Virus record (IMG/VR): IMGVR_UViG_3300008261_000025
Location: 1 to 55,644 of that record
Origin: a virus
Taxonomy: Duplodnaviria; Caudoviricetes
Direction: 5' to 3' (one strand)
DNA: 55,644 bases
This document shows, piece after piece, positions 1-55,644 of the stretch (the first letter of the stretch is position 1; each line of letters starts with the position of its first letter). The notes below the pieces were generated by a model. That model was not told the origin of the DNA, searched no databases, and saw nothing but the letters and a program-made list of their open reading frames with translations. Position numbers and translations under genes: made by a program.

Positions 1-44
1 CTAAAATAATTTAATCTTATTAATTCTTACAAAAATATATTGAT
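1..44. repeat. End overlap, identical to 55601-55644 (circular assembly)
   Basis: ctaaaataatttaatcttattaattcttacaaaaatatattgat occurs at both ends; the last CDS stops inside it. Confidence 0.95.
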
Positions 45-67
45 AATTATTTTTTATTAAATAAAAT
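40..67 (+). promoter_or_regulatory. Repeated sigma70-type early promoter, copy 1
   Basis: TTGATA-16 nt (attattttttattaaa)-TAAAAT; spacer nearly identical to six other copies. Confidence 0.75.
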
Positions 68-74
68 ATAATTA

Positions 75-140
75 TCGGACTCCACCTCTTCTCCTCTGTA
101 ATATGAGTGCTAGGCGTGGAGGCGACAATCGATTTCGATT
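75..140 (+). ncRNA. Structured leader/small RNA, copy A
   Basis: Stem ctccac(80-85)/gtggag(116-121) encloses 30 nt, then gcgac and hairpin aatcg-attt-cgatt; homologous to 48273-48342. Confidence 0.55.
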
Positions 141-161
141 TAACTTAACTTAAAAAAACTT

Positions 162-314
162 ATGCTTCACGATTTTATAGTAATAATTCTTGTAAATATA
201 TTTTTATATAAAATTTTAGTTAATTGGGAATTTGGTGATACTTTTTCAATTATTTCAGTAATAGCATTGTCAATACCAATGTTTGGGCTTCTTATTATTT
301 ACAAAGATTTATAA
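162..314 (+). CDS. Small 50-aa membrane protein (not in ORF track)
   Basis: MLHDFIVIILVNIFLYKILVNWEFGDTFSIISVIALSIPMFGLLIIYKDL; A-rich leader; stop abuts next ATG. Confidence 0.6.
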   Translation: MLHDFIVIILVNIFLYKILVNWEFGDTFSIISVIALSIPMFGLLIIYKDL

Positions 315-887
315 ATGATAGTTCATAAAATAACTAATCAATCTGCTTTCATTAGAGAAAATGTTGTAGTGGGCTTATTAGCCTGTTTTAATGCTACTTT
401 AGATGCTGTCTGTCAAATGTTTAATTTTAAAAAAGAATTGGCACGAGATTTTTATAAAGTAGACTTGGACGAATATTTTGTTAGAAATATTGTTTTTAAT
501 AATATTGACAAAAAGCAAGCCAAAAGAATTAAAAATAATATTAATTCAGTTTTGGAAGCTTATGATGCCACTAAAATTAAAACAGTTTATTCGGTATTCG
601 ATGAAAAAACACAAAAAGAGCAAAATACAACGGCAAATGTAATTTTTCAATGTTATGTTTTGTTTTACTTAAATAAAATAGCTATTAGAAAAGATTTTTT
701 TAAAAATTGCTATTTAGATTATATTCAACATTTTTCAAATATTTTAACAGATTTTGAAGGTGAAATTTGGCAATATTTAAATACTATGGAAAATCAAGAG
801 GAACATTGGCAATCAATTAAAGTTAACGCTCTAAAAAACGCTGTAAAAATACAATATGTTTTTGCAAATATAATGCCAAATAAATGA
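315..887 (+). CDS. Hypothetical protein
   Basis: 190-aa ORF coupled to neighbours; no motif recognised. Confidence 0.7.
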   Translation: MIVHKITNQSAFIRENVVVGLLACFNATLDAVCQMFNFKKELARDFYKVDLDEYFVRNIVFNNIDKKQAKRIKNNINSVLEAYDATKIKTVYSVFDEKTQKEQNTTANVIFQCYVLFYLNKIAIRKDFFKNCYLDYIQHFSNILTDFEGEIWQYLNTMENQEEHWQSIKVNALKNAVKIQYVFANIMPNK

Positions 888-1909
888 TAAGTTTTGATTT
901 ATTTGGAAAGCCAACTTTTCCAGAGGTAAAAAATATTAGGATACCATACCAAGGCAGTAAAAACAAAATAGCCCTTCAGCTTTTTGAAAAAATGCTAGAA
1001 ATAAAGCCAAATGCAAAATATTACTACGATATTTTCGGCGGCGGAGCTGCAATGTCATTTACAGCTTTGCAATTGGGTTTAAAAGTCCATTATAACGAAA
1101 AACAAAAATCTATGGTAGATTTTGTTGATTATATTATAAACCGCATAAAAAGTAATAAAAAGGGCAAATATGGGCTTTTTCCTAGTGATTTTTATAAATT
1201 TATAACAAAAGAGGAATTTGGATTTTTAAAAAATGAAAATAGCATAAAAGGACAATTTGCTAGAATATGTTATAGTTTTGGAAATGATCAAAAAACCTAT
1301 GCTTTTAGCGAAGATATCGAAAAAGAAAAGCATTTGGCACATAATATAATTATGTTTTGTTGCGAAAAAAGTTTAGCAGAATTAAATAGCTTAAAAAATA
1401 CTAAATTTGTTTTGAGTAATAAAAAGACTTGGAATGAAAGGAGGCTTGATTTTTTGTCGCAAATAGCAAATCAAAAAAGAAAAGAGGATTATTTGAGAAT
1501 ATTAAATAATTTAGTAAATTTACAGCAACTAGAGGAGTTAATAAAATTAGGATATTTAGAAAAACAACACCAACTACAAAACCTGCAACAATTAGAAAGG
1601 TTGGAAACAATAAAAACATTTAAAGGATTTACAACGACAAATTTAGATTTTCAAGATGTTATTATTGACACTCCTAAAGATGAAACTATTATTTATCTTG
1701 ATCCTCCTTATAGAGGAACTAGAAAATATTTAGAAGATGCTTTTTCTCAAGACATTGACAATTACTTCATAAATTCACCTTATACTTGTTTTTTAAGCGA
1801 ATATAATGCACCATTTGAGCCAGTTTTATCAATAAATAAAAGATCATTATTCTCATCGACAGATAAATCTAAAATAGTAATAGAAAAACTTTTTTACAAT
1901 GGTAAATAA
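884..1909 (+). CDS. N6-adenine DNA methyltransferase (D12/Dam-like class)
   Basis: PYQGSK, YDIFGGGAA (SAM binding) and IYLDPPY (catalytic) motifs. Confidence 0.85.
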   Translation: MISFDLFGKPTFPEVKNIRIPYQGSKNKIALQLFEKMLEIKPNAKYYYDIFGGGAAMSFTALQLGLKVHYNEKQKSMVDFVDYIINRIKSNKKGKYGLFPSDFYKFITKEEFGFLKNENSIKGQFARICYSFGNDQKTYAFSEDIEKEKHLAHNIIMFCCEKSLAELNSLKNTKFVLSNKKTWNERRLDFLSQIANQKRKEDYLRILNNLVNLQQLEELIKLGYLEKQHQLQNLQQLERLETIKTFKGFTTTNLDFQDVIIDTPKDETIIYLDPPYRGTRKYLEDAFSQDIDNYFINSPYTCFLSEYNAPFEPVLSINKRSLFSSTDKSKIVIEKLFYNGK

Positions 1910-3059
1910 AATTAAAGTTCTTAGCCTTTTTGACGGAATAGGAGGTTGCAGGCAAGCACTAAAAGAATTAAATATTGATTGCAATTATTATGCTTGTGAA
2001 ATTGATAAATATGCAATTAAAGTAGCAAAAGAAAATCATCCAGATATAATTCAAATTGGCGATGTAAAAGGCATAATCATTGAGGATTATTATATTTTTC
2101 ACAATCAATATAACGATCCTATGAAAAATGGTGGCAGTTTTAGAAAAGATATTGATTTAATGTGCTTTGGGTTTCAGTGCCAATCGTTTTCTGTTGCTGG
2201 CAATAAAAATGGTTTTTCTGATGATAGAGGGCAATTATTTTTTAATGCTTTGAAAATTTTAGAAGAAGTAAAGCCTAAATTTTTTATAGCAGAAAATGTT
2301 GCTTCTATGAAAAAATCAATTCAGCAAGAAATATCAAAATATTTATTTAATATAGAACCTACTCTAATTAATAGTTCCTTATTAACCGCACAGCAAAGAA
2401 AAAGAATTTATTGGATTGGAGAGTTGCAAAATGATGGTTCTTATAAAAAAGTAGAGATAGATCAGCCAGAAGACAAAGGAATTTTATTAAAAGATATTTT
2501 AGAAAGTGGAGTTGGATATTTAGATAAATGCCAGACATTAACCGCCACATATGGCAAAGCACAAATTAAAAATAGTTTGCAAAAAAATCAAAGGACAATG
2601 ATTGCAGAACCTGTATTGTATAATCAATATAACCAAAGAACATTAAAATATAAAAGCGGCACACTTTCCACATCTTCTGGAGCAAGAACAGCTATTTCAG
2701 GTATGGTTGTCGTAAGCCCAATTAGATTAGGTCATTTTAATAAAGGAGGGCAAGGAGATAGAGTTTATTCTGTTGAAGGAAAATCAATTTGCCTTTCTGC
2801 AAATGGTGGCGGCAGAGGAGCTTGCACTGGATTATATAAGATAGATTTACCGGACGGAGATTATAAAATAAGGCTATTAACCCCTACGGAATGTGCTAGA
2901 TTGCAAGGATTTCCCGATGATTACTGCAAGTCAATTAGTAGAAGCTAAGCTTTTAAATGTTATGGCAATTCTTTTACAGTTCCAGTTATAAAGCATATTT
3001 TAGAATATATTTTTTTTGATAAAAAATGTAAAACAAATAAGCAAGAATTATTATTTTAA
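1899..3059 (+). pseudogene. C5-cytosine DNA methyltransferase with in-frame TAA at 2946-2948 and an altered catalytic motif
   Basis: LSLFDGIGG, EID, GDV, GFQCQSFS (normally PC), ENV, QxRxR, ECARLQGFPD; motif X (AFKCYGNSFTVPVIKHI) continues in frame after the stop, to TAA 3057-3059. Confidence 0.8.
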
Positions 3060-3064
3060 TTAAT

Positions 3065-3757
3065 ATGAACTTTTTTAACAAATTTTTCTTAGATATAGAT
3101 AAAGTTGAAACTATATCTCATTCTGTGGTTCTGGTTGAAAAAAATTTTTTCTCTTTGAAGGGAAAACTTAATAAGGCAATGAGACTTCAAATACAAAGCC
3201 CATTTTCTAATCTAGCAAATTCATTAGCATTAAAAAGTGTTTTTAAAAAACCAGTGATTGAGCCTTTTTCAAATTCTCTACAATCTTACAGAGAATTTGA
3301 GTCTGATAATTTTGTAATAACTTATGATAAATTAAGCTTAAGATTTGGAATAGAAGACAAAATACCAGAACAAAGAAATAATTTAGTTAGAAAAATAGCT
3401 ACTGATTTAATTAATCTTGCCGAAGTAGAAGAAGACATTGGAGCAATTGGAGTAAATTACGAAATGTTTTTACCAGAAAATAATTTAGACCTTAAAAAAT
3501 TATTTTTAAAAAAAGATATTGCGGAAACTTTTGATAATTTATTCATAACACCTGTATTTGAAATTGATAAATTTATAACTCTAAATTTAAAGATTGTTTC
3601 TGGAATAGTTGATTATAAAGAAGGTATTTTTTTTGATGTTAATTTTCACATTGAAATTGATGAATATGGATCGCAAAAAATTAGTAATATTTTAGAAAAC
3701 GACTTTTGCAAGATTGCTAAAAATAAAATTTTGCATTTAATGGCAAAAACTTCTTGA
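3065..3757 (+). CDS. Hypothetical protein
   Basis: 230-aa ORF; its stop overlaps the -35 box of the next promoter copy. Confidence 0.65.
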   Translation: MNFFNKFFLDIDKVETISHSVVLVEKNFFSLKGKLNKAMRLQIQSPFSNLANSLALKSVFKKPVIEPFSNSLQSYREFESDNFVITYDKLSLRFGIEDKIPEQRNNLVRKIATDLINLAEVEEDIGAIGVNYEMFLPENNLDLKKLFLKKDIAETFDNLFITPVFEIDKFITLNLKIVSGIVDYKEGIFFDVNFHIEIDEYGSQKISNILENDFCKIAKNKILHLMAKTS

Positions 3758-3802
3758 CATTTATTTTTTATTAAATAAAATATATTTGTTGGTATTTGCC
3801 AA
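3754..3802 (+). promoter_or_regulatory. Repeated early promoter plus hairpin, copy 2
   Basis: TTGACA-16-TAAAAT (3754-3781), hairpin ttggt-attt-gccaa (3789-3802), leader aactaaaacaaaATG. Confidence 0.8.
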
Positions 3803-3828
3803 TTTATTAAAACTAAACTAAAAACAAA

Positions 3829-4704
3829 ATGACAAATTTAATCGAATTACACACAACAAAAACTGATTTAACTAAAGATTTTATTTTAAATGATAAAAAT
3901 GTTAATGAATTATTAACATATATAGAAAATCTTAAAACAATAGCATTTGATTTTAATGATAAAGAAGAAGTCAAAAAAGCAAAAAATCTTAAAACTCAAG
4001 CCAATAAATTTGTAGCAGAACTTAAAAAAGTTTGCGAACCGCTTGAAGCTGAAGGGAAAAAAGTTGCGGATATTAGAAGTAAAATTTCAACAAAACTTTC
4101 AACAGGCAAAGATAATGTAATTGATACAATTTTAAAGCCTATAAATGACGCTGAGGATAAATTAAAATATATTAAAACAAAATGTGCAACTTTAATTACC
4201 GATTTACATTCTGTCAGTGTAGTTTTGTCTGAATGTGATGAGTTAGAAAAATTTAATTGGTTATATTTAAAAGATGAGGGAATTCAATTAATAAATCAAT
4301 TAAGAGGATTGGCATTGGTTTCAAAACAAAATTTGGAAGCTCAGCAAAAAGCAGAATTTGAAGCTAAAGAAAAAATAAGGCTAGAAAGAGAAGAGCAAAT
4401 TAGAAAAATAGCCGAAGAAAAAGCTAAAGCAGAAGCACAAAGACAAATTGAAGAAGCTAATAGAAGAGCGGAGCAAGCTATAATAGATGCTGAAAATAAA
4501 ATAAAAGCAGAAAACGAACTAAAAATAAAACAAGAATTAAAAGCTAAAGCAGAAGAAGAAGCGATTTCTAAAAATAGAGAACATCGAGCTAGAATTCATA
4601 ATGAAATTCTGCAAGATATTCAATCTTTATTAGGTGTTGATGCGAAAATAATAGTTGAACAAATTGCTAAAGGAAAAATTAGAAATTTATTTATAAAATA
4701 TTAA
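3829..4704 (+). CDS. Coiled-coil phage protein
   Basis: Long E/K/A/R-rich helical region and C-terminal NREHRARIH motif. Confidence 0.7.
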   Translation: MTNLIELHTTKTDLTKDFILNDKNVNELLTYIENLKTIAFDFNDKEEVKKAKNLKTQANKFVAELKKVCEPLEAEGKKVADIRSKISTKLSTGKDNVIDTILKPINDAEDKLKYIKTKCATLITDLHSVSVVLSECDELEKFNWLYLKDEGIQLINQLRGLALVSKQNLEAQQKAEFEAKEKIRLEREEQIRKIAEEKAKAEAQRQIEEANRRAEQAIIDAENKIKAENELKIKQELKAKAEEEAISKNREHRARIHNEILQDIQSLLGVDAKIIVEQIAKGKIRNLFIKY

Positions 4705-4719
4705 AACTAATTAAAAATT

Positions 4720-5106
4720 ATGAAAGCAAAAGCCCTTCTTAAATTACCTTATAGAGATGATAAAGTTATAAGACAATCAATATATAATTCAATTGCAGTT
4801 ATTAATACAGGACTAAAACACGATTCTGGTTTTGCATTAATGGCTTTGATTGGTTTAGACGAAAATTATAAGCCAATTGAAATCATAGGTTTTTGCAATG
4901 ATATTAAATGGGAATTAAATGGATTATCATTTTCTAATGATATGCTTTATCCATCTGGAGCTACTCATTTTTGGAGTCTTGATGCTAATTTTGAAGTTGT
5001 GTATTGCACTAGCACAACATTAATTAGGTTAGTAGCGGAAAATAAAAGACCAAAGCCAAATTTAGAAGATAAATGCGGAATTCAATGTAAAGGAATAAAG
5101 AAATGA
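4720..5106 (+). CDS. Hypothetical protein
   Basis: 128-aa ORF with A-rich leader. Confidence 0.65.
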   Translation: MKAKALLKLPYRDDKVIRQSIYNSIAVINTGLKHDSGFALMALIGLDENYKPIEIIGFCNDIKWELNGLSFSNDMLYPSGATHFWSLDANFEVVYCTSTTLIRLVAENKRPKPNLEDKCGIQCKGIKK

Positions 5107-5204
5107 CAATACTTGCAAAAAAAACAATATTGGCAATATTAGCTATTGCAATGCTTACTGTTTCAATCATAATCGATAATTATAAACAAAAAAACAAAAA
5201 ATAA
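5103..5204 (+). CDS. Small 33-aa single-TM peptide (not in ORF track)
   Basis: MTILAKKTILAILAIAMLTVSIIIDNYKQKNKK; ATGA overlap upstream and TAATG overlap with ssb. Confidence 0.5.
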   Translation: MTILAKKTILAILAIAMLTVSIIIDNYKQKNKK

Positions 5205-5593
5205 TGACAATAAATAAAGTAATCTTAATAGGCTCAGTAGGAAATGATCCAGATATTAAGCAAACTAACGATGGTAGAGAGATTATAAATCTATCTTTGG
5301 CTACTAGTGAAAGTTGGAAAGATAAAAATAGCGGTGAAAGAAAAGAAAAAACCGAATGGCATCGCATCGTAATATTTTCGCCTAATATAGTTTCACTTGT
5401 TAAATCATATGTTAGAAAAGGTAGCAAGCTTTACATCGAAGGTTCTTTGCAAACTAGAAAATGGACTGATAAATCTGGAGTTGAAAAATATACTACTGAA
5501 ATCGTTTTGCAACAATATAATTCTGTTTTGCAAATCCTTGACAGTAAAAAACCACAGCAGCAACAACAAGAAGAGGAAGAGTATGTATTTTAG
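5204..5593 (+). CDS. ssb: Single-stranded DNA-binding protein
   Basis: NKVILIG, ATSESWKD, EKTEWHRIV, KGSKLYIEGSLQTRKW, YTTEIV; acidic tail ending in F. Confidence 0.95.
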   Translation: MTINKVILIGSVGNDPDIKQTNDGREIINLSLATSESWKDKNSGERKEKTEWHRIVIFSPNIVSLVKSYVRKGSKLYIEGSLQTRKWTDKSGVEKYTTEIVLQQYNSVLQILDSKKPQQQQQEEEEYVF

Positions 5594-5710
5594 CAATAAA
5601 ATATATTGCAATTAAAATTTTATTTAATATTTTAATTATTGAAACTTTTTTTTCATAGGGGCTGGCAACCTGTTATCAATGATAATATAGCCTCAATAAG
5701 GTTGCAAAAC

Positions 5711-5744
5711 TGCCGTCGTATTTTTATTCATTGATACGACGGCA
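5711..5744. terminator. Probable bidirectional terminator where the two arms converge
   Basis: 11-bp stem tgccgtcgtat/atacgacggca between convergent ssb and endolysin. Confidence 0.7.
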
Positions 5745-5768
5745 AATTATTTATATTTTTATGAAGCT

Positions 5769-6281
5769 CTATAATTTAGTATAAACTCCATTAATTAATC
5801 TGCCAAATTTTTGTCTATTATCTTTTAATTTTGTAGACAAATGTATCCATCCATTTTCTAGCAAGCATTGATCCACATTTTCCATTTTTTCACCTTTAAT
5901 CCATAAAACAATTTCTTCTAATTTTTTAACATCGTTAATTCCATTCACTAAAAAATCGCAGGCTTCAAATCTTGTATGCTGACTAATTGGCTTACTTCCT
6001 ACTAATCCATTAAGTTTTTGACAGCGAAAACCGCTTGTAATATTAATTGTTGCCTCATTGCTACCTATAATTCTCTTAAAAACAGGACTTTTATTCATTC
6101 TATCTCTAAGTTCTTGAAAAAAATAACTTAGGTGAACACCGTTTATCATATATTCTTTTACTCTAGGGTCTTGCAAGAACTCCTGCTCGTTATCGATATT
6201 GTTTTTTATTGCAGTCGCTGAAAAAAAGAACTCTTGATATTTAAAACTAGTCCTATTTAGCTGTTTTAGATTAATTGACAT
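5769..6281 (-). CDS. Endolysin, peptidase M15A family
   Basis: SGFRC..LN..VG, SQH....ACD and WIH zinc-ligand pattern; last gene of lysis cassette. Confidence 0.85.
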   Translation of the reverse strand: MSINLKQLNRTSFKYQEFFFSATAIKNNIDNEQEFLQDPRVKEYMINGVHLSYFFQELRDRMNKSPVFKRIIGSNEATINITSGFRCQKLNGLVGSKPISQHTRFEACDFLVNGINDVKKLEEIVLWIKGEKMENVDQCLLENGWIHLSTKLKDNRQKFGRLINGVYTKL

Positions 6282-6558
6282 TATCTAGCTCCTTAATTTG
6301 AATTAAACATACACTATCATATTCGGCATCGCTACGAAGCATTAATCTTAACACTTCTTCTGGCAAATTATCCTCAAAATTACCTTTAATACCATAATAT
6401 GGCTTTAGCCAAGAGCAAAGAAAAGTGCTGTAATTAGTTGCTTGTTGTGGTGCCGTGTTCTTCTCTATTCTTTTTAAATTGCAATTTGAGATCGCTAACA
6501 TCGTTATTAATAATAGTGCGGTTATTAATCTCTTGTTGTAGTGCTTGCATATTTTCAT
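6271..6558 (-). CDS. Putative outer spanin (Rz1-like lipoprotein)
   Basis: Hydrophobic signal ending LAISNC; overlaps the upstream TM gene in another frame. Confidence 0.55.
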   Translation of the reverse strand: MKICKHYNKRLITALLLITMLAISNCNLKRIEKNTAPQQATNYSTFLCSWLKPYYGIKGNFEDNLPEEVLRLMLRSDAEYDSVCLIQIKELDNVN

Positions 6559-6658
6559 ATTGCTTTATTTCTTTTTTTAAATTACTAACATTTTCAATTT
6601 TTTGTTTTGCAAAAAAACCAAAAAAGAAACTAAATATTGTTGTTATTAGTTGTATCAT
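6434..6658 (-). CDS. Putative inner spanin (Rz-like)
   Basis: N-terminal TM then coiled coil; overlapped-spanin arrangement. Confidence 0.55.
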   Translation of the reverse strand: MIQLITTIFSFFFGFFAKQKIENVSNLKKEIKQYENMQALQQEINNRTIINNDVSDLKLQFKKNREEHGTTTSN

Positions 6659-6711
6659 ATTATTTTTTTATTTTATCAAAAAATTGAATTATAAAAAATC
6701 CAGATAAAAAA

Positions 6712-6987
6712 CTAAGTATCTTTATTATTGTTAGTGTCATTGCTGCTTGTTATTTTGTTAAACCATTTACCCCTTTCTGCCAAAACAAAGCCACCAGAAG
6801 CTCCAGAAAGCATTATCCAGCATTCTATGAGGTCTTTTACTAGTTCATATTTTTCAACAGGCAGTTTAGCAAATAAGGCTATTAATGTCAAGATAAAAGC
6901 AATCAAAAGAGATGCTACCATAGACCATCTTTTAGATGACACATTATTATTAAGCTCGATAATTTTATTTAAATTAAAAAAGTTCAT
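6712..6987 (-). CDS. Putative holin
   Basis: 91 aa, two hydrophobic segments after SSKR, polar C-terminus; lysis cassette position. Confidence 0.6.
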   Translation of the reverse strand: MNFFNLNKIIELNNNVSSKRWSMVASLLIAFILTLIALFAKLPVEKYELVKDLIECWIMLSGASGGFVLAERGKWFNKITSSNDTNNNKDT

Positions 6988-7457
6988 TTTTTCTTGTTTT
7001 TTGTTTTATTGCTATTTTGTTTGTTTGCAGGATAAGAATTTTGATAAACACTTAAAATAAAATTTTGGCGAATCTCAGTTACTTCTTTTCCAATTTTATT
7101 GACTTCGCTTTCAGTTCTTTCTTGTTTTTTTTCAAACGTAGTAAATTTTTCATCTTGTCTCTTTTCAAGCATAGTAAATTTTTCATTAGTCAAATTAACA
7201 AAGCTAGTCATTTTTTGATCAAAATTAGTCACTTTTTGATCGATATTATCATATCTTTGTTTTTGCTCTTCTGCATTATTTTTGATAAGTTTTTCTACCT
7301 CAGCAGTCAATTTATTACCACCTTTATTAATATAAAAAAATACAAAAAGCAAAGTAATAAAATTAGAAAACAATTGCTCTATTGGTAATTTTAGAATAGA
7401 ATAGAGTATATTATTAAACTTAAAATATGAACCTAAAAGTTCGGTAATTTCTATCAT
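6984..7457 (-). CDS. Membrane-anchored coiled-coil protein (holin/antiholin-like)
   Basis: TM segment FITLLFVFFYI followed by heptad-like repeats. Confidence 0.5.
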   Translation of the reverse strand: MIEITELLGSYFKFNNILYSILKLPIEQLFSNFITLLFVFFYINKGGNKLTAEVEKLIKNNAEEQKQRYDNIDQKVTNFDQKMTSFVNLTNEKFTMLEKRQDEKFTTFEKKQERTESEVNKIGKEVTEIRQNFILSVYQNSYPANKQNSNKTKNKKK

Positions 7458-8278
7458 TGCAAGTCCTTAACAATATTAATTAGAATATTAGCTCCAATAT
7501 CTCCTTCGCACTTAGTATTACTATTTGAAAGGTCTGTAAAGATAAAGGCTCGCAAAAATTTTGGGTCTTTTTCCTTAACAACAACAAATTTTATATTTTT
7601 AATTGGGCTTCTAGTTTTTACAACATTTCTAATATAATCTTCGACAATTTGCTCTTCTGTTTTTTGCACTTTTGTTAAATTACCTTCCTCATCAGATACA
7701 AATTGTGGAGTTCTTGCTTTTTTTGCGATTAAATCATCGCACTCATCTGGATAATAAGCCCCCATAATAGAGCAAAACAATTGAAACCTTAAAAAAGTAT
7801 TATTTTCAATAAAACTGCAGGTTGAGCTATCTTTTTCTAAATTACAACCAAAAACCTTCGCTCCCATTCTTTGATTGGTTGATTTTGATAATAGGTCGTT
7901 AAACCATTCCAAAGGCAAGTCGTAGTTTTGAGTGTAGGCATCATTGTAAGTCTTTAGATTCATAGGACAAATTTCTTTTGCCTTATAATATTCTGCAGTG
8001 CAACCCCAAATGTTGTTATTGCGATAAACCTGAGCTTCTTTTTCAAAAGTCCAGTCGCTAAAAGCATAATCTTTGCCACATTTAGTAGCTTCTCTTTTTA
8101 ATCTTTGTGAAATAGTTAAATTTTTACCATTTTCAAAGCCAGCATAAGAATAGGTATTGGCTAAAAAATATTCAGTTGAGCCTTTATATTGAAGTTTTGC
8201 TTTTCCATAAACGAGCAAAATTGAAAATAATAATATTATAATTATATTTTTTAGTGATATTTTTTTAATTATTTTCAT
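7454..8278 (-). CDS. Exported or membrane-anchored Cys-rich hypothetical protein
   Basis: Basic N-terminus plus hydrophobic stretch; eight Cys. Confidence 0.65.
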   Translation of the reverse strand: MKIIKKISLKNIIIILLFSILLVYGKAKLQYKGSTEYFLANTYSYAGFENGKNLTISQRLKREATKCGKDYAFSDWTFEKEAQVYRNNNIWGCTAEYYKAKEICPMNLKTYNDAYTQNYDLPLEWFNDLLSKSTNQRMGAKVFGCNLEKDSSTCSFIENNTFLRFQLFCSIMGAYYPDECDDLIAKKARTPQFVSDEEGNLTKVQKTEEQIVEDYIRNVVKTRSPIKNIKFVVVKEKDPKFLRAFIFTDLSNSNTKCEGDIGANILINIVKDLQ

Positions 8279-8888
8279 TTATTTTGACAGTTTTTTCAAA
8301 CAAAGGATCGTTAACTAATTCGACAGGAGTAGGAGCATCGCCATTTTTTATTGTTGTAAATTTTCTACCTGCTTTTTTTAAGCAATCATAAACTCCGCCA
8401 CTGCAAAAGTTATTTTCATTTGTATTTTTTTTATAACCAAAAAATTTCAATATCCTTTCCGCCCAATTAGGCGAGGTTGCAGCCTCTATTATGCTATAAG
8501 CCTTATTATCTTGCCAAAAGTTTAATATAATAGCACTCTCGCTATCTGTAAGCTCTTTTTTGATTGGTGTATAATATAAATCAACATTTTTTCTAACAAG
8601 ACCATCGCTAAGTAAATAAGTATAATCTTTATCTCTTAAAATAGAAAGTTTTTTTATAGACTTGCCCGGATTTACTAAATATTCGCAAAATTTAAAAATT
8701 AAGTAATTTTCTTTTCTTTCAACATCAACAACAATGCCAATATGACCTAAACCCGGTATTTTTAAGTCATTTCCAGTTTTGCCAGTTACTTTACCAATGA
8801 AAACTCCAGCAATATAATGCCAACTTTTAAAGTGAAAACTTAGCAAGTCGCCACTTTTTATATTTTCAAATAAAAATTTCTTAGTCAT
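8265..8888 (-). CDS. Permuted NlpC/P60 (YiiX/YebB-like) papain-fold enzyme
   Basis: IKSGDLL, GHIGIV (His before Cys), NFCS, AG...PTPVEL. Confidence 0.7.
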   Translation of the reverse strand: MTKKFLFENIKSGDLLSFHFKSWHYIAGVFIGKVTGKTGNDLKIPGLGHIGIVVDVERKENYLIFKFCEYLVNPGKSIKKLSILRDKDYTYLLSDGLVRKNVDLYYTPIKKELTDSESAIILNFWQDNKAYSIIEAATSPNWAERILKFFGYKKNTNENNFCSGGVYDCLKKAGRKFTTIKNGDAPTPVELVNDPLFEKTVKINENN

Positions 8889-9651
8889 TATTTAAAGGTG
8901 TAAATATTTTATTTTCTTTAAGCCACTCAATATCTTGAGGATATTTAGATAAAACATACTCATCTTGAGAATACTCTAAAAATTCATCATCAATATTTAA
9001 TACTTGATCTTTTTTAAAATTAATTTTTAGGTCAGCAATCTGCTCTATTGATAATTTTTCTCTATCTATTAAGTCAAACTGCTGTTTTAAAAGATTATAA
9101 TTATACCTAGACACTTCTTGCACCTTTGATAATAATTGCTTGCCAAATGATTTTGGTAAATTCATTTTATAATTTCTGTTATGTAAATAATCAAAAATTA
9201 TAATATCCTTCGCAATATTAGTTTTTGGATTAATATTTTTTCTAAATTCTTGATAAATTCTATTATATTCATCGCCACATAAAACAATTTTTATCTCAAC
9301 TCCATTTTTTAAAATCATTTTTTGGCTTTCTTCGTATTCTTTTCTTAATTGATTTTTTTTCTCTTTTATAAAAGTTAATTCATCAATATAATTATCTTTT
9401 TCCTCAGCAAGAATACTATTTTTTATTTCTAAAGTTTTATTATTTATAAAAATACCATAATATACATCTTTTACTATTTTCCATTCTTGATTTTTGTTAT
9501 CAAAAAATGCTTTTTCAATAGATATATCAAATTCTGGAGGACATTTTTTAGTAGAATTTTCTAAGTAAAAATCTCCATCACCACTAAACTGATATGTTGT
9601 AGGGCAAAAATAATAATATCTTTCTAAATTATTTTCCATATTTTTATTCAT
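8881..9651 (-). CDS. Putative tail fibre assembly protein
   Basis: YYF.P.T.QF.G...NST..PP...AFF...W N-terminus typical of fibre chaperones; directly after the long fibre gene. Confidence 0.55.
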   Translation of the reverse strand: MNKNMENNLERYYYFCPTTYQFSGDGDFYLENSTKKCPPEFDISIEKAFFDNKNQEWKIVKDVYYGIFINNKTLEIKNSILAEEKDNYIDELTFIKEKKNQLRKEYEESQKMILKNGVEIKIVLCGDEYNRIYQEFRKNINPKTNIAKDIIIFDYLHNRNYKMNLPKSFGKQLLSKVQEVSRYNYNLLKQQFDLIDREKLSIEQIADLKINFKKDQVLNIDDEFLEYSQDEYVLSKYPQDIEWLKENKIFTPLNND

Positions 9652-12600
9652 TATAAAGTTCTAAACATTGCAAAAAGTGATAGTTATTTGCACCACCTGT
9701 TATCCCACCAACTATTAAATATTGACCTGATAAATCTCTTACCGTATTATCTTGATAATCCATAACAAAACCAACACCAAAATTACTGCCTTTAATTTCA
9801 ATTTTTATATTGGTTAAGTTTGTAGTATAATTCCATTCTAAATTAATTGTTATACTTTTAATCGAGTCATTGCCACCATAATCTAATGCGAAAAAATCTT
9901 GCGAATTTAATAATGATCCATTGTAATATAAATATATTTTTTTATCATACTCGCTAAAATAAATAGTATAAGAATTATTAGTTTTAGTATTTGTATCACC
10001 AGCTACAGGAGCGGCATTTGCAAAAAAAGAATAATATATACCATCAGCTCCATTTCCTCCGCCAGCAGAATGATTAATTTCCGCTCTAAATCTTTTATTT
10101 TGCGATGCAAATTGTGGTATATTCTTATACCAATAACCTTTTTGGTTGTTAATAGGCGATGTTAATGTGACATTTGTCTTTCTTCCTCCAGTAGAATTTG
10201 TATTCCAAAAAGCACTGCCAGCTAAAGTTCCGCCTCCATTTACACCAGATTTTATAAAATTTATTAAATCAACCCTTTGAGGAACACAATTAATCCAAGA
10301 TGATCCTATATATCTTTGATTAATACCAATTGTTGAATTAAATATAGTATCGCCAGAAACCCAGTCAGTAATAGCATCACGTTCTGCAGTTGTAAAAGAG
10401 GCTATTAATTTTGTTGTTTTTGACAAAACTCTTCTTTGAGAAGGGTCGCCATTTGGAATTGTTAAGCTTGTTGCTGTGGAATTACCAGCAAGTAACAACT
10501 GCCCAGTATCAACTCCAGTCAAAGAAGATGACACATTGCCACCACCTTGACTAGCTATAATGCTTACCCAAGTTTTATTGCTAGATTTAGTCCAGCCAAT
10601 AGAGCCAGTTCCATCTAAAACCGAAACTGCAGAAGGGGCATCGTTAAATCTATTAATAATACCAACAATAGCTCCAGATTTAACAAATATATCACCTTGC
10701 AAAATTCCAGTAATTCCCGTAGGTGAAGCAAAATTTGCAATATAAAGCCCATCGGTTCCAGTTGACAAAATGGCATTTAACGCTGTCTGTGAAGTTATTA
10801 TGGCATTAATAAATAAATTCTGTGTGTCAAATATATATCCAGTTGCAGATTGGCTGGCGACTGCTATTTGTGTGTTTTGCTTAATAACAGTCCAGCCACT
10901 ACCAATAGAAATTGGCACTGGTCCATTGCAATTTGCAAGAACCAATGTTCCGCTTCCGCTTGCTAAAGTGCCTAAATTAATTAATGTAGGAGCTGAAGAT
11001 GAATTAGCAATATATTTATAACCGCCAGCAGTAAAATTAATTGTTGCGCCACCAATATCACTATCCATATAAACCGTGCCAGTAGAGGCATCACTAATCG
11101 TTGCTCCAATTTTTCCACCGACAAATTGCATTGAAGTATTACCATCAACTAATTTTATTATTCCAGTAATTTTAGCTCCAGCATCAAGAACTGTTTTTAC
11201 TGAAGTTTTGTCTGAAGGAAAGCTATAACCATCTTGGCTGGCAATGTTATAAGTTTTACTACCCTGAAGTTTTACTTGACCGCTTGAATTAACATCAGTC
11301 CAGCCTTTCTCAGCTGTTAAAAATGGATAAAATGGGGTTAGTCCATCATTGGTATCAAGTCCATAAGTTCCTTCGACAAACCTTGTTGACTCTTGTTTTA
11401 GGTTATTAATTAAGCCACTTGATAAAGTTGGCTCTATTGACCAAGTGCCAGCAACAGTTGAATTGCTTGTTAATATTAACGATAGTGCTTTATTATTGCC
11501 ACTAATCGTTGCAATCGTTGTGCCTGATTTGTTATTAACATTAACACTATAATTATTATAATTAATAAAATTGTAAGGTGTGCCTACTAACATTCTAGTC
11601 GCATCTGGCAATGTTATCGACGAATTAGCCGCAACAGAACTTGTAAATATTAAATTTTGCGGTAAATCTTCCGTCAATATCAATGTTTGTGCTGAGTTAA
11701 ATATACTGCATTCTTTTATAATATTGCCATAGCCACCTTGCGAGTTAAACCTAAAAGTATCTTGCATTGTGCCTAAGTCCGTCGAGCTAACAGGATTAAT
11801 AGCAAAACCGTGAATTGCAAAAGAAGAATTTGAAAAATTAAAAGTAATGTTCGTTGTTGTAGTGGTGGCTAATTTATAAGCAGAAGACGATCTTTCGCTG
11901 GTGCCAGGATTTAATGAAAATAGTGTAGTTCCATTGTTTGTTGGGCTTACATTAACAACCCCGATAACAGCTAAAGCAATTTGCCCTGCGACTGTAGTAA
12001 TGCTAACAGATGCACTTGTTGTTTGGTTGCTATTAAAATTTTCTGTTGCATTTAATATCGGAGTCGCTTGATTAACATTAAAAAAGTTTGTCGCTCCAGC
12101 AGAAATTCCGCTTGAGTTTGTTTTGGTAATAACAATATTTGCCGTTCCTTCTGGAGGATTTACAAGGTAAAATGTTTGTATGTTATTATTTGTAGATGCA
12201 ACCGCTCCAGTTGAAATCTGTGTCATCGCCTGTCCGCCATAAGAAACTGCGGAAACGGGAGCAGAAGCTGGAGTGCTTATGCTTACAACCAAAAGTCTAT
12301 TTTGCTTGCCGCTAGGAACTGTATGTGCAAAGGTTGCATTTTGTATGTTGCTACTTGTATATGTAATTGTCGAGCCTATTTCTATATCACCATAAGGTCT
12401 TGCAGAAGTTCTTATTACAAAATCACCGCTACCACCAGAGCTATTGCTAGGTTGAAATATTAGGTCTCCACCCTTACCGCCAGTGGTGTTATTACCCATT
12501 CTCATCAAAACATTGCCTTGACTTCCTGAATCGGTTGTTGCTTGTGTAGAAATTACAGTATTATCACCAGCATCTTTTCTCACAGAACTACTAATTCCTA

Positions 12601-14533
12601 CAGCATTTTGATTTAGATCAGACCAAGTTTTGTTGCTTGATAAATATTTTCCTGAAGTATTGTTGTGTATTGGTAATAATGTTGCTATTTTATCAATAAT
12701 TACACTAAGTAAATCGTCTTTAGCAATATTACCTATATTAGTTTGTAAATCAGCGGTTAAAAGAATTTTTGTTGGTGAAATATTTGCATTAGATTTAATT
12801 AAACTATTATCAATACTACCCGATTTTATATCGGCATTAATACCATTGACATCAATACTAATAGTAATAGCATTAGCTGAAGGATTATTTATTCTCGCAT
12901 TTGCAGTAATTTTTTTAGTAATACTATCATAAGCAAAGTCAATGCTATTTGTATCTAATAGATTGCCCGCTACAGCATCGGTAGCTAAATTTACAAAACC
13001 TTCAGTATTTACCTTGCTTTCATTTAAAATTTTGCCTTGATTAGCAGACAGCGGTAAATTTATCGATGTGCTTGTTAAATTATTAACAACGTCGCCTTGT
13101 TTTAAAATGGTGCTATTTTTTGGCTCAAAACTACCAGAATTATAATCGCTGCTAGACAAGCTTCCATCATTATTAAAAACTGGAAAATTGCCATTAATTG
13201 CTCCGCTAACTTTTAGAATGTAATTTTCAATAGAATTAACAAGATTAACTTGACTGGTTGTTAGATGGTTATAATCATTAGTTCCGCCGCCCTGTATTCC
13301 TTTTAAATCATTGTGATTGGCAACTAACGGAGTATGTATGTGAGAAAAATATTGATTGCCCGAATGATAAAATGTTATTGCGGTGTCGGATGTTCTCGTT
13401 GTTAAAACAAATATCTTAACAACTAGTTCATCAGTTATTAAAACAGGGATGTTTTGTTGCGGAATTTCAATAGTTAGTAATTCTGGATTATTGGCATCTA
13501 CCGAGGATATTAATTGGCTTGTCGCTTCAAATAATAGTGTCTCCGTGTTAAGAGTAGATCTTTTATAAACTCTTACAATAATTCTACAAGAAGCAGCATG
13601 ATCAGCGTAAGCATATATATTAAACTGCCAAATACCCGCATCTAACTTTGAAACATTTAATTGGGTTGGCAAAACAAAAGAGCCAGCAAGAACGGTATTG
13701 TTATTAGCAATAGCAGAGATTGCAGTTTGTGCTGTGGTGCTGGGCGATTTTGATAATTGCTTGTAGGATGGTATAATTAAATCATCTGTGCCAGTAAAAT
13801 ATATCGTTTCACCACTACTTGCCCCAACGGGTAAATTATCTAATTTATAAGATATATTTTGTATGTTGCCCGTAAATTTATCGTTTAATATTTTTTGAGT
13901 ATCGCCGTTAGCAGGTGCAGTAATTTTAGGCTCAATAGTGATTTGTTGTATTTTGCTAGTTTCAATATTGGCATCAGATGCTATATTAGAATTATTAAAT
14001 AACCCATTACTAATAGCGGTATCAGTTTCGCTTTTAGAATATACATCAAGATTTGTTCTTGCGACAGCATCATCGGTTAAATCACTTAAATTATTAGTCG
14101 ATCTAAGGGCATCGGGAGCGATATTGCTACCAGTATTATTCCATTGACTATTATACCAAGCAAAAAAACTATTAGTTGCAACAACCAAAGCATAATCACC
14201 ATTGGAAGCATTAGGATAAGCAGTTTGCAATTGTGCTAAAGTTTGATAAACTCCTTTGTTTTTATCTTCAGCAGAAACGACAGCCCAACGATTATTATTG
14301 GAAAAGAAATAGATAATATCGCCTCTTGAAGCTGAACTTATATCATCAATAGGAGAGCCATTGTAATCTTCTAATAAAATAAAACTTCCAGGCGAAGTGT
14401 ATATTCCTGCTTGTATTTTTGTTGGTTCAGTAATCGGATTCCAAGACTCTAAACCACCACCGCCAACTCCAAGTAAGGCATTTTTTAGATCTCGAAATGT
14501 AACGAAACCTTTATTAAAATATTGCTTTGTCAT
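9644..14533 (-). CDS. Large tail fibre/receptor-binding protein with a C-terminal L-type lectin-like domain
   Basis: 1629 aa, G/S/T/N-rich; fibre motifs NNLSDL...ARTNL and VNNLTST..PLSANQGK; C-terminal GADG and TGGANNYH motifs. Confidence 0.75.
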   Translation of the reverse strand: MTKQYFNKGFVTFRDLKNALLGVGGGGLESWNPITEPTKIQAGIYTSPGSFILLEDYNGSPIDDISSASRGDIIYFFSNNNRWAVVSAEDKNKGVYQTLAQLQTAYPNASNGDYALVVATNSFFAWYNSQWNNTGSNIAPDALRSTNNLSDLTDDAVARTNLDVYSKSETDTAISNGLFNNSNIASDANIETSKIQQITIEPKITAPANGDTQKILNDKFTGNIQNISYKLDNLPVGASSGETIYFTGTDDLIIPSYKQLSKSPSTTAQTAISAIANNNTVLAGSFVLPTQLNVSKLDAGIWQFNIYAYADHAASCRIIVRVYKRSTLNTETLLFEATSQLISSVDANNPELLTIEIPQQNIPVLITDELVVKIFVLTTRTSDTAITFYHSGNQYFSHIHTPLVANHNDLKGIQGGGTNDYNHLTTSQVNLVNSIENYILKVSGAINGNFPVFNNDGSLSSSDYNSGSFEPKNSTILKQGDVVNNLTSTSINLPLSANQGKILNESKVNTEGFVNLATDAVAGNLLDTNSIDFAYDSITKKITANARINNPSANAITISIDVNGINADIKSGSIDNSLIKSNANISPTKILLTADLQTNIGNIAKDDLLSVIIDKIATLLPIHNNTSGKYLSSNKTWSDLNQNAVGISSSVRKDAGDNTVISTQATTDSGSQGNVLMRMGNNTTGGKGGDLIFQPSNSSGGSGDFVIRTSARPYGDIEIGSTITYTSSNIQNATFAHTVPSGKQNRLLVVSISTPASAPVSAVSYGGQAMTQISTGAVASTNNNIQTFYLVNPPEGTANIVITKTNSSGISAGATNFFNVNQATPILNATENFNSNQTTSASVSITTVAGQIALAVIGVVNVSPTNNGTTLFSLNPGTSERSSSAYKLATTTTTNITFNFSNSSFAIHGFAINPVSSTDLGTMQDTFRFNSQGGYGNIIKECSIFNSAQTLILTEDLPQNLIFTSSVAANSSITLPDATRMLVGTPYNFINYNNYSVNVNNKSGTTIATISGNNKALSLILTSNSTVAGTWSIEPTLSSGLINNLKQESTRFVEGTYGLDTNDGLTPFYPFLTAEKGWTDVNSSGQVKLQGSKTYNIASQDGYSFPSDKTSVKTVLDAGAKITGIIKLVDGNTSMQFVGGKIGATISDASTGTVYMDSDIGGATINFTAGGYKYIANSSSAPTLINLGTLASGSGTLVLANCNGPVPISIGSGWTVIKQNTQIAVASQSATGYIFDTQNLFINAIITSQTALNAILSTGTDGLYIANFASPTGITGILQGDIFVKSGAIVGIINRFNDAPSAVSVLDGTGSIGWTKSSNKTWVSIIASQGGGNVSSSLTGVDTGQLLLAGNSTATSLTIPNGDPSQRRVLSKTTKLIASFTTAERDAITDWVSGDTIFNSTIGINQRYIGSSWINCVPQRVDLINFIKSGVNGGGTLAGSAFWNTNSTGGRKTNVTLTSPINNQKGYWYKNIPQFASQNKRFRAEINHSAGGGNGADGIYYSFFANAAPVAGDTNTKTNNSYTIYFSEYDKKIYLYYNGSLLNSQDFFALDYGGNDSIKSITINLEWNYTTNLTNIKIEIKGSNFGVGFVMDYQDNTVRDLSGQYLIVGGITGGANNYHFLQCLELYNE

Positions 14534-14537
14534 CTTT

Positions 14538-15209
14538 TTAGAGTTTATTGATTATAATTCCAATATTTGTAATTTTTGTGTAATCATTTGTCGGGATTGG
14601 CGACAAAGCACTATCCACAATATAAATCTCAACACTTTCACAATTAGAAAATGTTAAGTCTTGTTCGTTTATATCTTTTACACCGCTAAGAGATCCGTCG
14701 CTATAACTATCGACAGAACCATTATAAACTTTTGCACTGCCAATGCCAATTTCTTTAAAAGCTAAGCGGTAGCCAGTATCCCACTGCCTTAAAAGAGAAT
14801 AATCAGTTTTGTTAATCAATTCAAAATTATAACTACCTTCTTTTAGAGTGATCTTGTCATTATTAATTTGCACTAACGGAGTTCCGCCGACAATAGCTTC
14901 GTTAGTAAAGCTACTAGAATTTACTTCTAATTCGCAAGTGAGGGTAGAGGCATCTTTTACAGTAAATAATCTTTGTTGATTAAAAATATTGGTAATCGGT
15001 TGTGGATTGCCATCATTTTTGATATAATCAAAATTAAAAATATTTAACCCGCTAATATTAATATTAACAGTCCCGCCAATTAGTAAATTATGCCCTGTTT
15101 TTTCGATTTTTATCGTTAGCAAATATTGATTGTGACCATTTTGCTGTATTTGTGTAAATGCCTTCACGACACAGCCAGTCAAAATTCTTTTTGTTAAAGT
15201 AGTTTCCAT
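14538..15209 (-). CDS. Tail-associated structural protein
   Basis: Beta-rich; contains a GHNL.IG..V.ISG module also seen in 17485-18831 and 26137-27180. Confidence 0.55.
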   Translation of the reverse strand: METTLTKRILTGCVVKAFTQIQQNGHNQYLLTIKIEKTGHNLLIGGTVNINISGLNIFNFDYIKNDGNPQPITNIFNQQRLFTVKDASTLTCELEVNSSSFTNEAIVGGTPLVQINNDKITLKEGSYNFELINKTDYSLLRQWDTGYRLAFKEIGIGSAKVYNGSVDSYSDGSLSGVKDINEQDLTFSNCESVEIYIVDSALSPIPTNDYTKITNIGIIINKL

Positions 15210-15221
15210 TTTCGCTCCTTG

Positions 15222-15761
15222 TTAATTATCCATATTAATTTGTCTATCAACCGCATTTTGCAATTCTTCTTCTATTTTAATTGCATTGATTTCTGCTGGT
15301 GTTGTTGAGTTATTAATTCTTTTAAGCAAATTTTCTTTTTTACCCCTAATTTGCAAATTTCTTTTTAACTGAATTTCCTTATTAGCAAAATCACTTTTTT
15401 CAGTTGTCAAGAAAAAATTGACAACTTGCCCTTTGTCATCAAAAAATATAACATTATCATCTTTTGCAGCAGGCAAAGTTTTGGCAAAAAAATCAGCATC
15501 TTGAGTTAAGCTAGCATACATTTCTTTTAAAACACCAGGATTTGCATTATTAGAATAAAGTGTATATAACCAAGTTTTTTTGCTAGCATAAGCAGTTTCA
15601 AGTTCTTTTATCTTATTGTCTTTTGCTTGTTGCAATAGATAAGCATCAATTTCTTCTTGATTTAGTTTTATCCAATTAATAAAGCCAGCTCCAATTTGAT
15701 ATTCATTATCAAAAACTACTACTTCAGTTTTTTCTGGATTTTGTAAGTAAATTTCTGTCAT
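15222..15761 (-). CDS. Putative fibre-associated chaperone (DUF4376-like)
   Basis: AKDNKIKEL...I.NSTT..EINAI pattern; follows the proximal fibre gene. Confidence 0.5.
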   Translation of the reverse strand: MTEIYLQNPEKTEVVVFDNEYQIGAGFINWIKLNQEEIDAYLLQQAKDNKIKELETAYASKKTWLYTLYSNNANPGVLKEMYASLTQDADFFAKTLPAAKDDNVIFFDDKGQVVNFFLTTEKSDFANKEIQLKRNLQIRGKKENLLKRINNSTTPAEINAIKIEEELQNAVDRQINMDN

Positions 15762-15765
15762 ATTT

Positions 15766-16896
15766 TTATAAGTTTAGATTTATATAGCCGTGAGTTTCAA
15801 CATAATAACTTCCAGCCCCACTTTCTGATGCAATTCTTAATTGACTTGATAAATTTGTAATAAAATTATTTAACGAAACAGATACATAAACATCTTGCCC
15901 AACTAAAGTAGGTTTCATATTAAACACACCAGCAGCAGAAGGAGTTTGTATTCCAGATTGAACTAAAATTCCAAATTCTCCACTATTAGACTGAGCCATA
16001 ATATTTCCAAGCGGAACTGTATTTAATCCTTTTGGGGTAGAAACTGCAAAAAGATTTCCTGTTCCAGTTGGCAAAGATATATTCACTGCATCCCAAATTG
16101 GCGATAGATAATTAAAATAATTATTTATTTGCTTGAAAGGAATTATATTCCCACTCATATTTGTAAGAACTGAACCAATATATTTGTATTTTATATAGCC
16201 AGTTGGTAAATTATTAACAGAAGGGGTTTGATTATCAATACCCAATACAGCACAAAAATCATAAGTTCCATCTGCTTTTTGTATCCTAAAGATATGATAA
16301 GTCGAGTATGCCTGCCTAGAGCCAGTAATTAAAAGATTTCCTTGATCACCAGCAGTCCATTCGCCACTAGATTGTAAAGTTTTAGTTAGTGTTATATTGG
16401 TAATAATATCAATATGCGTGTTAATGTTTGTTGAATTATTAGCAATAGTTATTATTTGGTTTTCATCATTTTTATTTATAACAAAACTAACACCATTATA
16501 CATGAGTTCAGTATAGCCAAAAATATCGCCAACAACAACATTAGTTCCATCTGTCCTTATAATATTTTTACCGCCAAGTCCAGCAACATTGATTACTGGT
16601 GTAGTCGTAGTGTTAGCATTCGTGGTGATAAATCTTACAATCATCCCCTCAAAATATTTCGTTGGGGCTTTAAAGTTATCTATTGGCGACAAAGTGTAAT
16701 TGTTGGCAGTTCCGTTATCGTTATAATAATTACCAACAGCAGAATAATTAGCAACCGCCTTTGAGATTTGGTTTAGATCGTTGACATCTGCAGTTAAGCC
16801 AGCACTTGATATAAGATTGTTAATATCTTGAAGCTGATTCCACTCACTGGGAGCGAGACTACTACCTTCTACTTTATTCGTTGTAAAACTAGACAT
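15766..16896 (-). CDS. Tail fibre protein (baseplate-proximal); start moved to MSSFTT
   Basis: N-terminal anchor AGLT.D..DLNQI.KAV and GTAN.Y.L...Y.EGM..RF...ANT domain; follows gp48-like gene. Confidence 0.75.
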   Translation of the reverse strand: MSSFTTNKVEGSSLAPSEWNQLQDINNLISSAGLTADVNDLNQISKAVANYSAVGNYYNDNGTANNYTLSPIDNFKAPTKYFEGMIVRFITTNANTTTTPVINVAGLGGKNIIRTDGTNVVVGDIFGYTELMYNGVSFVINKNDENQIITIANNSTNINTHIDIITNITLTKTLQSSGEWTAGDQGNLLITGSRQAYSTYHIFRIQKADGTYDFCAVLGIDNQTPSVNNLPTGYIKYKYIGSVLTNMSGNIIPFKQINNYFNYLSPIWDAVNISLPTGTGNLFAVSTPKGLNTVPLGNIMAQSNSGEFGILVQSGIQTPSAAGVFNMKPTLVGQDVYVSVSLNNFITNLSSQLRIASESGAGSYYVETHGYINLNL

Positions 16897-17488
16897 AATT
16901 AAAAAATACTTTGCAATGAGCGGGTTTAATTTTATCAAAAAGTTGTTTTAGCACACCTAACAAATCGATTGAAAAATTAAATGTAAAAACAAACGGAAAG
17001 CCTTCAGTTTTGTATTTTTTATCGACTTCAACAACAATTGCAAATGGTCTTGTTGCTTCACTTAATAAAAGAATAGGGAACTTATAAGTAAATGAAGAGG
17101 CGGTAAAACCATCGACAACATTAATATTAAAACCAAGAATTTGAGCAATCCTTTCGAATTGCACATCTGTTGTTGCCCTAGAGCCTGCTATTTTTAGTAA
17201 AATGTTTTTCCGCCTCGTTTCAATATCTGCGGCTATATCAAAAATTTCATCGGGAATGCCTACAGCTTTTTCCCACTCTTCTATTAATAATAAGCTATTA
17301 TTAATATTATAATTGTCAATAATCTGTTTTGCAGAATTTCTAATTTCTAGCCAGCCAACAGATAAACCAAGCAGAATTTTAAAAAAATTGCTTTCAGGGT
17401 TGTTTTTAGCTTCGTGTAATTTATCGTTCCGTAGATAATTACCTATTATTCTTGCTTGCTCTTGCTGTGTTCTTTGCTCGATTATCAA
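16889..17488 (-). CDS. Baseplate protein, Mu gp48/YmfQ (DUF2313)-like
   Basis: LIEEWE..VGIPD, RR..I..K, IA..LGF, IKPAH motifs. Confidence 0.85.
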   Translation of the reverse strand: MIIEQRTQQEQARIIGNYLRNDKLHEAKNNPESNFFKILLGLSVGWLEIRNSAKQIIDNYNINNSLLLIEEWEKAVGIPDEIFDIAADIETRRKNILLKIAGSRATTDVQFERIAQILGFNINVVDGFTASSFTYKFPILLLSEATRPFAIVVEVDKKYKTEGFPFVFTFNFSIDLLGVLKQLFDKIKPAHCKVFFNYV

Positions 17489-18831
17489 AATGTAATATCT
17501 CCTAAAGTTGGCAATTGATTGCTAGTTATATCAATATCACCTGTTGGCGATGTTAAAGTAAAAGCACTAGGGCTTTTACCTTGACTGTCTATTGCAGAGT
17601 AAATAACATTATTATAAGTAGCCTCACTAATATCTTTGCCAAGACTTACTTCTATACTGCGGAAATAATCGGTTAATCTGCTTTTAATAGCCTCTTTCAT
17701 CTGTGGAGTGTCAGGAGTTAAACTGCCAAAGTTAAAATTGACTGTGCAAGGAGTGGGCGACAATACTATAACCGCATTGTCATTCATATTCGCAGGCTTT
17801 ATGCCGCCATTTGCAGTGTCGATAATTTTTGTTTTTGCCTCGTTTAATTGTATTGAGTTCGGTAAAATATTAATCTCGCCGTCATTGACGAAATATATTG
17901 TTGTTTGCCCCGCATTAGGAGTGGCATCAAATACCCATACCCTAGTTATTGCGGATATTTGATTGATTAAAAATATTTCTATACCCTTATTGGTAAAAGG
18001 AGCAAGATTATTCGACCAAGCTTCAAGAACTCTAACTCTAAAATTATCTTCGGTTTCATCATCTATACCGCCAAAAACCCCTTCAAAACTTGTAAATGCA
18101 ATATCGTTAACATTTTCAATCGGCGAGGTTAATTGCAATTGAGTTCCGCTCGTTATATTACCTAAAGTGCCAGCAGTGTCGCAAACAACCTGAACCTTAG
18201 AAAATGTTGCGGTTGCCGTAATTGAGCCAGTAGCGGGAGTGATAGGAGCATTATCTACTTGATAAGTAAATTTATTGCTTTCTGTTGCGGTAATTGTTGC
18301 AGTTTTGTTATAATCTACTTGACTTGCTCCAGCGATAACAACTTGCATTCCTGTCGCTAGATTATGATCGCTAGCAGTGGTTGCTGTTGCGGTTGTGCCT
18401 ACCCTTTCTAATGCGGTAATATTAATTAATTGTGTTGCTAATGTTGTATTTGCTATTGTTTTATATTGAGTGCCGTCCACTTTTTGTAAAGTTGTGTTGG
18501 CAACAACTTCAGTATTGGCAGAGCCAATTATATTGATATAACCAGTCGCTTTTTGACTAGTTTTTATTACAAGACCAAGCATATTACCCCAGAACTTTAA
18601 ATAGTCACCAGTGGCAGTTTGCGGGAATAGTTGACGTAAAACTTCTTTTATAATACTGTTATTGTCATCAATCCCAGCGGATAAGGAAGAGACTAACCCA
18701 GAAATTAAACTATTTCTTATGTTAGGATCGATTTGCTTTTTAATATCAGTTTGCCCGTTATTGACTGCGGAAACCAAAGAGCTAAAAAGCAATTGTTGTA
18801 TTTCTTGTAAATTTTTTGTCTGTATTGGCAT
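17485..18831 (-). CDS. Baseplate J / Mu gp47-like with an inserted beta domain
   Basis: LFPQTATG.YL, G..GN, GG.DDET...FR.R motifs; extra HNL.TG..V.I.GA...YN module. Confidence 0.9.
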   Translation of the reverse strand: MPIQTKNLQEIQQLLFSSLVSAVNNGQTDIKKQIDPNIRNSLISGLVSSLSAGIDDNNSIIKEVLRQLFPQTATGDYLKFWGNMLGLVIKTSQKATGYINIIGSANTEVVANTTLQKVDGTQYKTIANTTLATQLINITALERVGTTATATTASDHNLATGMQVVIAGASQVDYNKTATITATESNKFTYQVDNAPITPATGSITATATFSKVQVVCDTAGTLGNITSGTQLQLTSPIENVNDIAFTSFEGVFGGIDDETEDNFRVRVLEAWSNNLAPFTNKGIEIFLINQISAITRVWVFDATPNAGQTTIYFVNDGEINILPNSIQLNEAKTKIIDTANGGIKPANMNDNAVIVLSPTPCTVNFNFGSLTPDTPQMKEAIKSRLTDYFRSIEVSLGKDISEATYNNVIYSAIDSQGKSPSAFTLTSPTGDIDITSNQLPTLGDITF

Positions 18832-19277
18832 TATATAGTAATACTTCCCTTTTGATTAAAAATATTAGTATAATTGATATTAATTACATATTTATTATTA
18901 GCAATATCAATATTACATTCAATTTGACTTAGATAACCATCATCAACTAACCATTGCAAACCTTCATTTATTGTATCTTGTAAATCATCTCTTGAGTTTT
19001 CAGCAATTTTTTCTTGTTCTGTAAAAAGCCAATAAAAAGAACCGACTTCATAATCATCAACTTGATTAAATTGATTAGAATAATGCCCTCTACGATTTTC
19101 GATATTTTCTACAAGAAAATCATCGGCTCTTTTTTCGCAAAAAATTGACATAAGAATTGCTGTTCTCAAAGATGGCTTTACATTATTCTCTTTATCCGTT
19201 TCGTAGCAATGTTTTATATCGCCATTTTCAAAAGAAATATCAAAAGCACCATTGTTATAAATCTCAACATCAATCAT
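18831..19277 (-). CDS. Baseplate protein, Mu gp46-like
   Basis: LRTAILMSIFCEKRA, RRG, GS..WL, E.LQWLVDDG. Confidence 0.85.
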   Translation of the reverse strand: MIDVEIYNNGAFDISFENGDIKHCYETDKENNVKPSLRTAILMSIFCEKRADDFLVENIENRRGHYSNQFNQVDDYEVGSFYWLFTEQEKIAENSRDDLQDTINEGLQWLVDDGYLSQIECNIDIANNKYVININYTNIFNQKGSITI

Positions 19278-19279
19278 TG

Positions 19280-19307
19280 TTGACTTATTTTTAAAAGTTA
19301 TTAATAT
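19280..19307 (+). promoter_or_regulatory. Candidate promoter for the inverted spike gene
   Basis: TTGACT-16 nt-TAATAT in the 58-nt divergent gap. Confidence 0.4.
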
Positions 19308-19335
19308 TATTATTTTTAATAATAATCAAGATAAA

Positions 19336-19749
19336 ATGCCAGCAGAAATCGTTTCAATACTAGCAATAGAAAATAATAAAGCAAGAGTGCAACTAGAAAA
19401 TGGTGCAATCATAGATGGCTCTAAAATTATTATGCCTTTTGGATTTTTTGCTAATATGCCAATTGACGAAAATTCATTGGGTTTATTATTCAAAGACGGC
19501 TCGCTAGATAACTCTTACGTTCTGCCAGTCAACATTATAACACAACCAATTATTGCTAGTGGCGATGTAGCAATCAAAGATTTTTTTAATTATAGTTCTG
19601 ATTCTAATTCTCTTAGCATAAATGCCGATGTTGAAATTCAAGGTAAATTGCAAGCTAGTGGTGAATGTAAATTTCAAAATAAACTGTTTTTACAGCATAC
19701 ACATAGTGGAGTGCAATCTGGCTCTAGCGACACTGGTGCAGTTTCTTAA
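19336..19749 (+). CDS. Baseplate central spike (Mu gp45/P2 gpV-like), opposite strand to the tail operon
   Basis: PFGF..P motif and C-terminal HTHSGVQSG...TG iron-binding tip. Confidence 0.85.
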   Translation: MPAEIVSILAIENNKARVQLENGAIIDGSKIIMPFGFFANMPIDENSLGLLFKDGSLDNSYVLPVNIITQPIIASGDVAIKDFFNYSSDSNSLSINADVEIQGKLQASGECKFQNKLFLQHTHSGVQSGSSDTGAVS

Positions 19750-20834
19750 CTTTTGTATTTACTCGCTAAATCACCAGTAAAAGTTTTGAAAAACTTAGCA
19801 ATAGAATTAGATAAAATTGGGTTGTCATCAAAGCTTGTAAAACTGCCAACATTGCAAAGCGACAAGGTGGTTCTGCTACCACTATCATCTAATTTATAAC
19901 TAACACCTTGTATCAAAAAACAACCATTCATTTTATTTGCTTTATCTTGCAATAAAACTAAAGTATTTTCCTTCCATAATAAGCCAGTATCAACATTAGT
20001 CAAAAAACCGCGGACTTCGGTTTCGTATTTTGAACCCTTACCCCTCTTGACAGCCATATACCAATTAGCTACATCTTCTAATTTATGTTTGTTTGCATTG
20101 CTACCAAGACTAACAATTAATCTTTTATTTGTATTTGCCGTCTGATCAACAAACTCTACATTTTGCTTAAATCTTTTTTTGCTTTCAACTTGTTTTTGCG
20201 AACCAACTATTCGAATATATCGATAAGTTTCGCTACTGTCAATATTAAGATTACTTGACAATAAATTAATATTATTTTTTGTTAAATTTAATTCGCCAAC
20301 GGCTAAATCTGCCCCTTCTCTAGTAATTAATATATCGCCACTTTCGTTAGTAATTATTATGACTTGAATTGTTCTGGCTAATTTATCTAAGAATTGAAAT
20401 ATTTTCATATCTTTTTCTGCTACAAACGAATTGCCAACAAGCTTTGGCAAGTTCTTTATATTAGTTTCAATTTTTATATTGTTAAAACCGTTGTCATCTA
20501 AAATTAGCCTTGCTAATTTTAGAAAATCATTTTGCTTATATTGCTTTGGAATAATATCGCTGTCAATAATTTCACCTGCTTTATCTCTGCCCGACAGTGT
20601 TAAGTAGTGTTCTGTCAAAGATTGAGTTATGTCGATACCTTCAACATAGCCAGAAAATACTAATTCTTGATTTATCTCTATTTTTATGCTCGAGCCTTTA
20701 ATTAATCCTATAAAATTTGCTGTTTTTTGTGTAATGTTAATAGAAAATGAATTACAAAAATTTTCAATCGACTTACTAAGTGAAAAATCAAGAAAATCGT
20801 CCACATCGCAACTATTAATTTCTATTTTAATCAT
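19746..20834 (-). CDS. Baseplate hub protein, Mu gp44-like
   Basis: SIE....F, GYV..I, LSGRDK..IIDS, LW..NT.V, FLI..V.Y..D..GSRT.L.L. Confidence 0.85.
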   Translation of the reverse strand: MIKIEINSCDVDDFLDFSLSKSIENFCNSFSINITQKTANFIGLIKGSSIKIEINQELVFSGYVEGIDITQSLTEHYLTLSGRDKAGEIIDSDIIPKQYKQNDFLKLARLILDDNGFNNIKIETNIKNLPKLVGNSFVAEKDMKIFQFLDKLARTIQVIIITNESGDILITREGADLAVGELNLTKNNINLLSSNLNIDSSETYRYIRIVGSQKQVESKKRFKQNVEFVDQTANTNKRLIVSLGSNANKHKLEDVANWYMAVKRGKGSKYETEVRGFLTNVDTGLLWKENTLVLLQDKANKMNGCFLIQGVSYKLDDSGSRTTLSLCNVGSFTSFDDNPILSNSIAKFFKTFTGDLASKYKS

Positions 20835-22036
20835 TGCTCTTGATATTTTAACACTTTAATAACTCCAGCAACATTACTTGTATCTTCTATGTTATTGATA
20901 TTTATAATCAAATCTTTGTTCTTTTCCGCATCAACACCATATAAATTATGTAAAATATTTATTAGGGGCATTGGATTTTTTACTTCATAATCGATTAAAT
21001 TAGGCACACTTAAAATAAGGCTATTAAGATAATTAATAGCTTGATATCTCAAGTTATGTAAATTATCAATAATATCTCTATTTTCTATTTTTGTAAAATC
21101 TATTTTTTGAAAACCGTATTCTAAATCGGCAATAGTATCATTAAGTTCTTTTACATTACTATAATCAATATCAGCGGACACTTGATAACCAAGGGTGAGG
21201 GCATTAATTCTAACAGCTTGATTAATTAATTCTTGATTATTTCTAATATCTATTGAGTTTTGAGAAATTCCAATTTGTATTCTATCTTTTTTATCAATGC
21301 CAAATAAATTTTTGCAAACTTTAAATAAATCTTTACTACTTTGATAAGCTACACTCATATTATCAAAGGCAATTTTAATATTATTAGCCAATATTTTTGG
21401 CGATTTTACTAGATTATTTGCAGAATTGATTATTTGATTAATTGAGGTTGATAAATCTGCCAAACTATCGCCAGCACCAGCAACCGCACTTGCAGTGTTG
21501 TTAATTGTTGAGGCGACTTCTGTAAATGTATCAACAGCACTGTCAAATTTTTCTTTATAATCTTTTACACTGGCGAATGCTTTGTCAAAATCATCTTCAT
21601 AATCGCCAAGAATTTTGCTTTTTAAACCAGCTAAAAAACCCTTACCTTTCTTTTTACTAACTCCATTTTGTGTAATTTCAACAAATTCAAAGTTAACATC
21701 GGTAATTCCAGCAGAAGATTGACTATCTTTAAAATCAAAACTTACAACAAAACCATAATATTTTTTATAAAATGGTAGTGATAAATACCCAGCTTTGCCA
21801 TCAGTAAAAGCTTTTTCTAATTTATCACGATTTTTATAATTTTTATTGCAATCAATAATAGCATTAACCGCAATCTTTTTTAACAAAATACCACGAGCCT
21901 CTATATGTCTTTTGTCGCCAAGTGGATATTCAAATTCGCTAAATTTTAAACCGCTTTTAATATTGCTATCTCTAAAATTAAATTTTACTCCTTTGAATTT
22001 GCTAATTTTGGCTCTTGAAGGATTGTAAATTGTCAT
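20831..22036 (-). CDS. Mu gp43-like (DNA circularisation N-terminal domain) tail protein
   Basis: FKGVKF, EFEYP..D...E..G, G.L.LP, C-terminal P...L...LYG motif. Confidence 0.8.
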   Translation of the reverse strand: MTIYNPSRAKISKFKGVKFNFRDSNIKSGLKFSEFEYPLGDKRHIEARGILLKKIAVNAIIDCNKNYKNRDKLEKAFTDGKAGYLSLPFYKKYYGFVVSFDFKDSQSSAGITDVNFEFVEITQNGVSKKKGKGFLAGLKSKILGDYEDDFDKAFASVKDYKEKFDSAVDTFTEVASTINNTASAVAGAGDSLADLSTSINQIINSANNLVKSPKILANNIKIAFDNMSVAYQSSKDLFKVCKNLFGIDKKDRIQIGISQNSIDIRNNQELINQAVRINALTLGYQVSADIDYSNVKELNDTIADLEYGFQKIDFTKIENRDIIDNLHNLRYQAINYLNSLILSVPNLIDYEVKNPMPLINILHNLYGVDAEKNKDLIININNIEDTSNVAGVIKVLKYQEQ

Positions 22037-23412
22037 TATTGAGCATAAGTTGAGTTAATGCCTAAATTCAAATTAGGGGTAGATTGCCTTTGAAAAACAG
22101 TAGTATTTTTAGGCATATTGCCAAAGTTAATATCTAAACCGCCAGAAAATCTTTGCTGTTGCGGTTGTATTGGGATTGGAGTTTGTGTTTTTAGCTCCTC
22201 TTCATACCAGCCAAACTTTTTATTCATAAATTTTTGAAAAAGACTTCCTCTAGTGCTTTCTACAAATATTTTTCTTATAAATTCATAAACTTTTTTTACA
22301 GTAGCAAGAATGGTATCCCAATTTTCAATTATTAATCCAAGAGCTAAGGCGATAATATTTAATAACGACCATCCTTTAAATGGATTAAATTGACTTAATT
22401 TTTTAAAATAAACCCAAAGACCAACAAATACCGTAAAAACAGTAACGATTTGTCTTATTGCATAAATAAAACCTCCAAGAGCTAACCCAATTGGCAATAG
22501 TGCAGTTAAAAATATACCGCTATAAACAATAAGCTTTTTTGTTTCTGGCGACATATTAGCAAAAGCTGCAGTGGTTTTATCGGCAAAAGTGTTGATTTCT
22601 TTTATTAAATTTTTTAGCTCAACAACTTTAACAATTTCATTTCCTAGATTGGCAAAAGCAAGATTAATATTATCTTTTAATGTTGAAAACATGCCACCAA
22701 GCGACTTGCTAAGTTTATCAGTAGCCTGATAATACATTCCAGATTGCTCAGTGGATTTTGCTAATGCTTTATTAACCATATCAAAAGACACAAGTCCTTT
22801 AGAACCCATTTCTTTTAATTGTGTAATAGTTTTTCCAGTAGTTTTTTGCAGTAAAGCCCAAATCGGGATGCCATTACTAATAAATTGCATTGCATCTTGA
22901 CCTTGCAATTTAGTTGCACCAGCAACTTGACCATATACTACTGCTAAACTTTCGAGATTAGCTCCTGAACCAGCCGCAACATCACCTAGCATTTTTGTAG
23001 TAGAGACTACATCTTTTAATGCGATATTTGATCCTAGCAATGTTCTTGTTGATTTAACTATCTCTGGCAACTCAAAAGGAGTTTCAGCAGAATATTTCGA
23101 GAGTTCTTGAAATAAATTTTTACCTTTCTCTGCCGAGCCAGTCAATATTTCTAATTGAATACCTAAAGTCTCAAAATCTGCCGCTGATTTGATAGCTTTC
23201 ACACCGATTCCACCAAGACCAGTGGACATAACAGCAACACTACGACTAAAACTAAAAGCTTTGTCGGACATATCCGCAATATTTTTTTCAATTCTTTTTG
23301 CTGATTGATAAAAAGTATTAGCAGTAGAACTCATTGCTTTTTCAATTCCTTTCAACTTCGGACTTAATAAATCGTGCAGATCGTAGGTAAATTTAACAAT
23401 ATTATAAGACAT
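22036..23412 (-). CDS. Tape measure protein (short, 458 aa)
   Basis: TPFELPEI, LGDVAAG, YGQ....KLQGQD..Q....GIP domain; TM segments. Confidence 0.9.
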   Translation of the reverse strand: MSYNIVKFTYDLHDLLSPKLKGIEKAMSSTANTFYQSAKRIEKNIADMSDKAFSFSRSVAVMSTGLGGIGVKAIKSAADFETLGIQLEILTGSAEKGKNLFQELSKYSAETPFELPEIVKSTRTLLGSNIALKDVVSTTKMLGDVAAGSGANLESLAVVYGQVAGATKLQGQDAMQFISNGIPIWALLQKTTGKTITQLKEMGSKGLVSFDMVNKALAKSTEQSGMYYQATDKLSKSLGGMFSTLKDNINLAFANLGNEIVKVVELKNLIKEINTFADKTTAAFANMSPETKKLIVYSGIFLTALLPIGLALGGFIYAIRQIVTVFTVFVGLWVYFKKLSQFNPFKGWSLLNIIALALGLIIENWDTILATVKKVYEFIRKIFVESTRGSLFQKFMNKKFGWYEEELKTQTPIPIQPQQQRFSGGLDINFGNMPKNTTVFQRQSTPNLNLGINSTYAQ

Positions 23413-23647
23413 TATTTTGCTCGATTATTATTTTATTTCTAGCTTTTATAAGCATATTTAATTCAGCAGGTGGCATTTCTAATATATTATGGTAGGTTAT
23501 GGCACCCTGATAAAATACCATAACCTGTGATATTAGATAAAATATTCTTTCTTGATAATCTAATTCTTTTTCATATTCATATTTACGCCAACTAACCACC
23601 TGCTGACCCAAAAATTTGCTAAAAACTCGCAAATAATATTTTCCCAA
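23402..23647 (-). CDS. Tail assembly chaperone extension (gpGT-like, probably reached by -1 frameshift)
   Basis: -1 frame overlapping the chaperone 3' end; slippery A-AAT-TTT at 23617-23611. Confidence 0.55.
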   Translation of the reverse strand: MGKYYLRVFSKFLGQQVVSWRKYEYEKELDYQERIFYLISQVMVFYQGAITYHNILEMPPAELNMLIKARNKIIIEQNNVL

Positions 23648-24027
23648 TCTTGATAATCTAGATCTGCTAAATCTTTATCGTTTAGCGGATTTTGATAACA
23701 CTCATCTTTAAAAGCAATTTTTTTAATCAATTCATTTGCTTTATTAATTATTTCTTGATCGCCATTGAATAAGGTTAAGGCAACAGCCGAGGCAGTAATA
23801 GGCTCTTCTTTACCCCCTTCTTGCTCTTGCTTTTGTTCTTGCCTAGGGTTATTTGCTACAAACTTCATTGATTGCTGAATAAAAGTCGAGCGGAAGTAAT
23901 GGTAGTGATTTTTTATAAGATTGATATTAACCTCTTTTAGGTAAATAGTATCTATATCCTTAAAAGTATTGCTACCATTATCGTTAAAAGGCGAATTAAC
24001 CAGTTTTTTAATAAGTGTTATTTTCAT
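23560..24027 (-). CDS. Tail assembly chaperone (gpG-like); start moved to MKITLIK
   Basis: Position between tube and tape measure; L..LD..D C-terminal pattern. Confidence 0.7.
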   Translation of the reverse strand: MKITLIKKLVNSPFNDNGSNTFKDIDTIYLKEVNINLIKNHYHYFRSTFIQQSMKFVANNPRQEQKQEQEGGKEEPITASAVALTLFNGDQEIINKANELIKKIAFKDECYQNPLNDKDLADLDYQDWENIICEFLANFWVSRWLVGVNMNMKKN

Positions 24028-24031
24028 TTGA

Positions 24032-24382
24032 TTAAGCATAAAGTGGATCGGCATTAAATTCTAAGTCAACATCTTCGCCATACGATCTTTCAATCGTATT
24101 AGTTTTTAAAAAAACACCAGTAAATTTATTAGATTCGTAAGCAATAGTGTTATTATCCCCATTTGCCATTATTTGGTTTATAAGGTTATGACTTTCCACA
24201 TCGTAACGGATATTAACTTTGATTACAGAAAAAGCTTTGTCGTAATTTTTTCTTTTTACTGGTTTTCCACCGATTTGACCAGTAGCCTCTATTTCTGGAG
24301 TTCCATCTGTAAATGAAACTTTATTATTATAAGGTAATGTTTTTCCATTAACATATAAAAATGGTTTGTCTTGTATTGCCAT
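24032..24382 (-). CDS. Tail tube protein
   Basis: 116 aa directly after the sheath gene. Confidence 0.7.
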   Translation of the reverse strand: MAIQDKPFLYVNGKTLPYNNKVSFTDGTPEIEATGQIGGKPVKRKNYDKAFSVIKVNIRYDVESHNLINQIMANGDNNTIAYESNKFTGVFLKTNTIERSYGEDVDLEFNADPLYA

Positions 24383-24384
24383 AA

Positions 24385-25947
24385 TTAAGCCTCGAAGTTA
24401 GGGATTAGATTAATAATAATGCTTTCAAGCTGGGATACTATTTTTGCAGCACTATCAGCAATAATAGAGCCATTTTGCAAATTAACAATTATTGTCTTTT
24501 CAACACTTTCTTTAAAGTAATTAAGAGCCTCGTTGCTAGCAACAAGTAAAGCATAAGAACTGTTAAGGTTAGCAAGACCAGATAATTCAGTGTAGTAAGA
24601 GCATAAAGCACCAATAAATGTTTGTTTATTAACCATTTTGCGATTAGGAACTACTTGACCACTTGTTAAAGCATGTTGAGGGAAGTCTTTTTTTATACTT
24701 CTAAAGAAATACTCACGAACAATCGACATAGTATCTAAAGTATTTAAACTTTGATAAGTTTTATCAACATTGCCAGAATTGTCAGTTTTATAAGTTGTAA
24801 ATTGCTTGTTAATATCGATATAAGTATTGCTACCATTATTTTGCGGACAAGAACCGCCAGAGTTTTTTAACTCATCTCGTTCTTCACTAAGATAATTGTT
24901 GCCTATATCAATTATCGGCAATTCTAAAGCAATCGTATTGAAATAAGGAATTGCAGCATTATAAGAACCGCCTAGAGTTTCGCCATTTGACATAATACTA
25001 GAAATATTAGCATCAATAGTAAGCCTTAGCTCTCTAATTGCAGCAATTACAGAAGCTATTGTTAAATTATTTTCAAAAATAGCACCGCCTTTATGATTAG
25101 CATTGTCTATTTTTCTATTGCAAACAACATCCAAACTTTTTTGATTTAGGCTGTCAAGCAAAACATTATTATCGGCAAAAGTTTTAGTGCTTGCTATAAT
25201 GCCAACACCATCTAAAACATTATTATCAATATTTATTCTGCTTTCGGTTAGCTCGGTAAGAATAGACAAAGTATATTCACTAGGGTAAGCAATTGCTGTA
25301 TATCTTATGGCACTATTTTTGATATTATCAAATAATGTTGTTAATACAGGGTTATTGGCTCCGCCAGTCATTGCAGTAATTACAATTGACAAGCCAGCAA
25401 CAAAACCTTTATATTTTAAGCCAATAGAATTACCAACAAGACCCTTATTTACTGCGGTTAAATTAACAGTAGAAGTTGATAATGCTGCGGAAACAGGACT
25501 TAGTAAATTAGCATCAATTTTAGCTTTAAGTTTTGTTGCTATTGAAACTGCGGTGTCTCCGCTAGTAATATCAATAGTGTAAGCACCATTCTTAATGCTG
25601 TCAACATAAAAAGTAAATTGTCCGCTTTCAGTAGCAGTCCCGCTAATAGCAAAAGAACCAGTTGCACTAACTCCGCTAGCATTGTCATCAAGACCAATAG
25701 CAGAAATTTTAGGTTTTATGCTTGATATTGATAAAGTCTTTATCAATGATCGTCCAGCTATTGCAAGATGTGAGTTTTTGCCAAAGTAATTATTAAAATC
25801 TGCCTCTGTCAAGACATCTTTTAAATCACCGCTAATAGCAGAACCACCACTTGTTTTTTGCCCTACTAATAGAATTGACCTAGCATCGAGCGAGGTTGCA
25901 GTTTTTGCACTTAGTATGTTAACCGTTGCCTTAGGATATTCGCTCAT
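24385..25947 (-). CDS. Tail sheath protein (Mu gpL-like)
   Basis: LLVGQK, FG.NS.L, ATGS..I.GTATESG, LTA.NKG..GN, MTGGA.NP, TTYKTD..G..D.Y. Confidence 0.92.
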   Translation of the reverse strand: MSEYPKATVNILSAKTATSLDARSILLVGQKTSGGSAISGDLKDVLTEADFNNYFGKNSHLAIAGRSLIKTLSISSIKPKISAIGLDDNASGVSATGSFAISGTATESGQFTFYVDSIKNGAYTIDITSGDTAVSIATKLKAKIDANLLSPVSAALSTSTVNLTAVNKGLVGNSIGLKYKGFVAGLSIVITAMTGGANNPVLTTLFDNIKNSAIRYTAIAYPSEYTLSILTELTESRINIDNNVLDGVGIIASTKTFADNNVLLDSLNQKSLDVVCNRKIDNANHKGGAIFENNLTIASVIAAIRELRLTIDANISSIMSNGETLGGSYNAAIPYFNTIALELPIIDIGNNYLSEERDELKNSGGSCPQNNGSNTYIDINKQFTTYKTDNSGNVDKTYQSLNTLDTMSIVREYFFRSIKKDFPQHALTSGQVVPNRKMVNKQTFIGALCSYYTELSGLANLNSSYALLVASNEALNYFKESVEKTIIVNLQNGSIIADSAAKIVSQLESIIINLIPNFEA

Positions 25948-26130
25948 TTATTTTTCCTTTTTTGTTTTAATAATAATTTCGACAGCATTATCAATAACAC
26001 TATCTTTTAACCTATTTCGCCAAAACTGACTAGTTGGCAAATTATCAATAGCTTCAATTTCTATCTCTTGCCCCTCTGTTAATTTACCAAGCTCAGGATG
26101 TGTAAAAGGTTTTAATATTTTTATAAGCAT
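25948..26130 (-). CDS. Mu gp38/DUF2635-like small tail protein
   Basis: 60 aa, FWRNRLKD..I, immediately before the sheath gene. Confidence 0.7.
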   Translation of the reverse strand: MLIKILKPFTHPELGKLTEGQEIEIEAIDNLPTSQFWRNRLKDSVIDNAVEIIIKTKKEK

Positions 26131-26136
26131 AATTAA

Positions 26137-27180
26137 TTAGTAATTAACATTAGAATTAAAATTGTTAATAGTAAAGTTGGCATTTAAGAACGGAACAAAA
26201 TCAGCAGAATGATCTACTCCATCATTATCCTTAATTTCACCAGTAATTGCAAAATCAAAACGATGAATATAACTAGCGGCATCATAGATATCAGTTCCGT
26301 TTCCAAGATACAAACATGGTTGATATTTATCTTGTGTCAATATACTATCAAAACGATAATTTGCAATACTTTTTAATATCGGTTTCAAATAACTTCTTGC
26401 TAAGTCCGCCTCAGCACTTGCATAAGGTGAATTTTGAGTGGGTATTGCGACAAATATTGAAAATTCTAGCAAAGTTTTAAAATAGAATTGCTGATTAGTT
26501 GAATGCGAGTCGGTTGTTAAACTAGCACCTTTATCTTCTACCCTTTCATCACCAAGTAAAACAAAGATCCATTTTTGATTTGTGTCGTTTTTAAAAAATT
26601 CCATCAATCTTTCGCTACTGGCGAAATGTTGAATTCTCGAAGCTTTGCTAAAACTTATATTGCCACTAATAACATTATTTGCAATAGAATTTTCTACTGG
26701 ATAAGAAAATTTATCGTTATCTATTTTAGTTATTTGCCTAAAGCCATTAAAATAAATGTTATCATCAAGAGTGATATAGCCATTATTAGCATTACCGAAG
26801 TCATTTGAGTAAAATTCGATTGTGTAAAAATCTGGCAAAGATTTTATTGTTTTATTACCATTATAACCATCAATAGAGCAATCAGCAATAGTTATATTGC
26901 TATTAACCTCAATAAATAAATTATGATTTTCAGCTAATTTAATCGTTGCAGAACCACTAGAATAAGTAATAGATTGTATATTTACTCTTCTTTTAGCTCC
27001 TCGAATAGTAATATAATCGCCAGTTGATAAGCCGTGATTATTTGCTGTTGCAGTAATTATTGTGTTATTCTTGACAAGACTAGTAATATTAACAATATCA
27101 CTAAAGTCATCGGTAAAATTACACAACACTTGCCTAAGTCTATTGGCTATTTGATTACCTATCATAAATAACCTTTTCAA
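26137..27180 (-). CDS. Putative tail terminator/neck protein with nested beta-domain insertions
   Basis: Position after the gp10-like gene; two HGL/HNL modules, one inside the other. Confidence 0.6.
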   Translation of the reverse strand: MKRLFMIGNQIANRLRQVLCNFTDDFSDIVNITSLVKNNTIITATANNHGLSTGDYITIRGAKRRVNIQSITYSSGSATIKLAENHNLFIEVNSNITIADCSIDGYNGNKTIKSLPDFYTIEFYSNDFGNANNGYITLDDNIYFNGFRQITKIDNDKFSYPVENSIANNVISGNISFSKASRIQHFASSERLMEFFKNDTNQKWIFVLLGDERVEDKGASLTTDSHSTNQQFYFKTLLEFSIFVAIPTQNSPYASAEADLARSYLKPILKSIANYRFDSILTQDKYQPCLYLGNGTDIYDAASYIHRFDFAITGEIKDNDGVDHSADFVPFLNANFTINNFNSNVNY

Positions 27181-27625
27181 TATTAGATATCGCCAGTGCC
27201 TTTATCCTTCCTTCATTCGCTTGCATTGATCTTTGCAATGGCATTCTCGCTTTCATATTTTTTGATCCAAATTCTAAAGCTTTGCTATATTTAATAGCAA
27301 AACTATCTTTACCGCTACCCCATTCTAAAGTGCGATTGCCCCTCACAATAAAATTAATGGACTTCCTAAATTCTCCAGTGCGAATAGCAGGGGTTTCACT
27401 TTCGGCAGAAGCTCTTTTTAATTTTGGTTTTTTTAATCTGCCTCTTACTCCAAAATAGACTGGATATTCTCGCCCGCTTTTTGGTTTTTTCATATCTTGC
27501 AATAACCAGTCTCTAAGAGTTCTACCTATTTGATAAGCAGTTTTTCTGTAAGCATCCGTTACTTGCTTGTTTAATTTTTTATTCTTTAATAATGTAGCTA
27601 AATTGCCATTAGTCGTCATTTTCAT
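27155..27625 (-). CDS. HK97 gp10-like tail completion protein
   Basis: SGR.Y, ASA..E.PA.RTG..R.SI, Y...LEFG...M.AR. Confidence 0.85.
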   Translation of the reverse strand: MKMTTNGNLATLLKNKKLNKQVTDAYRKTAYQIGRTLRDWLLQDMKKPKSGREYPVYFGVRGRLKKPKLKRASAESETPAIRTGEFRKSINFIVRGNRTLEWGSGKDSFAIKYSKALEFGSKNMKARMPLQRSMQANEGRIKALAISNIEKVIYDR

Positions 27626-28014
27626 AAGCTGTTGGCTTTCAATGTTGATAAACCAAGCTCTTTTGCTCGTAGCCTTATAATGCTGTTATCTTTGTCAATA
27701 TCATCAACTAATTCTACTTTATATCTTCTATCATCTAATAATATGAATAGTTGTTGTGAAATATCAATTGCAGAATTATATCTAGTGTAAAAATCAATTG
27801 TTATGCTATTAGCAACATTTACATTATTAACAAAATCGCCATTTGCAGAAGTTTTTATCATTGCAAAAACTGTTGTCAATGTTTGATATCCAATACTAAC
27901 ATCGCCGTTAGGATTATTGTTGCCAGAACTAGAATATTTTTGTATTGTAATTTTTCTATTAAAATCAGCGACACAAATTTTTTTAATATTGTTTTTGATT
28001 GATTGGCACTTCAT
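27622..28014 (-). CDS. Head closure protein (SPP1 gp16-like)
   Basis: ITIQ, VFA.I, F..RY...I, Y.V..V.D.D motifs. Confidence 0.8.
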   Translation of the reverse strand: MKCQSIKNNIKKICVADFNRKITIQKYSSSGNNNPNGDVSIGYQTLTTVFAMIKTSANGDFVNNVNVANSITIDFYTRYNSAIDISQQLFILLDDRRYKVELVDDIDKDNSIIRLRAKELGLSTLKANSL

Positions 28015-28587
28015 TTAGATAACAGAAAAAATATTATTACTTATTATCCAAGGTTGAAATAATCTATTCGCCATATTGCTTTCTTGTGCACAATCGCCAC
28101 TATTACTATATAACCAAACAACGAAACTAATTACCGCCTCTTTTAGCGAAGGTGGAACTTGATTTGCTGAAGTGCCATAACCACTAATAAATTCTATTTC
28201 TATTGCTTGCAACCTTTCATCTGGGTTAAAATTTTCAGTAAAAACCAGCTTTGCATATTCGTTAGATTTTTCAAAATAATAATCAGCAGAATTGACGGTT
28301 TGCAAAACATTATTTTTATAATATTTGACAGAATTGATAATTTGTATTTTGCTTTTACGAAACTCAACAATACAATCAAAGTAATCTAAAAAACCAAGCC
28401 AAGTTTTATTAATTAAGTCCCGTCCAGTTATTTTCTCGCAATATTCGGTAGCAACAGTTATTAATCTAGTCAATTCAGCATCAAAATCACTATTACCAAC
28501 AAGACGAAGCCTCTCTTTTACCTCGTCAAGTGTAATAGGTTGAATTAATGCTGGTTGAATTAGAATGTAATTGCCGATTGTTTGCAT
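28015..28587 (-). CDS. Head-tail connector (gp6/gp15-like); start moved to MQTIGN
   Basis: PITLDEVKE.LR...D..L..LI..A..YCE..TGR, F..GYG, VP..LK.A. Confidence 0.88.
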   Translation of the reverse strand: MQTIGNYILIQPALIQPITLDEVKERLRLVGNSDFDAELTRLITVATEYCEKITGRDLINKTWLGFLDYFDCIVEFRKSKIQIINSVKYYKNNVLQTVNSADYYFEKSNEYAKLVFTENFNPDERLQAIEIEFISGYGTSANQVPPSLKEAVISFVVWLYSNSGDCAQESNMANRLFQPWIISNNIFSVI

Positions 28588-28588
28588 T

Positions 28589-28975
28589 TTACGAATTGTC
28601 TGCATTTTTAGGGCGGCGACCTCTTTTTGGCTTATCAATAATTACATTAGATGTATTTTCTATTTCATCTTTTTTATTATCATCTTGATCATCATCTTGA
28701 TCATCATCTTGATCATCTTGATCATCATCTTGATCATCTTGATCATCATTTTCTACATAATCTTTCGTTTGCAATTCGATTTTTAAATCTTGGGTTTCGA
28801 GTATTGCGGATGGAAAATCTTGAGTTTGATTAGCCTCAATCCCCCATTTTTCTTTTATAAATACTTCTGCTAAATCTTGATAAATTTCTACGATCTCTCC
28901 TGCTTTGTATTCCTTTAGTTTTATGCCAGTTTCATCGGCGGAAGCATTAATTGTCTTGAGAACTTTTATAAGCAT
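28589..28975 (-). CDS. Head-region protein with acidic repeat and basic AT-hook-like tail
   Basis: YKAGEIVEI..DLAE.FI N-domain; (DDQD)n; KPKRGRRPK. Confidence 0.7.
   Translation of the reverse strand: MLIKVLKTINASADETGIKLKEYKAGEIVEIYQDLAEVFIKEKWGIEANQTQDFPSAILETQDLKIELQTKDYVENDDQDDQDDDQDDQDDDQDDDQDDNKKDEIENTSNVIIDKPKRGRRPKNADNS
28680..28749. repeat. Coding tandem repeat of 9/12-nt units
   Basis: tcatcttga/tcatcatcttga units encoding DDQD. Confidence 0.85.
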
Positions 28976-28994
28976 AATTTTATTATTTAATGTT

Positions 28995-29021
28995 AAAAAA
29001 AAGGGGTAGTTTCCTACCCCT
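28995..29021 (-). terminator. Intrinsic terminator after capsid and decoration genes
   Basis: Minus strand aggggtag-gaaa-ctacccct followed by a run of T. Confidence 0.9.
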
Positions 29022-29028
29022 AAGATTA

Positions 29029-29430
29029 TTAAGCAACTGGTGCTACAATTGGTTGACCGAGAATAGCGGTAGCAGAGACAGTAGCCCCGCCACTAGTTAC
29101 CGATGTGGATATTACATCAAGTCTAGTATATCTTTTTTTGCCGACATAACCAATAGTTTTGATTGTGTTAGCAGTAGAGATTGCAGCAGCTGCTTTAGTG
29201 CCGATTAAAAAATCGTCGGCAACTGAAGTAAATGTAGCATTGTCGTCGCTTTCTTTTATGTCAATGTTAAAAGTTCCGTCAGCTCTTGCTCCTACTTCAA
29301 ATACAAAAGTTAAAGCTTCAAAGCCGATAGTATCAATCGCAATGCCGTTAGTTGTAGCATTGGCAGTAATTGTTGCGATATTGAGAGCTTTTACTGGTTT
29401 CAATATCGATTTTTGAGAATAACTAGCCAT
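29029..29430 (-). CDS. Capsid decoration/cement protein
   Basis: G..IDT.GF, G...DGT..I..ESDD, GYVG.KRY.R; directly after the capsid gene. Confidence 0.7.
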   Translation of the reverse strand: MASYSQKSILKPVKALNIATITANATTNGIAIDTIGFEALTFVFEVGARADGTFNIDIKESDDNATFTSVADDFLIGTKAAAAISTANTIKTIGYVGKKRYTRLDVISTSVTSGGATVSATAILGQPIVAPVA

Positions 29431-29456
29431 TTTGTTTTAGTTTTTAAGTTGATTAA

Positions 29457-30623
29457 TTAATTGGTTGCAATTTTGATTTTCTTGAAAGCTTCGGCTTTTT
29501 TCACAATACCACCGACACGACGGAAAAATAAGAATTGAACTTTCTGTTGAGTAATATAAGTGGTTTCGTCTCTAAAAATTGTTAAATCTTTGCGATCACC
29601 AATTAAATAATTACTAAAATCACCAAATATTATCGGGTAAGTTCCTGCTCCAATATCTGGCATATCGTTAAAAATAACATAAGGAAAACCATTAATAGTT
29701 GCTGGGTTATCAACACCGAGGTTGCCACTTTCCCAAATGTATCGTTGATTACCATCCTTTAAAGTTCTTAAAGTCGCTAGAGTTTTTCTGTTAAAAGCAT
29801 AGGTTGGTTTATAACCATCTTTTAGTTCACCAATAACTTTAATCAATGAATCAAAAGTAATTGCATTAGTATCGCCACTATTAATAGATGCGATTTGACT
29901 ATTAGTCATAAATCCATTGATATTATTACCAGCACCATCGCCATTAACAAACTGAGCACCTTCAAGTCTAGCAAACTCTTCGGCAACATCACGATTGCAA
30001 TCTCTAATAATATCAATATCAGAATCGTCAATCATTTCTTGAGTAGCGATAAAAGCAGCACCCATTTTTTTTGCTACCAATTTTAATTCACCATAAGTTG
30101 AATCGGTTATAGTCGTAGTTTGACCTTCTCCAAGCATATAAGCGGTTACCCTATTTGCAGACACTGGCATATCCATAGACTTTTTAGGTAAAGTATTCAC
30201 CCTAGCTATAGAACGGACATTGCTAATCTCAACAATATTTTTGATAATTTCATTTAACATTGTCGAACCTATTAAAAATCCACCCCCAATTTGCGAATCA
30301 GTTCTTAGATATTTTAATTCTTGTTCATTTAAAGATTTATCACCTTTAAATATATATTTTTCAAAAGCTTTAATTTGCTCTTTTGCTTCAAAAGATGCAC
30401 CATTATAATTAGATGCAGAAGTTTTATCAAGCAATTTTTGCTCCATTTCTGCTTGCTGATTTTTTTGATCGGCAATTATATTCTTTAGTTTTTGATTTTC
30501 AGCTTCTTGTTTGTCAAGTTTTTCGTTTATTGCTTTGATATTATCTTGATAAACTGCAGAATTTCTGTCTGTAAGTTCTCGAAGTGCTTTTATTGCTTCG
30601 AATGTTTGTTGTTGTTCGGACAT
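29457..30623 (-). CDS. Major capsid protein, HK97 fold
   Basis: N-terminal coiled-coil delta domain, GGFL, F.NG.G, LKD...RYIW, I.G.P, FGDF. Confidence 0.95.
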   Translation of the reverse strand: MSEQQQTFEAIKALRELTDRNSAVYQDNIKAINEKLDKQEAENQKLKNIIADQKNQQAEMEQKLLDKTSASNYNGASFEAKEQIKAFEKYIFKGDKSLNEQELKYLRTDSQIGGGFLIGSTMLNEIIKNIVEISNVRSIARVNTLPKKSMDMPVSANRVTAYMLGEGQTTTITDSTYGELKLVAKKMGAAFIATQEMIDDSDIDIIRDCNRDVAEEFARLEGAQFVNGDGAGNNINGFMTNSQIASINSGDTNAITFDSLIKVIGELKDGYKPTYAFNRKTLATLRTLKDGNQRYIWESGNLGVDNPATINGFPYVIFNDMPDIGAGTYPIIFGDFSNYLIGDRKDLTIFRDETTYITQQKVQFLFFRRVGGIVKKAEAFKKIKIATN

Positions 30624-31999
30624 TGTAAGTTTTGTTTAAGTAAATTTAATTCAATCAAAATGCACTCTTCGGCAATTTGATCTTCCAGTTGTTTTTCAGC
30701 ATCCCGCTGGTTTTTTACTTCAACATCCCGTTGAAAAATCTCTTTTGTTTTTGCGACAAGCATCTTAGCTTCTTGATTGCTAAATTTTGTTGACAATGCT
30801 TTTTCTAAGCTTCTCACGCTATCAATATTATCAATAAAATCTTTTTTTAGTGGTGAAACTAAGCTTTCGTCATCAAATTCTTTTGCCATTTTACTATATA
30901 TTTTATTAATTTTATTAACTATTTCTTGCTTATCTTCTTCTGGTATATCTAACCCACCCCTTGCACCTTGCAATGCACCAGCAATAGAAAAAATCGCTTT
31001 AGGAATTATCCTAGGTTTGTTGTCAATGATATCAACAAAAGGCATCTTATAAGCGGTAAAATTATCCTCGTTAGGCTCATCAAAATACATAAAATATTTG
31101 TAATAATCGGCGGAAGGTTCTTCTTGAGAATTAGTAAATTCTTTTATATTTGCTATTGCTTTGTCGCCATCCCATTCAGTATCACGATCAGCAAATGAAA
31201 AACCAAGCTTAGGATCAACCATTTTGTAAGATTGCAAAACTGCCTTATCGTTTGCAGGAAAGGTGACCAATGATATCTCATACAAATCAATTTCTTTTAA
31301 AGTTCTGATCCCAGTTTTGTCATTAAATCCTGCAAGCTCTACTCTGTAGCCAATAGAAAAAGTATCTAGCGAACCTACTTTTATTTGTGGCATAAATGTA
31401 TCTCTTACCCTAGCATCATCTTTTGGCATCAATGCAGTAAATTCAAGACCAGTGTCGGTTTCTTTAATATTGGTTATTTTACCAATAGGAGCTTCTCGCA
31501 TATTATGTTGCCATAAAAACTTAGGAGTTCTTTTTTTTAATGATTTTTTAAAAGCTCCTTTTTCCACTACATCATCGACAAAATCGACATTGCCAAAAGT
31601 TGAGGCTAGTCCTGTTATCGTAAAGTAATTATCTTGGCTATCTTCTTTGAATTCAAGAGTGCCTTCAAATGATTTGTATTGCATTAATAATGATTTTTTG
31701 TTATTATGTTCCTCTAAAATTCTTTCAGCCCACTCAATACCTTCTATACCACCCCATAATTTAACAGCAATAGTGCCAGCAGTAGGGCCGCCATCGGCTT
31801 CTTTTTTATCAGGGCGGTAATTCTTAATATGTCTTTTAAATTTAGCAATCCTGCCTATTGTATCCCAGCTAAGATCAGCCCCGTTAGATAAGTCAATGGC
31901 TCTCTTGACACCTATTGCAGTGCCACCACGACCCCACTTTTTTCTAAGTTCTAAACCTTGTCTTGCTATCTCTTGCACTCGTTCTGGAGCTATCGGCAT
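30590..31999 (-). CDS. HK97-family prohead protease with extra N- and C-terminal domains
   Basis: G.AS.FG.VD..D.V.KGAF, LWQH, FSIGY, LYEISLVTFPAN. Confidence 0.92.
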   Translation of the reverse strand: MPIAPERVQEIARQGLELRKKWGRGGTAIGVKRAIDLSNGADLSWDTIGRIAKFKRHIKNYRPDKKEADGGPTAGTIAVKLWGGIEGIEWAERILEEHNNKKSLLMQYKSFEGTLEFKEDSQDNYFTITGLASTFGNVDFVDDVVEKGAFKKSLKKRTPKFLWQHNMREAPIGKITNIKETDTGLEFTALMPKDDARVRDTFMPQIKVGSLDTFSIGYRVELAGFNDKTGIRTLKEIDLYEISLVTFPANDKAVLQSYKMVDPKLGFSFADRDTEWDGDKAIANIKEFTNSQEEPSADYYKYFMYFDEPNEDNFTAYKMPFVDIIDNKPRIIPKAIFSIAGALQGARGGLDIPEEDKQEIVNKINKIYSKMAKEFDDESLVSPLKKDFIDNIDSVRSLEKALSTKFSNQEAKMLVAKTKEIFQRDVEVKNQRDAEKQLEDQIAEECILIELNLLKQNLQCPNNNKHSKQ

Positions 32000-32004
32000 A
32001 TTTT

Positions 32005-32032
32005 GTTTTATTTAATTTTTTAAAGTTGTCAA
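32005..32032 (-). promoter_or_regulatory. Candidate internal promoter for protease and capsid genes (possibly leaderless)
   Basis: Minus strand TTGACA-16-TAAAAC, 5 nt before ATG at 31999. Confidence 0.35.
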
Positions 32033-32039
32033 TAGAAAA

Positions 32040-32933
32040 TTATAAGTATTGCTTATCATAAATAGCAACACAACGACATCTTATCGTTTGGCTACTGCTA
32101 CCATTAGGGTCTCTAGGGTATTTTAAACTTTCACCACCTACCATAAAACTTTGCTCGACTGGTATTTGTTGCCCGTCTGCTGAAACATGGTCGGGTCTTG
32201 TTCTTTTATCAAGAATAGCAATCCAAGTTTTATTAGTTCTTACTAGCCCTCTGCTACTTCTTATATTAGCATTATTAATAACATTAGCCTCTTTATCCCT
32301 AGAATAAGCCTCGGCAATTCCTACTACTTGCTCTCCAATTAGTGCCGCTCTCGATTTAGCATTTGATAATAAGTTAATCTCAATATTCTTTGCTACATCT
32401 TTTTTGGCATTGCGAATTATGGTCTCGATCGTTGCAATTCTCTTTTTAGCTTTGGGAGTATCGACAGAAAGCAGTTCATTTTGCTCTCTTATAAGCTCCG
32501 CAACCTCATCTTGCTTTATTAATGTTTGTCTTTTAACAACAGTGCCTATCTCGGCAGTAGTTGTGGCAACAATATAATCTGCTTGATTTTCGCTCTCGTT
32601 TGCAGTAAAAGTTGCAAAATCTAATTCTAATTGCCTATTAATATTATCAAAATCTGTATTGTCAATTTCGCTTTTAAAACTAACATTAAAATCTTTGGCA
32701 ATACTATCTCGTAAATCAAAACCAAAAACTTTAATTGACAATCGCATCCCGTCTCTAACTTCTTTTAATATCTCTGGACGGTAATTATTAGAAAGCTCTT
32801 CAGCATTAAGCCTATCAAAATAAAAGAGTTTTGCAACATCTTTTGCTTGATTTTTCAATACTTGATAAATTTTAGAAGCGGTTTTTGCTTCTATCGGCAA
32901 TTTTAGTTCGTTAATTCTTTTTGCTTTCATCAA
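32040..32933 (-). CDS. Minor head morphogenesis protein (Mu F/SPP1 gp7)
   Basis: KTW....D.RTR.DH..ADGQ...F.VGGE.L.YP.D...I.CRC. Confidence 0.9.
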   Translation of the reverse strand: MMKAKRINELKLPIEAKTASKIYQVLKNQAKDVAKLFYFDRLNAEELSNNYRPEILKEVRDGMRLSIKVFGFDLRDSIAKDFNVSFKSEIDNTDFDNINRQLELDFATFTANESENQADYIVATTTAEIGTVVKRQTLIKQDEVAELIREQNELLSVDTPKAKKRIATIETIIRNAKKDVAKNIEINLLSNAKSRAALIGEQVVGIAEAYSRDKEANVINNANIRSSRGLVRTNKTWIAILDKRTRPDHVSADGQQIPVEQSFMVGGESLKYPRDPNGSSSQTIRCRCVAIYDKQYL

Positions 32934-34266
32934 AAAATCTGTCTGCTAATTTTTTTGCCTCATTCTCGCTAACTCCACGATCTAAAGCCATTTCAACAAA
33001 AAATGCTTTTTCATTGGTTCGGTTATCAGTGGTGTATATATCAGTTCCCATTGCAACTAAATTCGCTGGTTTTAGAATGGTATCGCCATTGTCAACAGCT
33101 TCAAGACCCATTCTTGCTCTAGCTTCATTTGTGCTAACATTGTAAGTTTCGCCGTAAGCTTTTGCAATCTGTATTTTATTCATTTCTAAAACAGCAATTC
33201 TATTTTCTTCTATCACCAATCTATGTTTTTGCTCGCCGAGTAGTGGTAAGATTTTATAATTAAAAAAGTCTATCATTTTATTGGCAAGCGGTAAAATGCA
33301 ACTTGCATAAAGTGCGATCTGGCTTTCGCTGTAATTATTATAAGACATCGCTTGATCATTAAATAAAGCGAGCGGTATTTTTAGAGTATTGTAAATTGCA
33401 TTTGCCGTTGAAACTTTTAACCCTTGAAAGTCCATATCTTTTGGATTTTCGCTAAATCTTTCAACTTTAACCCTGCCCGCCGTGACCATAAAAGATTTAC
33501 CTGCTCCTTCCGGTCCATTAATTTTACTTATTGCGGTTTTAAGTCCTTGTAATTGCTCGCTAGAATAGCTGTCATCTTCAAAAAAGAAGCCATAAGAAGG
33601 TCGGCATTGATTTCTAAGTAGAGAGTTATTATGTATCGAAGCATTAATATATTGGCTAATCTCAAGTTGTGCCGAGATAATAGGCGCTGAACCAAAAAAG
33701 CTTTCGTTTGTTAAATTTTTATCACGAAAATGCAGTAATAAATTGCCTTCGTTAGTTTCATAAATGTTTTTTTCTGCTTTATAATTATAAGTTCTAGTTA
33801 ATTGTATGTTATCTTGACTATTTGCAATATACAATACTTGCGAAGGTTTGCCAAAGCCCGAGGTATTTATGGTTATGTTTTGTGGTTTTAAAATCACCAT
33901 CTCAAAACTAGAACCTACTTTATTAAAATCGACAAAGACATTGCCGTAAAGTAGGTAATTGCTAATAAATAGAATGACAAAATCTTTATAATTTTGGTCT
34001 TTGTTAATTCTTTGCAGTTTATTTAATATTTCAGCTTGATTATTATATTGATTGCTCGTAGTTTGTGCAGTAATGGGTAAATTAGCAATAATATCGCTAA
34101 TTAAATCTATGGCAATGCCGACTGGCGAGCATTCGTAATAAGCAGAAGTGGAAAAAGCCACTACTTCACTAAAACTAGTCGAAAATTTATAAGAATTATC
34201 AAGATTTCGTTCGACAAAGCCCGAATAATTCTTTTTTGAAAAATAGTTTTTTATTGATTTTAACAT
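32911..34266 (-). CDS. Portal protein, HK97 family
   Basis: AI..I...IA.LP, LL.GN.F, LLHFR, G..PI, D.DF, IP, NEAR..MGL...GD. Confidence 0.92.
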   Translation of the reverse strand: MLKSIKNYFSKKNYSGFVERNLDNSYKFSTSFSEVVAFSTSAYYECSPVGIAIDLISDIIANLPITAQTTSNQYNNQAEILNKLQRINKDQNYKDFVILFISNYLLYGNVFVDFNKVGSSFEMVILKPQNITINTSGFGKPSQVLYIANSQDNIQLTRTYNYKAEKNIYETNEGNLLLHFRDKNLTNESFFGSAPIISAQLEISQYINASIHNNSLLRNQCRPSYGFFFEDDSYSSEQLQGLKTAISKINGPEGAGKSFMVTAGRVKVERFSENPKDMDFQGLKVSTANAIYNTLKIPLALFNDQAMSYNNYSESQIALYASCILPLANKMIDFFNYKILPLLGEQKHRLVIEENRIAVLEMNKIQIAKAYGETYNVSTNEARARMGLEAVDNGDTILKPANLVAMGTDIYTTDNRTNEKAFFVEMALDRGVSENEAKKLADRFFDESKKN

Positions 34267-34267
34267 A

Positions 34268-35494
34268 CTAAATAAATATTGCTGGACTGTGTCTGTGCTT
34301 AATTCTTGTTGTCAATGAGTATCGCAAGGCATCGATATAATGGTTGTTCTTGTCTAAAATAATCGGCAAAACTTCATTTGTCAAGCGATCTGTTTTGAAA
34401 CTGTATAATCCTAGCTCTTCTATTAGATTTTTACATCTAGGGTGAACGATAATCTTTTTATAAGCTTTTAAATGCTCGATGCCGTCTTCGACACTTCCTT
34501 TACCCTTCTCGCAAGGTCTTATATTATAGCCGTCAATAGTTTTTAAATGATTAATAGTTTCTGGTCTAGCATTGTCGCCATACATTATCCATTTTTTAGA
34601 ATCGGGTATTTTGTCAATATAATATTTTAATTCAACAATTGGTATATTAACCCCGCCTGCTTCGTGGTCAACATATAAAAAGCTATCTTTTATAAAACAA
34701 CGAACCACAGCAAAAGGATCAACACTAAAACCAAAGTCTGCACCAAGAAAAAAACGATTACTTTCGATTTCGGTGATAGGTGGTGTTTCAAATTCTCGAA
34801 TTTCGTATTTACCCTTAAATACTAAGGCATCGCTAAGTTGTTTTACCTCACCTAGCCATTTTGTGTTATAAAGTTCAGGGTTATGCTCTCTATCATAAAG
34901 CATCTCATCTTTAATCGGAGTATCATCAAAATAGGGGTTATCGTAATAATTTACTTTTACCGCTACAGTTTCTGGCAAGGGGTTTTCAATGAACATTTTA
35001 TAAGTAGGATCACTTCGATCGTTCGGGTTAAAACTTACCCATATTTCACTATTAGGATTTCTAATAGTAGGGGTTAGAAAATTCCAGCTCGCTTGACTTA
35101 CTTTTTCAGCCTCTTCTACCCAGCATAAATCAATCCCAGTGGCAGATTTGATTTGCAAAGGATCGTTGCTAATTCCTTTAAATATAAATTCGCTACCATT
35201 AGCAGATTTAATATTAGTTTGAGTTATATTAAAAAACGGATATAATTCATATAACATAATAAGGTCGGTGAGAATTTTATGCACGGAGTGAGCTATGCTA
35301 GATTGATATTCTCTAACACATAAAACTCTTATATTGTCTTTTTTAAATAGATGTTGCGGTTGCATTGCCAATATTAACATTGCTCTTGCGATATTTTCAG
35401 TTTTACCGCCACCCCTTCCGCCGTAGCAGACTTTAAATCTAGCCTTATTTTTTAGCAAAAACTCAAATTTAGATGGAATTGAAATTTTAGGCAT
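34268..35494 (-). CDS. Terminase large subunit, PBSX family
   Basis: YGGRGGGKT, WVEEA, SFNP, DNP, G.DFGF..DP, D.NNH.IDALRY. Confidence 0.95.
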   Translation of the reverse strand: MPKISIPSKFEFLLKNKARFKVCYGGRGGGKTENIARAMLILAMQPQHLFKKDNIRVLCVREYQSSIAHSVHKILTDLIMLYELYPFFNITQTNIKSANGSEFIFKGISNDPLQIKSATGIDLCWVEEAEKVSQASWNFLTPTIRNPNSEIWVSFNPNDRSDPTYKMFIENPLPETVAVKVNYYDNPYFDDTPIKDEMLYDREHNPELYNTKWLGEVKQLSDALVFKGKYEIREFETPPITEIESNRFFLGADFGFSVDPFAVVRCFIKDSFLYVDHEAGGVNIPIVELKYYIDKIPDSKKWIMYGDNARPETINHLKTIDGYNIRPCEKGKGSVEDGIEHLKAYKKIIVHPRCKNLIEELGLYSFKTDRLTNEVLPIILDKNNHYIDALRYSLTTRIKHRHSPAIFI

Positions 35495-35577
35495 TATAAG
35501 TTTTTTTAATATTAACTTTTATATTTTTAGATAAAACTCCGAGATTTTTGCTACTAATATAAGTTTTTTTAATATTA
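35495..35577. repeat. 20-bp direct repeat bracketing the terS-terL gap
   Basis: tataagtttttttaatatta at 35495-35514 and 35558-35577. Confidence 0.85.
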
Positions 35578-36024
35578 TTACTTTTTTTCATCAGTAAAAA
35601 CCACATTAACAACTGGCATTTGCATTTTAATTGGTTCACCGTTCTCGCCTGTGAGTTCGTTTCGCTGGATTGATTTTCCGTGAACTCTATCGATAAGTTC
35701 TTGCAATGCTTTAAATGCTACTTCGTGCTTGTCTGATTTTGTCAAGTCCATAAGTTTATAAGCAATAAAACCCATTTCTTTTAAGTCCTGAGCTAAATCT
35801 GGTTTGTTTTGAGATTTTGCCTGATCCATCATCCTTCTCTCGTAGATTTCCATTGCAATTTCTAGCTGTTGTTTTAGGCTTTTTTTTTCAGCTTTGATTT
35901 TATTTGTTGCTTCTGCCCCCTTCCTAGCTATTTCTTTTCTTTCCTGTTGCGATTTGGCTGCGAGGTTATGCTTTCTTATTCTTTTCAGCCTATCTTCTTT
36001 CTCTTGTTTTTTCTTATCGTCCAT
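35578..36024 (-). CDS. Putative terminase small subunit
   Basis: Upstream of terL; EIARKG, DRVHGK..Q..ELTGENGEPI. Confidence 0.7.
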   Translation of the reverse strand: MDDKKKQEKEDRLKRIRKHNLAAKSQQERKEIARKGAEATNKIKAEKKSLKQQLEIAMEIYERRMMDQAKSQNKPDLAQDLKEMGFIAYKLMDLTKSDKHEVAFKALQELIDRVHGKSIQRNELTGENGEPIKMQMPVVNVVFTDEKK

Positions 36025-37288
36025 TTGTAAAATCTCCTATGCAATCCACCCCATTTCTTTTAACAAAGAGAGGTAAATTATTTTGTTGACAAAAGTTAAT
36101 ATACCGCCTAACGATAACATCGCAATACTTCTCTTCTAATTCAATTAGGCGAGATTTTCTTTTCGATTTTTCGCAAGCGATAAGTGTTGACCCCGAACCG
36201 CCAAAGCAGTCAAGAATTATATCATTTTCATTCGAGCAATCTAATATTGCATCGATTATCAATTCTACTGGCTTTACTGTAGGGTGCATTCTCTGCTCCT
36301 CTTTATCCCAAGAGCTATTAATTGACCTATAATCCCATACATTGGTTCTATATCTTCCTTCTTTGCCGTCTATTGATTGCCCTAATTGAAAGTTATTAAT
36401 ATGCTGTTTTGAGCCGTTTTTAAAAACAAATACCAATTCGTGCTTACTTCTATAAAATGCCCCCATTCCGCCATTATCCTTATTCCAAACACAAAGGTTT
36501 TTTAATTCTGTAAAAGATAACCTGCCAGCAGTAATAATTTCGTAAATGTGTTTCCAATCCATGCAAACATAATGTATTGAGCCGTCGATTGATTTTTTAA
36601 CTAGATTTGCAAAGACACTTACTAAGAAATCAACAAACTCATTTTCGGTCATCTCACCAGAAGCCATTTTAAATTCTTGATGTTTTGCCTTTCCCATCCC
36701 TACAACAGAAGATATTTTTACATTATAAGGTGGATCTGTAAAAATCATCGTTGCTAAATTATCATCCATTAATTTATTAAAATCTTTTATATCTCTTGAA
36801 TCACCACAAAGCAATTTATGATTGCCTAATTCATATAAATCGCCTAATTTTGTTATAATATTATCTGGCTCTTCTGGTAAATCGTCCTCGCCGATAGTCT
36901 CTTTTATTTTATCCTCAAAACTTATTTCTGGCATTTCTAAGCCCCAGCTATTTAAATCTAAACTATCAAAATTAATTTTTAATAAATCAAAATCCCATTC
37001 GCCAGTATTTGCATTTAATCTAATATTCAGTTCTTTTTCATTTTCCAATGTTAATTCAACAATAACACAATCTATTTCCTTATAACCTAGTTTTTTTAAC
37101 TCCCTAACACGAAAATGACCACCTATAATAATGTTTTTTCTATTAGCATTATCATTTACAATAATTGGCTCTACAGCACCAAATTTTTCTAAACTATTTT
37201 TTAGGGCTTCTTCTTGTTTTTTATTAGATTTTCTTGGGTTGTATTCTGCTGGTTTTAAATCCTTTATTAATCTTTTTTCAATTCTCAT
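36014..37288 (-). CDS. ParB-domain N4/N6 DNA methyltransferase
   Basis: N-terminal ParB (YNPR, FG..EPIIV, IIGGH.R); FTDPPYN, HPTVKPV, LDCFGGSGSTLIA. Confidence 0.92.
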   Translation of the reverse strand: MRIEKRLIKDLKPAEYNPRKSNKKQEEALKNSLEKFGAVEPIIVNDNANRKNIIIGGHFRVRELKKLGYKEIDCVIVELTLENEKELNIRLNANTGEWDFDLLKINFDSLDLNSWGLEMPEISFEDKIKETIGEDDLPEEPDNIITKLGDLYELGNHKLLCGDSRDIKDFNKLMDDNLATMIFTDPPYNVKISSVVGMGKAKHQEFKMASGEMTENEFVDFLVSVFANLVKKSIDGSIHYVCMDWKHIYEIITAGRLSFTELKNLCVWNKDNGGMGAFYRSKHELVFVFKNGSKQHINNFQLGQSIDGKEGRYRTNVWDYRSINSSWDKEEQRMHPTVKPVELIIDAILDCSNENDIILDCFGGSGSTLIACEKSKRKSRLIELEEKYCDVIVRRYINFCQQNNLPLFVKRNGVDCIGDFTNGR

Positions 37289-37366
37289 TTAATAAATAAA
37301 AAATATTGATAATTTTTACAAAATATAACAAAAATTAAAAAAGTCAATATTTTTAAAAAAAGATGA

Positions 37367-37448
37367 AAATAGCCGTTGACTTTTTATTTTTTATTACATA
37401 AAATATCTTTTGTCAAGAGTTCTTGACAATTACTAATCTAACTAAAAA
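37367..37448 (+). repeat. 82-bp direct repeat, left copy (promoter copy 3 plus hairpin)
   Basis: 81/82 identical to 41448-41529; TTGACT-17-TAAAAT and ttgtcaag-agtt-cttgacaa. Confidence 0.95.
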
Positions 37449-37452
37449 TAAA

Positions 37453-37761
37453 ATGAAAACAGAATGGAAACAATTAGTTTGCAATTCAAATTTAATGCAA
37501 GCAGAAACTGATCGTGCAATATTAATTAAATTGCCAAAAAGCGAATTAAAGTTCTGGCATCCCTCTAAATTAGTGAGAACTAGCGGTAAATCTGGATATA
37601 GAATGACTATCGCTTATACTGACAGTTTTGTTTTTAAATGCTTTAGAAATGGCAAAGGTCGCTATAATTCTCATGAAAAAATTGAGGAATGTGAGTTTAA
37701 TAGCAAAGAAATCGAAGAAATATTTGGCAAAACTCAACAATCAGAAAAAACAGAAGAATAG
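37453..37761 (+). CDS. Hypothetical protein (start moved to MKTEWK)
   Basis: ETDRAILI...W.PSKL motif shared with the next ORF. Confidence 0.7.
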   Translation: MKTEWKQLVCNSNLMQAETDRAILIKLPKSELKFWHPSKLVRTSGKSGYRMTIAYTDSFVFKCFRNGKGRYNSHEKIEECEFNSKEIEEIFGKTQQSEKTEE

Positions 37762-37768
37762 CAAAAAA

Positions 37769-38023
37769 ATGACGAATAGATTTTTAGTAAAAGTAAAAAT
37801 CAAAGATATTTTGCACCAAACTGAAAAAGCAACCTTATTTTTGATTAGCGAATCAGAAATTTGGTTGCCAAATAAACTATTTAGATTTGGTAAGGGTAAT
37901 TATATTACATTATGGAACGATATTGCCAACAGTAAAAATCTTGATTATGATACACTTTATCACGAGCCTGAAAAAATAGAGCCAGTTTATAATCAACAAC
38001 CTATTAATGAGTTAATAGCATGA
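37769..38023 (+). CDS. Hypothetical protein (start moved to MTNRFL)
   Basis: QTEKATLF...W.PNKL; ATGA overlap with the ibrA-like gene. Confidence 0.65.
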   Translation: MTNRFLVKVKIKDILHQTEKATLFLISESEIWLPNKLFRFGKGNYITLWNDIANSKNLDYDTLYHEPEKIEPVYNQQPINELIA

Positions 38024-39315
38024 AAAAATACTTAGATATAAATGTTTTTGATGCCTCTATTGAGAGGATAAAATTTATTTTTGATAATTTTGAGAGGGTA
38101 TATCTTTCTTTTAGTGGCGGAAAGGACAGTGGAGTTATGCTAAATCTAGTTCTTGATTATATGCGAGCTAATAAAATAGAGCAAAAATTAGGAATAATGA
38201 TATTAGATAACGAAGCAAATTACAAAGATTCTACTGACTTTATGGAGCGAATGATTGAAAATAATCTTGATTTAATAGAGCCTTATTGGTGCTGTCTTCC
38301 TATTACTTTACCCTGCACTGTTAGTGCCTATCATACAGAATGGCAATGCTGGGGCGAGAAAGATAAAGACAGATGGATTCGTCCGTTGTCAAAAAAGCCA
38401 TATGTTATAAATTTTCAAAATCATAATTTTCCATTTTTTAAAGAGAATATGAATTATGATGATTTTTGGGATAATTTTGGCAAATGGTATGGTCAAGGCA
38501 AAAAGACGGCTTGCTTAATTGGAATTAGAACAGACGAAAGTTTGAATAGGTTTAGAGCTATTATGAATAAAAAAAAGAAGATGGTAAATGGTAAATTTTG
38601 GACTAAACATAAAATTGATAATGTTTTTAATTGCTACCCTATTTATGATTGGTCTGTTGACGATATATGGACGGCTAATGTAAAATTCGATTGGGATTAT
38701 AACGAGCTTTATGATAAATTTTATCTAGCGGGAATGTCTCCTTATGCTATGCGAGTTGCAAGTCCGTTTATGAGTGAATCAAAATCATCTTTAAATCTTT
38801 ATAGAGTAATTGATCCAGAAGCTTGGCAAAAACTTTATTGCCGAGTAAATGGTGCAAATTTTATTGCTACTTACGGCGGTCAATTAGATTGGAAAAAAGT
38901 TAAATTACCGAGTGGACATACTTGGCGATCTTTTACTAAGTTTTTACTTAATTCTTTACCGAAGCCAGTTGCCGATAATTACAAGCAAAGATTTTGTCAA
39001 GCATTAAGATTTTGGTCAAGAAAAGGAAGGGGCATTGATGATAATATTATTAATCAATTAAAAGAAAATAATATACCGCACAAAATTAATGGTTTAACTC
39101 CGCACGGTTCAAAAACAAAGCAAAGAGTTATTATTCAAAAATTCCCCGATGAGCTTGATTGTTTATCTTGTCCACCGAGTGTTGTTGCTAGTTGGAAACG
39201 ATTTGCAATTACTATTTTGCGAAACGATCATACTTGCAAATATCTTGGGTTAGGTCAAACACAAGAGCAAATAAAAAGACAAAGGGAAATAATGGAAAAA
39301 TATAAAAATTTATAA
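38020..39315 (+). CDS. ibrA: IbrA-like PAPS-reductase-family PP-loop protein with DUF3440
   Basis: A..ERI.FIF..F, SFSGGKDS, W.CW....K..W.R, GIR.DES.NR, YPIYDW...DIW, YN.LYD, MRVASPF, RVNGANF, SWKR....IL.ND..CK. Confidence 0.9.
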   Translation: MKKYLDINVFDASIERIKFIFDNFERVYLSFSGGKDSGVMLNLVLDYMRANKIEQKLGIMILDNEANYKDSTDFMERMIENNLDLIEPYWCCLPITLPCTVSAYHTEWQCWGEKDKDRWIRPLSKKPYVINFQNHNFPFFKENMNYDDFWDNFGKWYGQGKKTACLIGIRTDESLNRFRAIMNKKKKMVNGKFWTKHKIDNVFNCYPIYDWSVDDIWTANVKFDWDYNELYDKFYLAGMSPYAMRVASPFMSESKSSLNLYRVIDPEAWQKLYCRVNGANFIATYGGQLDWKKVKLPSGHTWRSFTKFLLNSLPKPVADNYKQRFCQALRFWSRKGRGIDDNIINQLKENNIPHKINGLTPHGSKTKQRVIIQKFPDELDCLSCPPSVVASWKRFAITILRNDHTCKYLGLGQTQEQIKRQREIMEKYKNL

Positions 39316-39319
39316 AAAT

Positions 39320-39700
39320 ATGTTTATTAGGAAAATATCAGATATTATCGGCACTGATCGAGATATCGAATTTAGCCACAGTGGTTTTAAATCTCAAAGA
39401 TTACTTTTAGAAAAAGATGGAATGGGATTTTCATTCCATAAAACTATTTTGCCAAAGGGATTAAAACAAATTTGGCATTATAAAAAACATCTTGAGGCTT
39501 GCTACTGTATTGAGGGAGAGGCTTTTGTTACCGATTTAACAAATGGTAATGTGTTTCATATTTTGCCTGAAACAATTTATGTTTTAAATAATCACGAAAA
39601 ACATCAATTCGAGGCGATAAAAGACACAATTTTAATATCAGTATTTAATCCGCCTGTAAAAGGCAATGAGCAACACAACAACGAGGGAAGTTATGAATAA
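39320..39700 (+). CDS. ectC: Ectoine synthase (EctC)-family cupin, orphan
   Basis: S.RLLL..DGMGFSFH.T, HY..HLEA.YCIEG, Y.L..H..H, VFNPPV.G.E.H...G.Y; metal-ligand equivalents E59, Y87, H95 present. Confidence 0.9.
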   Translation: MFIRKISDIIGTDRDIEFSHSGFKSQRLLLEKDGMGFSFHKTILPKGLKQIWHYKKHLEACYCIEGEAFVTDLTNGNVFHILPETIYVLNNHEKHQFEAIKDTILISVFNPPVKGNEQHNNEGSYE

Positions 39701-40202
39701 ATCACCTGTATATAATATAAAGGCAGTTCCGCTAGAAAAGATACAAGCAAATGCTTACAACCCTAATAGTGTTGCTCCGCCTGAAATGAAATTATTAGAA
39801 TTGTCAATTTGGGAAGATGGCTATACAATGCCTATTGTTTGTTATTATTTAGCCGAGATTGATAAGTATGAAATAGTCGATGGTTATCATAGATATACAA
39901 CGATGCTAAAAAGCGAAAGAATTAGAGAGCGAGAGAATGGTTTAATACCAGTTTCTGTTATTGATAAGCCGCAAGGTGAAAGAATGGCATCAACAATTAG
40001 GCACAATAGAGCAAGAGGTTCGCACTCGGTAGAATTAATGTCTAATATTGTTGCAGAATTAGTAGAAATGGGTAAATCCGATGCTTGGATTGCAAAGCAT
40101 GTTGGTATGTCTGCCGATGAGCTACTTAGAATGAAACAAATTACAGGACTAGCAAGTTTATTCAAAGACAAAGAATTTAGCAAGTCTTGGGAGGCTGAAT
40201 AA
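39693..40202 (+). CDS. ibrB: IbrB-like ParB/Srx-domain protein (start moved to MNKSPV)
   Basis: PVY.I..VP..KI.AN.YNPN.VAPPEM.LL..SI.EDGYT.PIV, IVDG.HR, STIRHNRARG.H, FS.SW. Confidence 0.92.
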   Translation: MNKSPVYNIKAVPLEKIQANAYNPNSVAPPEMKLLELSIWEDGYTMPIVCYYLAEIDKYEIVDGYHRYTTMLKSERIRERENGLIPVSVIDKPQGERMASTIRHNRARGSHSVELMSNIVAELVEMGKSDAWIAKHVGMSADELLRMKQITGLASLFKDKEFSKSWEAE

Positions 40203-40204
40203 AA

Positions 40205-41449
40205 GTGGATAATTTTAATTATCAACAAAATGCTTTTGAAAAATTAGATAAATTAAAGGGCGGAATTCTATTTATGTCAATGGGAACTGGCAAGACTAAG
40301 GTTGCCGTTGATTTAGCCATATCAAAACAAGATAAATTTGATATAGTGTTATGGATCGCCCCAGCCTCTTTAATTTGTGAAGATAATTATAAGGCAGAAA
40401 TTGATAAATGGGGTAATAACCTCAAAAAACCGATAAAGTATTTTTCGATTGAAGGTGTTGGCAGTAGCGAAAATAATTTTCTTAATCTAATTAATTTAGC
40501 AACAAATAATAAAACATTTTGCATAATTGACGAAAGCATAACTATTAAAAATATGATTGCCAAAAGAACTAAAAGATTAATAGAAAATTGGCATCTTTTT
40601 ACTTTTAGATTAATTCTCAATGGCACTCCACTCACTAATAGCTTGCTTGATTTATATTCACAAATTAATTTTATTCACCCGTCAATATTAAAAATGACTG
40701 AAAGTCAATTTGCTAATAATTTTTTATGTTTTAAAAAAGATAGCTACCGTAGTTATGCAAAATCAAACAAACCAGCAAATCAAGAAGCATTAATAGAAAT
40801 AATAAGACCATATATATTTGACACCGCACTTTTAATTGACAAGAAAATTTATAATAAAGAGTTTATAGTAAAAATGTCTATTTTTGAAAAATTTAACTAC
40901 GAAAATTTTAAAAATAACATAATCAATTCTAGCGAGCAAATTATGGATTTTCTAGGCATAGCACAAAAATTGCAAAATTTTTATTCAAATAATTGCGAAG
41001 AGAAATTTGTTAAATTAAAAGAAATTGCGGAAAATATATTGGCAAAAGGCGAAAAAGTTATAATATATGTAAAGTTTTTAAGCGAATTAGAAAAATTAAA
41101 GGAATTATTTAAAGATGCGGTAGAATATTCTGGCAAAGACAAAAGCGGTATTTCTAAGTTTAAAAAAGATGCTAATATACTAATATCAACTTATGGAACT
41201 GGAAGTTTAGGACATAATCTGCAATTTTGCAATAATATTATTTACTTTACTCAAACATTTAATTACAAAGATAAGGAACAAAGTCTACATAGAATATATC
41301 GAGTCGGGCAGAAAAAAGATTGCAATATATATAATTTTTATATCAACACCGGACTTGACAAATTGATAGAAAATAATTTGATTAAAAAAACAAATTTACT
41401 TTTTGATGTAAAAAAAATAATTTCACAAAATAATTTAAAAAATTTGTAA
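40205..41449 (+). CDS. SNF2-family helicase/ATPase
   Basis: MGTGKT, IIDES, LNGTP, GHNLQ, QS..RI.R.GQ. Confidence 0.88.
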   Translation: MDNFNYQQNAFEKLDKLKGGILFMSMGTGKTKVAVDLAISKQDKFDIVLWIAPASLICEDNYKAEIDKWGNNLKKPIKYFSIEGVGSSENNFLNLINLATNNKTFCIIDESITIKNMIAKRTKRLIENWHLFTFRLILNGTPLTNSLLDLYSQINFIHPSILKMTESQFANNFLCFKKDSYRSYAKSNKPANQEALIEIIRPYIFDTALLIDKKIYNKEFIVKMSIFEKFNYENFKNNIINSSEQIMDFLGIAQKLQNFYSNNCEEKFVKLKEIAENILAKGEKVIIYVKFLSELEKLKELFKDAVEYSGKDKSGISKFKKDANILISTYGTGSLGHNLQFCNNIIYFTQTFNYKDKEQSLHRIYRVGQKKDCNIYNFYINTGLDKLIENNLIKKTNLLFDVKKIISQNNLKNL

Positions 41450-41529
41450 ATAGCCGTTGACTTTTTATTTTTTATTACATAAAATATCTTTTGTCAAGAG
41501 TTCTTGACAATTACTAATTTAACTAAAAA
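41448..41529 (+). repeat. 82-bp direct repeat, right copy (promoter copy 4 plus hairpin)
   Basis: Matches 37367-37448; begins within the SNF2 stop codon. Confidence 0.95.
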
Positions 41530-41540
41530 CTAAAAACAAA

Positions 41541-42044
41541 ATGACAAACTACAAATATAACACTTATGCCGAAGCATTTGAAGCAGTAAAAAGTTCTTAC
41601 TGTAATATAGAAAAAGTTAATCCTGAAATAGAAAATTACGAAGCTATTGTTATTATTGCACTAAGTAAAAATTATTGCGCTTTACAATATGTAAGCGATA
41701 AAGCAAGAGATAATAAAGATATTGCTACAATTGCAGTAAGTCAATCTGGTGACAATATAATTTATGTAAGCGATAGATTAAAAGATAACTATGATATTGC
41801 TATGATTGCGGTAAGCAACAGTTTTGATTGTATCAAAAGGGTAAGTGAAAGATTAAGAGATGACGAACAGCTTGGTATGATTTCGGTAAGTAAAAGTTGG
41901 CTAAATTTACAATTTTTAAGCGAAAGACTGAAAAATAATAAAAAAATTGTTATGGTTGCAGTAAGCAGAAATGGTGAAGCCTTGAATATTGCTGGCGAAG
42001 AGCTAAGAAATGATCCTGAATTAATTGCTTTGGCAAAAAGATAA
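41541..42044 (+). CDS. DUF4116-repeat protein
   Basis: 25-aa repeats (AV.....L.YVS.RL.DN..I); C-terminal LRNDPELIALAK. Confidence 0.8.
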   Translation: MTNYKYNTYAEAFEAVKSSYCNIEKVNPEIENYEAIVIIALSKNYCALQYVSDKARDNKDIATIAVSQSGDNIIYVSDRLKDNYDIAMIAVSNSFDCIKRVSERLRDDEQLGMISVSKSWLNLQFLSERLKNNKKIVMVAVSRNGEALNIAGEELRNDPELIALAKR

Positions 42045-42059
42045 ATCTAAAAACTTAAA

Positions 42060-42088
42060 CCAACTTGTAAGCAAAATTTACAAGTTGG
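42060..42088. other. Intergenic 11-bp hairpin without a U-tract
   Basis: ccaacttgtaa-gcaaaat-ttacaagttgg. Confidence 0.6.
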
Positions 42089-42118
42089 CTTAATAAATCA
42101 AAAAATAACTAATTAAAA

Positions 42119-42328
42119 ATGACAGACTTAACAGAACACGAATTTAATTATTGTAATAGCGATTATACAATTGAAACACTAATTAATAAGTGCAAAAAAA
42201 ATCAAATTATTAAACCAAATTATCAAAGCGAAAATAGAAAGTGGACTGATGATATGTCTTCAGCTTTGATATTATCAATTATTAAGGGTGTGCCGATACC
42301 ACCAATTTATTTATTTCAACAAAGATAA
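42119..42328 (+). CDS. Stand-alone N-terminal fragment of a DUF262 (GmrSD/ParB-like) domain
   Basis: P.YQ...R.W....S.LI.SI..G.PIP.IYL, then stop; DGQQR part missing. Confidence 0.65.
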   Translation: MTDLTEHEFNYCNSDYTIETLINKCKKNQIIKPNYQSENRKWTDDMSSALILSIIKGVPIPPIYLFQQR

Positions 42329-42346
42329 CTTAAACTTAAAAACAAA

Positions 42347-42544
42347 ATGAAAGAAAAAAAAGAAATAAATGTAATCGAAACACTCGAAAATTGTAAAGCA
42401 TTTATCAAGGGTCAAAAACAAATTTTCGAACAAAAAGAAGTTGTTGACAGTATAGACAATCATATTGAGGCACTTGATAGAGCTATTGCAATGATTAAAA
42501 GCTATGACGAATTTTTAGAGCAATTAGATAATTCCACTAAATAA
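42347..42544 (+). CDS. Hypothetical protein
   Basis: 65 aa helical; A-rich leader. Confidence 0.6.
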   Translation: MKEKKEINVIETLENCKAFIKGQKQIFEQKEVVDSIDNHIEALDRAIAMIKSYDEFLEQLDNSTK

Positions 42545-42654
42545 TTTGCAAGAAAATAAAGAATTATCAATTTTTAGCTCTGATTCTAATTTAGAATTAA
42601 AAGGTAAATGGTATTTTCTTTAATAATTTAATAAACTTAAAAACTAAAAACAGA

Positions 42655-43062
42655 ATGAAAATAAATTTAGATTACATTTTTCAACAATCATCGCCAATTT
42701 ACATTTTAAAACATCTTTTAGAATGTTATGAATTGCCAGAACTAAAAGAGGTTGACGATGCCATGAAAGAATTATCAACAAGTAAAAACACCGATGTTTT
42801 TATTAAAATTCTTAACAATATTTTTGATAAGGCAAAACAAGAGTGGAGTGAAATCGACTTATATTTTGAAAAAATAGACAGCAATATTAGCTTTTGGGAA
42901 GAAGGCAAAGAAGAGAATTGGGTTAGATTTGTAGCCGATGAAGGAATGCAGAATTGGAATGTTTTGCAAGATGCTCTTAACGAAATTGATTATAAAACGA
43001 AACCTTATGTTTTTATAATTGCTTGCCTTTGCGATAAAATGTTTGCTTATGAACTGAAATAA
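42655..43062 (+). CDS. Hypothetical protein
   Basis: 135 aa acidic; A-rich leader. Confidence 0.65.
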   Translation: MKINLDYIFQQSSPIYILKHLLECYELPELKEVDDAMKELSTSKNTDVFIKILNNIFDKAKQEWSEIDLYFEKIDSNISFWEEGKEENWVRFVADEGMQNWNVLQDALNEIDYKTKPYVFIIACLCDKMFAYELK

Positions 43063-43072
43063 AAAACTAAAT

Positions 43073-43321
43073 ATGATAAAAACAAACACTCATTATCCAA
43101 ACACTCATTATCGTATATGCCTAGAAAAGCCTACTCGAGATGCAGTAAAACTTATTGATAAATATTTTATTGCTGGAGCAGATAAAAATCTTTGCGAATA
43201 TTTTGCAAAATTTGACAAAGAATATGATGGTAAATCTTATAATTCTTTTTCTTTGCTAACAAAAATTAAGATTTATCATTTACATTGCACTATTGATATT
43301 TTAAATGATTTAATTAAATAG
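43073..43321 (+). CDS. Hypothetical protein
   Basis: 82 aa; 15-nt tandem duplication at 43083-43112. Confidence 0.55.
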   Translation: MIKTNTHYPNTHYRICLEKPTRDAVKLIDKYFIAGADKNLCEYFAKFDKEYDGKSYNSFSLLTKIKIYHLHCTIDILNDLIK

Positions 43322-43429
43322 TTGACATTTATTTTTTATTATATAAAATATTTTTTATAGTATATCGGATTTACCGACATACTGCTAACAAATTAATTTC
43401 AACTATTAGGAAAAATCTAATAGTTGAAA
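43322..43429 (+). promoter_or_regulatory. Repeated early promoter copy 5 with two hairpins
   Basis: TTGACA-16-TAAAAT; agtat.tcgg-attta-ccga.atact (43359-43383); tttcaactattag/ctaatagttgaaa (43397-43429). Confidence 0.8.
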
Positions 43430-43448
43430 CAAAGTTAATAAACTAACT

Positions 43449-43718
43449 ATGAAAAACATAATTAACTTAATAAAAGAAAACGATTTTGAAGGGTTTAAAA
43501 CTGCAATAGAGAATGGTGCAGATGTTAATGCAAAAACTATTCACGGGTGGAATTATCTGCATTTTGCATCTTCCCTTAATCGTAAAGAATTTGCGGAATT
43601 TTTGATTGAAAAAGGGATAGATATTGAAGCAAAAGATCAGGATGGCTGGACTCCTTTATATATTGCAGAACAGGAATGTTATCAAGAAATGATTGATTTA
43701 TTAACAAACAAAAAATAA
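43449..43718 (+). CDS. Ankyrin-repeat protein
   Basis: GADVNAK..GW..LH.A, LIEKG.DI.AKD.DGWTPL. Confidence 0.9.
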   Translation: MKNIINLIKENDFEGFKTAIENGADVNAKTIHGWNYLHFASSLNRKEFAEFLIEKGIDIEAKDQDGWTPLYIAEQECYQEMIDLLTNKK

Positions 43719-43720
43719 CT

Positions 43721-43861
43721 ATGAAAAAACTAATTTTTATAACAATTTTTACAATTTTGCTAGATGGGAAGCCTTACGATGATGGTCTTGATTGTCTAGG
43801 AGGGGTTTGCACCGCAAACAAAATAGAATGCAACGAAACTAGATGTTTGTATTCACAATAA
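43721..43861 (+). CDS. Small exported 4-Cys peptide (not in ORF track)
   Basis: MKKLIFITIFTILLDGKPYDDGLDCLGGVCTANKIECNETRCLYSQ. Confidence 0.55.
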   Translation: MKKLIFITIFTILLDGKPYDDGLDCLGGVCTANKIECNETRCLYSQ

Positions 43862-43870
43862 TTAAAAACT

Positions 43871-44263
43871 ATGGAAATAAAATTTAACGGAAATAAAAGT
43901 GTTATTTTTATCAATACAGATAAAAACACTGAAAAAGAATTTAGTAGAGCCGAGTTTGAGAGCTATTACTTAAGCCAGAAAAGATATTATATCTGCAAAG
44001 AATTAGAAATTTCGCAAAATACATTTGCAAAAGTTTTAAATACTTTAAAAATATCTTTGAAAAATAAGCCTAGAAACTCACCTTTGATCGGTCGCCCTAG
44101 AAAGCACATCGACGAAAAAACATTTCGCAAAATTTATCAAGAAAATTCTATTAGGGTTGCAATGAAAAAATTGGGAATGAGCGGGGCAACATTTTATAAA
44201 TTTGTCGATTTATATAATGTCAAGAAAAAACGAAAAACTATTATAACAAGTGAAATTAAATAA
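43871..44263 (+). CDS. Tandem helix-turn-helix DNA-binding protein
   Basis: ICKELEISQNTF and GRPRK...AMKKLGMSGATFYK. Confidence 0.65.
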   Translation: MEIKFNGNKSVIFINTDKNTEKEFSRAEFESYYLSQKRYYICKELEISQNTFAKVLNTLKISLKNKPRNSPLIGRPRKHIDEKTFRKIYQENSIRVAMKKLGMSGATFYKFVDLYNVKKKRKTIITSEIK

Positions 44264-44441
44264 AAGAAATTTACTGCCAAATTTATTGCTTTTTAGCATT
44301 ATTTGTATGCAAACTATTATTGCTGTTGATTTTATTTATGATATAAAATACATCGATTTTGACAGCACTAAAATATTTATCGAAAGGTTTGGCTTCTGGT
44401 GTTTTTTGTATAATTATTTGAAAAAAAATGAAACGAATTAA
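44250..44441 (+). CDS. Small hydrophobic protein
   Basis: 63 aa with a TM-like segment; overlaps neighbours. Confidence 0.45.
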   Translation: MKLNKRNLLPNLLLFSIICMQTIIAVDFIYDIKYIDFDSTKIFIERFGFWCFLYNYLKKNETN

Positions 44442-44886
44442 AGAAGTATTTGTTAAATTATATAATTATGGAATTCTGCCGTTTGCAATTTTTTTATTTG
44501 CATATAATCTGCATTATGCTGATAATATAATAAAATTTTTGGGTAATTCTATTTTGTATCCTTTATTTTTTGCACTACTATTTTTTTTATATGCAATAGT
44601 AAAGTTAGCGATAATAAATCTTACATCCTACCGAACTGCAATTATGATATATAAAAATACAGACAAGATAGGAGCTGCTAGCAAAAAGATAGTGGATTTT
44701 AATTGGGAAAATATTAAAAAAATTATGTGGTTTGGAAAGGTTGAGTTTTTATCAAAAAGTGAGGCAAAAAATAGGAAAGAAGAAATTATTGAAGTCTGTA
44801 AAACTCAATTAGAATCTAAAGATGAATATGCTGAACTGTTAGCAATATTTTTAGATGACGAACTCTTTTATGAAAATCAATCTTAG
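44428..44886 (+). CDS. Membrane protein
   Basis: Two hydrophobic segments. Confidence 0.65.
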   Translation: MKRIKEVFVKLYNYGILPFAIFLFAYNLHYADNIIKFLGNSILYPLFFALLFFLYAIVKLAIINLTSYRTAIMIYKNTDKIGAASKKIVDFNWENIKKIMWFGKVEFLSKSEAKNRKEEIIEVCKTQLESKDEYAELLAIFLDDELFYENQS

Positions 44887-44928
44887 CCTGTATATGGTGA
44901 GAGTTTAAAAATAAAACAGGAGTAAAAA

Positions 44929-45393
44929 ATGAAAAACACAGAATTATTAGATAAAAATGGCAAAGAAATAGAGTTAAATCATATCGTTAAAATTTCCGGA
45001 GAATTTAAGCATATATTTTTCTTTGAAGGCTGTTTTGGCTTTATGATGGGTGTAAATAGTATAGCCAGAGACGATCAAAAATTAAAGAAATATGGAATTG
45101 ATGCTTTTGTGCCAATTTCAGGAGCAAGAGCAAAAAATATGGAAGTTATTGGGACTTGGACTGGACTAAAAGATAAAAATGGAAATTTAATTTTAAAAAA
45201 TGATATTGTTAAGATTAATAACAGAAATTTTATTATATCAATAAAAGAAAAGCGAAGACTTTCTTTTAAAGAAGTAGATAACTTTTACAACGTAATAGAA
45301 ACAAATCTTGTTATGATAACCATTAAATCTGATACAGATATTGAAATAATAAAATCAAATTGTGGATTTTTAATTGCAGAAGATAATAATTGA
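44929..45393 (+). CDS. Protein with two YopX-like repeats
   Basis: TELLDKNGKEI...IV and TGLKDKNG..I..NDIV; one of few genes with a GGAG SD. Confidence 0.65.
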   Translation: MKNTELLDKNGKEIELNHIVKISGEFKHIFFFEGCFGFMMGVNSIARDDQKLKKYGIDAFVPISGARAKNMEVIGTWTGLKDKNGNLILKNDIVKINNRNFIISIKEKRRLSFKEVDNFYNVIETNLVMITIKSDTDIEIIKSNCGFLIAEDNN

Positions 45394-45417
45394 CAAATAA
45401 AAAAGACGATTTATTAT
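45390..45417 (+). promoter_or_regulatory. Candidate promoter for the RNA region and replication operon
   Basis: TTGACA-16-TATTAT. Confidence 0.5.
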
Positions 45418-45453
45418 ATTAAATGCTATTATTAAAAGGCATCAAAAAAAATA

Positions 45454-45526
45454 GGCAGGAACGCCCCAAAGTAGGGTATAAGGTTATGCAAAAACTTTAT
45501 TAATGGTTCGACTCCACTCCGGGCCA
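45454..45526 (+). tRNA. Degenerate tRNA-like element (GCA, Cys-type loop) inside a 22-bp stem
   Basis: T-loop tgg-ttcgact-cca; ataaggtt-atgcaaa-aactttat arm; ccc/ggg D-like arm; irregular acceptor stem. Confidence 0.45.
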
Positions 45527-45565
45527 CAAATGTTTTTTTGATGCTTTTTAATAAATTAATAGCAA

Positions 45566-45702
45566 GACTAGTAAGCGTCGGATTTAAGCGTGGCGTCCGT
45601 AGGGATTGCAGGCTACAAATTATTTTGTAGCAAACTCGCTCCGAGGACTAGTCGAAAAATTATGACTGTGGCAAGGTTATCGGAGGCACCAATGCCACAG
45701 TC
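45566..45702 (+). ncRNA. Multi-stem structured RNA upstream of replication genes
   Basis: gactagt/actagtc, tcgga/tccga, gctacaaa/tttgtagc and gactgtggca/tgccacagtc stems. Confidence 0.55.
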
Positions 45703-45734
45703 TCCAAAATTAAAGTAATTCAAGCAAAGTAATT

Positions 45735-45929
45735 ATGAAATCAACAGAAGATTTATTAACAGAAGAGACTAAGAAGCTTGTTGGATATATTATGCCAATA
45801 CTAGAAGCATCTCAGGTTCTGCCAGAAACAAAATTAAATATAAAATCAATCCTTTGGAATTATAAGGATAATTTATTAGAAAAGTTAATCAAGCAAAGTA
45901 ATTATGACAAATCAAGCAACAAATTCTAA
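45735..45929 (+). CDS. Hypothetical protein
   Basis: 64 aa; shares a 19-nt start region with the next gene. Confidence 0.6.
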   Translation: MKSTEDLLTEETKKLVGYIMPILEASQVLPETKLNIKSILWNYKDNLLEKLIKQSNYDKSSNKF

Positions 45930-46623
45930 AAGCTTTATAATTCACAAAGATAGTCTATCAGTCTTAAAAAAACTTACAAAAGAAGAGGCTGGGGAACTTT
46001 TTTTAGCCATAAGTGATTATCAAAATGAAGGTAAATTACCCACTAATAAACTAATATCAATCATTTTTGAACCATTTTTAAATCAATTTAAAAGAGATGA
46101 TGAGAAGTTCTTAAATGTGTGTGAAAGAAATAAAATCAATGGCTCAAAAGGTGGAAGACCTAAAACCCAAAATAACCCAGTGGGTTATTTGGGAACCCAA
46201 GATAACCCAAAAGAACCCAAAAAAGCCGATAGTGATAGTAATAGTAATAGTGATAGTAACAATGATATTAAAAATGATAGTAACAATAATAATGATAATA
46301 TAAATAATTCTATTACCGAAAATATTATAACAGAAAATCAACCACTGCAAAAAAATATTGAAAAAGTTGAGATAGTTAAAAAAAGATTTATAAAACCAAC
46401 TATTGACGAACTAACCGCTTACTGTAATGAATTTGCACTTAACATCGACCCAAAACATTTTATTGATTATTACGAATCGAATGGTTGGAAGATAAATAAA
46501 AACCCAATGAAAGACTGGCAAGCCACTGCTAGAAATTGGAATCGTCGAAATTATAACAAACCTTCTGGCAAAAAACAAACTCCAATGGACTTCGTGCCAG
46601 ATTTTGATTTTATTAAAGAATAA
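45904..46623 (+). CDS. Replication initiator (DUF6291-like N-terminus)
   Basis: KSFI....L..L..EEAG.LF.AI..Y, N..NG.KGGRP, F.KPT..E, F.DYYE.NGW..KNPMKDWQA..RNW. Confidence 0.8.
   Translation: MTNQATNSKSFIIHKDSLSVLKKLTKEEAGELFLAISDYQNEGKLPTNKLISIIFEPFLNQFKRDDEKFLNVCERNKINGSKGGRPKTQNNPVGYLGTQDNPKEPKKADSDSNSNSDSNNDIKNDSNNNNDNINNSITENIITENQPLQKNIEKVEIVKKRFIKPTIDELTAYCNEFALNIDPKHFIDYYESNGWKINKNPMKDWQATARNWNRRNYNKPSGKKQTPMDFVPDFDFIKE
46164..46260. repeat. Candidate replication origin (iterons within the initiator gene)
   Basis: AACCCA at 46164, 46174, 46194, 46204, 46214; inverted TGGGTT at 46181; then RATAGT hexamer repeats. Confidence 0.65.
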
Positions 46624-46625
46624 TT

Positions 46626-47195
46626 ATGATTAGTTTAGAAAATTTTAAAAAACAAATGACTTTAATTGCCACGAATTACCAATTACAGGTCGATAGTTCC
46701 TACCTTAATTTGATATTGGTGGTTTTGCAAAAACACAATATTAGCGATACTGAACTTGCTAATGCTTGCAACAAAATGGTTGAAGAAGTTACTTACGAAG
46801 AGTTTAAAAGTCGCTACGGATATAACAATATGCCAACAGCCGCCGATTGGTTAAAATTATGCAAGTCAAAAAACAATACAGACGATGCAGAATACCAAGT
46901 GGAGTTGATTTTAAGCGAGGCAGAGGGGTATTCTAGTAAATTACCAACATTTTCTAATAAAATTACTGAAGATGTATCTAAAAGGCATTTCCAGCGAATT
47001 AAATGGGATTTAGATAAGACTAATTACCAAAAAAAAGAAAGACATTTTGTAAAAAAAGAATTAAAAGAGATTTGGATTGCAACAAAGGATAGAATTGATA
47101 ATCAGGCAAATGAATTAAAAACTGGAATTGAGAGCAATAAAAAGGATATTGCCTTACTTATTAACAATCTTTTTAAGAAAAAAAATGCACAATAA
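46626..47195 (+). CDS. Hypothetical replication-associated protein
   Basis: Directly after the initiator; MPT.AD motif resembling loader-like proteins. Confidence 0.55.
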   Translation: MISLENFKKQMTLIATNYQLQVDSSYLNLILVVLQKHNISDTELANACNKMVEEVTYEEFKSRYGYNNMPTAADWLKLCKSKNNTDDAEYQVELILSEAEGYSSKLPTFSNKITEDVSKRHFQRIKWDLDKTNYQKKERHFVKKELKEIWIATKDRIDNQANELKTGIESNKKDIALLINNLFKKKNAQ

Positions 47196-47646
47196 CGATC
47201 AAATTACAGCTTTACTTTATAATTTTGTAGAAGGCAATAAATCAATTTGTGAAGATGCTTATAACAATAATTGGTTAGGTTATTACATTGATCGCAACAC
47301 GGATGGCTTGCTTGGTTATATGCGATACTCTTATCGAAAACAAATAAAAACTTTAAATGGTAACGATTTACCTATTCCATTTCCGTTTTTAGGAACTCCA
47401 GATAGTTTAGAAATATATTCATTTTTTAATAGTAATTATTTTGTTAAGGAAGTAAAAAGAAATGGAAAACCAACTGAATTTTACAAAAAAGATCATTTTA
47501 AAATCTTAGAAAAAATTGGCAAAACAAGAAGACCGCCAATGACAACAGAAACACCTTATAAAGAAGGAGATAGAATACTTTCCTTTGAAAATTGGGTTAA
47601 ATCTATTGAAAAATATCATAGAAACAGCTTTGAGGAAATATTTTAA
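47185..47646 (+). CDS. Hypothetical protein (start moved to MHNNDQ)
   Basis: ORF in operon; no motif recognised. Confidence 0.6.
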   Translation: MHNNDQITALLYNFVEGNKSICEDAYNNNWLGYYIDRNTDGLLGYMRYSYRKQIKTLNGNDLPIPFPFLGTPDSLEIYSFFNSNYFVKEVKRNGKPTEFYKKDHFKILEKIGKTRRPPMTTETPYKEGDRILSFENWVKSIEKYHRNSFEEIF

Positions 47647-47680
47647 TGTTAGAATTTGATACTAGGCTAAAAAACTTATA

Positions 47681-48073
47681 ATGAAAACTAGAAAAAAAAT
47701 AGGCATCGGCAAGGAAGGGCAAATTCATAAGGAATTTGCTACTTTAGTTAAAAAATACGAATTTCACAAAAAACTTGATTGTATTTTTTGGAGTTATAAT
47801 GCTAGTGGCGAGAAGCGAACAATGATAACAGGAGCATTATTAAAAGCAAAAGGACTTAAAACTGGGATTCCCGATTATGAATTTCGCTTTGCAAGAGATA
47901 AAATTTTACACAGTTTATTTATTGAATTTAAATACGGTAAAGGCAAACAAGCAGAAAGTCAAATTGATTTTCAAAATAAAATTGAAATTTTTGACAATGC
48001 TTATTATGAGATTGCGAGATCGGTAGAAGAAGGAATTAAAATTTTACAAAAATATAAATTAATAATTGAATAG
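47681..48073 (+). CDS. VRR-NUC/PD-(D/E)xK nuclease
   Basis: E..I, G.KTGIPD, FIEFK..KG....Q, RS.EE. Confidence 0.85.
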   Translation: MKTRKKIGIGKEGQIHKEFATLVKKYEFHKKLDCIFWSYNASGEKRTMITGALLKAKGLKTGIPDYEFRFARDKILHSLFIEFKYGKGKQAESQIDFQNKIEIFDNAYYEIARSVEEGIKILQKYKLIIE

Positions 48074-48075
48074 TT

Positions 48076-48237
48076 ATGTTTTGGAATTATTTAACTTTGC
48101 TTTTTATTGCCTTAAAACTTACCAATTATATTGACTGGTCATGGTGGCTAGTATTATCACCGATGCTAATTTTGATTAGCTTTATATTAATGTTGGTAAT
48201 ATTTTATTTAATTCTTGATTTTATTAGCAGAAAATAG
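48076..48237 (+). CDS. Small phage membrane protein (not in ORF track)
   Basis: LTLLFIALKLTNYIDWSWWLVLSP motif, a pattern common in phage TM proteins. Confidence 0.75.
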   Translation: MFWNYLTLLFIALKLTNYIDWSWWLVLSPMLILISFILMLVIFYLILDFISRK

Positions 48238-48265
48238 TTGACATTTATTTTTTATTAAATAAAAT
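48238..48265 (+). promoter_or_regulatory. Repeated early promoter, copy 6
   Basis: TTGACA-tttattttttattaaa-TAAAAT, identical to copy 2. Confidence 0.8.
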
Positions 48266-48272
48266 ATATTTT

Positions 48273-48342
48273 AGTGAACCCCGCCTCTTCCATTAGCTCT
48301 GTCTAGTTTGCGGTGCGGGGGCGACTTTCAAGATTTCTTGAA
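48273..48342 (+). ncRNA. Structured leader/small RNA, copy B
   Basis: ccccgc(48279-84)/gcgggg(48315-20) encloses 30 nt, then gcgac and ttcaag-attt-cttgaa. Confidence 0.55.
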
Positions 48343-48367
48343 TTATTAACTTAAAACTAAAAACAAA

Positions 48368-49555
48368 ATGACAGAAAATAAAGGTTTAACTACCGAACAA
48401 AAAAATAATCGCAAAAGTTTTATAGGAGCAAGCGACATTTACTCACTAGTAAGGCAATATTGTCAAGAAGAACTAGTTGAGTTATCAAAAGAGGCAGTTG
48501 ATGTCTTTTTAATAGTAAAAAATACTAGAGAACAATTTGCAATTGATCCAAAAGAAAAGAGTTTTAAAACTTGCTTTGAAACTTTGGCAGATAAAAAGAA
48601 TATTGACAGAAGAACTTTAAGAGAAGATATGGACTTTTATTTAAGCTTCGGTTTGCAAATGGAAGACGAAATTCGTAAATATTGCGGCGAAAGATTTATT
48701 GTTAGCAATGATAAGAATTTTATTGACACTGGCAAAAAATGGATTGGCTATTCGCCAGACGGCTATGTATTTGATAATTATAATAGTGGCAAGAAAGGGG
48801 TTCTTGAAGTAAAAACAATGAGCAATTGGGGAGCTAAATCATCGCTAATGCCGACCAAATATTATATGCAGGTGCAATATCAAATGTTTTGCTCTGGACT
48901 AGAATATGGCTTGCTATTAACTTGTAAATTCGATCAAAATTTTCGAGATGATATTTACAGCGAAGATCAAATTAAGGCAATTTTACACGAGACTATTATT
49001 GATAAAGATAAAGCAATAAAAAACGGTGATAATCATTTAGCTAATGCTTTAAATGATAAAATAATCGCATTATTGGTTAAATTTCAAATAGAAGTTTTAG
49101 TTATTGATAGAGATAATAGATTAACTTCAATTTTTGAAAAAACCATCGATTGTTTTGATAGAGATTTTCTTGGTAAATTTGCAATGATAAATAGATCGGC
49201 ATTAATCGAAGACCACAATATTGATAACTTTTTAATCGAATTTACCGATTACATAAAAGATTATGATGATGCCGAGAAGGTAAAAGCTAGTAGATTGCTA
49301 AGATTTATGCAGCAAAGCGGACAATTAGACGGAGTTGATAGAATAAATGATATAAATTTAATAGACAAGTTAAATCGTTTTGTTTTGGTAAAAAAAGAAG
49401 CTAAAAAATATGCAGAAGAGGAGGAGTTATTAGCTAATCAAATAAAATTTTATGCTATTAATAAATTCTATAATATTCTTGAATGGGAAGGTAAAACAAT
49501 GCAAATTCGAGTGGATAAAAGAGGTTTTGTGTCGCTAAAATTAAAAGGAGAATAA
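48368..49555 (+). CDS. YqaJ/lambda-Exo-like recombination exonuclease
   Basis: R..FIGASD, G..ME, SPDG, LEVKT, YY.QVQ.QM. Confidence 0.85.
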   Translation: MTENKGLTTEQKNNRKSFIGASDIYSLVRQYCQEELVELSKEAVDVFLIVKNTREQFAIDPKEKSFKTCFETLADKKNIDRRTLREDMDFYLSFGLQMEDEIRKYCGERFIVSNDKNFIDTGKKWIGYSPDGYVFDNYNSGKKGVLEVKTMSNWGAKSSLMPTKYYMQVQYQMFCSGLEYGLLLTCKFDQNFRDDIYSEDQIKAILHETIIDKDKAIKNGDNHLANALNDKIIALLVKFQIEVLVIDRDNRLTSIFEKTIDCFDRDFLGKFAMINRSALIEDHNIDNFLIEFTDYIKDYDDAEKVKASRLLRFMQQSGQLDGVDRINDINLIDKLNRFVLVKKEAKKYAEEEELLANQIKFYAINKFYNILEWEGKTMQIRVDKRGFVSLKLKGE

Positions 49556-49585
49556 AAAAATAATTATTTTTTTAAAATAACACCA

Positions 49586-49635
49586 TTGACATTTATATTT
49601 TATTTAATAAAATATAAATGTCAAAATTTCTTGAT
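49586..49635 (+). promoter_or_regulatory. Repeated early promoter plus hairpin, copy 7
   Basis: TTGACA-16-TAAAAT; gtcaa.attt.ttgat. Confidence 0.7.
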
Positions 49636-49663
49636 TTACTAACTAAAAACAACTAAAAATAAA

Positions 49664-50515
49664 ATGAAAAAGAAAAAAAAGCATTTTAATAATTTGCAAA
49701 TAAATAATCAAAACTTAAAAAAAAAAGAAGAGCAAAAATATAACATTATTAATTTTTCAAATTTTGATTATCAGCAAATTAAACCATCTAATATAACTGC
49801 AGAACAAGAACTGCAATATAGAAAAGATAGAGCTAATGTTTTTGAAACAATTGAAGGACTTAAAAAAGATAAAGGAAAAGGAAAAAGTAAAAATAATGAA
49901 ATAAAAGAAGTAAGTTATAATTATTTTGAAATATCACAAGTTCAGTCTGTAATTAAAAAAGCAACAAAAGATAAATTTTATTACGAACAAATAGTTTTAA
50001 CCGATAGCATTATAACAAATATAGTTCACATCGAAACTGGAATTACAAATTGTATAAAATCTAATATACATTCATTAAAAGATATTGAAAATATTAGAAT
50101 TGAATATGGCAAGCTTCAATTGAAAACAGATAGTAATAAAACTGAAGGTTTTATGAAAGGCATGTCTTCGGCGCAAGTTTTAGGATCACTTATAACTTAT
50201 ATTAAAAAATATACACTAGTTTCTTATTTTGGCTTGTCTGAAGAAGATAACGATGGAAACGAACCAAAGAAGATAGAAATATCTGCAGAAGAAATTATAA
50301 CAATGATAGAAAAATGTAAAAATTTTGGTGAAAATTTATTTGATGATAAAGTTTTCTGTGAACTTTACAAAATAGAAAAAATTAGTTTAGATCAAATTAA
50401 GACTTTAGATCAAGATAAAAGATTTTCTGCAAAACAATCATTAGAATCAAAATTAAATAAATTAGAAAAACGACAAAAACAAAATAAGCCAACTCCTAGT
50501 AATCAAATAATATAA
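49664..50515 (+). CDS. ERF-family single-strand annealing protein
   Basis: Y.Y, H.ETG, Q..GS.ITY.KKY.L...FGL..EDNDG. Confidence 0.8.
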   Translation: MKKKKKHFNNLQINNQNLKKKEEQKYNIINFSNFDYQQIKPSNITAEQELQYRKDRANVFETIEGLKKDKGKGKSKNNEIKEVSYNYFEISQVQSVIKKATKDKFYYEQIVLTDSIITNIVHIETGITNCIKSNIHSLKDIENIRIEYGKLQLKTDSNKTEGFMKGMSSAQVLGSLITYIKKYTLVSYFGLSEEDNDGNEPKKIEISAEEIITMIEKCKNFGENLFDDKVFCELYKIEKISLDQIKTLDQDKRFSAKQSLESKLNKLEKRQKQNKPTPSNQII

Positions 50516-50519
50516 TAAA

Positions 50520-50975
50520 ATGACTGAATATGGAAAGTCTGGTAGATGTATTATTGAAAGGATTATTCGTGATAAAAAAATGACAGACTTATTTGAATTA
50601 ATCAAACATGGCGACTTTGAAGGTGTGAAAAAAGCAATTGAAAATGGGGCGGATGTTAATGCAAGGAATGAGATTGGCTGGACTCCTTTGCATTTGGCAT
50701 CTTATTGGGGCTGCACAAAAATCGCAAAACTTTTGATTGAGAATAAAGCTGATGTTAATGCGAAAGATGTATGTGGCAACACTCCTTTGCATCTGGCATC
50801 TCGGTATAACAACTTAGAAATAGTAAAGCTTTTGATTGAAAAAGGGGCGGATGTCAATGCGAAAGATAATTATAGCAAAACTGCTCTCGATATTGCAAAA
50901 AGTCACGACTATCAAGAGATTATCGATTTATTAACTAAAAACAAAAACAAAATAATATGGGATGTGGCTTATTAA
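50520..50975 (+). CDS. Ankyrin-repeat protein (start may be 50580)
   Basis: Three ANK repeats: GWTPLHLA, GNTPLHLA, KTALDIA. Confidence 0.92.
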   Translation: MTEYGKSGRCIIERIIRDKKMTDLFELIKHGDFEGVKKAIENGADVNARNEIGWTPLHLASYWGCTKIAKLLIENKADVNAKDVCGNTPLHLASRYNNLEIVKLLIEKGADVNAKDNYSKTALDIAKSHDYQEIIDLLTKNKNKIIWDVAY

Positions 50976-51181
50976 ATATTGATATAAATGATACAGATTA
51001 TAGAAATATAGTATTAAATGCTGTTAAGCGTTATGGTGGAGCTTTAAAATATGTGCATTACAAGCTAAAAAACGATTACGAAATTGTATTTAATGCTGTA
51101 AAACAATATTCTCCTGCATTAGAATATGCCGATTGGACTTTAAGAGATTTTGCCAATTTATTAAAACTAAAAACAATCTAA
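50957..51181 (+). CDS. Short DUF4116-repeat protein
   Basis: IVLNAVK..G.ALKY...LKND.EIV..AVKQ...ALEYA. Confidence 0.75.
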   Translation: MGCGLLNIDINDTDYRNIVLNAVKRYGGALKYVHYKLKNDYEIVFNAVKQYSPALEYADWTLRDFANLLKLKTI

Positions 51182-51187
51182 TTATTA

Positions 51188-51406
51188 ATGTTTTACTACT
51201 TGTTAATGCTAATCTTTTTATGTTTTATTGCTGCTATCTTATGTTATGGCAATAATGCAAGCAAGATTTTTGGCTGTGATATAAAAAATAAAGTTGCTAG
51301 AAAAATAGTTATTATTGCTCTATCAATTATTTTAGGCTTATCTTTGCCAATTGCAATAATGCAAAATTGCTTAAAAAATCAAATAACTAAATATTTAAAA
51401 AAATGA
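51188..51406 (+). CDS. Small two-TM membrane protein
   Basis: Two hydrophobic segments. Confidence 0.6.
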   Translation: MFYYLLMLIFLCFIAAILCYGNNASKIFGCDIKNKVARKIVIIALSIILGLSLPIAIMQNCLKNQITKYLKK

Positions 51407-52212
51407 CAAATGCAATTTGGAACGACAAAGAGTTTGTTCTTGAAAGAGTTAAGCGAGATGGATGGTGTCTTAAATTTGCTAGCGACAATTTGCGAAACAA
51501 TAAAGAGGTTGTTTTGGCGGCAGTTAAGGAAAATGGCTTGGCTCTTGTATATGCCAGCGACGAGTTAAAAAATGACAAAGAAGTAGTTTTAGCGGCAGTT
51601 AAGGAATGGGGCTTGGCTCTTGAATATGCCAGCGACGAGCTAAAAAATGACAAAGAGTTTGTTCTTGAGGCAGTTAAGGAAAATGGCTCTGCTCTTAGAT
51701 ATGTTAGCCTAAAGTTGCAAAATGACAAAGAGTTTGTTCTTGAGGCAGCTAAGGAAAATGGCTTGGCTCTTGTATATGCCAGCGACGAGTTAAAAAATGA
51801 CAAAGAAGTAGTTTTAGCGGCAGTTAAGGAATGGGGCTTGGCTCTTAAATTTGCCAGCCCCGAATTACGAAATGACAAAGAGGTCGTTCTTGAGGCAGTT
51901 AAGCAAAATGTCTCTGCTCTTAGATATGTTAGCCTAAAGTTGCAAAATGACAAAGAGTTTGTTCTTGAAAGAGTTAAGCGAGATGGATGGTGTCTTAAAT
52001 TTGCTAGCGACAATTTGCGAAACAATAAAGAGGTTGTTCTTGAGGCAGTTAAGCAAAATGGCTTGGCTCTTGAATATGCCAGCGACGAGTTAAAAAATGA
52101 CAAAGAGTTTGTTTTGGTGGCGGTGAAGGAAAATAAAGATGCTCTTGCATATGCCAATAAAGAATTCCAAAATGATCCCGAACTTGTTGCCTTGGCAAAA
52201 TCTAATTATTAA
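51403..52212 (+). CDS. DUF4116-repeat protein with about 10 x 25-aa units
   Basis: (N.KE.VL.AVK..G.AL.YAS.EL.)n with long exact nucleotide duplications. Confidence 0.9.
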   Translation: MTNAIWNDKEFVLERVKRDGWCLKFASDNLRNNKEVVLAAVKENGLALVYASDELKNDKEVVLAAVKEWGLALEYASDELKNDKEFVLEAVKENGSALRYVSLKLQNDKEFVLEAAKENGLALVYASDELKNDKEVVLAAVKEWGLALKFASPELRNDKEVVLEAVKQNVSALRYVSLKLQNDKEFVLERVKRDGWCLKFASDNLRNNKEVVLEAVKQNGLALEYASDELKNDKEFVLVAVKENKDALAYANKEFQNDPELVALAKSNY

Positions 52213-52231
52213 CAATTAAACTAAAAATAAA

Positions 52232-52564
52232 ATGCAAAATTTAAAACACTTATCGCAAATTGAAAAAAGAAAATGGTTAGTCCAGGAAATGCAGAAAAAA
52301 TGGTTTCTCGACGAAGATGATATTATCGACGGAGATTGCAAAGATAATGCGACAGTTTCTATTTATGGAGATATTGAATTTTTAGATATTTTTAAAATTT
52401 TAGAGCAATTAGATTGGCAAGGTTTTAAAATAATAGAAGAAGGAATTTTAATTGACATAAAAATTGCTAGAAATCTTATAGCTGGGGAGATTAATTTGGC
52501 AAGTCCTAAAGAGTTTATTATTTCTAATGGAGTTATGAAAATATTGTATAATTGTTGTTTCTAA
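52232..52564 (+). CDS. Hypothetical protein
   Basis: 110 aa; 16-nt direct repeat tttctaatggagttat at 52521 and 52558. Confidence 0.6.
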   Translation: MQNLKHLSQIEKRKWLVQEMQKKWFLDEDDIIDGDCKDNATVSIYGDIEFLDIFKILEQLDWQGFKIIEEGILIDIKIARNLIAGEINLASPKEFIISNGVMKILYNCCF

Positions 52565-52584
52565 TGGAGTTATAAAGATATAGT

Positions 52585-53157
52585 ATGACTAAATCGATTA
52601 AAATTCTTTTAATTTTTGCAATTGCTTTATTGCCAAATATTGCTTTTGCAACAAATATTGGTATTGGAACTAATATGTTTTATGCAAAGATAAATGACCC
52701 AGATTTACGATTTGCAGAAGATTTAGAGAATGTTAGAGACCCTATCAATGCAATTCGCAATGTTAATTTAAGCCTATCAAATAATTATGGTAGAGTTATT
52801 TATGGCATTGCTAGCAATAGGCTACTTAATGCACCAGCAAATAGAATTGTTCTTGATAATAAAAATAGAGAATATCAATACAGTAGCCGAGCAATACTCG
52901 ACAGCTTGGCTATTGGATATGCAACAAGTAAAACTACTGCAATTAGTTTTTTGCTTGGCAATTTACAGCTAAGGCAAGATTTAAACCGGGGTAATTACCA
53001 TAAAAGAAGCGTTGAAAATGCAATAATTTATGGTTTATCTTTTAGTAAAAAAATCAAAAATAACTCTTTGTCGCTAATTTTATTAGCACCGTCGCAAGCG
53101 ATTAAAGCGGAATACGGAATTGGCATTAGTTATTCTTATCAAATAAAAATTTTATAA
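52585..53157 (+). CDS. Putative outer-membrane beta-barrel protein
   Basis: Signal peptide ending AFA; alternating amphipathic strands; C-terminal YGIGISYSY strand. Confidence 0.65.
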   Translation: MTKSIKILLIFAIALLPNIAFATNIGIGTNMFYAKINDPDLRFAEDLENVRDPINAIRNVNLSLSNNYGRVIYGIASNRLLNAPANRIVLDNKNREYQYSSRAILDSLAIGYATSKTTAISFLLGNLQLRQDLNRGNYHKRSVENAIIYGLSFSKKIKNNSLSLILLAPSQAIKAEYGIGISYSYQIKIL

Positions 53158-53159
53158 AA

Positions 53160-54041
53160 ATGGAATCAGCAACTAATTTAAAATTTCAAATAGAGTGGGC
53201 GGAGCTAAAAAATTTTGGCAGAAAAGAAAATGGCTTGAGATTTGCTAATTTTAGCACAATCTTTTACGACAATTATGAGGGAAAAAATAGATATATTAAA
53301 GATATAGAATTTGTCGAGGAAGATTTAAGCGATAAAAAATCTATTACTTTTAAATCAATCAATCGCTATGGATTAGAAAAAAAAAGAAAGATGACGGATG
53401 TCGAGAGGGAAAAACAGAATGCAGACGAAGATTTAAAAAGATATGGCTTAGAAAAAACTTGGCTAAAAATAGAATATCTTATGAAAAATACTGAAAGAAG
53501 TAATCAGAGGGAAGGATCGTTGAGTTATACTGAAAATACTTATAACTCGCAAAAAAGCCGTAAATTGTTTTGTATTAATAGTTTAGTTAGCTTTACACCT
53601 TTAAATGAAAATTCGCACAACGATCAAGTGCCAGAAAATGCAGGGCATATGATGCGAAAAAGTAATATATGCGAACTAGACCATCTTTTATTCTATTTTG
53701 CTATTCTTTTGAAAAAAACTCCTTTGAAGGAAAATTTAGCAGGATTAGAAAATTTACAATCTTTTATTGTCAATAATTTTTATGAAAATGTCCGGTTAAT
53801 ACCAGTCAAGCAAAAAAAAGAAAATTTGATAATGTTGAATAATGCAAAAGATGATGTTTTTGATTTATTGCAATGTTATGATTGGGATGAGGTAAATCCT
53901 TTTGATTTAAAAGATATTCTAAAAATTAATTTTACAAAGGTTCAATTTCAGCAAATTAATTATACTCAAAACGAAGCTATAATATATAGAATAGCAAAAG
54001 AAATCTTTAATATTATTGAAAAAATTTTACCATTTTTATAA
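53160..54041 (+). CDS. Hypothetical protein
   Basis: 293-aa ORF; no motif recognised. Confidence 0.7.
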   Translation: MESATNLKFQIEWAELKNFGRKENGLRFANFSTIFYDNYEGKNRYIKDIEFVEEDLSDKKSITFKSINRYGLEKKRKMTDVEREKQNADEDLKRYGLEKTWLKIEYLMKNTERSNQREGSLSYTENTYNSQKSRKLFCINSLVSFTPLNENSHNDQVPENAGHMMRKSNICELDHLLFYFAILLKKTPLKENLAGLENLQSFIVNNFYENVRLIPVKQKKENLIMLNNAKDDVFDLLQCYDWDEVNPFDLKDILKINFTKVQFQQINYTQNEAIIYRIAKEIFNIIEKILPFL

Positions 54042-54328
54042 TGAAAGAGCGAGATAAAATTTTTAAAATTGCCAAAAAAGCAATTTTTAAAGCGGCAAAT
54101 AAGGCTTTAATTGATCATAGCAAATTTTTAAAAGATCAGGATAAATATATATTGATGCAAAAAAAACCAGAATTTCATTATTATCTTGATTTATTAATAG
54201 ATAAATATTATGAAAAATATAAAAACACAAAAATTTTGGATTTTGCAATCCAGACTTTTGTGTATAATTATTCATTACCCGAAATAGCAAAAAAACTAAA
54301 ACAAATTCAAAATGAAAAAACAAATTAA
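54041..54328 (+). CDS. Hypothetical protein
   Basis: 95 aa; TAATG coupling with the upstream gene. Confidence 0.6.
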   Translation: MKERDKIFKIAKKAIFKAANKALIDHSKFLKDQDKYILMQKKPEFHYYLDLLIDKYYEKYKNTKILDFAIQTFVYNYSLPEIAKKLKQIQNEKTN

Positions 54329-54758
54329 AATTAATTTACACGAAATTTATAATGGAAAATTACATTATGAAACAACAGGTTCTGCAGCATTTGACCTTAA
54401 GTATTGCGGGGAAGAACCTGTCATAATTAAGCCAAATGAAAGAAAACTTTTGCAACTAGGCATAAAATCAGAATTTGATAAAGAATATTGTGTTAAAATT
54501 TTGCCAAGAAGTGGATTGGCAATTAAGCAAGGAATTACAGTTCTTAATGCACCCGGACTTATTGATAGTGATTATCGTGATGAGTGGAAAGTTATTCTTA
54601 TTAATCAAGGAAGCGAAGATGTAGTAATCAATAAAGGTGATAGAGTTTGCCAAGCACAACTTGAAAATGTTATTAGAGCAACTTTTGATTATGTAAAAGA
54701 AGAGGAGCTAAGCACTAGCAAAAGAAAAGGTGGATTTGGATCGACTGGCATAAAATAA
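54312..54758 (+). CDS. dut: dUTPase (trimeric)
   Basis: AAFDL, PRSGLA, GLIDSDYR, RVCQ, R.GGFGSTG. Confidence 0.95.
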   Translation: MKKQIKINLHEIYNGKLHYETTGSAAFDLKYCGEEPVIIKPNERKLLQLGIKSEFDKEYCVKILPRSGLAIKQGITVLNAPGLIDSDYRDEWKVILINQGSEDVVINKGDRVCQAQLENVIRATFDYVKEEELSTSKRKGGFGSTGIK

Positions 54759-54760
54759 CA

Positions 54761-55171
54761 ATGCAAAATTATTCTAATAAATCAATTGAAACTATTGCCA
54801 ACATTTTTAAAGAAGTAAATTTTAAAGATGTTGACAATGTTTTTCCAGTGCCAATAGGTGAAATATGTGATAAAATTTGCTTAAATGATATTAGTCTTAA
54901 TAAAGATGACAATGTTGACAAATGCTTATTTAAGATAGCCAATTATATTGGTTGTTCTGTTTTATATCATAAAAATTTTATAGATTTAGAAATTAAGCAA
55001 AAACAAGAAGTAAATGATTTTGCTTTAGAATTAATTTTGCCAGAAAGTAAATTTATTGATATATTTTTCGAAACTAGAAAAAATTTTAAAAGAATAGCTA
55101 ATTTTTTAGGAGTTTCTGCCTCTTTAGCTGAAAAAAGAGCATTTTATTTAGGATTAATTGATAGCTTATAA
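54761..55171 (+). CDS. Degenerate ImmA/IrrE (peptidase M78)-like protein lacking HExxH
   Basis: PVPI..I, F.IANYIGC in place of F.IAHELGH, E.N.FA.ELILP, IA.F.GVS......R...LG. Confidence 0.6.
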   Translation: MQNYSNKSIETIANIFKEVNFKDVDNVFPVPIGEICDKICLNDISLNKDDNVDKCLFKIANYIGCSVLYHKNFIDLEIKQKQEVNDFALELILPESKFIDIFFETRKNFKRIANFLGVSASLAEKRAFYLGLIDSL

Positions 55172-55175
55172 CAAA

Positions 55176-55604
55176 ATGACAAATACAGAAAATTGGAATG
55201 ATAAAAAGTTCGTTCTTGAAGCGGTTAGCCAAAATGGCTGGTCTCTTAGATATGCTAGCGAAAAGTTAAAAAATAATAAGGAGGTCGTTTTAGCGGCGGT
55301 TAGGCAAAATGGAATTGCTCTTATGTGGGCTAGCTACAGGCTACGAAATAATAAGGAGGTTGTTTTAGCGGCGGTTAAGGAGAATATCAATTCTATTTGG
55401 TTTGCTAACGATAAGTTAAGAAAAAATAAAGAAATTGCCATTGAAGCTATTAAACAAAATGGTAACGCTCTTAAATATTTTAGCGACAATTTGCGAAACA
55501 ATAAAGAGGTTGTTTTAGAGGCGGTTAAGCAAGATCGCTTTGCTCTTGTATATGCCAGTCCAAAATTGCGAAATGATCCAAAGCTTATTGCTTTGGCAAG
55601 CTAA
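55176..55604 (+). CDS. DUF4116-repeat protein (start moved to MTNTEN)
   Basis: WND.KFVLEAV..., five units, C-terminal LRNDPKLIALA. Confidence 0.85.
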   Translation: MTNTENWNDKKFVLEAVSQNGWSLRYASEKLKNNKEVVLAAVRQNGIALMWASYRLRNNKEVVLAAVKENINSIWFANDKLRKNKEIAIEAIKQNGNALKYFSDNLRNNKEVVLEAVKQDRFALVYASPKLRNDPKLIALAS

Positions 55605-55644
55605 AATAATTTAATCTTATTAATTCTTACAAAAATATATTGAT
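55601..55644. repeat. End overlap, identical to 1-44
   Basis: Direct sequence identity. Confidence 0.95.

What the first reader, a model, noticed from the sequence alone, without database searches (positions are those of the whole stretch)
75..140. Paired structured RNA motif (75-140 and 48273-48342) with compensatory changes and a fixed 30-nt inner region
Seen: two GC-rich inserts lie between the repeated promoter and the ATTT hairpin. The stems ctccac/gtggag and ccccgc/gcgggg differ by two compensatory pair changes. Both enclose exactly 30 nt that start with ctcttc and contain ctctgt and tgc, and both are followed by gcgac. The downstream genes are unrelated. I do not recognise the family. 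Inference: a conserved scaffold displaying a semi-variable segment, e.g. a trans-acting sRNA family. The pyrimidine-rich CUCUUCUCCUCU of copy A is anti-Shine-Dalgarno-like, while most genes of this phage lack SD sequences. A cis-regulatory leader is the alternative.
Basis: partly seen in the sequence, partly recalled or inferred. Interest (0 to 1): 0.75.

Follow-up and report, generated by a model that had tools for sequence, protein, structure and literature searches.

The report
Promoter-coupled phage leader RNA hairpin
Two early promoters of this uncultured freshwater phage, and one promoter in its closest known relative, are each followed at once by the same small folded RNA hairpin of an undescribed family, which probably controls the fate of its own transcript, though nothing about its function has been tested.

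Summary
Two GC-rich segments, 74-127 and 48273-48326, sit 12-13 nt after the -10 box of 2 of 7 repeated sigma-70-type promoters. They lie in a complete 55.6-kb, 29% GC phage genome.

Both fold as one hairpin. It has a 6-bp outer stem with two compensatory changes, two more pairs, a pyrimidine-rich internal loop and a short apical helix.

A model built from the two copies found a third copy in the only syntenic relative available (IMG/VR contig G001, TerL 75% identical). That copy also lies 12 nt after a TTGACA-17-TAAAAT promoter. All 11 pairs hold in all three copies, four of them with double changes. Six G-U cells point to the plus-strand RNA.

There is no Rfam match, no similarity to HK022 put or lambda nut, and no further member in about 3.3 Mb of related loci or in two collection-wide pattern scans.

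The "fixed 30 nt" and the anti-SD look are not family-wide. Copies A and B lie in 5' UTRs without terminators, so a classic trans sRNA is unlikely there. The relative's copy has no gene behind it.

Best guess is a cis-acting, factor-recognised leader element (put/nut-like); a 5' stabiliser is the main rival. The scan has noted analogous, unrelated promoter-coupled leaders in other phages.

The parts
40..67 (+). Promoter of copy A (TTGATA-16-TAAAAT), one of 7 copies of the repeated early promoter
   Evidence: Repeat family D2, regex listing, promoter scan 10 of 12 matches
74..127 (+). Copy A of the leader hairpin (SL1). The predicted transcript start is A74. Outer stem 80-85/116-121, pairs 87-88/113-114, apical helix 94-96/105-107, CTCTTC 86-91, GCGAC 122-126.
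   Evidence: Sequence; fold; model match 65.6 bits; pair counts. The start site is inferred from the -10 box, not measured.
127..140 (+). Second small hairpin after copy A (AATCG-ATTT-CGATT). A hairpin of this kind follows all 7 promoter copies, so it is not specific to the motif.
162..314 (+). First ORF behind copy A (50 aa). It is followed by a 190-aa ORF and by D12-class and C5 DNA methylases up to 2948.
48238..48265 (+). Promoter of copy B (TTGACA-16-TAAAAT)
   Evidence: 11 of 12 matches
48273..48326 (+). Copy B of the leader hairpin (SL1). The predicted start is A48273. Outer stem 48279-48284/48315-48320, pairs 48286-48287/48312-48313, apical helix 48293-48295/48304-48306, GCGAC 48321-48325.
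   Evidence: Sequence; folds; model match 64.9 bits; unchanged in contigs of two other studies
48327..48342 (+). Second small hairpin after copy B (TTCAAG-ATTT-CTTGAA)
48368..49555 (+). YqaJ-type exonuclease gene, the only gene between copy B and the next promoter copy at 49586

Best explanation
Copies A and B are two members of an undescribed, narrowly distributed family of promoter-coupled leader RNA hairpins.

The element is the first ~54 nt of the transcript made from a subset of the phage's sigma-70-type early promoters. It folds into:
- an 8-pair lower helix with a 1x1 mismatch;
- a 5x5 pyrimidine-rich internal loop with conserved unpaired bases (C13, U16, U17, C18 of the model);
- a short apical helix.

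I think it acts in cis on its own transcript. It would be recognised while being made, by the transcribing RNA polymerase or by a phage or host factor. Transcription from these promoters would then differ from that of the other five, by becoming resistant to pausing or termination. This is the way HK022 put and lambda nut sites work.

Shown: the sequence, its fixed place after the promoter, its conservation and covariation in a relative, and the strand.

Inferred: that it is transcribed, where the transcript starts, that a factor binds it, and the effect on elongation.
For: 1. Fixed position. The outer stem starts 12, 13 and 12 nt after the TAAAAT box in A, B and the relative's copy C. All three model matches begin with A at the predicted +1.

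2. Independent third copy. Model R1, built from A and B only, found L203:16501-16558 (22 bits, E 0.011) among 81 loci and 1.03 Mb of TerL relatives. The hit lies in the one syntenic relative, on the early strand, behind a TTGACA-17-TAAAAT promoter.

3. Structure. 33 of 33 cells pair. 4 of 11 pairs carry changes on both sides. 6 of 500 shuffles reach the observed values. Slid controls pair in 42-66% of cells. RNAalifold predicts the same 11 pairs on its own.

4. Strand. 6 of the 33 cells are G-U, which would be A-C mismatches on the minus strand or in a DNA cruciform.

5. Conserved unpaired bases. The CTYTTC tract and the internal-loop bases are kept, while the promoter spacers of the two phages are not alike. 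This suggests recognition rather than mere stability.

6. Analogy with put. HK022 has two put RNAs of about 70 nt with two stem-loops, downstream of the two early promoters, and putL lies directly after PL (passages of PMC9378689). Here SL1 plus the following hairpin span 67-70 nt from the predicted start.

7. Context of copy C. It faces the terminator hairpin of the convergent late operon and has no ORF behind it. A read-through element would make sense there; a translational element would not.

8. Free start site. The A-rich leader and the start codon stay unpaired in folds of the whole 5' UTR, so the hairpin does not occlude translation initiation.
Against: - No convincing plus-strand intrinsic terminator lies behind A or B. 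One weak site sits inside a gene at 1038-1050, and none lies between 48326 and 49586.
- The transcription units are short. Copy B precedes a single gene before the next promoter.
- No sequence or structure similarity to HK022 put or lambda nut. The best model scores on those regions are 10.5, 9.4 and 7 bits, none at the annotated nut sites.
- No N- or Q-like protein was recognised among the 20 neighbouring proteins scanned.
- There are only three sequences. The alignment was fitted to the model, and the structure was derived from two of the three.
- Folding energies are not exceptional.
- I have no expression data.
Confidence: 0.3

Rival explanations
1. 5'-terminal stabiliser. The hairpin buries the 5' end of these very AU-rich mRNAs. 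It would slow 5'-end-dependent attack (RppH and RNase E or a similar nuclease), giving the methylase operon and the exonuclease gene longer-lived messages than the other early units.
For: From the predicted start, A has 1 unpaired 5' nucleotide and B has none, because 3 extra pairs close the base (UCG/CGA in A, AGU/ACU in B). The element stands at the very 5' end in all three copies. 5'-terminal base pairing and 5' stem-loops are known stabilisers in E. coli; I saw this only in the reference list and passages of the review PMC3997798 (Bouvet & Belasco 1992; Emory et al. 1992).
Against: A plain stabiliser needs no conserved unpaired bases, yet C13, U16, U17 and C18 are invariant in 3 of 3 copies. 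Copy C has 6-7 unpaired 5' nucleotides in its fold and no mRNA behind it. The start sites are predicted, not measured.
Confidence: 0.25
2. Small regulatory RNA. SL1 is a scaffold, and its variable inner part pairs with targets in trans. The RNA would either be released from the 5' UTR by processing (A, B) or made as a separate transcript (C).
For: Copy C has its own promoter and no ORF behind it within the 240 nt to the contig end. A converging gene ends at L203:16643. The inner 30-35 nt are the most variable part; 14 of 30 positions are identical between A and B.
Against: No terminator follows A, B or C on the plus strand. A and B run straight into coding genes. Within the phage, the longest stretches complementary to the motifs are single 11-mers, at 21352 for A and at 43809 (inside a small ORF) for B. 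I ran no shuffle control for that count, so I cannot say whether it exceeds chance. The host is unknown, so host targets could not be searched.
Confidence: 0.15
3. Operator for an RNA-binding protein or a processing enzyme. A phage or host protein would bind the internal loop to time translation or to cleave the leader. This would be temporal control of the methylase and exonuclease genes.
For: The unpaired bases are conserved within a conserved helix frame. Only 2 of 7 promoter units carry the element.
Against: The hairpin ends 35-42 nt before the start codon and leaves the leader unpaired. Copy C has no gene to regulate. No RNA-binding protein was recognised nearby.
Confidence: 0.12
4. A DNA-level or selfish element: a small GC-rich palindromic insert (a mobile GC cluster), a protein-binding inverted repeat, an origin or nick site, or a minus-strand terminator or insulator that shields the promoter from incoming antisense transcription.
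For: These are GC-rich islands in an AT-rich genome, absent from 5 of 7 promoter copies. The minus-strand folds of the wider regions have slightly better z-scores (-2.6 and -2.3). A mirror-image promoter at 49624-49597 points towards copy B.
Against: Six G-U cells become A-C mismatches on the other strand. Compensatory changes keep a hairpin, not a protein's half-sites. The distance from the -10 box is the same in three copies at three different genome positions, which is not expected of random insertion. No U-run follows the stem on the minus strand.
Confidence: 0.08

Closest known systems
HK022 putL/putR RNAs (protein-independent processive antiterminators)
   Same: There are two copies per genome, each behind an early promoter. 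One put RNA starts directly at the promoter. Each is about 70 nt with two stem-loops, and the copies are alike but not identical (passages of PMC9378689). Here SL1 plus the next hairpin span 67-70 nt from the predicted start.
   Different: There is no detectable sequence or structure similarity. Models R1 and R2 score at most 10.5 and 9.4 bits on HK022 24000-32000. The second hairpin here follows every promoter copy. No downstream terminators were found. The host and the phage type differ. The put alignments in that paper's supplement could not be read.
Lambda nutL/nutR (boxA plus boxB, with N protein and Nus factors)
   Same: Two sites lie behind the two early promoters. A C/U-rich tract sits upstream of a small hairpin. 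Lambda boxA reads CGCTCTTA in both sites, and the motif has a CTCTT core at the matching place in A and B.
   Different: Only 5, 5 and 4 of 8 boxA positions match. The boxA G, whose mutation weakens NusB:NusE binding (passages of PMC2800207), is absent at the aligned position. The apical loops share no boxB-like sequence. The tract is enclosed in a larger stem. No N-like protein was found. Model R2 does not hit the annotated nut sites.
5'-terminal stabiliser stem-loops of bacterial and phage mRNAs (ompA and papA type)
   Same: A hairpin at the extreme 5' end of an mRNA, with few or no unpaired 5' nucleotides in A and B.
   Different: These are a functional class, not a sequence family. Here unpaired bases are conserved, and one copy precedes no mRNA.
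Promoter-coupled structured leader RNAs noted earlier in this scan in E. coli and Salmonella phages (AI notes e1-309917, e1-133166, e1-198842, e1-154232)
   Same: The same idea: paralogous folded RNAs directly behind strong phage promoters, with no Rfam family and put as the closest analogue.
   Different: Those are about 110 nt and occur in hundreds of genomes of cultured phages. This one is 54 nt and known from three copies in two uncultured freshwater phages. I did not compare the sequences.

Membership tests
HK022 put RNA | Two copies per genome, each downstream of an early promoter, one of them directly after the promoter | tested here: met
   A and B start 6-7 nt after the -10 box of two copies of the early promoter. 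The feature is taken from passages of PMC9378689.
HK022 put RNA | About 70 nt folded as two stem-loops | tested here: inconclusive
   SL1 plus the next hairpin span 67-70 nt. However, that second hairpin follows all 7 promoter copies and differs in copy C.
HK022 put RNA | Sequence and structure similarity to putL/putR | tested here: not met
   R1 and R2 with filters off on HK022 24000-32000 score at most 10.5 and 9.4 bits, on a plain hairpin. That this stretch holds both put sites is inferred from the gene order; they are not annotated.
HK022 put RNA | Suppresses terminators and pauses downstream; binds the beta' zinc-binding domain | not testable with these tools
   The terminator scan found no convincing plus-strand site behind A or B. 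Rho-dependent sites and binding cannot be judged from sequence.
Lambda-type nut site | boxA sequence (CGCTCTTA in nutL and nutR) | tested here: not met
   Ungapped comparison gives 5 of 8 (A), 5 of 8 (B) and 4 of 8 (C) matches. The G is absent at the aligned place in all three.
Lambda-type nut site | boxB hairpin with a conserved purine-rich pentaloop, bound by an N protein | tested here: not met
   The apical loops have different lengths and share no sequence. R2 does not hit the annotated nut sites. No N-like family appears among the 20 proteins scanned; small fast-evolving proteins could be missed.
Any Rfam family | Match at or near a gathering score | tested here: not met
   The whole window at gathering thresholds gives only DUF3800-VII, at 45566-45658. 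Sensitive scans of 1-400, 48150-48450 and L203:16400-16794 give only chance-level rows.
Terminator-ended trans-acting sRNA | Own promoter and an intrinsic terminator at the 3' end, with no ORF | tested here: not met
   A promoter is present. There is no terminator after A, B or C. A and B continue into genes. Only C lacks an ORF.
5'-terminal stabiliser stem-loop | Base pairing at or within a few nucleotides of the 5' end of an mRNA | tested here: inconclusive
   From predicted starts there are 1 (A), 0 (B) and 6-7 (C) unpaired nucleotides. The starts are not measured, and C precedes no mRNA.

The most novel reading that the evidence does not exclude
SL1 is a new class of nascent-RNA element that binds the host RNA polymerase directly, put-like and protein-independent, in a non-lambdoid, AT-rich freshwater phage. 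It would have evolved independently of put. Copy C would drive read-through antisense transcription into the late operon as a timing device.
Probability: 0.15. Interest if true: 0.7.

Novelty: new variant of a known kind. Interest (0 to 1): 0.42.

Why it matters
Cis-acting RNAs that reprogramme RNA polymerase or protect a message from its first nucleotides are known from very few phages, mainly lambdoid ones.

This is a small, tractable 54-nt element with a clear structure and conserved unpaired bases. It has a natural control built in: five sister promoters in the same genome lack it. That makes a good test case for how uncultured, AT-rich aquatic phages give individual early operons a different fate.

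If it proves to bind polymerase or an elongation factor, the put/nut principle would extend beyond enteric lambdoid phages. If it is only a stabiliser, it is an ordinary device in a new sequence guise.

The family is tiny so far: three copies in two genomes.

Tried and rejected
**Searches for more members that found none**
- Promoter pattern in viral contigs: 0 stretches.
I checked 122 loci by script, and none other than the window's two copies has a fully paired stem in an AT-rich setting.
- YqaJ protein in viral contigs: no relative. YqaJ alignment A2 in metagenome contigs: no relative. ERF protein in viral contigs: none.
- Beta-barrel protein alignment in viral contigs: only G001.
- SSB alignment: 80 loci, 1.18 Mb, best model hit 14.2 bits.
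- TerL alignment in genome contigs: 80 loci, all at 50% identity or less. Model R2 on 100 sources and 1.65 Mb finds only A, B and C, plus one 15.7-bit row.
- Strict pattern (TAAAAT, 10-15 nt, stem, CTYTTC, 20-34 nt, stem) in viral contigs: only G001.
- The same pattern in metagenome contigs: 54 stretches. I inspected 41 and the other 13. None has a -35 box at the right spacing in an AT-rich setting. R2 scores at most 23.8 bits (L308, in 59-72% GC DNA) and 18.6 bits (L328, a terminator-like hairpin). I take these as chance, but they were pre-selected by the pattern.
- The L135 hit (19.3 bits) lies in GC-rich coding DNA and was dropped as chance.

**Other checks**
- Phage collection: no DNA relative, no YqaJ relative. 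The best TerL match is 47% identical (Nitratiruptor phages).
- The protein search for YqaJ gave one 92% identical protein (P0001), but its contig could not be fetched.
- Sequencing runs: no RNA holder is listed. Parts without cover say nothing.
- In G001, the homologue of the 190-aa gene behind copy A sits inside an operon, with no promoter or insert.
- blastn-short of the copy C region against the window gave only chance-level words.
- Rejected ideas: a peptide (only A has an ATG); a tRNA or tmRNA piece (ARAGORN finds none); a CRISPR-repeat mimic (only B's stem recalls type I-E repeats, and that is recall, not a test); a ribozyme (no Rfam hit).
- I did not see the supplements of PMC9378689 (put alignments) or PMC2800207 (boxA constructs).

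Full report
**Setting.** The window is a complete IMG/VR phage record: 55,600 bp plus a 44-nt terminal overlap, with direct terminal repeats. It is 26-36% GC. A plus-strand early arm runs from about 37.4 kb across the ends to 5.6 kb, and a minus-strand virion arm fills the rest. Near-identical DNA occurs in lake and freshwater metagenomes of 13 studies. Of the 67 genes I picked from the ORF list, 59 have no Shine-Dalgarno-like 4-mer, and their leaders are 56% A. A repeated promoter, TTGAC(A/T)-16/17-TAAAAT with a conserved spacer, occurs seven times on the plus strand: at 40, 3754, 37376, 41457, 43322, 48238 and 49586. Each copy is followed by a small hairpin or palindrome centred on A-TT-T.

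**The observation.** Only the promoter copies at 40 and 48238 carry an extra GC-rich segment between the promoter and that hairpin.
- Copy A: CTCCAC (80-85), then 30 nt, then GTGGAG (116-121), then GCGAC.
- Copy B: CCCCGC (48279-84), then 30 nt, then GCGGGG (48315-20), then GCGAC.

The stems differ by two compensatory changes. In an ungapped alignment, 29 of 54 columns are identical. Three more helices are in register: pairs 14-41 and 15-40, and an apical helix 21-23 with 32-34 that has one further double change. All 22 cells pair, but that structure was derived from these two sequences.

The segments are the only intergenic GC-rich islands of the genome. A covariance model of the two (R1) finds nothing else in the window above 9.7 bits with filters off. 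Folding energy by itself is unremarkable (z -1.0 to -1.9). Contigs of two other studies cover copy B without a difference in the motif, so it is not an assembly artefact. Because those contigs are near-identical, they carry no covariation information.

**Known families.** Rfam gives no match to either copy at gathering or permissive thresholds. ARAGORN finds no tRNA.

**Relatives.** The phage has almost no relatives in the collections.
- The promoter pattern, the YqaJ exonuclease and the ERF protein found nothing.
- TerL found 80 loci, of which seven are 63-75% identical.
- One of those, G001 (a 30.8-kb contig, TerL 75%), is syntenic over the whole early arm. Its own promoters are followed by the palindrome ATCGAAATTTCGAT, close to the hairpin behind copy A.

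**The third copy.** R1 run on 81 TerL loci (1.03 Mb) gave one notable hit: L203:16501-16558, plus strand, 22 bits, E 0.011. It lies in G001 on the early strand, 12 nt after the -10 box of a TTGACA-17-TAAAAT promoter (11 of 12 matches). In A and B that distance is 12 and 13 nt.
- Its outer stem is CTCCAT/GTGGAG.
- Its inner part starts with CTTTTC and is 35 nt long.
- It is followed by ACACAC, not GCGAC.

All 11 pairs hold in it. Across the three copies, 33 of 33 cells pair. Four pairs show changes on both sides and four on one side. Six of 500 shuffles reach the observed values, and slid controls pair in 42-66% of cells. RNAalifold predicts the same 11 pairs. Six cells are G-U, so the structure belongs to the plus-strand RNA.

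Three caveats apply: there are three sequences, the alignment was fitted to the model, and there is shared descent. Even so, finding a third copy at the same distance from a promoter is independent support that the element is real and coupled to the transcript start. That find came from a model which knew nothing of promoters.

**No further members.**
- R1 on 80 SSB-anchored loci (1.18 Mb): best hit 14.2 bits.
- R2 (three sequences) on 100 sources (1.65 Mb), including 80 loci of bacterial genomes: only A, B and C, plus one 15.7-bit row.
- A strict pattern including the -10 box found only G001 in IMG/VR.
- The same pattern found 54 stretches in metagenome contigs. None has the promoter context, and the best scores 23.8 bits in GC-rich DNA.

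The family is therefore known from three copies in two phages.

**Context.** In the window, both copies are the start of 5' UTRs. SL1 is followed by the small hairpin, an unpaired A-rich leader and the start codon 35-42 nt later.
- Behind A: a 50-aa ORF, a 190-aa ORF and two DNA methylases.
- Behind B: a YqaJ exonuclease, then the next promoter.

No convincing plus-strand terminator follows either copy. In G001 the homologue of the 190-aa gene has no promoter or insert. Copy C sits at the end of the early arm, behind thyX and small ORFs. It has no ORF downstream, and it faces a hairpin that reads as the terminator of the converging late operon. The contig ends 240 nt later.

**Mechanism.** The fixed place at the transcript start, the conserved unpaired bases (C13, U16, U17, C18) and the three different genomic contexts fit best with a cis-acting module that something recognises as the RNA emerges.

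The closest known systems are HK022 put and lambda nut. HK022 has two put RNAs of about 70 nt with two stem-loops behind the two early promoters, and putL lies directly after PL (passages of PMC9378689). Membership fails for both:
- The models score at most 10.5 bits on the HK022 immunity region and do not hit the annotated lambda nut sites.
- Lambda boxA (CGCTCTTA) matches only 4-5 of 8 positions and lacks the G that matters for NusB:NusE binding (passages of PMC2800207).
- No N-like protein was seen.

The lack of downstream terminators and the short units also weigh against antitermination. I hold it at 0.3. A 5' stabiliser is at 0.25: the 5' end is paired in A and B, and the class is known from passages and the reference list of PMC3997798. 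An sRNA is at 0.15, a protein operator at 0.12, and DNA-level readings at 0.08.

The motif and its covariation are real, and it is not in Rfam. The 30-nt constancy and the anti-SD look are not family-wide, and a free-standing sRNA is unlikely for the window's two copies.

**Earlier notes of the scan** (for this genome; for others). They describe analogous promoter-coupled leader RNAs in other phages, on other DNA and with other sequences. I did not test them, and they are not evidence here.

Noticed in passing
window 45566-45658 (+): This matches Rfam DUF3800-VII RNA (RF02967) at 37.4 bits, against a gathering score of 36.2. No DUF3800 gene was seen among the proteins I scanned; the next genes are a 64-aa ORF and a DUF6291 protein. 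A TTGACA-16-TATTAT promoter lies upstream at 45390-45417.
   Followed up: partly
window 45429-45554 (+): A tRNA-like stretch with a TTCGACT T-loop-like sequence and a GGGCCACA end lies between the 45390 promoter and the DUF3800-VII RNA. ARAGORN calls neither a tRNA nor a tmRNA.
   Followed up: no
window 127-140, 3789-3802, 37411-37428, 41492-41509, 43336-43352, 48327-48342, 49621-49634; L123 3460-3480 and two more: Every copy of the early promoter is followed by a short palindrome or hairpin centred on A-TT-T, in several sequence classes. TCAAGA..TCTTGA occurs four times and ATCGA..TCGAT once. The relative G001 has ATCGAAATTTCGAT behind three promoters. One copy (3789-3802) needs a G-U pair, which hints at an RNA hairpin rather than a DNA operator.
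   Followed up: partly
window 49586-49624: The promoter at 49586 is part of a near-perfect inverted repeat. A mirror-image TTGACA-16-TAAAAT promoter on the minus strand (49624-49597) points back into the exonuclease gene, giving possible antisense transcription towards copy B.
   Followed up: no
window 5647-5748: Between SSB and the converging late genes lies a GC-richer structured stretch (GCAACCT ... AGGTTGC). It is followed by a 10-bp hairpin, TGCCGTCGTA/TACGACGGCA, that looks like a two-way terminator. This is the position that corresponds to copy C in the relative.
   Followed up: no
window, all genes: Only 8 of 67 picked genes have an SD-like 4-mer. The leaders are 56% A and often read AACTTAAAACTAAAAACAAAATG. 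Similar leaders with 4-6 differences occur on other contigs of the same lake metagenomes. The host is unknown. The sigma-70-type promoters and a secreted 190-aa protein with a C-terminal aromatic end (52585-53157, conserved in G001) suggest a Gram-negative host.
   Followed up: partly
L203 15070-15837: The relative G001 carries a thyX (Thy1) gene just upstream of copy C. The window has a dUTPase at 54312-54758, but no thyX was seen among the proteins scanned.
   Followed up: no

What the first reader, a model, noticed from the sequence alone, without database searches (positions are those of the whole stretch)
38020..41449. Candidate new modification system: IbrA (PP-loop) - orphan EctC - IbrB (ParB/Srx) - SNF2
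Seen: four tightly packed genes (gaps of 4 nt, an 8-nt overlap, and 2 nt). A full-length ectoine-synthase homologue with the Glu/Tyr/His metal-ligand positions intact (Trp of the W-x-S-x-R motif is Phe) sits between ibrA and ibrB. No ectA, ectB or ectD is present in the genome. Known: IbrA/IbrB normally form an adjacent pair of unknown biochemistry; PAPS-reductase-like PP-loop proteins (e.g. DndC) and ParB/Srx folds occur in DNA-modification systems; EctC cyclises N-acetyl-diaminobutyrate by dehydration. Inference: EctC here is not an osmolyte gene but a cyclase/hydrolase step in a pathway that makes or installs an unusual base, backbone or small-molecule adduct, with SNF2 as translocase. Early-promoter control suggests an anti-defence role. 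I cannot confirm from the sequence that this arrangement is unreported.
Basis: partly seen in the sequence, partly recalled or inferred. Interest (0 to 1): 0.9.

Follow-up and report, generated by a model that had tools for sequence, protein, structure and literature searches.

The report
Phage ectoine-synthase-like enzyme inside IbrA/IbrB cassette
A phage gene that looks like the salt-stress enzyme ectoine synthase is really a fixed part of a widespread, biochemically unsolved phage enzyme set (IbrA, IbrB, here with an SNF2 motor) that probably acts on DNA, so it is unlikely to make the osmoprotectant ectoine.

Summary
Four tightly packed genes (IbrA, EctC, IbrB, SNF2) lie at 38020-41449 of a complete 55.6-kb phage genome.

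- **EctC is a true family member.** It passes the Pfam and NCBIfam cut-offs and keeps the Glu/Tyr/His iron ligands. The substrate-shaping Trp is Phe.
- **The linkage is not sporadic.** Of the best 80 EctC-encoding IMG/VR loci, 77 carry both IbrA and IbrB beside it; 14 fuse EctC to IbrB.
- **These EctCs form one clade.** It is separate from 54 EctB-linked enzymes (SH-aLRT 98), and none has the Trp.
- **IbrA co-varies with EctC.** It splits into EctC-linked and EctC-less types by one branch; the EctC-linked type has a four-Cys motif.
- **SNF2 belongs to IbrAB cassettes in general, not to EctC cassettes.** Most EctC cassettes carry two small proteins instead. The window's lineage is the SNF2-bearing sister of all others sampled.

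An osmolyte role is unlikely. The best reading is an accessory amide/amidine-forming step in a DNA-directed IbrAB enzyme set, but the target and chemistry are inferred only.

GenBank already labels this arrangement in phages Gaia and XCL1123. I found no paper on it. This scan noted the cassette before on other DNA, in at least 7 genomes.

The parts
37345..37453 (+). Direct repeat, copy 1. Holds a sigma-70-like promoter (TTGACT-17-TAAAAT, 37376-37404) and a 20-nt palindrome (37410-37429), upstream of the cassette.
   Evidence: The 109-nt repeat is 91% identical to copy 2. The promoter string and the palindrome each occur exactly twice in the window (0 of 100 shuffles reach this).
37453..37761 (+). 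Small ORF (102 aa from the ATG), PHROG 27058, function unknown. First gene after the promoter.
   Evidence: Relatives are found only in the window's close relatives (L005, L006, L007, L017).
37769..38023 (+). Small ORF (about 84 aa from the internal ATG) that abuts ibrA. No family found.
   Evidence: The start is inferred from where relatives begin to align (query residues 38-130). It is lineage-specific.
38020..39315 (+). IbrA: PP-loop (SGGKDS) PAPS-reductase-like domain plus DUF3440. It is the EctC-linked subtype with four conserved Cys (C91, C92, C99, C110).
39320..39700 (+). EctC-family iron cupin of the IbrAB-linked clade. The metal triad and most substrate contacts are kept. Trp21 is Phe, and P. 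lautus Val59 is Cys.
39693..40202 (+). IbrB: ParB/Srx nucleotide-binding fold plus a helix-turn-helix domain. There is no C-terminal dimerisation domain.
40205..41449 (+). Minimal SNF2-family helicase core (414 aa). The ATPase motifs are readable in the sequence (GTGKT, DES, NGTP, RVGQ).
   Evidence: The motifs were read by eye from the translation.
41426..41534 (+). Direct repeat, copy 2 (same promoter and palindrome). It overlaps the end of SNF2 and precedes the DUF4116 gene at 41541.
36014..37288 (-). Divergent neighbour: a ParB_N-N6/N4 DNA methyltransferase fusion. This is context only and is not shown to belong to the cassette.
   Evidence: No full-length relative lies next to the other EctC loci.

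Best explanation
The 126-aa EctC-family cupin is a dedicated accessory enzyme of a phage IbrA-IbrB enzyme set. It is not an ectoine (osmolyte) gene.

Shown:
- It belongs to a separate, phage-borne EctC clade that is almost always encoded between ibrA and ibrB and is sometimes fused to the N-terminus of IbrB.
- It is under strong purifying selection.
- It keeps the iron triad and the contacts for an alpha-amino-acid head group, but has lost the Trp that clamps N-gamma-acetyl-diaminobutyrate.

Inferred mechanism:
- IbrB (ParB nucleotide-binding fold plus HTH, like Noc/KorB) brings the set to DNA.
- SNF2 gives access to duplex DNA. In most other EctC cassettes two small proteins, P4 and P5, stand in its place.
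- IbrA (PP-loop, four-Cys subtype) uses ATP to adenylate a carbonyl or carboxyl group and couple an amine-bearing, amino-acid-like group to it.
- The EctC-type enzyme then uses its Fe(II) centre to activate the resulting amide for ring closure to a cyclic amidine, or runs the reverse hydrolysis.

My odds: EctC is a working part of the IbrAB set rather than an ectoine gene, about 0.85. The target is DNA and is covalently modified, about 0.45. The specific ligase-then-cyclase chemistry, about 0.15.
For: **Linkage**
- 12 of 12 and then 77 of 80 best IMG/VR EctC loci carry both IbrA and IbrB next to EctC. 79 of 80 carry at least one by tblastn.
- The 80th, L075, reads as EctC fused to an IbrB start at a contig end.
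- The gene order is IbrA-EctC-IbrB in 74 of 77 loci.
- 14 of 80 are EctC-IbrB fusions.
- 94 of the best 120 longer EctC-domain proteins are EctC(N)-IbrB(C) fusions.
- The same arrangement occurs in phages of Mycobacterium and Pseudoalteromonas and in MAG contigs labelled Bacteroidota, Planctomycetota and Gallionella.

**Separate clade**
- All 85 Ibr-linked EctCs plus L075 lie on one side of a branch with SH-aLRT 98 and length 0.50. On the other side are 54 EctB-linked and 24 other EctCs.

**Active site**
- The triad is kept in 86/86, 86/86 and 85/86 rows.
- Ser23, Arg25, Thr40, Tyr52 and His55 are kept in 86/86, and Phe106 in 85/86.
- Trp21 is never kept (F 52, G 30, others 4), against W in 53 of 54 EctB-linked rows.
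- Czech 2019 reports Trp21 as invariant in 437 cluster EctCs, and W21A leaves 9.7% activity.

**Selection**
- EctC dN/dS is 0.05-0.12.

**Co-variation with IbrA**
- EctC presence maps to one branch of the IbrA tree (100*).
- The four-Cys motif is specific to the EctC-linked type.

**Same slot used by other amine-acting enzymes**
- A GNAT sits between ibrA and ibrB in L131 and is fused to IbrB in L114.

**DNA direction**
- The IbrB model matches Noc/KorB/ParB over about 150 columns, HTH included.
- SNF2 lies within 4 kb in 47 of 80 IbrB-selected loci.

**Precedents read**
- A phage Fe(II) thymine dioxygenase needs a ParB-like activator on dsDNA (PMC13229309).
- An asparagine-synthetase-like AMP-forming ligase adds glycine to a DNA base, and many such contigs hold ParBc proteins (PMC12783734).
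Against: - No direct evidence of any DNA or RNA modification, or of any product.
- EctC passes NCBIfam's curated ectoine-synthase cut-off and keeps every catalytic residue except Trp21, so residual ectoine synthesis is not excluded.
- Phe at the Trp position occurs in 1 of 54 EctB-linked enzymes.
- The host is unknown and may supply N-gamma-acetyl-diaminobutyrate.
- No gene that would pre-install a carboxyl handle travels with the cassette: a C5-methylase relative lies within 5 kb in only 3 of 80 loci.
- PP-loop enzymes often act on tRNA; TilS and TtuA are among the fold matches.
- The IbrA model is only moderate (pLDDT 73.5), and DUF3440 matched no solved fold.
- The tree rows are related sequences, so the counts are not independent events. 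On the IbrA tree, EctC presence is a single event.
Confidence: 0.5

Rival explanations
1. Osmolyte auxiliary metabolic gene. The phage EctC turns host-made N-gamma-acetyl-diaminobutyrate into ectoine to keep the infected cell alive under salt stress, as recent virome papers assume.
For: - It is above the Pfam and NCBIfam ectoine-synthase cut-offs.
- The metal triad and most substrate contacts are intact.
- The review PMC5924519 reports that a solitary EctC of Pseudomonas syringae complemented an ectC mutant (passages).
- PMC12647753 and PMC13079714 read viral ectoine synthase this way (one passage each).
Against: - It is always embedded in IbrAB cassettes and is fused to a ParB-like protein in 14 of 80 viral loci and in 94 of the best 120 longer EctC-domain proteins.
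- It forms a separate clade.
- Trp21 is lost in 86 of 86 rows, although it is reported invariant and needed for activity.
- The phage has no ectA or ectB.
- None of the 80 genome loci combines EctB with IbrA/IbrB.
Confidence: 0.05
2. Regulatory module. IbrB is a ParB/KorB-like nucleotide-switch DNA clamp that, with IbrA, activates or times phage gene expression. EctC (or GNAT elsewhere) makes or destroys a small-molecule signal that sets the switch. No nucleic acid is modified.
For: [quoted passage not shown]
- The IbrB model is closest to Noc, KorB and ParB, including the HTH.
- The cassette heads an operon at the divergent control region next to the packaging genes.
- E. coli ybdNM is a regulated operon of unknown role.
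Against: - Three enzymes keep intact catalytic motifs (PP-loop, EctC triad, SNF2 ATPase), which is heavy machinery for a switch.
- IbrA and IbrB are 58-80% identical across phages of different phyla. That fits a universal substrate better than host-specific promoters.
- SNF2 partners are typical of DNA-tracking systems.
Confidence: 0.15
3. Nucleotide or small-molecule metabolism for counter-defence. The set acts on free nucleotides or a host immune signal (pre-replicative base synthesis, or signal destruction) rather than on polymer DNA.
For: - The best fold matches of the IbrA N-domain are enzymes of free nucleotides: FAD synthase, CysD and PAPS/APS reductases.
- ParB/Srx folds include small-molecule kinases (SerK hit; SbnI and Srx).
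- EctC's known substrates are small molecules.
Against: - IbrB carries an HTH and aligns with DNA-bound ParB-type proteins.
- SNF2 is a duplex-DNA motor, and 47 of 80 IbrB-selected loci have one.
- No nucleotide-salvage or polymerase genes travel with the cassette.
Confidence: 0.15
4. RNA (tRNA) modification. IbrA is a TilS/TtuA-like PP-loop enzyme that modifies a tRNA base, with EctC finishing the adduct, to reprogram translation during infection.
For: - TilS, TtuA, NcsA and TtcA appear among the fold and family matches of IbrA.
- The four-Cys motif recalls the Fe-S clusters of tRNA thiolases.
Against: - The ParB plus HTH partner and the SNF2 partner point to DNA.
- The phage encodes no tRNA.
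- The fold matches cover only the generic nucleotide-binding domain.
Confidence: 0.1

Closest known systems
IbrA/IbrB pairs (E. coli ECOR-9 island; K-12 YbdN/YbdM; phage pairs of PHROGs 2302 and 2159 in Streptococcus, Lactobacillus, Flavobacterium and Fusobacterium phages)
   Same: - The same two proteins: IbrA scores 3.9e-113 against PHROG 2302 and IbrB 5.6e-80 against PHROG 2159.
- They are adjacent and co-oriented.
- An SNF2 partner is frequent.
   Different: - Here a cupin enzyme sits between the two genes.
- IbrA is a distinct subtype, only 36-49% identical to the IbrA of EctC-less cassettes, and it has a four-Cys motif.
- The biochemistry of the pair itself is unknown. No paper on it came up in searches.
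Mycobacterium phage Gaia gp103/gp104 and Pseudoalteromonas phage XCL1123 (GenBank: 'PAPS reductase' + 'ectoine synthase/ParB multidomain protein')
   Same: - The same IbrA-EctC-IbrB cassette.
- IbrA is 60-63%, EctC 41-45% and IbrB 68-70% identical to the window's proteins.
   Different: - Gaia fuses EctC to IbrB.
- Both are followed by the small P4/P5 pair rather than SNF2.
- They are annotated but, as far as my searches show, not studied.
Canonical ectoine synthase EctC of ectABC(D) clusters (P. lautus 5ONM/5ONN/5ONO; S. alaskensis 5BXX)
   Same: - The same family and length (E 1.6e-27 to 5ONO).
- The same Fe triad and the same Ser, Arg, Thr, Tyr and Phe contacts.
   Different: - No ectAB context.
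- A separate clade.
- The Trp21 clamp is replaced by Phe or Gly, P. lautus Val59 is always Cys, and Cys104 is mostly Ser.
- It can be fused to ParB.
ParB-dependent phage thymine dioxygenases (5mYOX176/ParB176; PMC13229309)
   Same: A phage Fe(II) enzyme of a beta-barrel type is paired with a small ParB-like protein. In that system the ParB-like protein is needed for action on duplex DNA (abstract and Discussion read).
   Different: - That enzyme is a 2-oxoglutarate dioxygenase, not an EctC cupin.
- Its ParB lacks an obvious DNA-binding domain, whereas IbrB has an HTH.
- It has no PP-loop partner.
- This is a resemblance in logic only, not membership.
CmoX/CmoY hypermodification of phage DNA (5-carboxymethylcytosine plus glycine; PMC12783734)
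   Same: An ATP-dependent, AMP-forming ligase couples an alpha-amino acid to a DNA base. ParBc-domain proteins occur in many of those contigs (passages).
   Different: - That system needs a carboxymethyl-installing methylase homologue and Cx-SAM. No such gene travels with the EctC cassette.
- IbrA is PAPS-reductase-like, not asparagine-synthetase-like.
- It has no cyclase step.
Dnd/Ssp phosphorothioation (DndC PP-loop enzyme with ParB-like DndB)
   Same: A PAPS-reductase-like PP-loop protein is paired with a ParB-superfamily protein in a DNA-modifying system (passages). IbrA gives weak partial DndC hits.
   Different: - The DndC score is 29.4 bits against a cut-off of 290.4.
- There are no DndA, DndD or DndE partners in the window's cassette.
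- The DUF3440 domain is not part of DndC.

Membership tests
Ectoine synthase EctC (PF06339 / NCBIfam NF009806) | Sequence scores above the curated family cut-offs | tested here: met
   Pfam 149.9 bits against 27; NCBIfam 154.6 bits against 128.
Ectoine synthase EctC (PF06339 / NCBIfam NF009806) | Iron ligands Glu57, Tyr84 and His92 (P. lautus numbering) | tested here: met
   E59, Y87 and H95 in the window. They are kept in 86/86, 86/86 and 85/86 Ibr-linked rows. Their roles come from PMC6344544 and PMC5924519.
Ectoine synthase EctC (PF06339 / NCBIfam NF009806) | Substrate-clamping Trp21, reported invariant in 437 cluster-encoded and 145 orphan EctCs | tested here: not met
   It is Phe in the window. 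It is F 52, G 30, C 2, M 1 and L 1 in the 86 Ibr-linked rows, and 85 of 86 have no Trp nearby. W stands in 53 of 54 EctB-linked rows.
Ectoine synthase EctC (PF06339 / NCBIfam NF009806) | Encoded with ectA/ectB (pathway context) | tested here: not met
   The phage has no ectA or ectB. 0 of 80 genome loci combine EctB with IbrA/IbrB. The host genome is unknown.
Ectoine synthase EctC (PF06339 / NCBIfam NF009806) | Nests among EctB-linked enzymes in a tree | tested here: not met
   The Ibr-linked rows are one side of a branch with SH-aLRT 98 and length 0.50 (quick IQ-TREE, 126 columns).
Ectoine synthase EctC (PF06339 / NCBIfam NF009806) | Cyclises N-gamma-acetyl-L-2,4-diaminobutyrate to ectoine | not testable with these tools
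   This needs an enzyme assay.
IbrA/IbrB pair | IbrA has a PAPS-reductase-like PP-loop domain plus DUF3440 | tested here: met
   SGGKDS is invariant. The N-domain fold matches PAPS reductase, FAD synthase and CysD.
IbrA/IbrB pair | IbrB is a small ParB/Srx-fold protein encoded directly beside ibrA | tested here: met
   PHROG 2159 5.6e-80. The fold matches Noc, KorB, ParB and Srx. It is adjacent apart from the inserted ectC. 80 of 80 IbrB-selected loci have IbrA next door.
IbrA/IbrB pair | Activates prophage gene expression (the activity the name rests on) | not testable with these tools
   The source study is recalled only; I did not read it.
DNA phosphorothioation DndC | Equivalog-level match to DndC | tested here: not met
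   TIGR03183 scores 29.4 bits against a cut-off of 290.4. The PADLOC DndC hits are partial, 22-36 bits.
SNF2-family helicase | SNF2 N-terminal domain plus Helicase_C, with ATPase motifs present | tested here: met
   PF00176 2.2e-14 and PF00271 9.9e-06; PHROG 62 3.2e-68. The motifs GTGKT, DES, NGTP and RVGQ were read from the translation.
Known anti-phage defence systems (PADLOC) | Full-length match of the cassette's proteins to a defined system | tested here: not met
   EctC and IbrB have no hit. IbrA and SNF2 give only partial domain-level hits.

The most novel reading that the evidence does not exclude
The cassette writes a new kind of hypermodified DNA base. IbrA acts as an ATP-dependent (AMP-forming) ligase that couples a diamino acid to a base or backbone oxygen function. 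The EctC-type enzyme, whose barrel is opened by loss of the Trp clamp, then cyclo-dehydrates the tethered N-acyl-diamino acid into an ectoine-like tetrahydropyrimidine-carboxylate ring attached to DNA. IbrB and SNF2 deliver the enzymes to duplex DNA. GNAT-bearing cassettes would be a sister chemistry on the same amine.
Probability: 0.12. Interest if true: 0.9.

Novelty: new variant of a known kind. Interest (0 to 1): 0.65.

Why it matters
- **Correcting the literature.** Recent virome papers count viral 'ectoine synthase' as a salt-stress auxiliary gene. One calls it the first such gene on viral genomes (PMC12647753, passage; PMC13079714). The DUF3440 'CysH' is likewise counted as a sulfur-metabolism gene (bioRxiv 2021.01.05.425418). 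The data here argue that both genes belong to one conserved phage enzyme set of unknown chemistry, so those ecological readings are probably wrong.
- **A chemical foothold on an unsolved pair.** IbrA/IbrB is among the most conserved unexplained gene pairs of phages: 58-80% identity across phages of different phyla. The EctC variant supplies a well-understood Fe(II) amide-activating cyclase with a defined set of kept and lost substrate contacts.
- **Testable material exists.** Two cultured carriers are available: Gaia on M. smegmatis mc2 155, and XCL1123.
- **This window adds a lineage.** It is the SNF2-bearing sister of all other sampled EctC cassettes. That shows the EctC-type IbrA works with either accessory (SNF2 or P4/P5).

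Tried and rejected
**Steps that led nowhere**
- Complex prediction on IbrA + IbrB + EctC, each as a 30-31-row alignment with EctC as the partner, returned 'no answer' with score 0.00. I draw nothing from it.
I used the search for related loci instead.
- A 'longer' homologue search with the single window protein found nothing. The profile search did.
- An AU test for the EctC clade did not finish in 287 s. It was not needed, because the free tree already shows the clade.
- I checked whether a CmoX-like C5 methylase travels with the cassette. It does so in 3 of 80 loci, so I rejected the idea.
- The P4 and P5 proteins matched no informative family, apart from P5's likeness to the DUF3440 C-terminus.
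I corrected it and sent it again.

**Readings I rejected or downgraded**
- I first read the window's cassette as a recombinant: IbrA-EctC of one lineage joined to IbrB-SNF2 of another. Matched 50-row trees show no conflict in branching order. The window clade is the sister of all other EctC cassettes in the IbrA, IbrB and EctC trees, so an early-branching intermediate is the simpler reading. Recombination is not excluded.
- MT835761 ('Bacteriophage sp.') looked like a fifth phage with EctC. It is a high-GC stretch with an EctB-like gene directly upstream, so I dropped it as a canonical ect locus.
- The ectD search is uninformative because its control was silent.

**Limits of what I saw**
- Supplements of all papers were not seen. 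They may bear on which viral contigs carried 'ectoine synthase' in PMC12647753, and on ParB fusion partners in bioRxiv 2025.10.10.680097.
- The statement that no paper describes the EctC-IbrAB cassette rests on searches only.

Full report
**What is there.** The window is a complete 55,644-bp virus record with direct terminal repeats. Leftward genes from 37.3 kb down to 5.7 kb encode packaging and structure: the terminase large subunit at 34268-35494 and the portal at 32911-34266. Rightward genes from 37.4 kb onward, running over the ends to 5.6 kb, include a RecE-like exonuclease, an Erf-like annealing protein and DNA methylases.

The finding's four genes open the rightward arm. IbrA is at 38020-39315, EctC at 39320-39700, IbrB at 39693-40202 and SNF2 at 40205-41449. 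The spacings are a 4-nt gap, an 8-nt overlap and a 2-nt gap. Two small lineage-specific ORFs (37453-37761 and about 37769-38023) precede ibrA.

Family assignments are firm:
- IbrA: DUF3440 2e-56, PAPS_reduct 1.7e-11, PHROG 2302 3.9e-113.
- EctC: 149.9 bits against Pfam's 27, and 154.6 bits against NCBIfam's 128.
- IbrB: PHROG 2159 5.6e-80. The generic ParB_N model scores below its cut-off (22.9 against 26.3 bits).
- SNF2: SNF2-related domain plus Helicase_C, PHROG 62 3.2e-68.

No PHROG or PADLOC family covers the EctC.

**Is the ectC linkage sporadic? No.**
- Cultured phages: EctC relatives occur in 5 records. These are Mycobacterium phages Gaia (two records) and Nebkiss, and Pseudoalteromonas phage XCL1123, all directly after a 'PAPS reductase' gene. 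The fifth record is a high-GC contaminant-like stretch with an EctB-like gene upstream, which I dropped.
- IMG/VR, single-protein scan: 12 loci, all with IbrA and IbrB alongside.
- IMG/VR, profile scan: 317 stretches matched, and 245 encode an EctC relative. Of the best 80 kept, 77 have both IbrA and IbrB by tblastn.
- The three exceptions: L018 and L061 have ectC at a contig end. L075 reads as EctC fused to the first residues of IbrB at a contig end.
- The order is IbrA-EctC-IbrB in 74 of 77 loci. The median gaps are 15 and 32 nt.
- Fourteen of the 80 encode a single EctC-IbrB protein (L037 and L068 were wrongly flagged by my script and are not fusions).
- Among longer proteins of the 5.8-billion collection, 540 hold an EctC domain. 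Of the best 120, 94 are EctC(N)-IbrB(C) fusions and 26 are tandem double EctCs.
- Cellular genomes, one per species: the best 80 EctC loci divide into 54 with EctB directly upstream, 23 with neither partner, and 3 with IbrA plus IbrB. Those 3 are MAG contigs labelled Bacteroidota, Planctomycetota and Gallionella. None has both kinds of partner.

**Is it a canonical enzyme that strayed? No.**
- In a 164-row tree, all 85 Ibr-linked EctCs plus L075 form one side of a branch with SH-aLRT 98 and length 0.50. Their nearest neighbours are two orphan EctCs, L172 and L213. This tree is a quick search on only 126 columns.
- The iron ligands are kept in 86, 86 and 85 of 86 rows.
- Ser23, Arg25, Thr40, Tyr52 and His55 are kept in 86 of 86, and Phe106 in 85 of 86.
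- Trp21 is never kept: F 52, G 30, C 2, M 1, L 1. It stands in 53 of 54 EctB-linked rows.
- Czech et al. 2019 report Trp21 as invariant in 437 cluster-encoded EctCs and conserved in 145 orphans. They describe it as a piston on C3/C4 of the substrate, and W21A leaves 9.7% activity (passages).
- Two further differences mark the clade. P. lautus Val59 is always Cys in it and always Val in EctB-linked enzymes. Cys104 is Ser in 60 of 86 rows.
- The gene is under purifying selection in the window's lineage: dN/dS 0.05-0.12, like ibrA at 0.04-0.055 and ibrB at 0.02-0.07.

So the catalytic machinery for activating an amide next to an alpha-amino-acid head group is kept, while the part that shapes the diaminobutyrate chain is changed.

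**What travels with it.**
- IbrB relatives occur in 151 cultured-phage records.
- All 80 IbrB-selected IMG/VR loci have IbrA next door, but only 16 have EctC. Several of those loci are the same contigs as in the EctC set.
- IbrA is 58-95% identical to the window's when EctC is present and 36-49% when it is absent. IbrB is 71-80% identical either way.
- On the IbrA tree, EctC presence is one change: 93 against 62 rows, support 100 (FastTree). A 50-row IQ-TREE run agrees.
- The EctC-linked IbrA has four conserved cysteines, C91, C92, C99 and C110, each in at least 97% of rows. In EctC-less IbrA only C92 is constant; C91 is V/L/I and C110 is mostly Pro.
- The same slot between ibrA and ibrB holds other small enzymes elsewhere. 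A GNAT acetyltransferase is separate in L131 and fused to IbrB in L114. There is a methyltransferase-like protein in L132, plus nuclease-like inserts.
- Two small proteins follow ibrB in 69 of 80 EctC loci but are absent from the window. P4 is about 140 aa. P5 is about 88 aa and resembles the DUF3440 C-terminus.
- In the IbrB-selected set, SNF2 and P4/P5 nearly exclude each other: SNF2 only 44, P4/P5 only 31, both 3, neither 2. These are related sequences, not independent events.
- SNF2 therefore belongs to IbrAB cassettes in general (47 of 80; 34 upstream and 13 downstream of the pair). It is rare with EctC (6 of 80).

**Where the window's lineage sits.** In matched 50-row trees, the window clade, the other EctC cassettes and the EctC-less cassettes are each one side of a branch.
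- For IbrA the supports are 100, 95 and 100.
- For IbrB, a 99-supported branch places the window clade with the EctC-less rows.
- In the EctC tree the window clade is the first split, 7 against 79 rows.

The branching orders agree. The window's lineage is the sister of all other sampled EctC cassettes. It keeps SNF2 and an IbrB like those of EctC-less cassettes. I first read this as recombination; an early-branching intermediate is simpler (one search gave no test).

**What the partners look like.**
- The IbrA model is moderate (pLDDT 73.5) and low in the Cys loop. Its N-terminal 220-250 residues match FAD synthase, CysD, PAPS/APS reductases, TtuA/NcsA and TilS. DUF3440 matched nothing.
- The PP-loop SGGKDS is invariant.
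- The IbrB model (pLDDT 74.7) matches Noc, KorB and ParB over about 150 columns, covering both the nucleotide-binding fold and the HTH. It matches Srx and SbnI over the first domain only.
- The DGxHR and RHNRARG motifs of IbrB are invariant.

**Mechanism.**

Shown: a conserved, selected, phage-specific EctC subfamily that is genetically welded to IbrA/IbrB.

Inferred: a DNA-directed enzyme set, with these roles:
- IbrB targets the set to DNA.
- SNF2 (or P4/P5) gives access to duplex DNA.
- IbrA activates an oxygen function with ATP and couples an amine to it.
- EctC closes (or opens) a cyclic amidine.

Two papers give precedents for the logic. One describes a phage Fe(II) thymine dioxygenase that needs a ParB-like activator on duplex DNA (PMC13229309; abstract and Discussion). 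The other describes an AMP-forming ligase that adds glycine to 5-carboxymethylcytosine in DNA, with ParBc proteins in many of those contigs (PMC12783734; passages). Neither paper mentions PAPS reductase, IbrB or cupins.

Against the specific chemistry:
- No handle-installing gene travels with the cassette.
- No product is known.
- Regulatory, small-molecule and tRNA readings stay open.

**Comparison with what is known, and novelty.**
- The cassette is already labelled in GenBank for Gaia and XCL1123.
- Nine literature searches found no paper that treats EctC together with IbrA/IbrB, and none on the biochemistry of IbrA/IbrB.
- A survey of ParB-fold fusions does not mention ectoine or cupin in its main text (supplements unseen).
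- Virome papers read viral ectoine synthase as an osmotic-stress gene, and DUF3440-'CysH' as sulfur metabolism.
- The 2018 review leaves the role of solitary EctCs open.
- This scan's earlier notes describe the same cassette in at least 7 other genomes and GNAT or SNF2 forms of IbrAB in many more. I retested their main claims here. My share of fusions among viral loci (14 of 80) is lower than the 'about half' in one note.
- I rate this a new variant of a known, unsolved kind.

**Regulation.** A 109-nt direct repeat, 91% identical between copies, brackets the cassette at 37345-37453 and 41426-41534. It holds a promoter-like TTGACT-17-TAAAAT and the palindrome TTGTCAAGAGTTCTTGACAA. Each string occurs exactly twice in the window. 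The cassette and the next operon (a DUF4116 gene) therefore probably share one operator-controlled promoter. Timing and an anti-defence role are not shown.

Noticed in passing
window 37345-37453 and 41426-41534: A 109-nt direct repeat (91% identical) brackets the six-gene cassette. It holds a sigma-70-like promoter and a 20-nt palindrome, and each string occurs exactly twice in the genome. It may be a shared operator-controlled promoter, or a trace of cassette insertion.
   Followed up: partly
loci L010-L084 (e.g. L062:4241-4835), L001, L002: Two small conserved proteins follow ibrB in 69 of 80 EctC loci: P4 (about 140 aa) and P5 (about 88 aa, like the DUF3440 C-terminus). They nearly exclude SNF2 across IbrAB loci (44 SNF2 only, 31 P4/P5 only, 3 both, 2 neither). 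No family was found for P4.
   Followed up: partly
L131:3564-3998, L114:3632-4519, L132:931-1494, L140:3448-3981: Other enzymes occupy the ibrA|ibrB slot in EctC-less cassettes: a GNAT acetyltransferase (separate, or fused to the IbrB N-terminus), a methyltransferase-like protein, and a weak PD-(D/E)XK-like protein.
   Followed up: partly
window 884-1909, 1899-2948, 36014-37288: The phage carries three DNA methyltransferase genes: a D12-class N6-adenine type, a C5-cytosine type, and a ParB_N-N6/N4 fusion. That is a heavy investment in DNA marking, separate from the cassette.
   Followed up: no
window 41541-42044 and 51403-52212: Two proteins are made of DUF4116 repeats (75-nt periodic DNA repeats at 41635-41977). 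Their function is unknown.
   Followed up: no
L003 (MT835761.1, 'UNVERIFIED: Bacteriophage sp.'): This record in the phage collection is high-GC. It carries an EctB-like aminotransferase directly before EctC and a long adenylation-domain-like ORF. It looks like bacterial DNA rather than a phage.
   Followed up: partly
proteins P0101, P0102, P0105 and 23 others: About 277-aa proteins with two EctC domains in tandem and no ParB part. This is a second unexplained EctC architecture, with 30-38% identity to the window's EctC.
   Followed up: no
L075:4968-5501: The contig end repeats a peptide of the preceding ORF inside an EctC-IbrB reading frame. This is probably an assembly artefact at a repeat or a circular junction.
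   Followed up: no
window 37453-37761 and 37769-38023: By eye, the two small ORFs ahead of ibrA share a motif (...SE.K/IW.P.KL.R...) and may be paralogues. Only the first has a PHROG (27058, function unknown).
   Followed up: no
window 34268-35494: The nearest cultured relatives of the terminase large subunit are Nitratiruptor phages NrS-1/2/3 (47% identity). With about 30% G+C this hints at a Campylobacterota-like host, but the host was not determined.
   Followed up: partly
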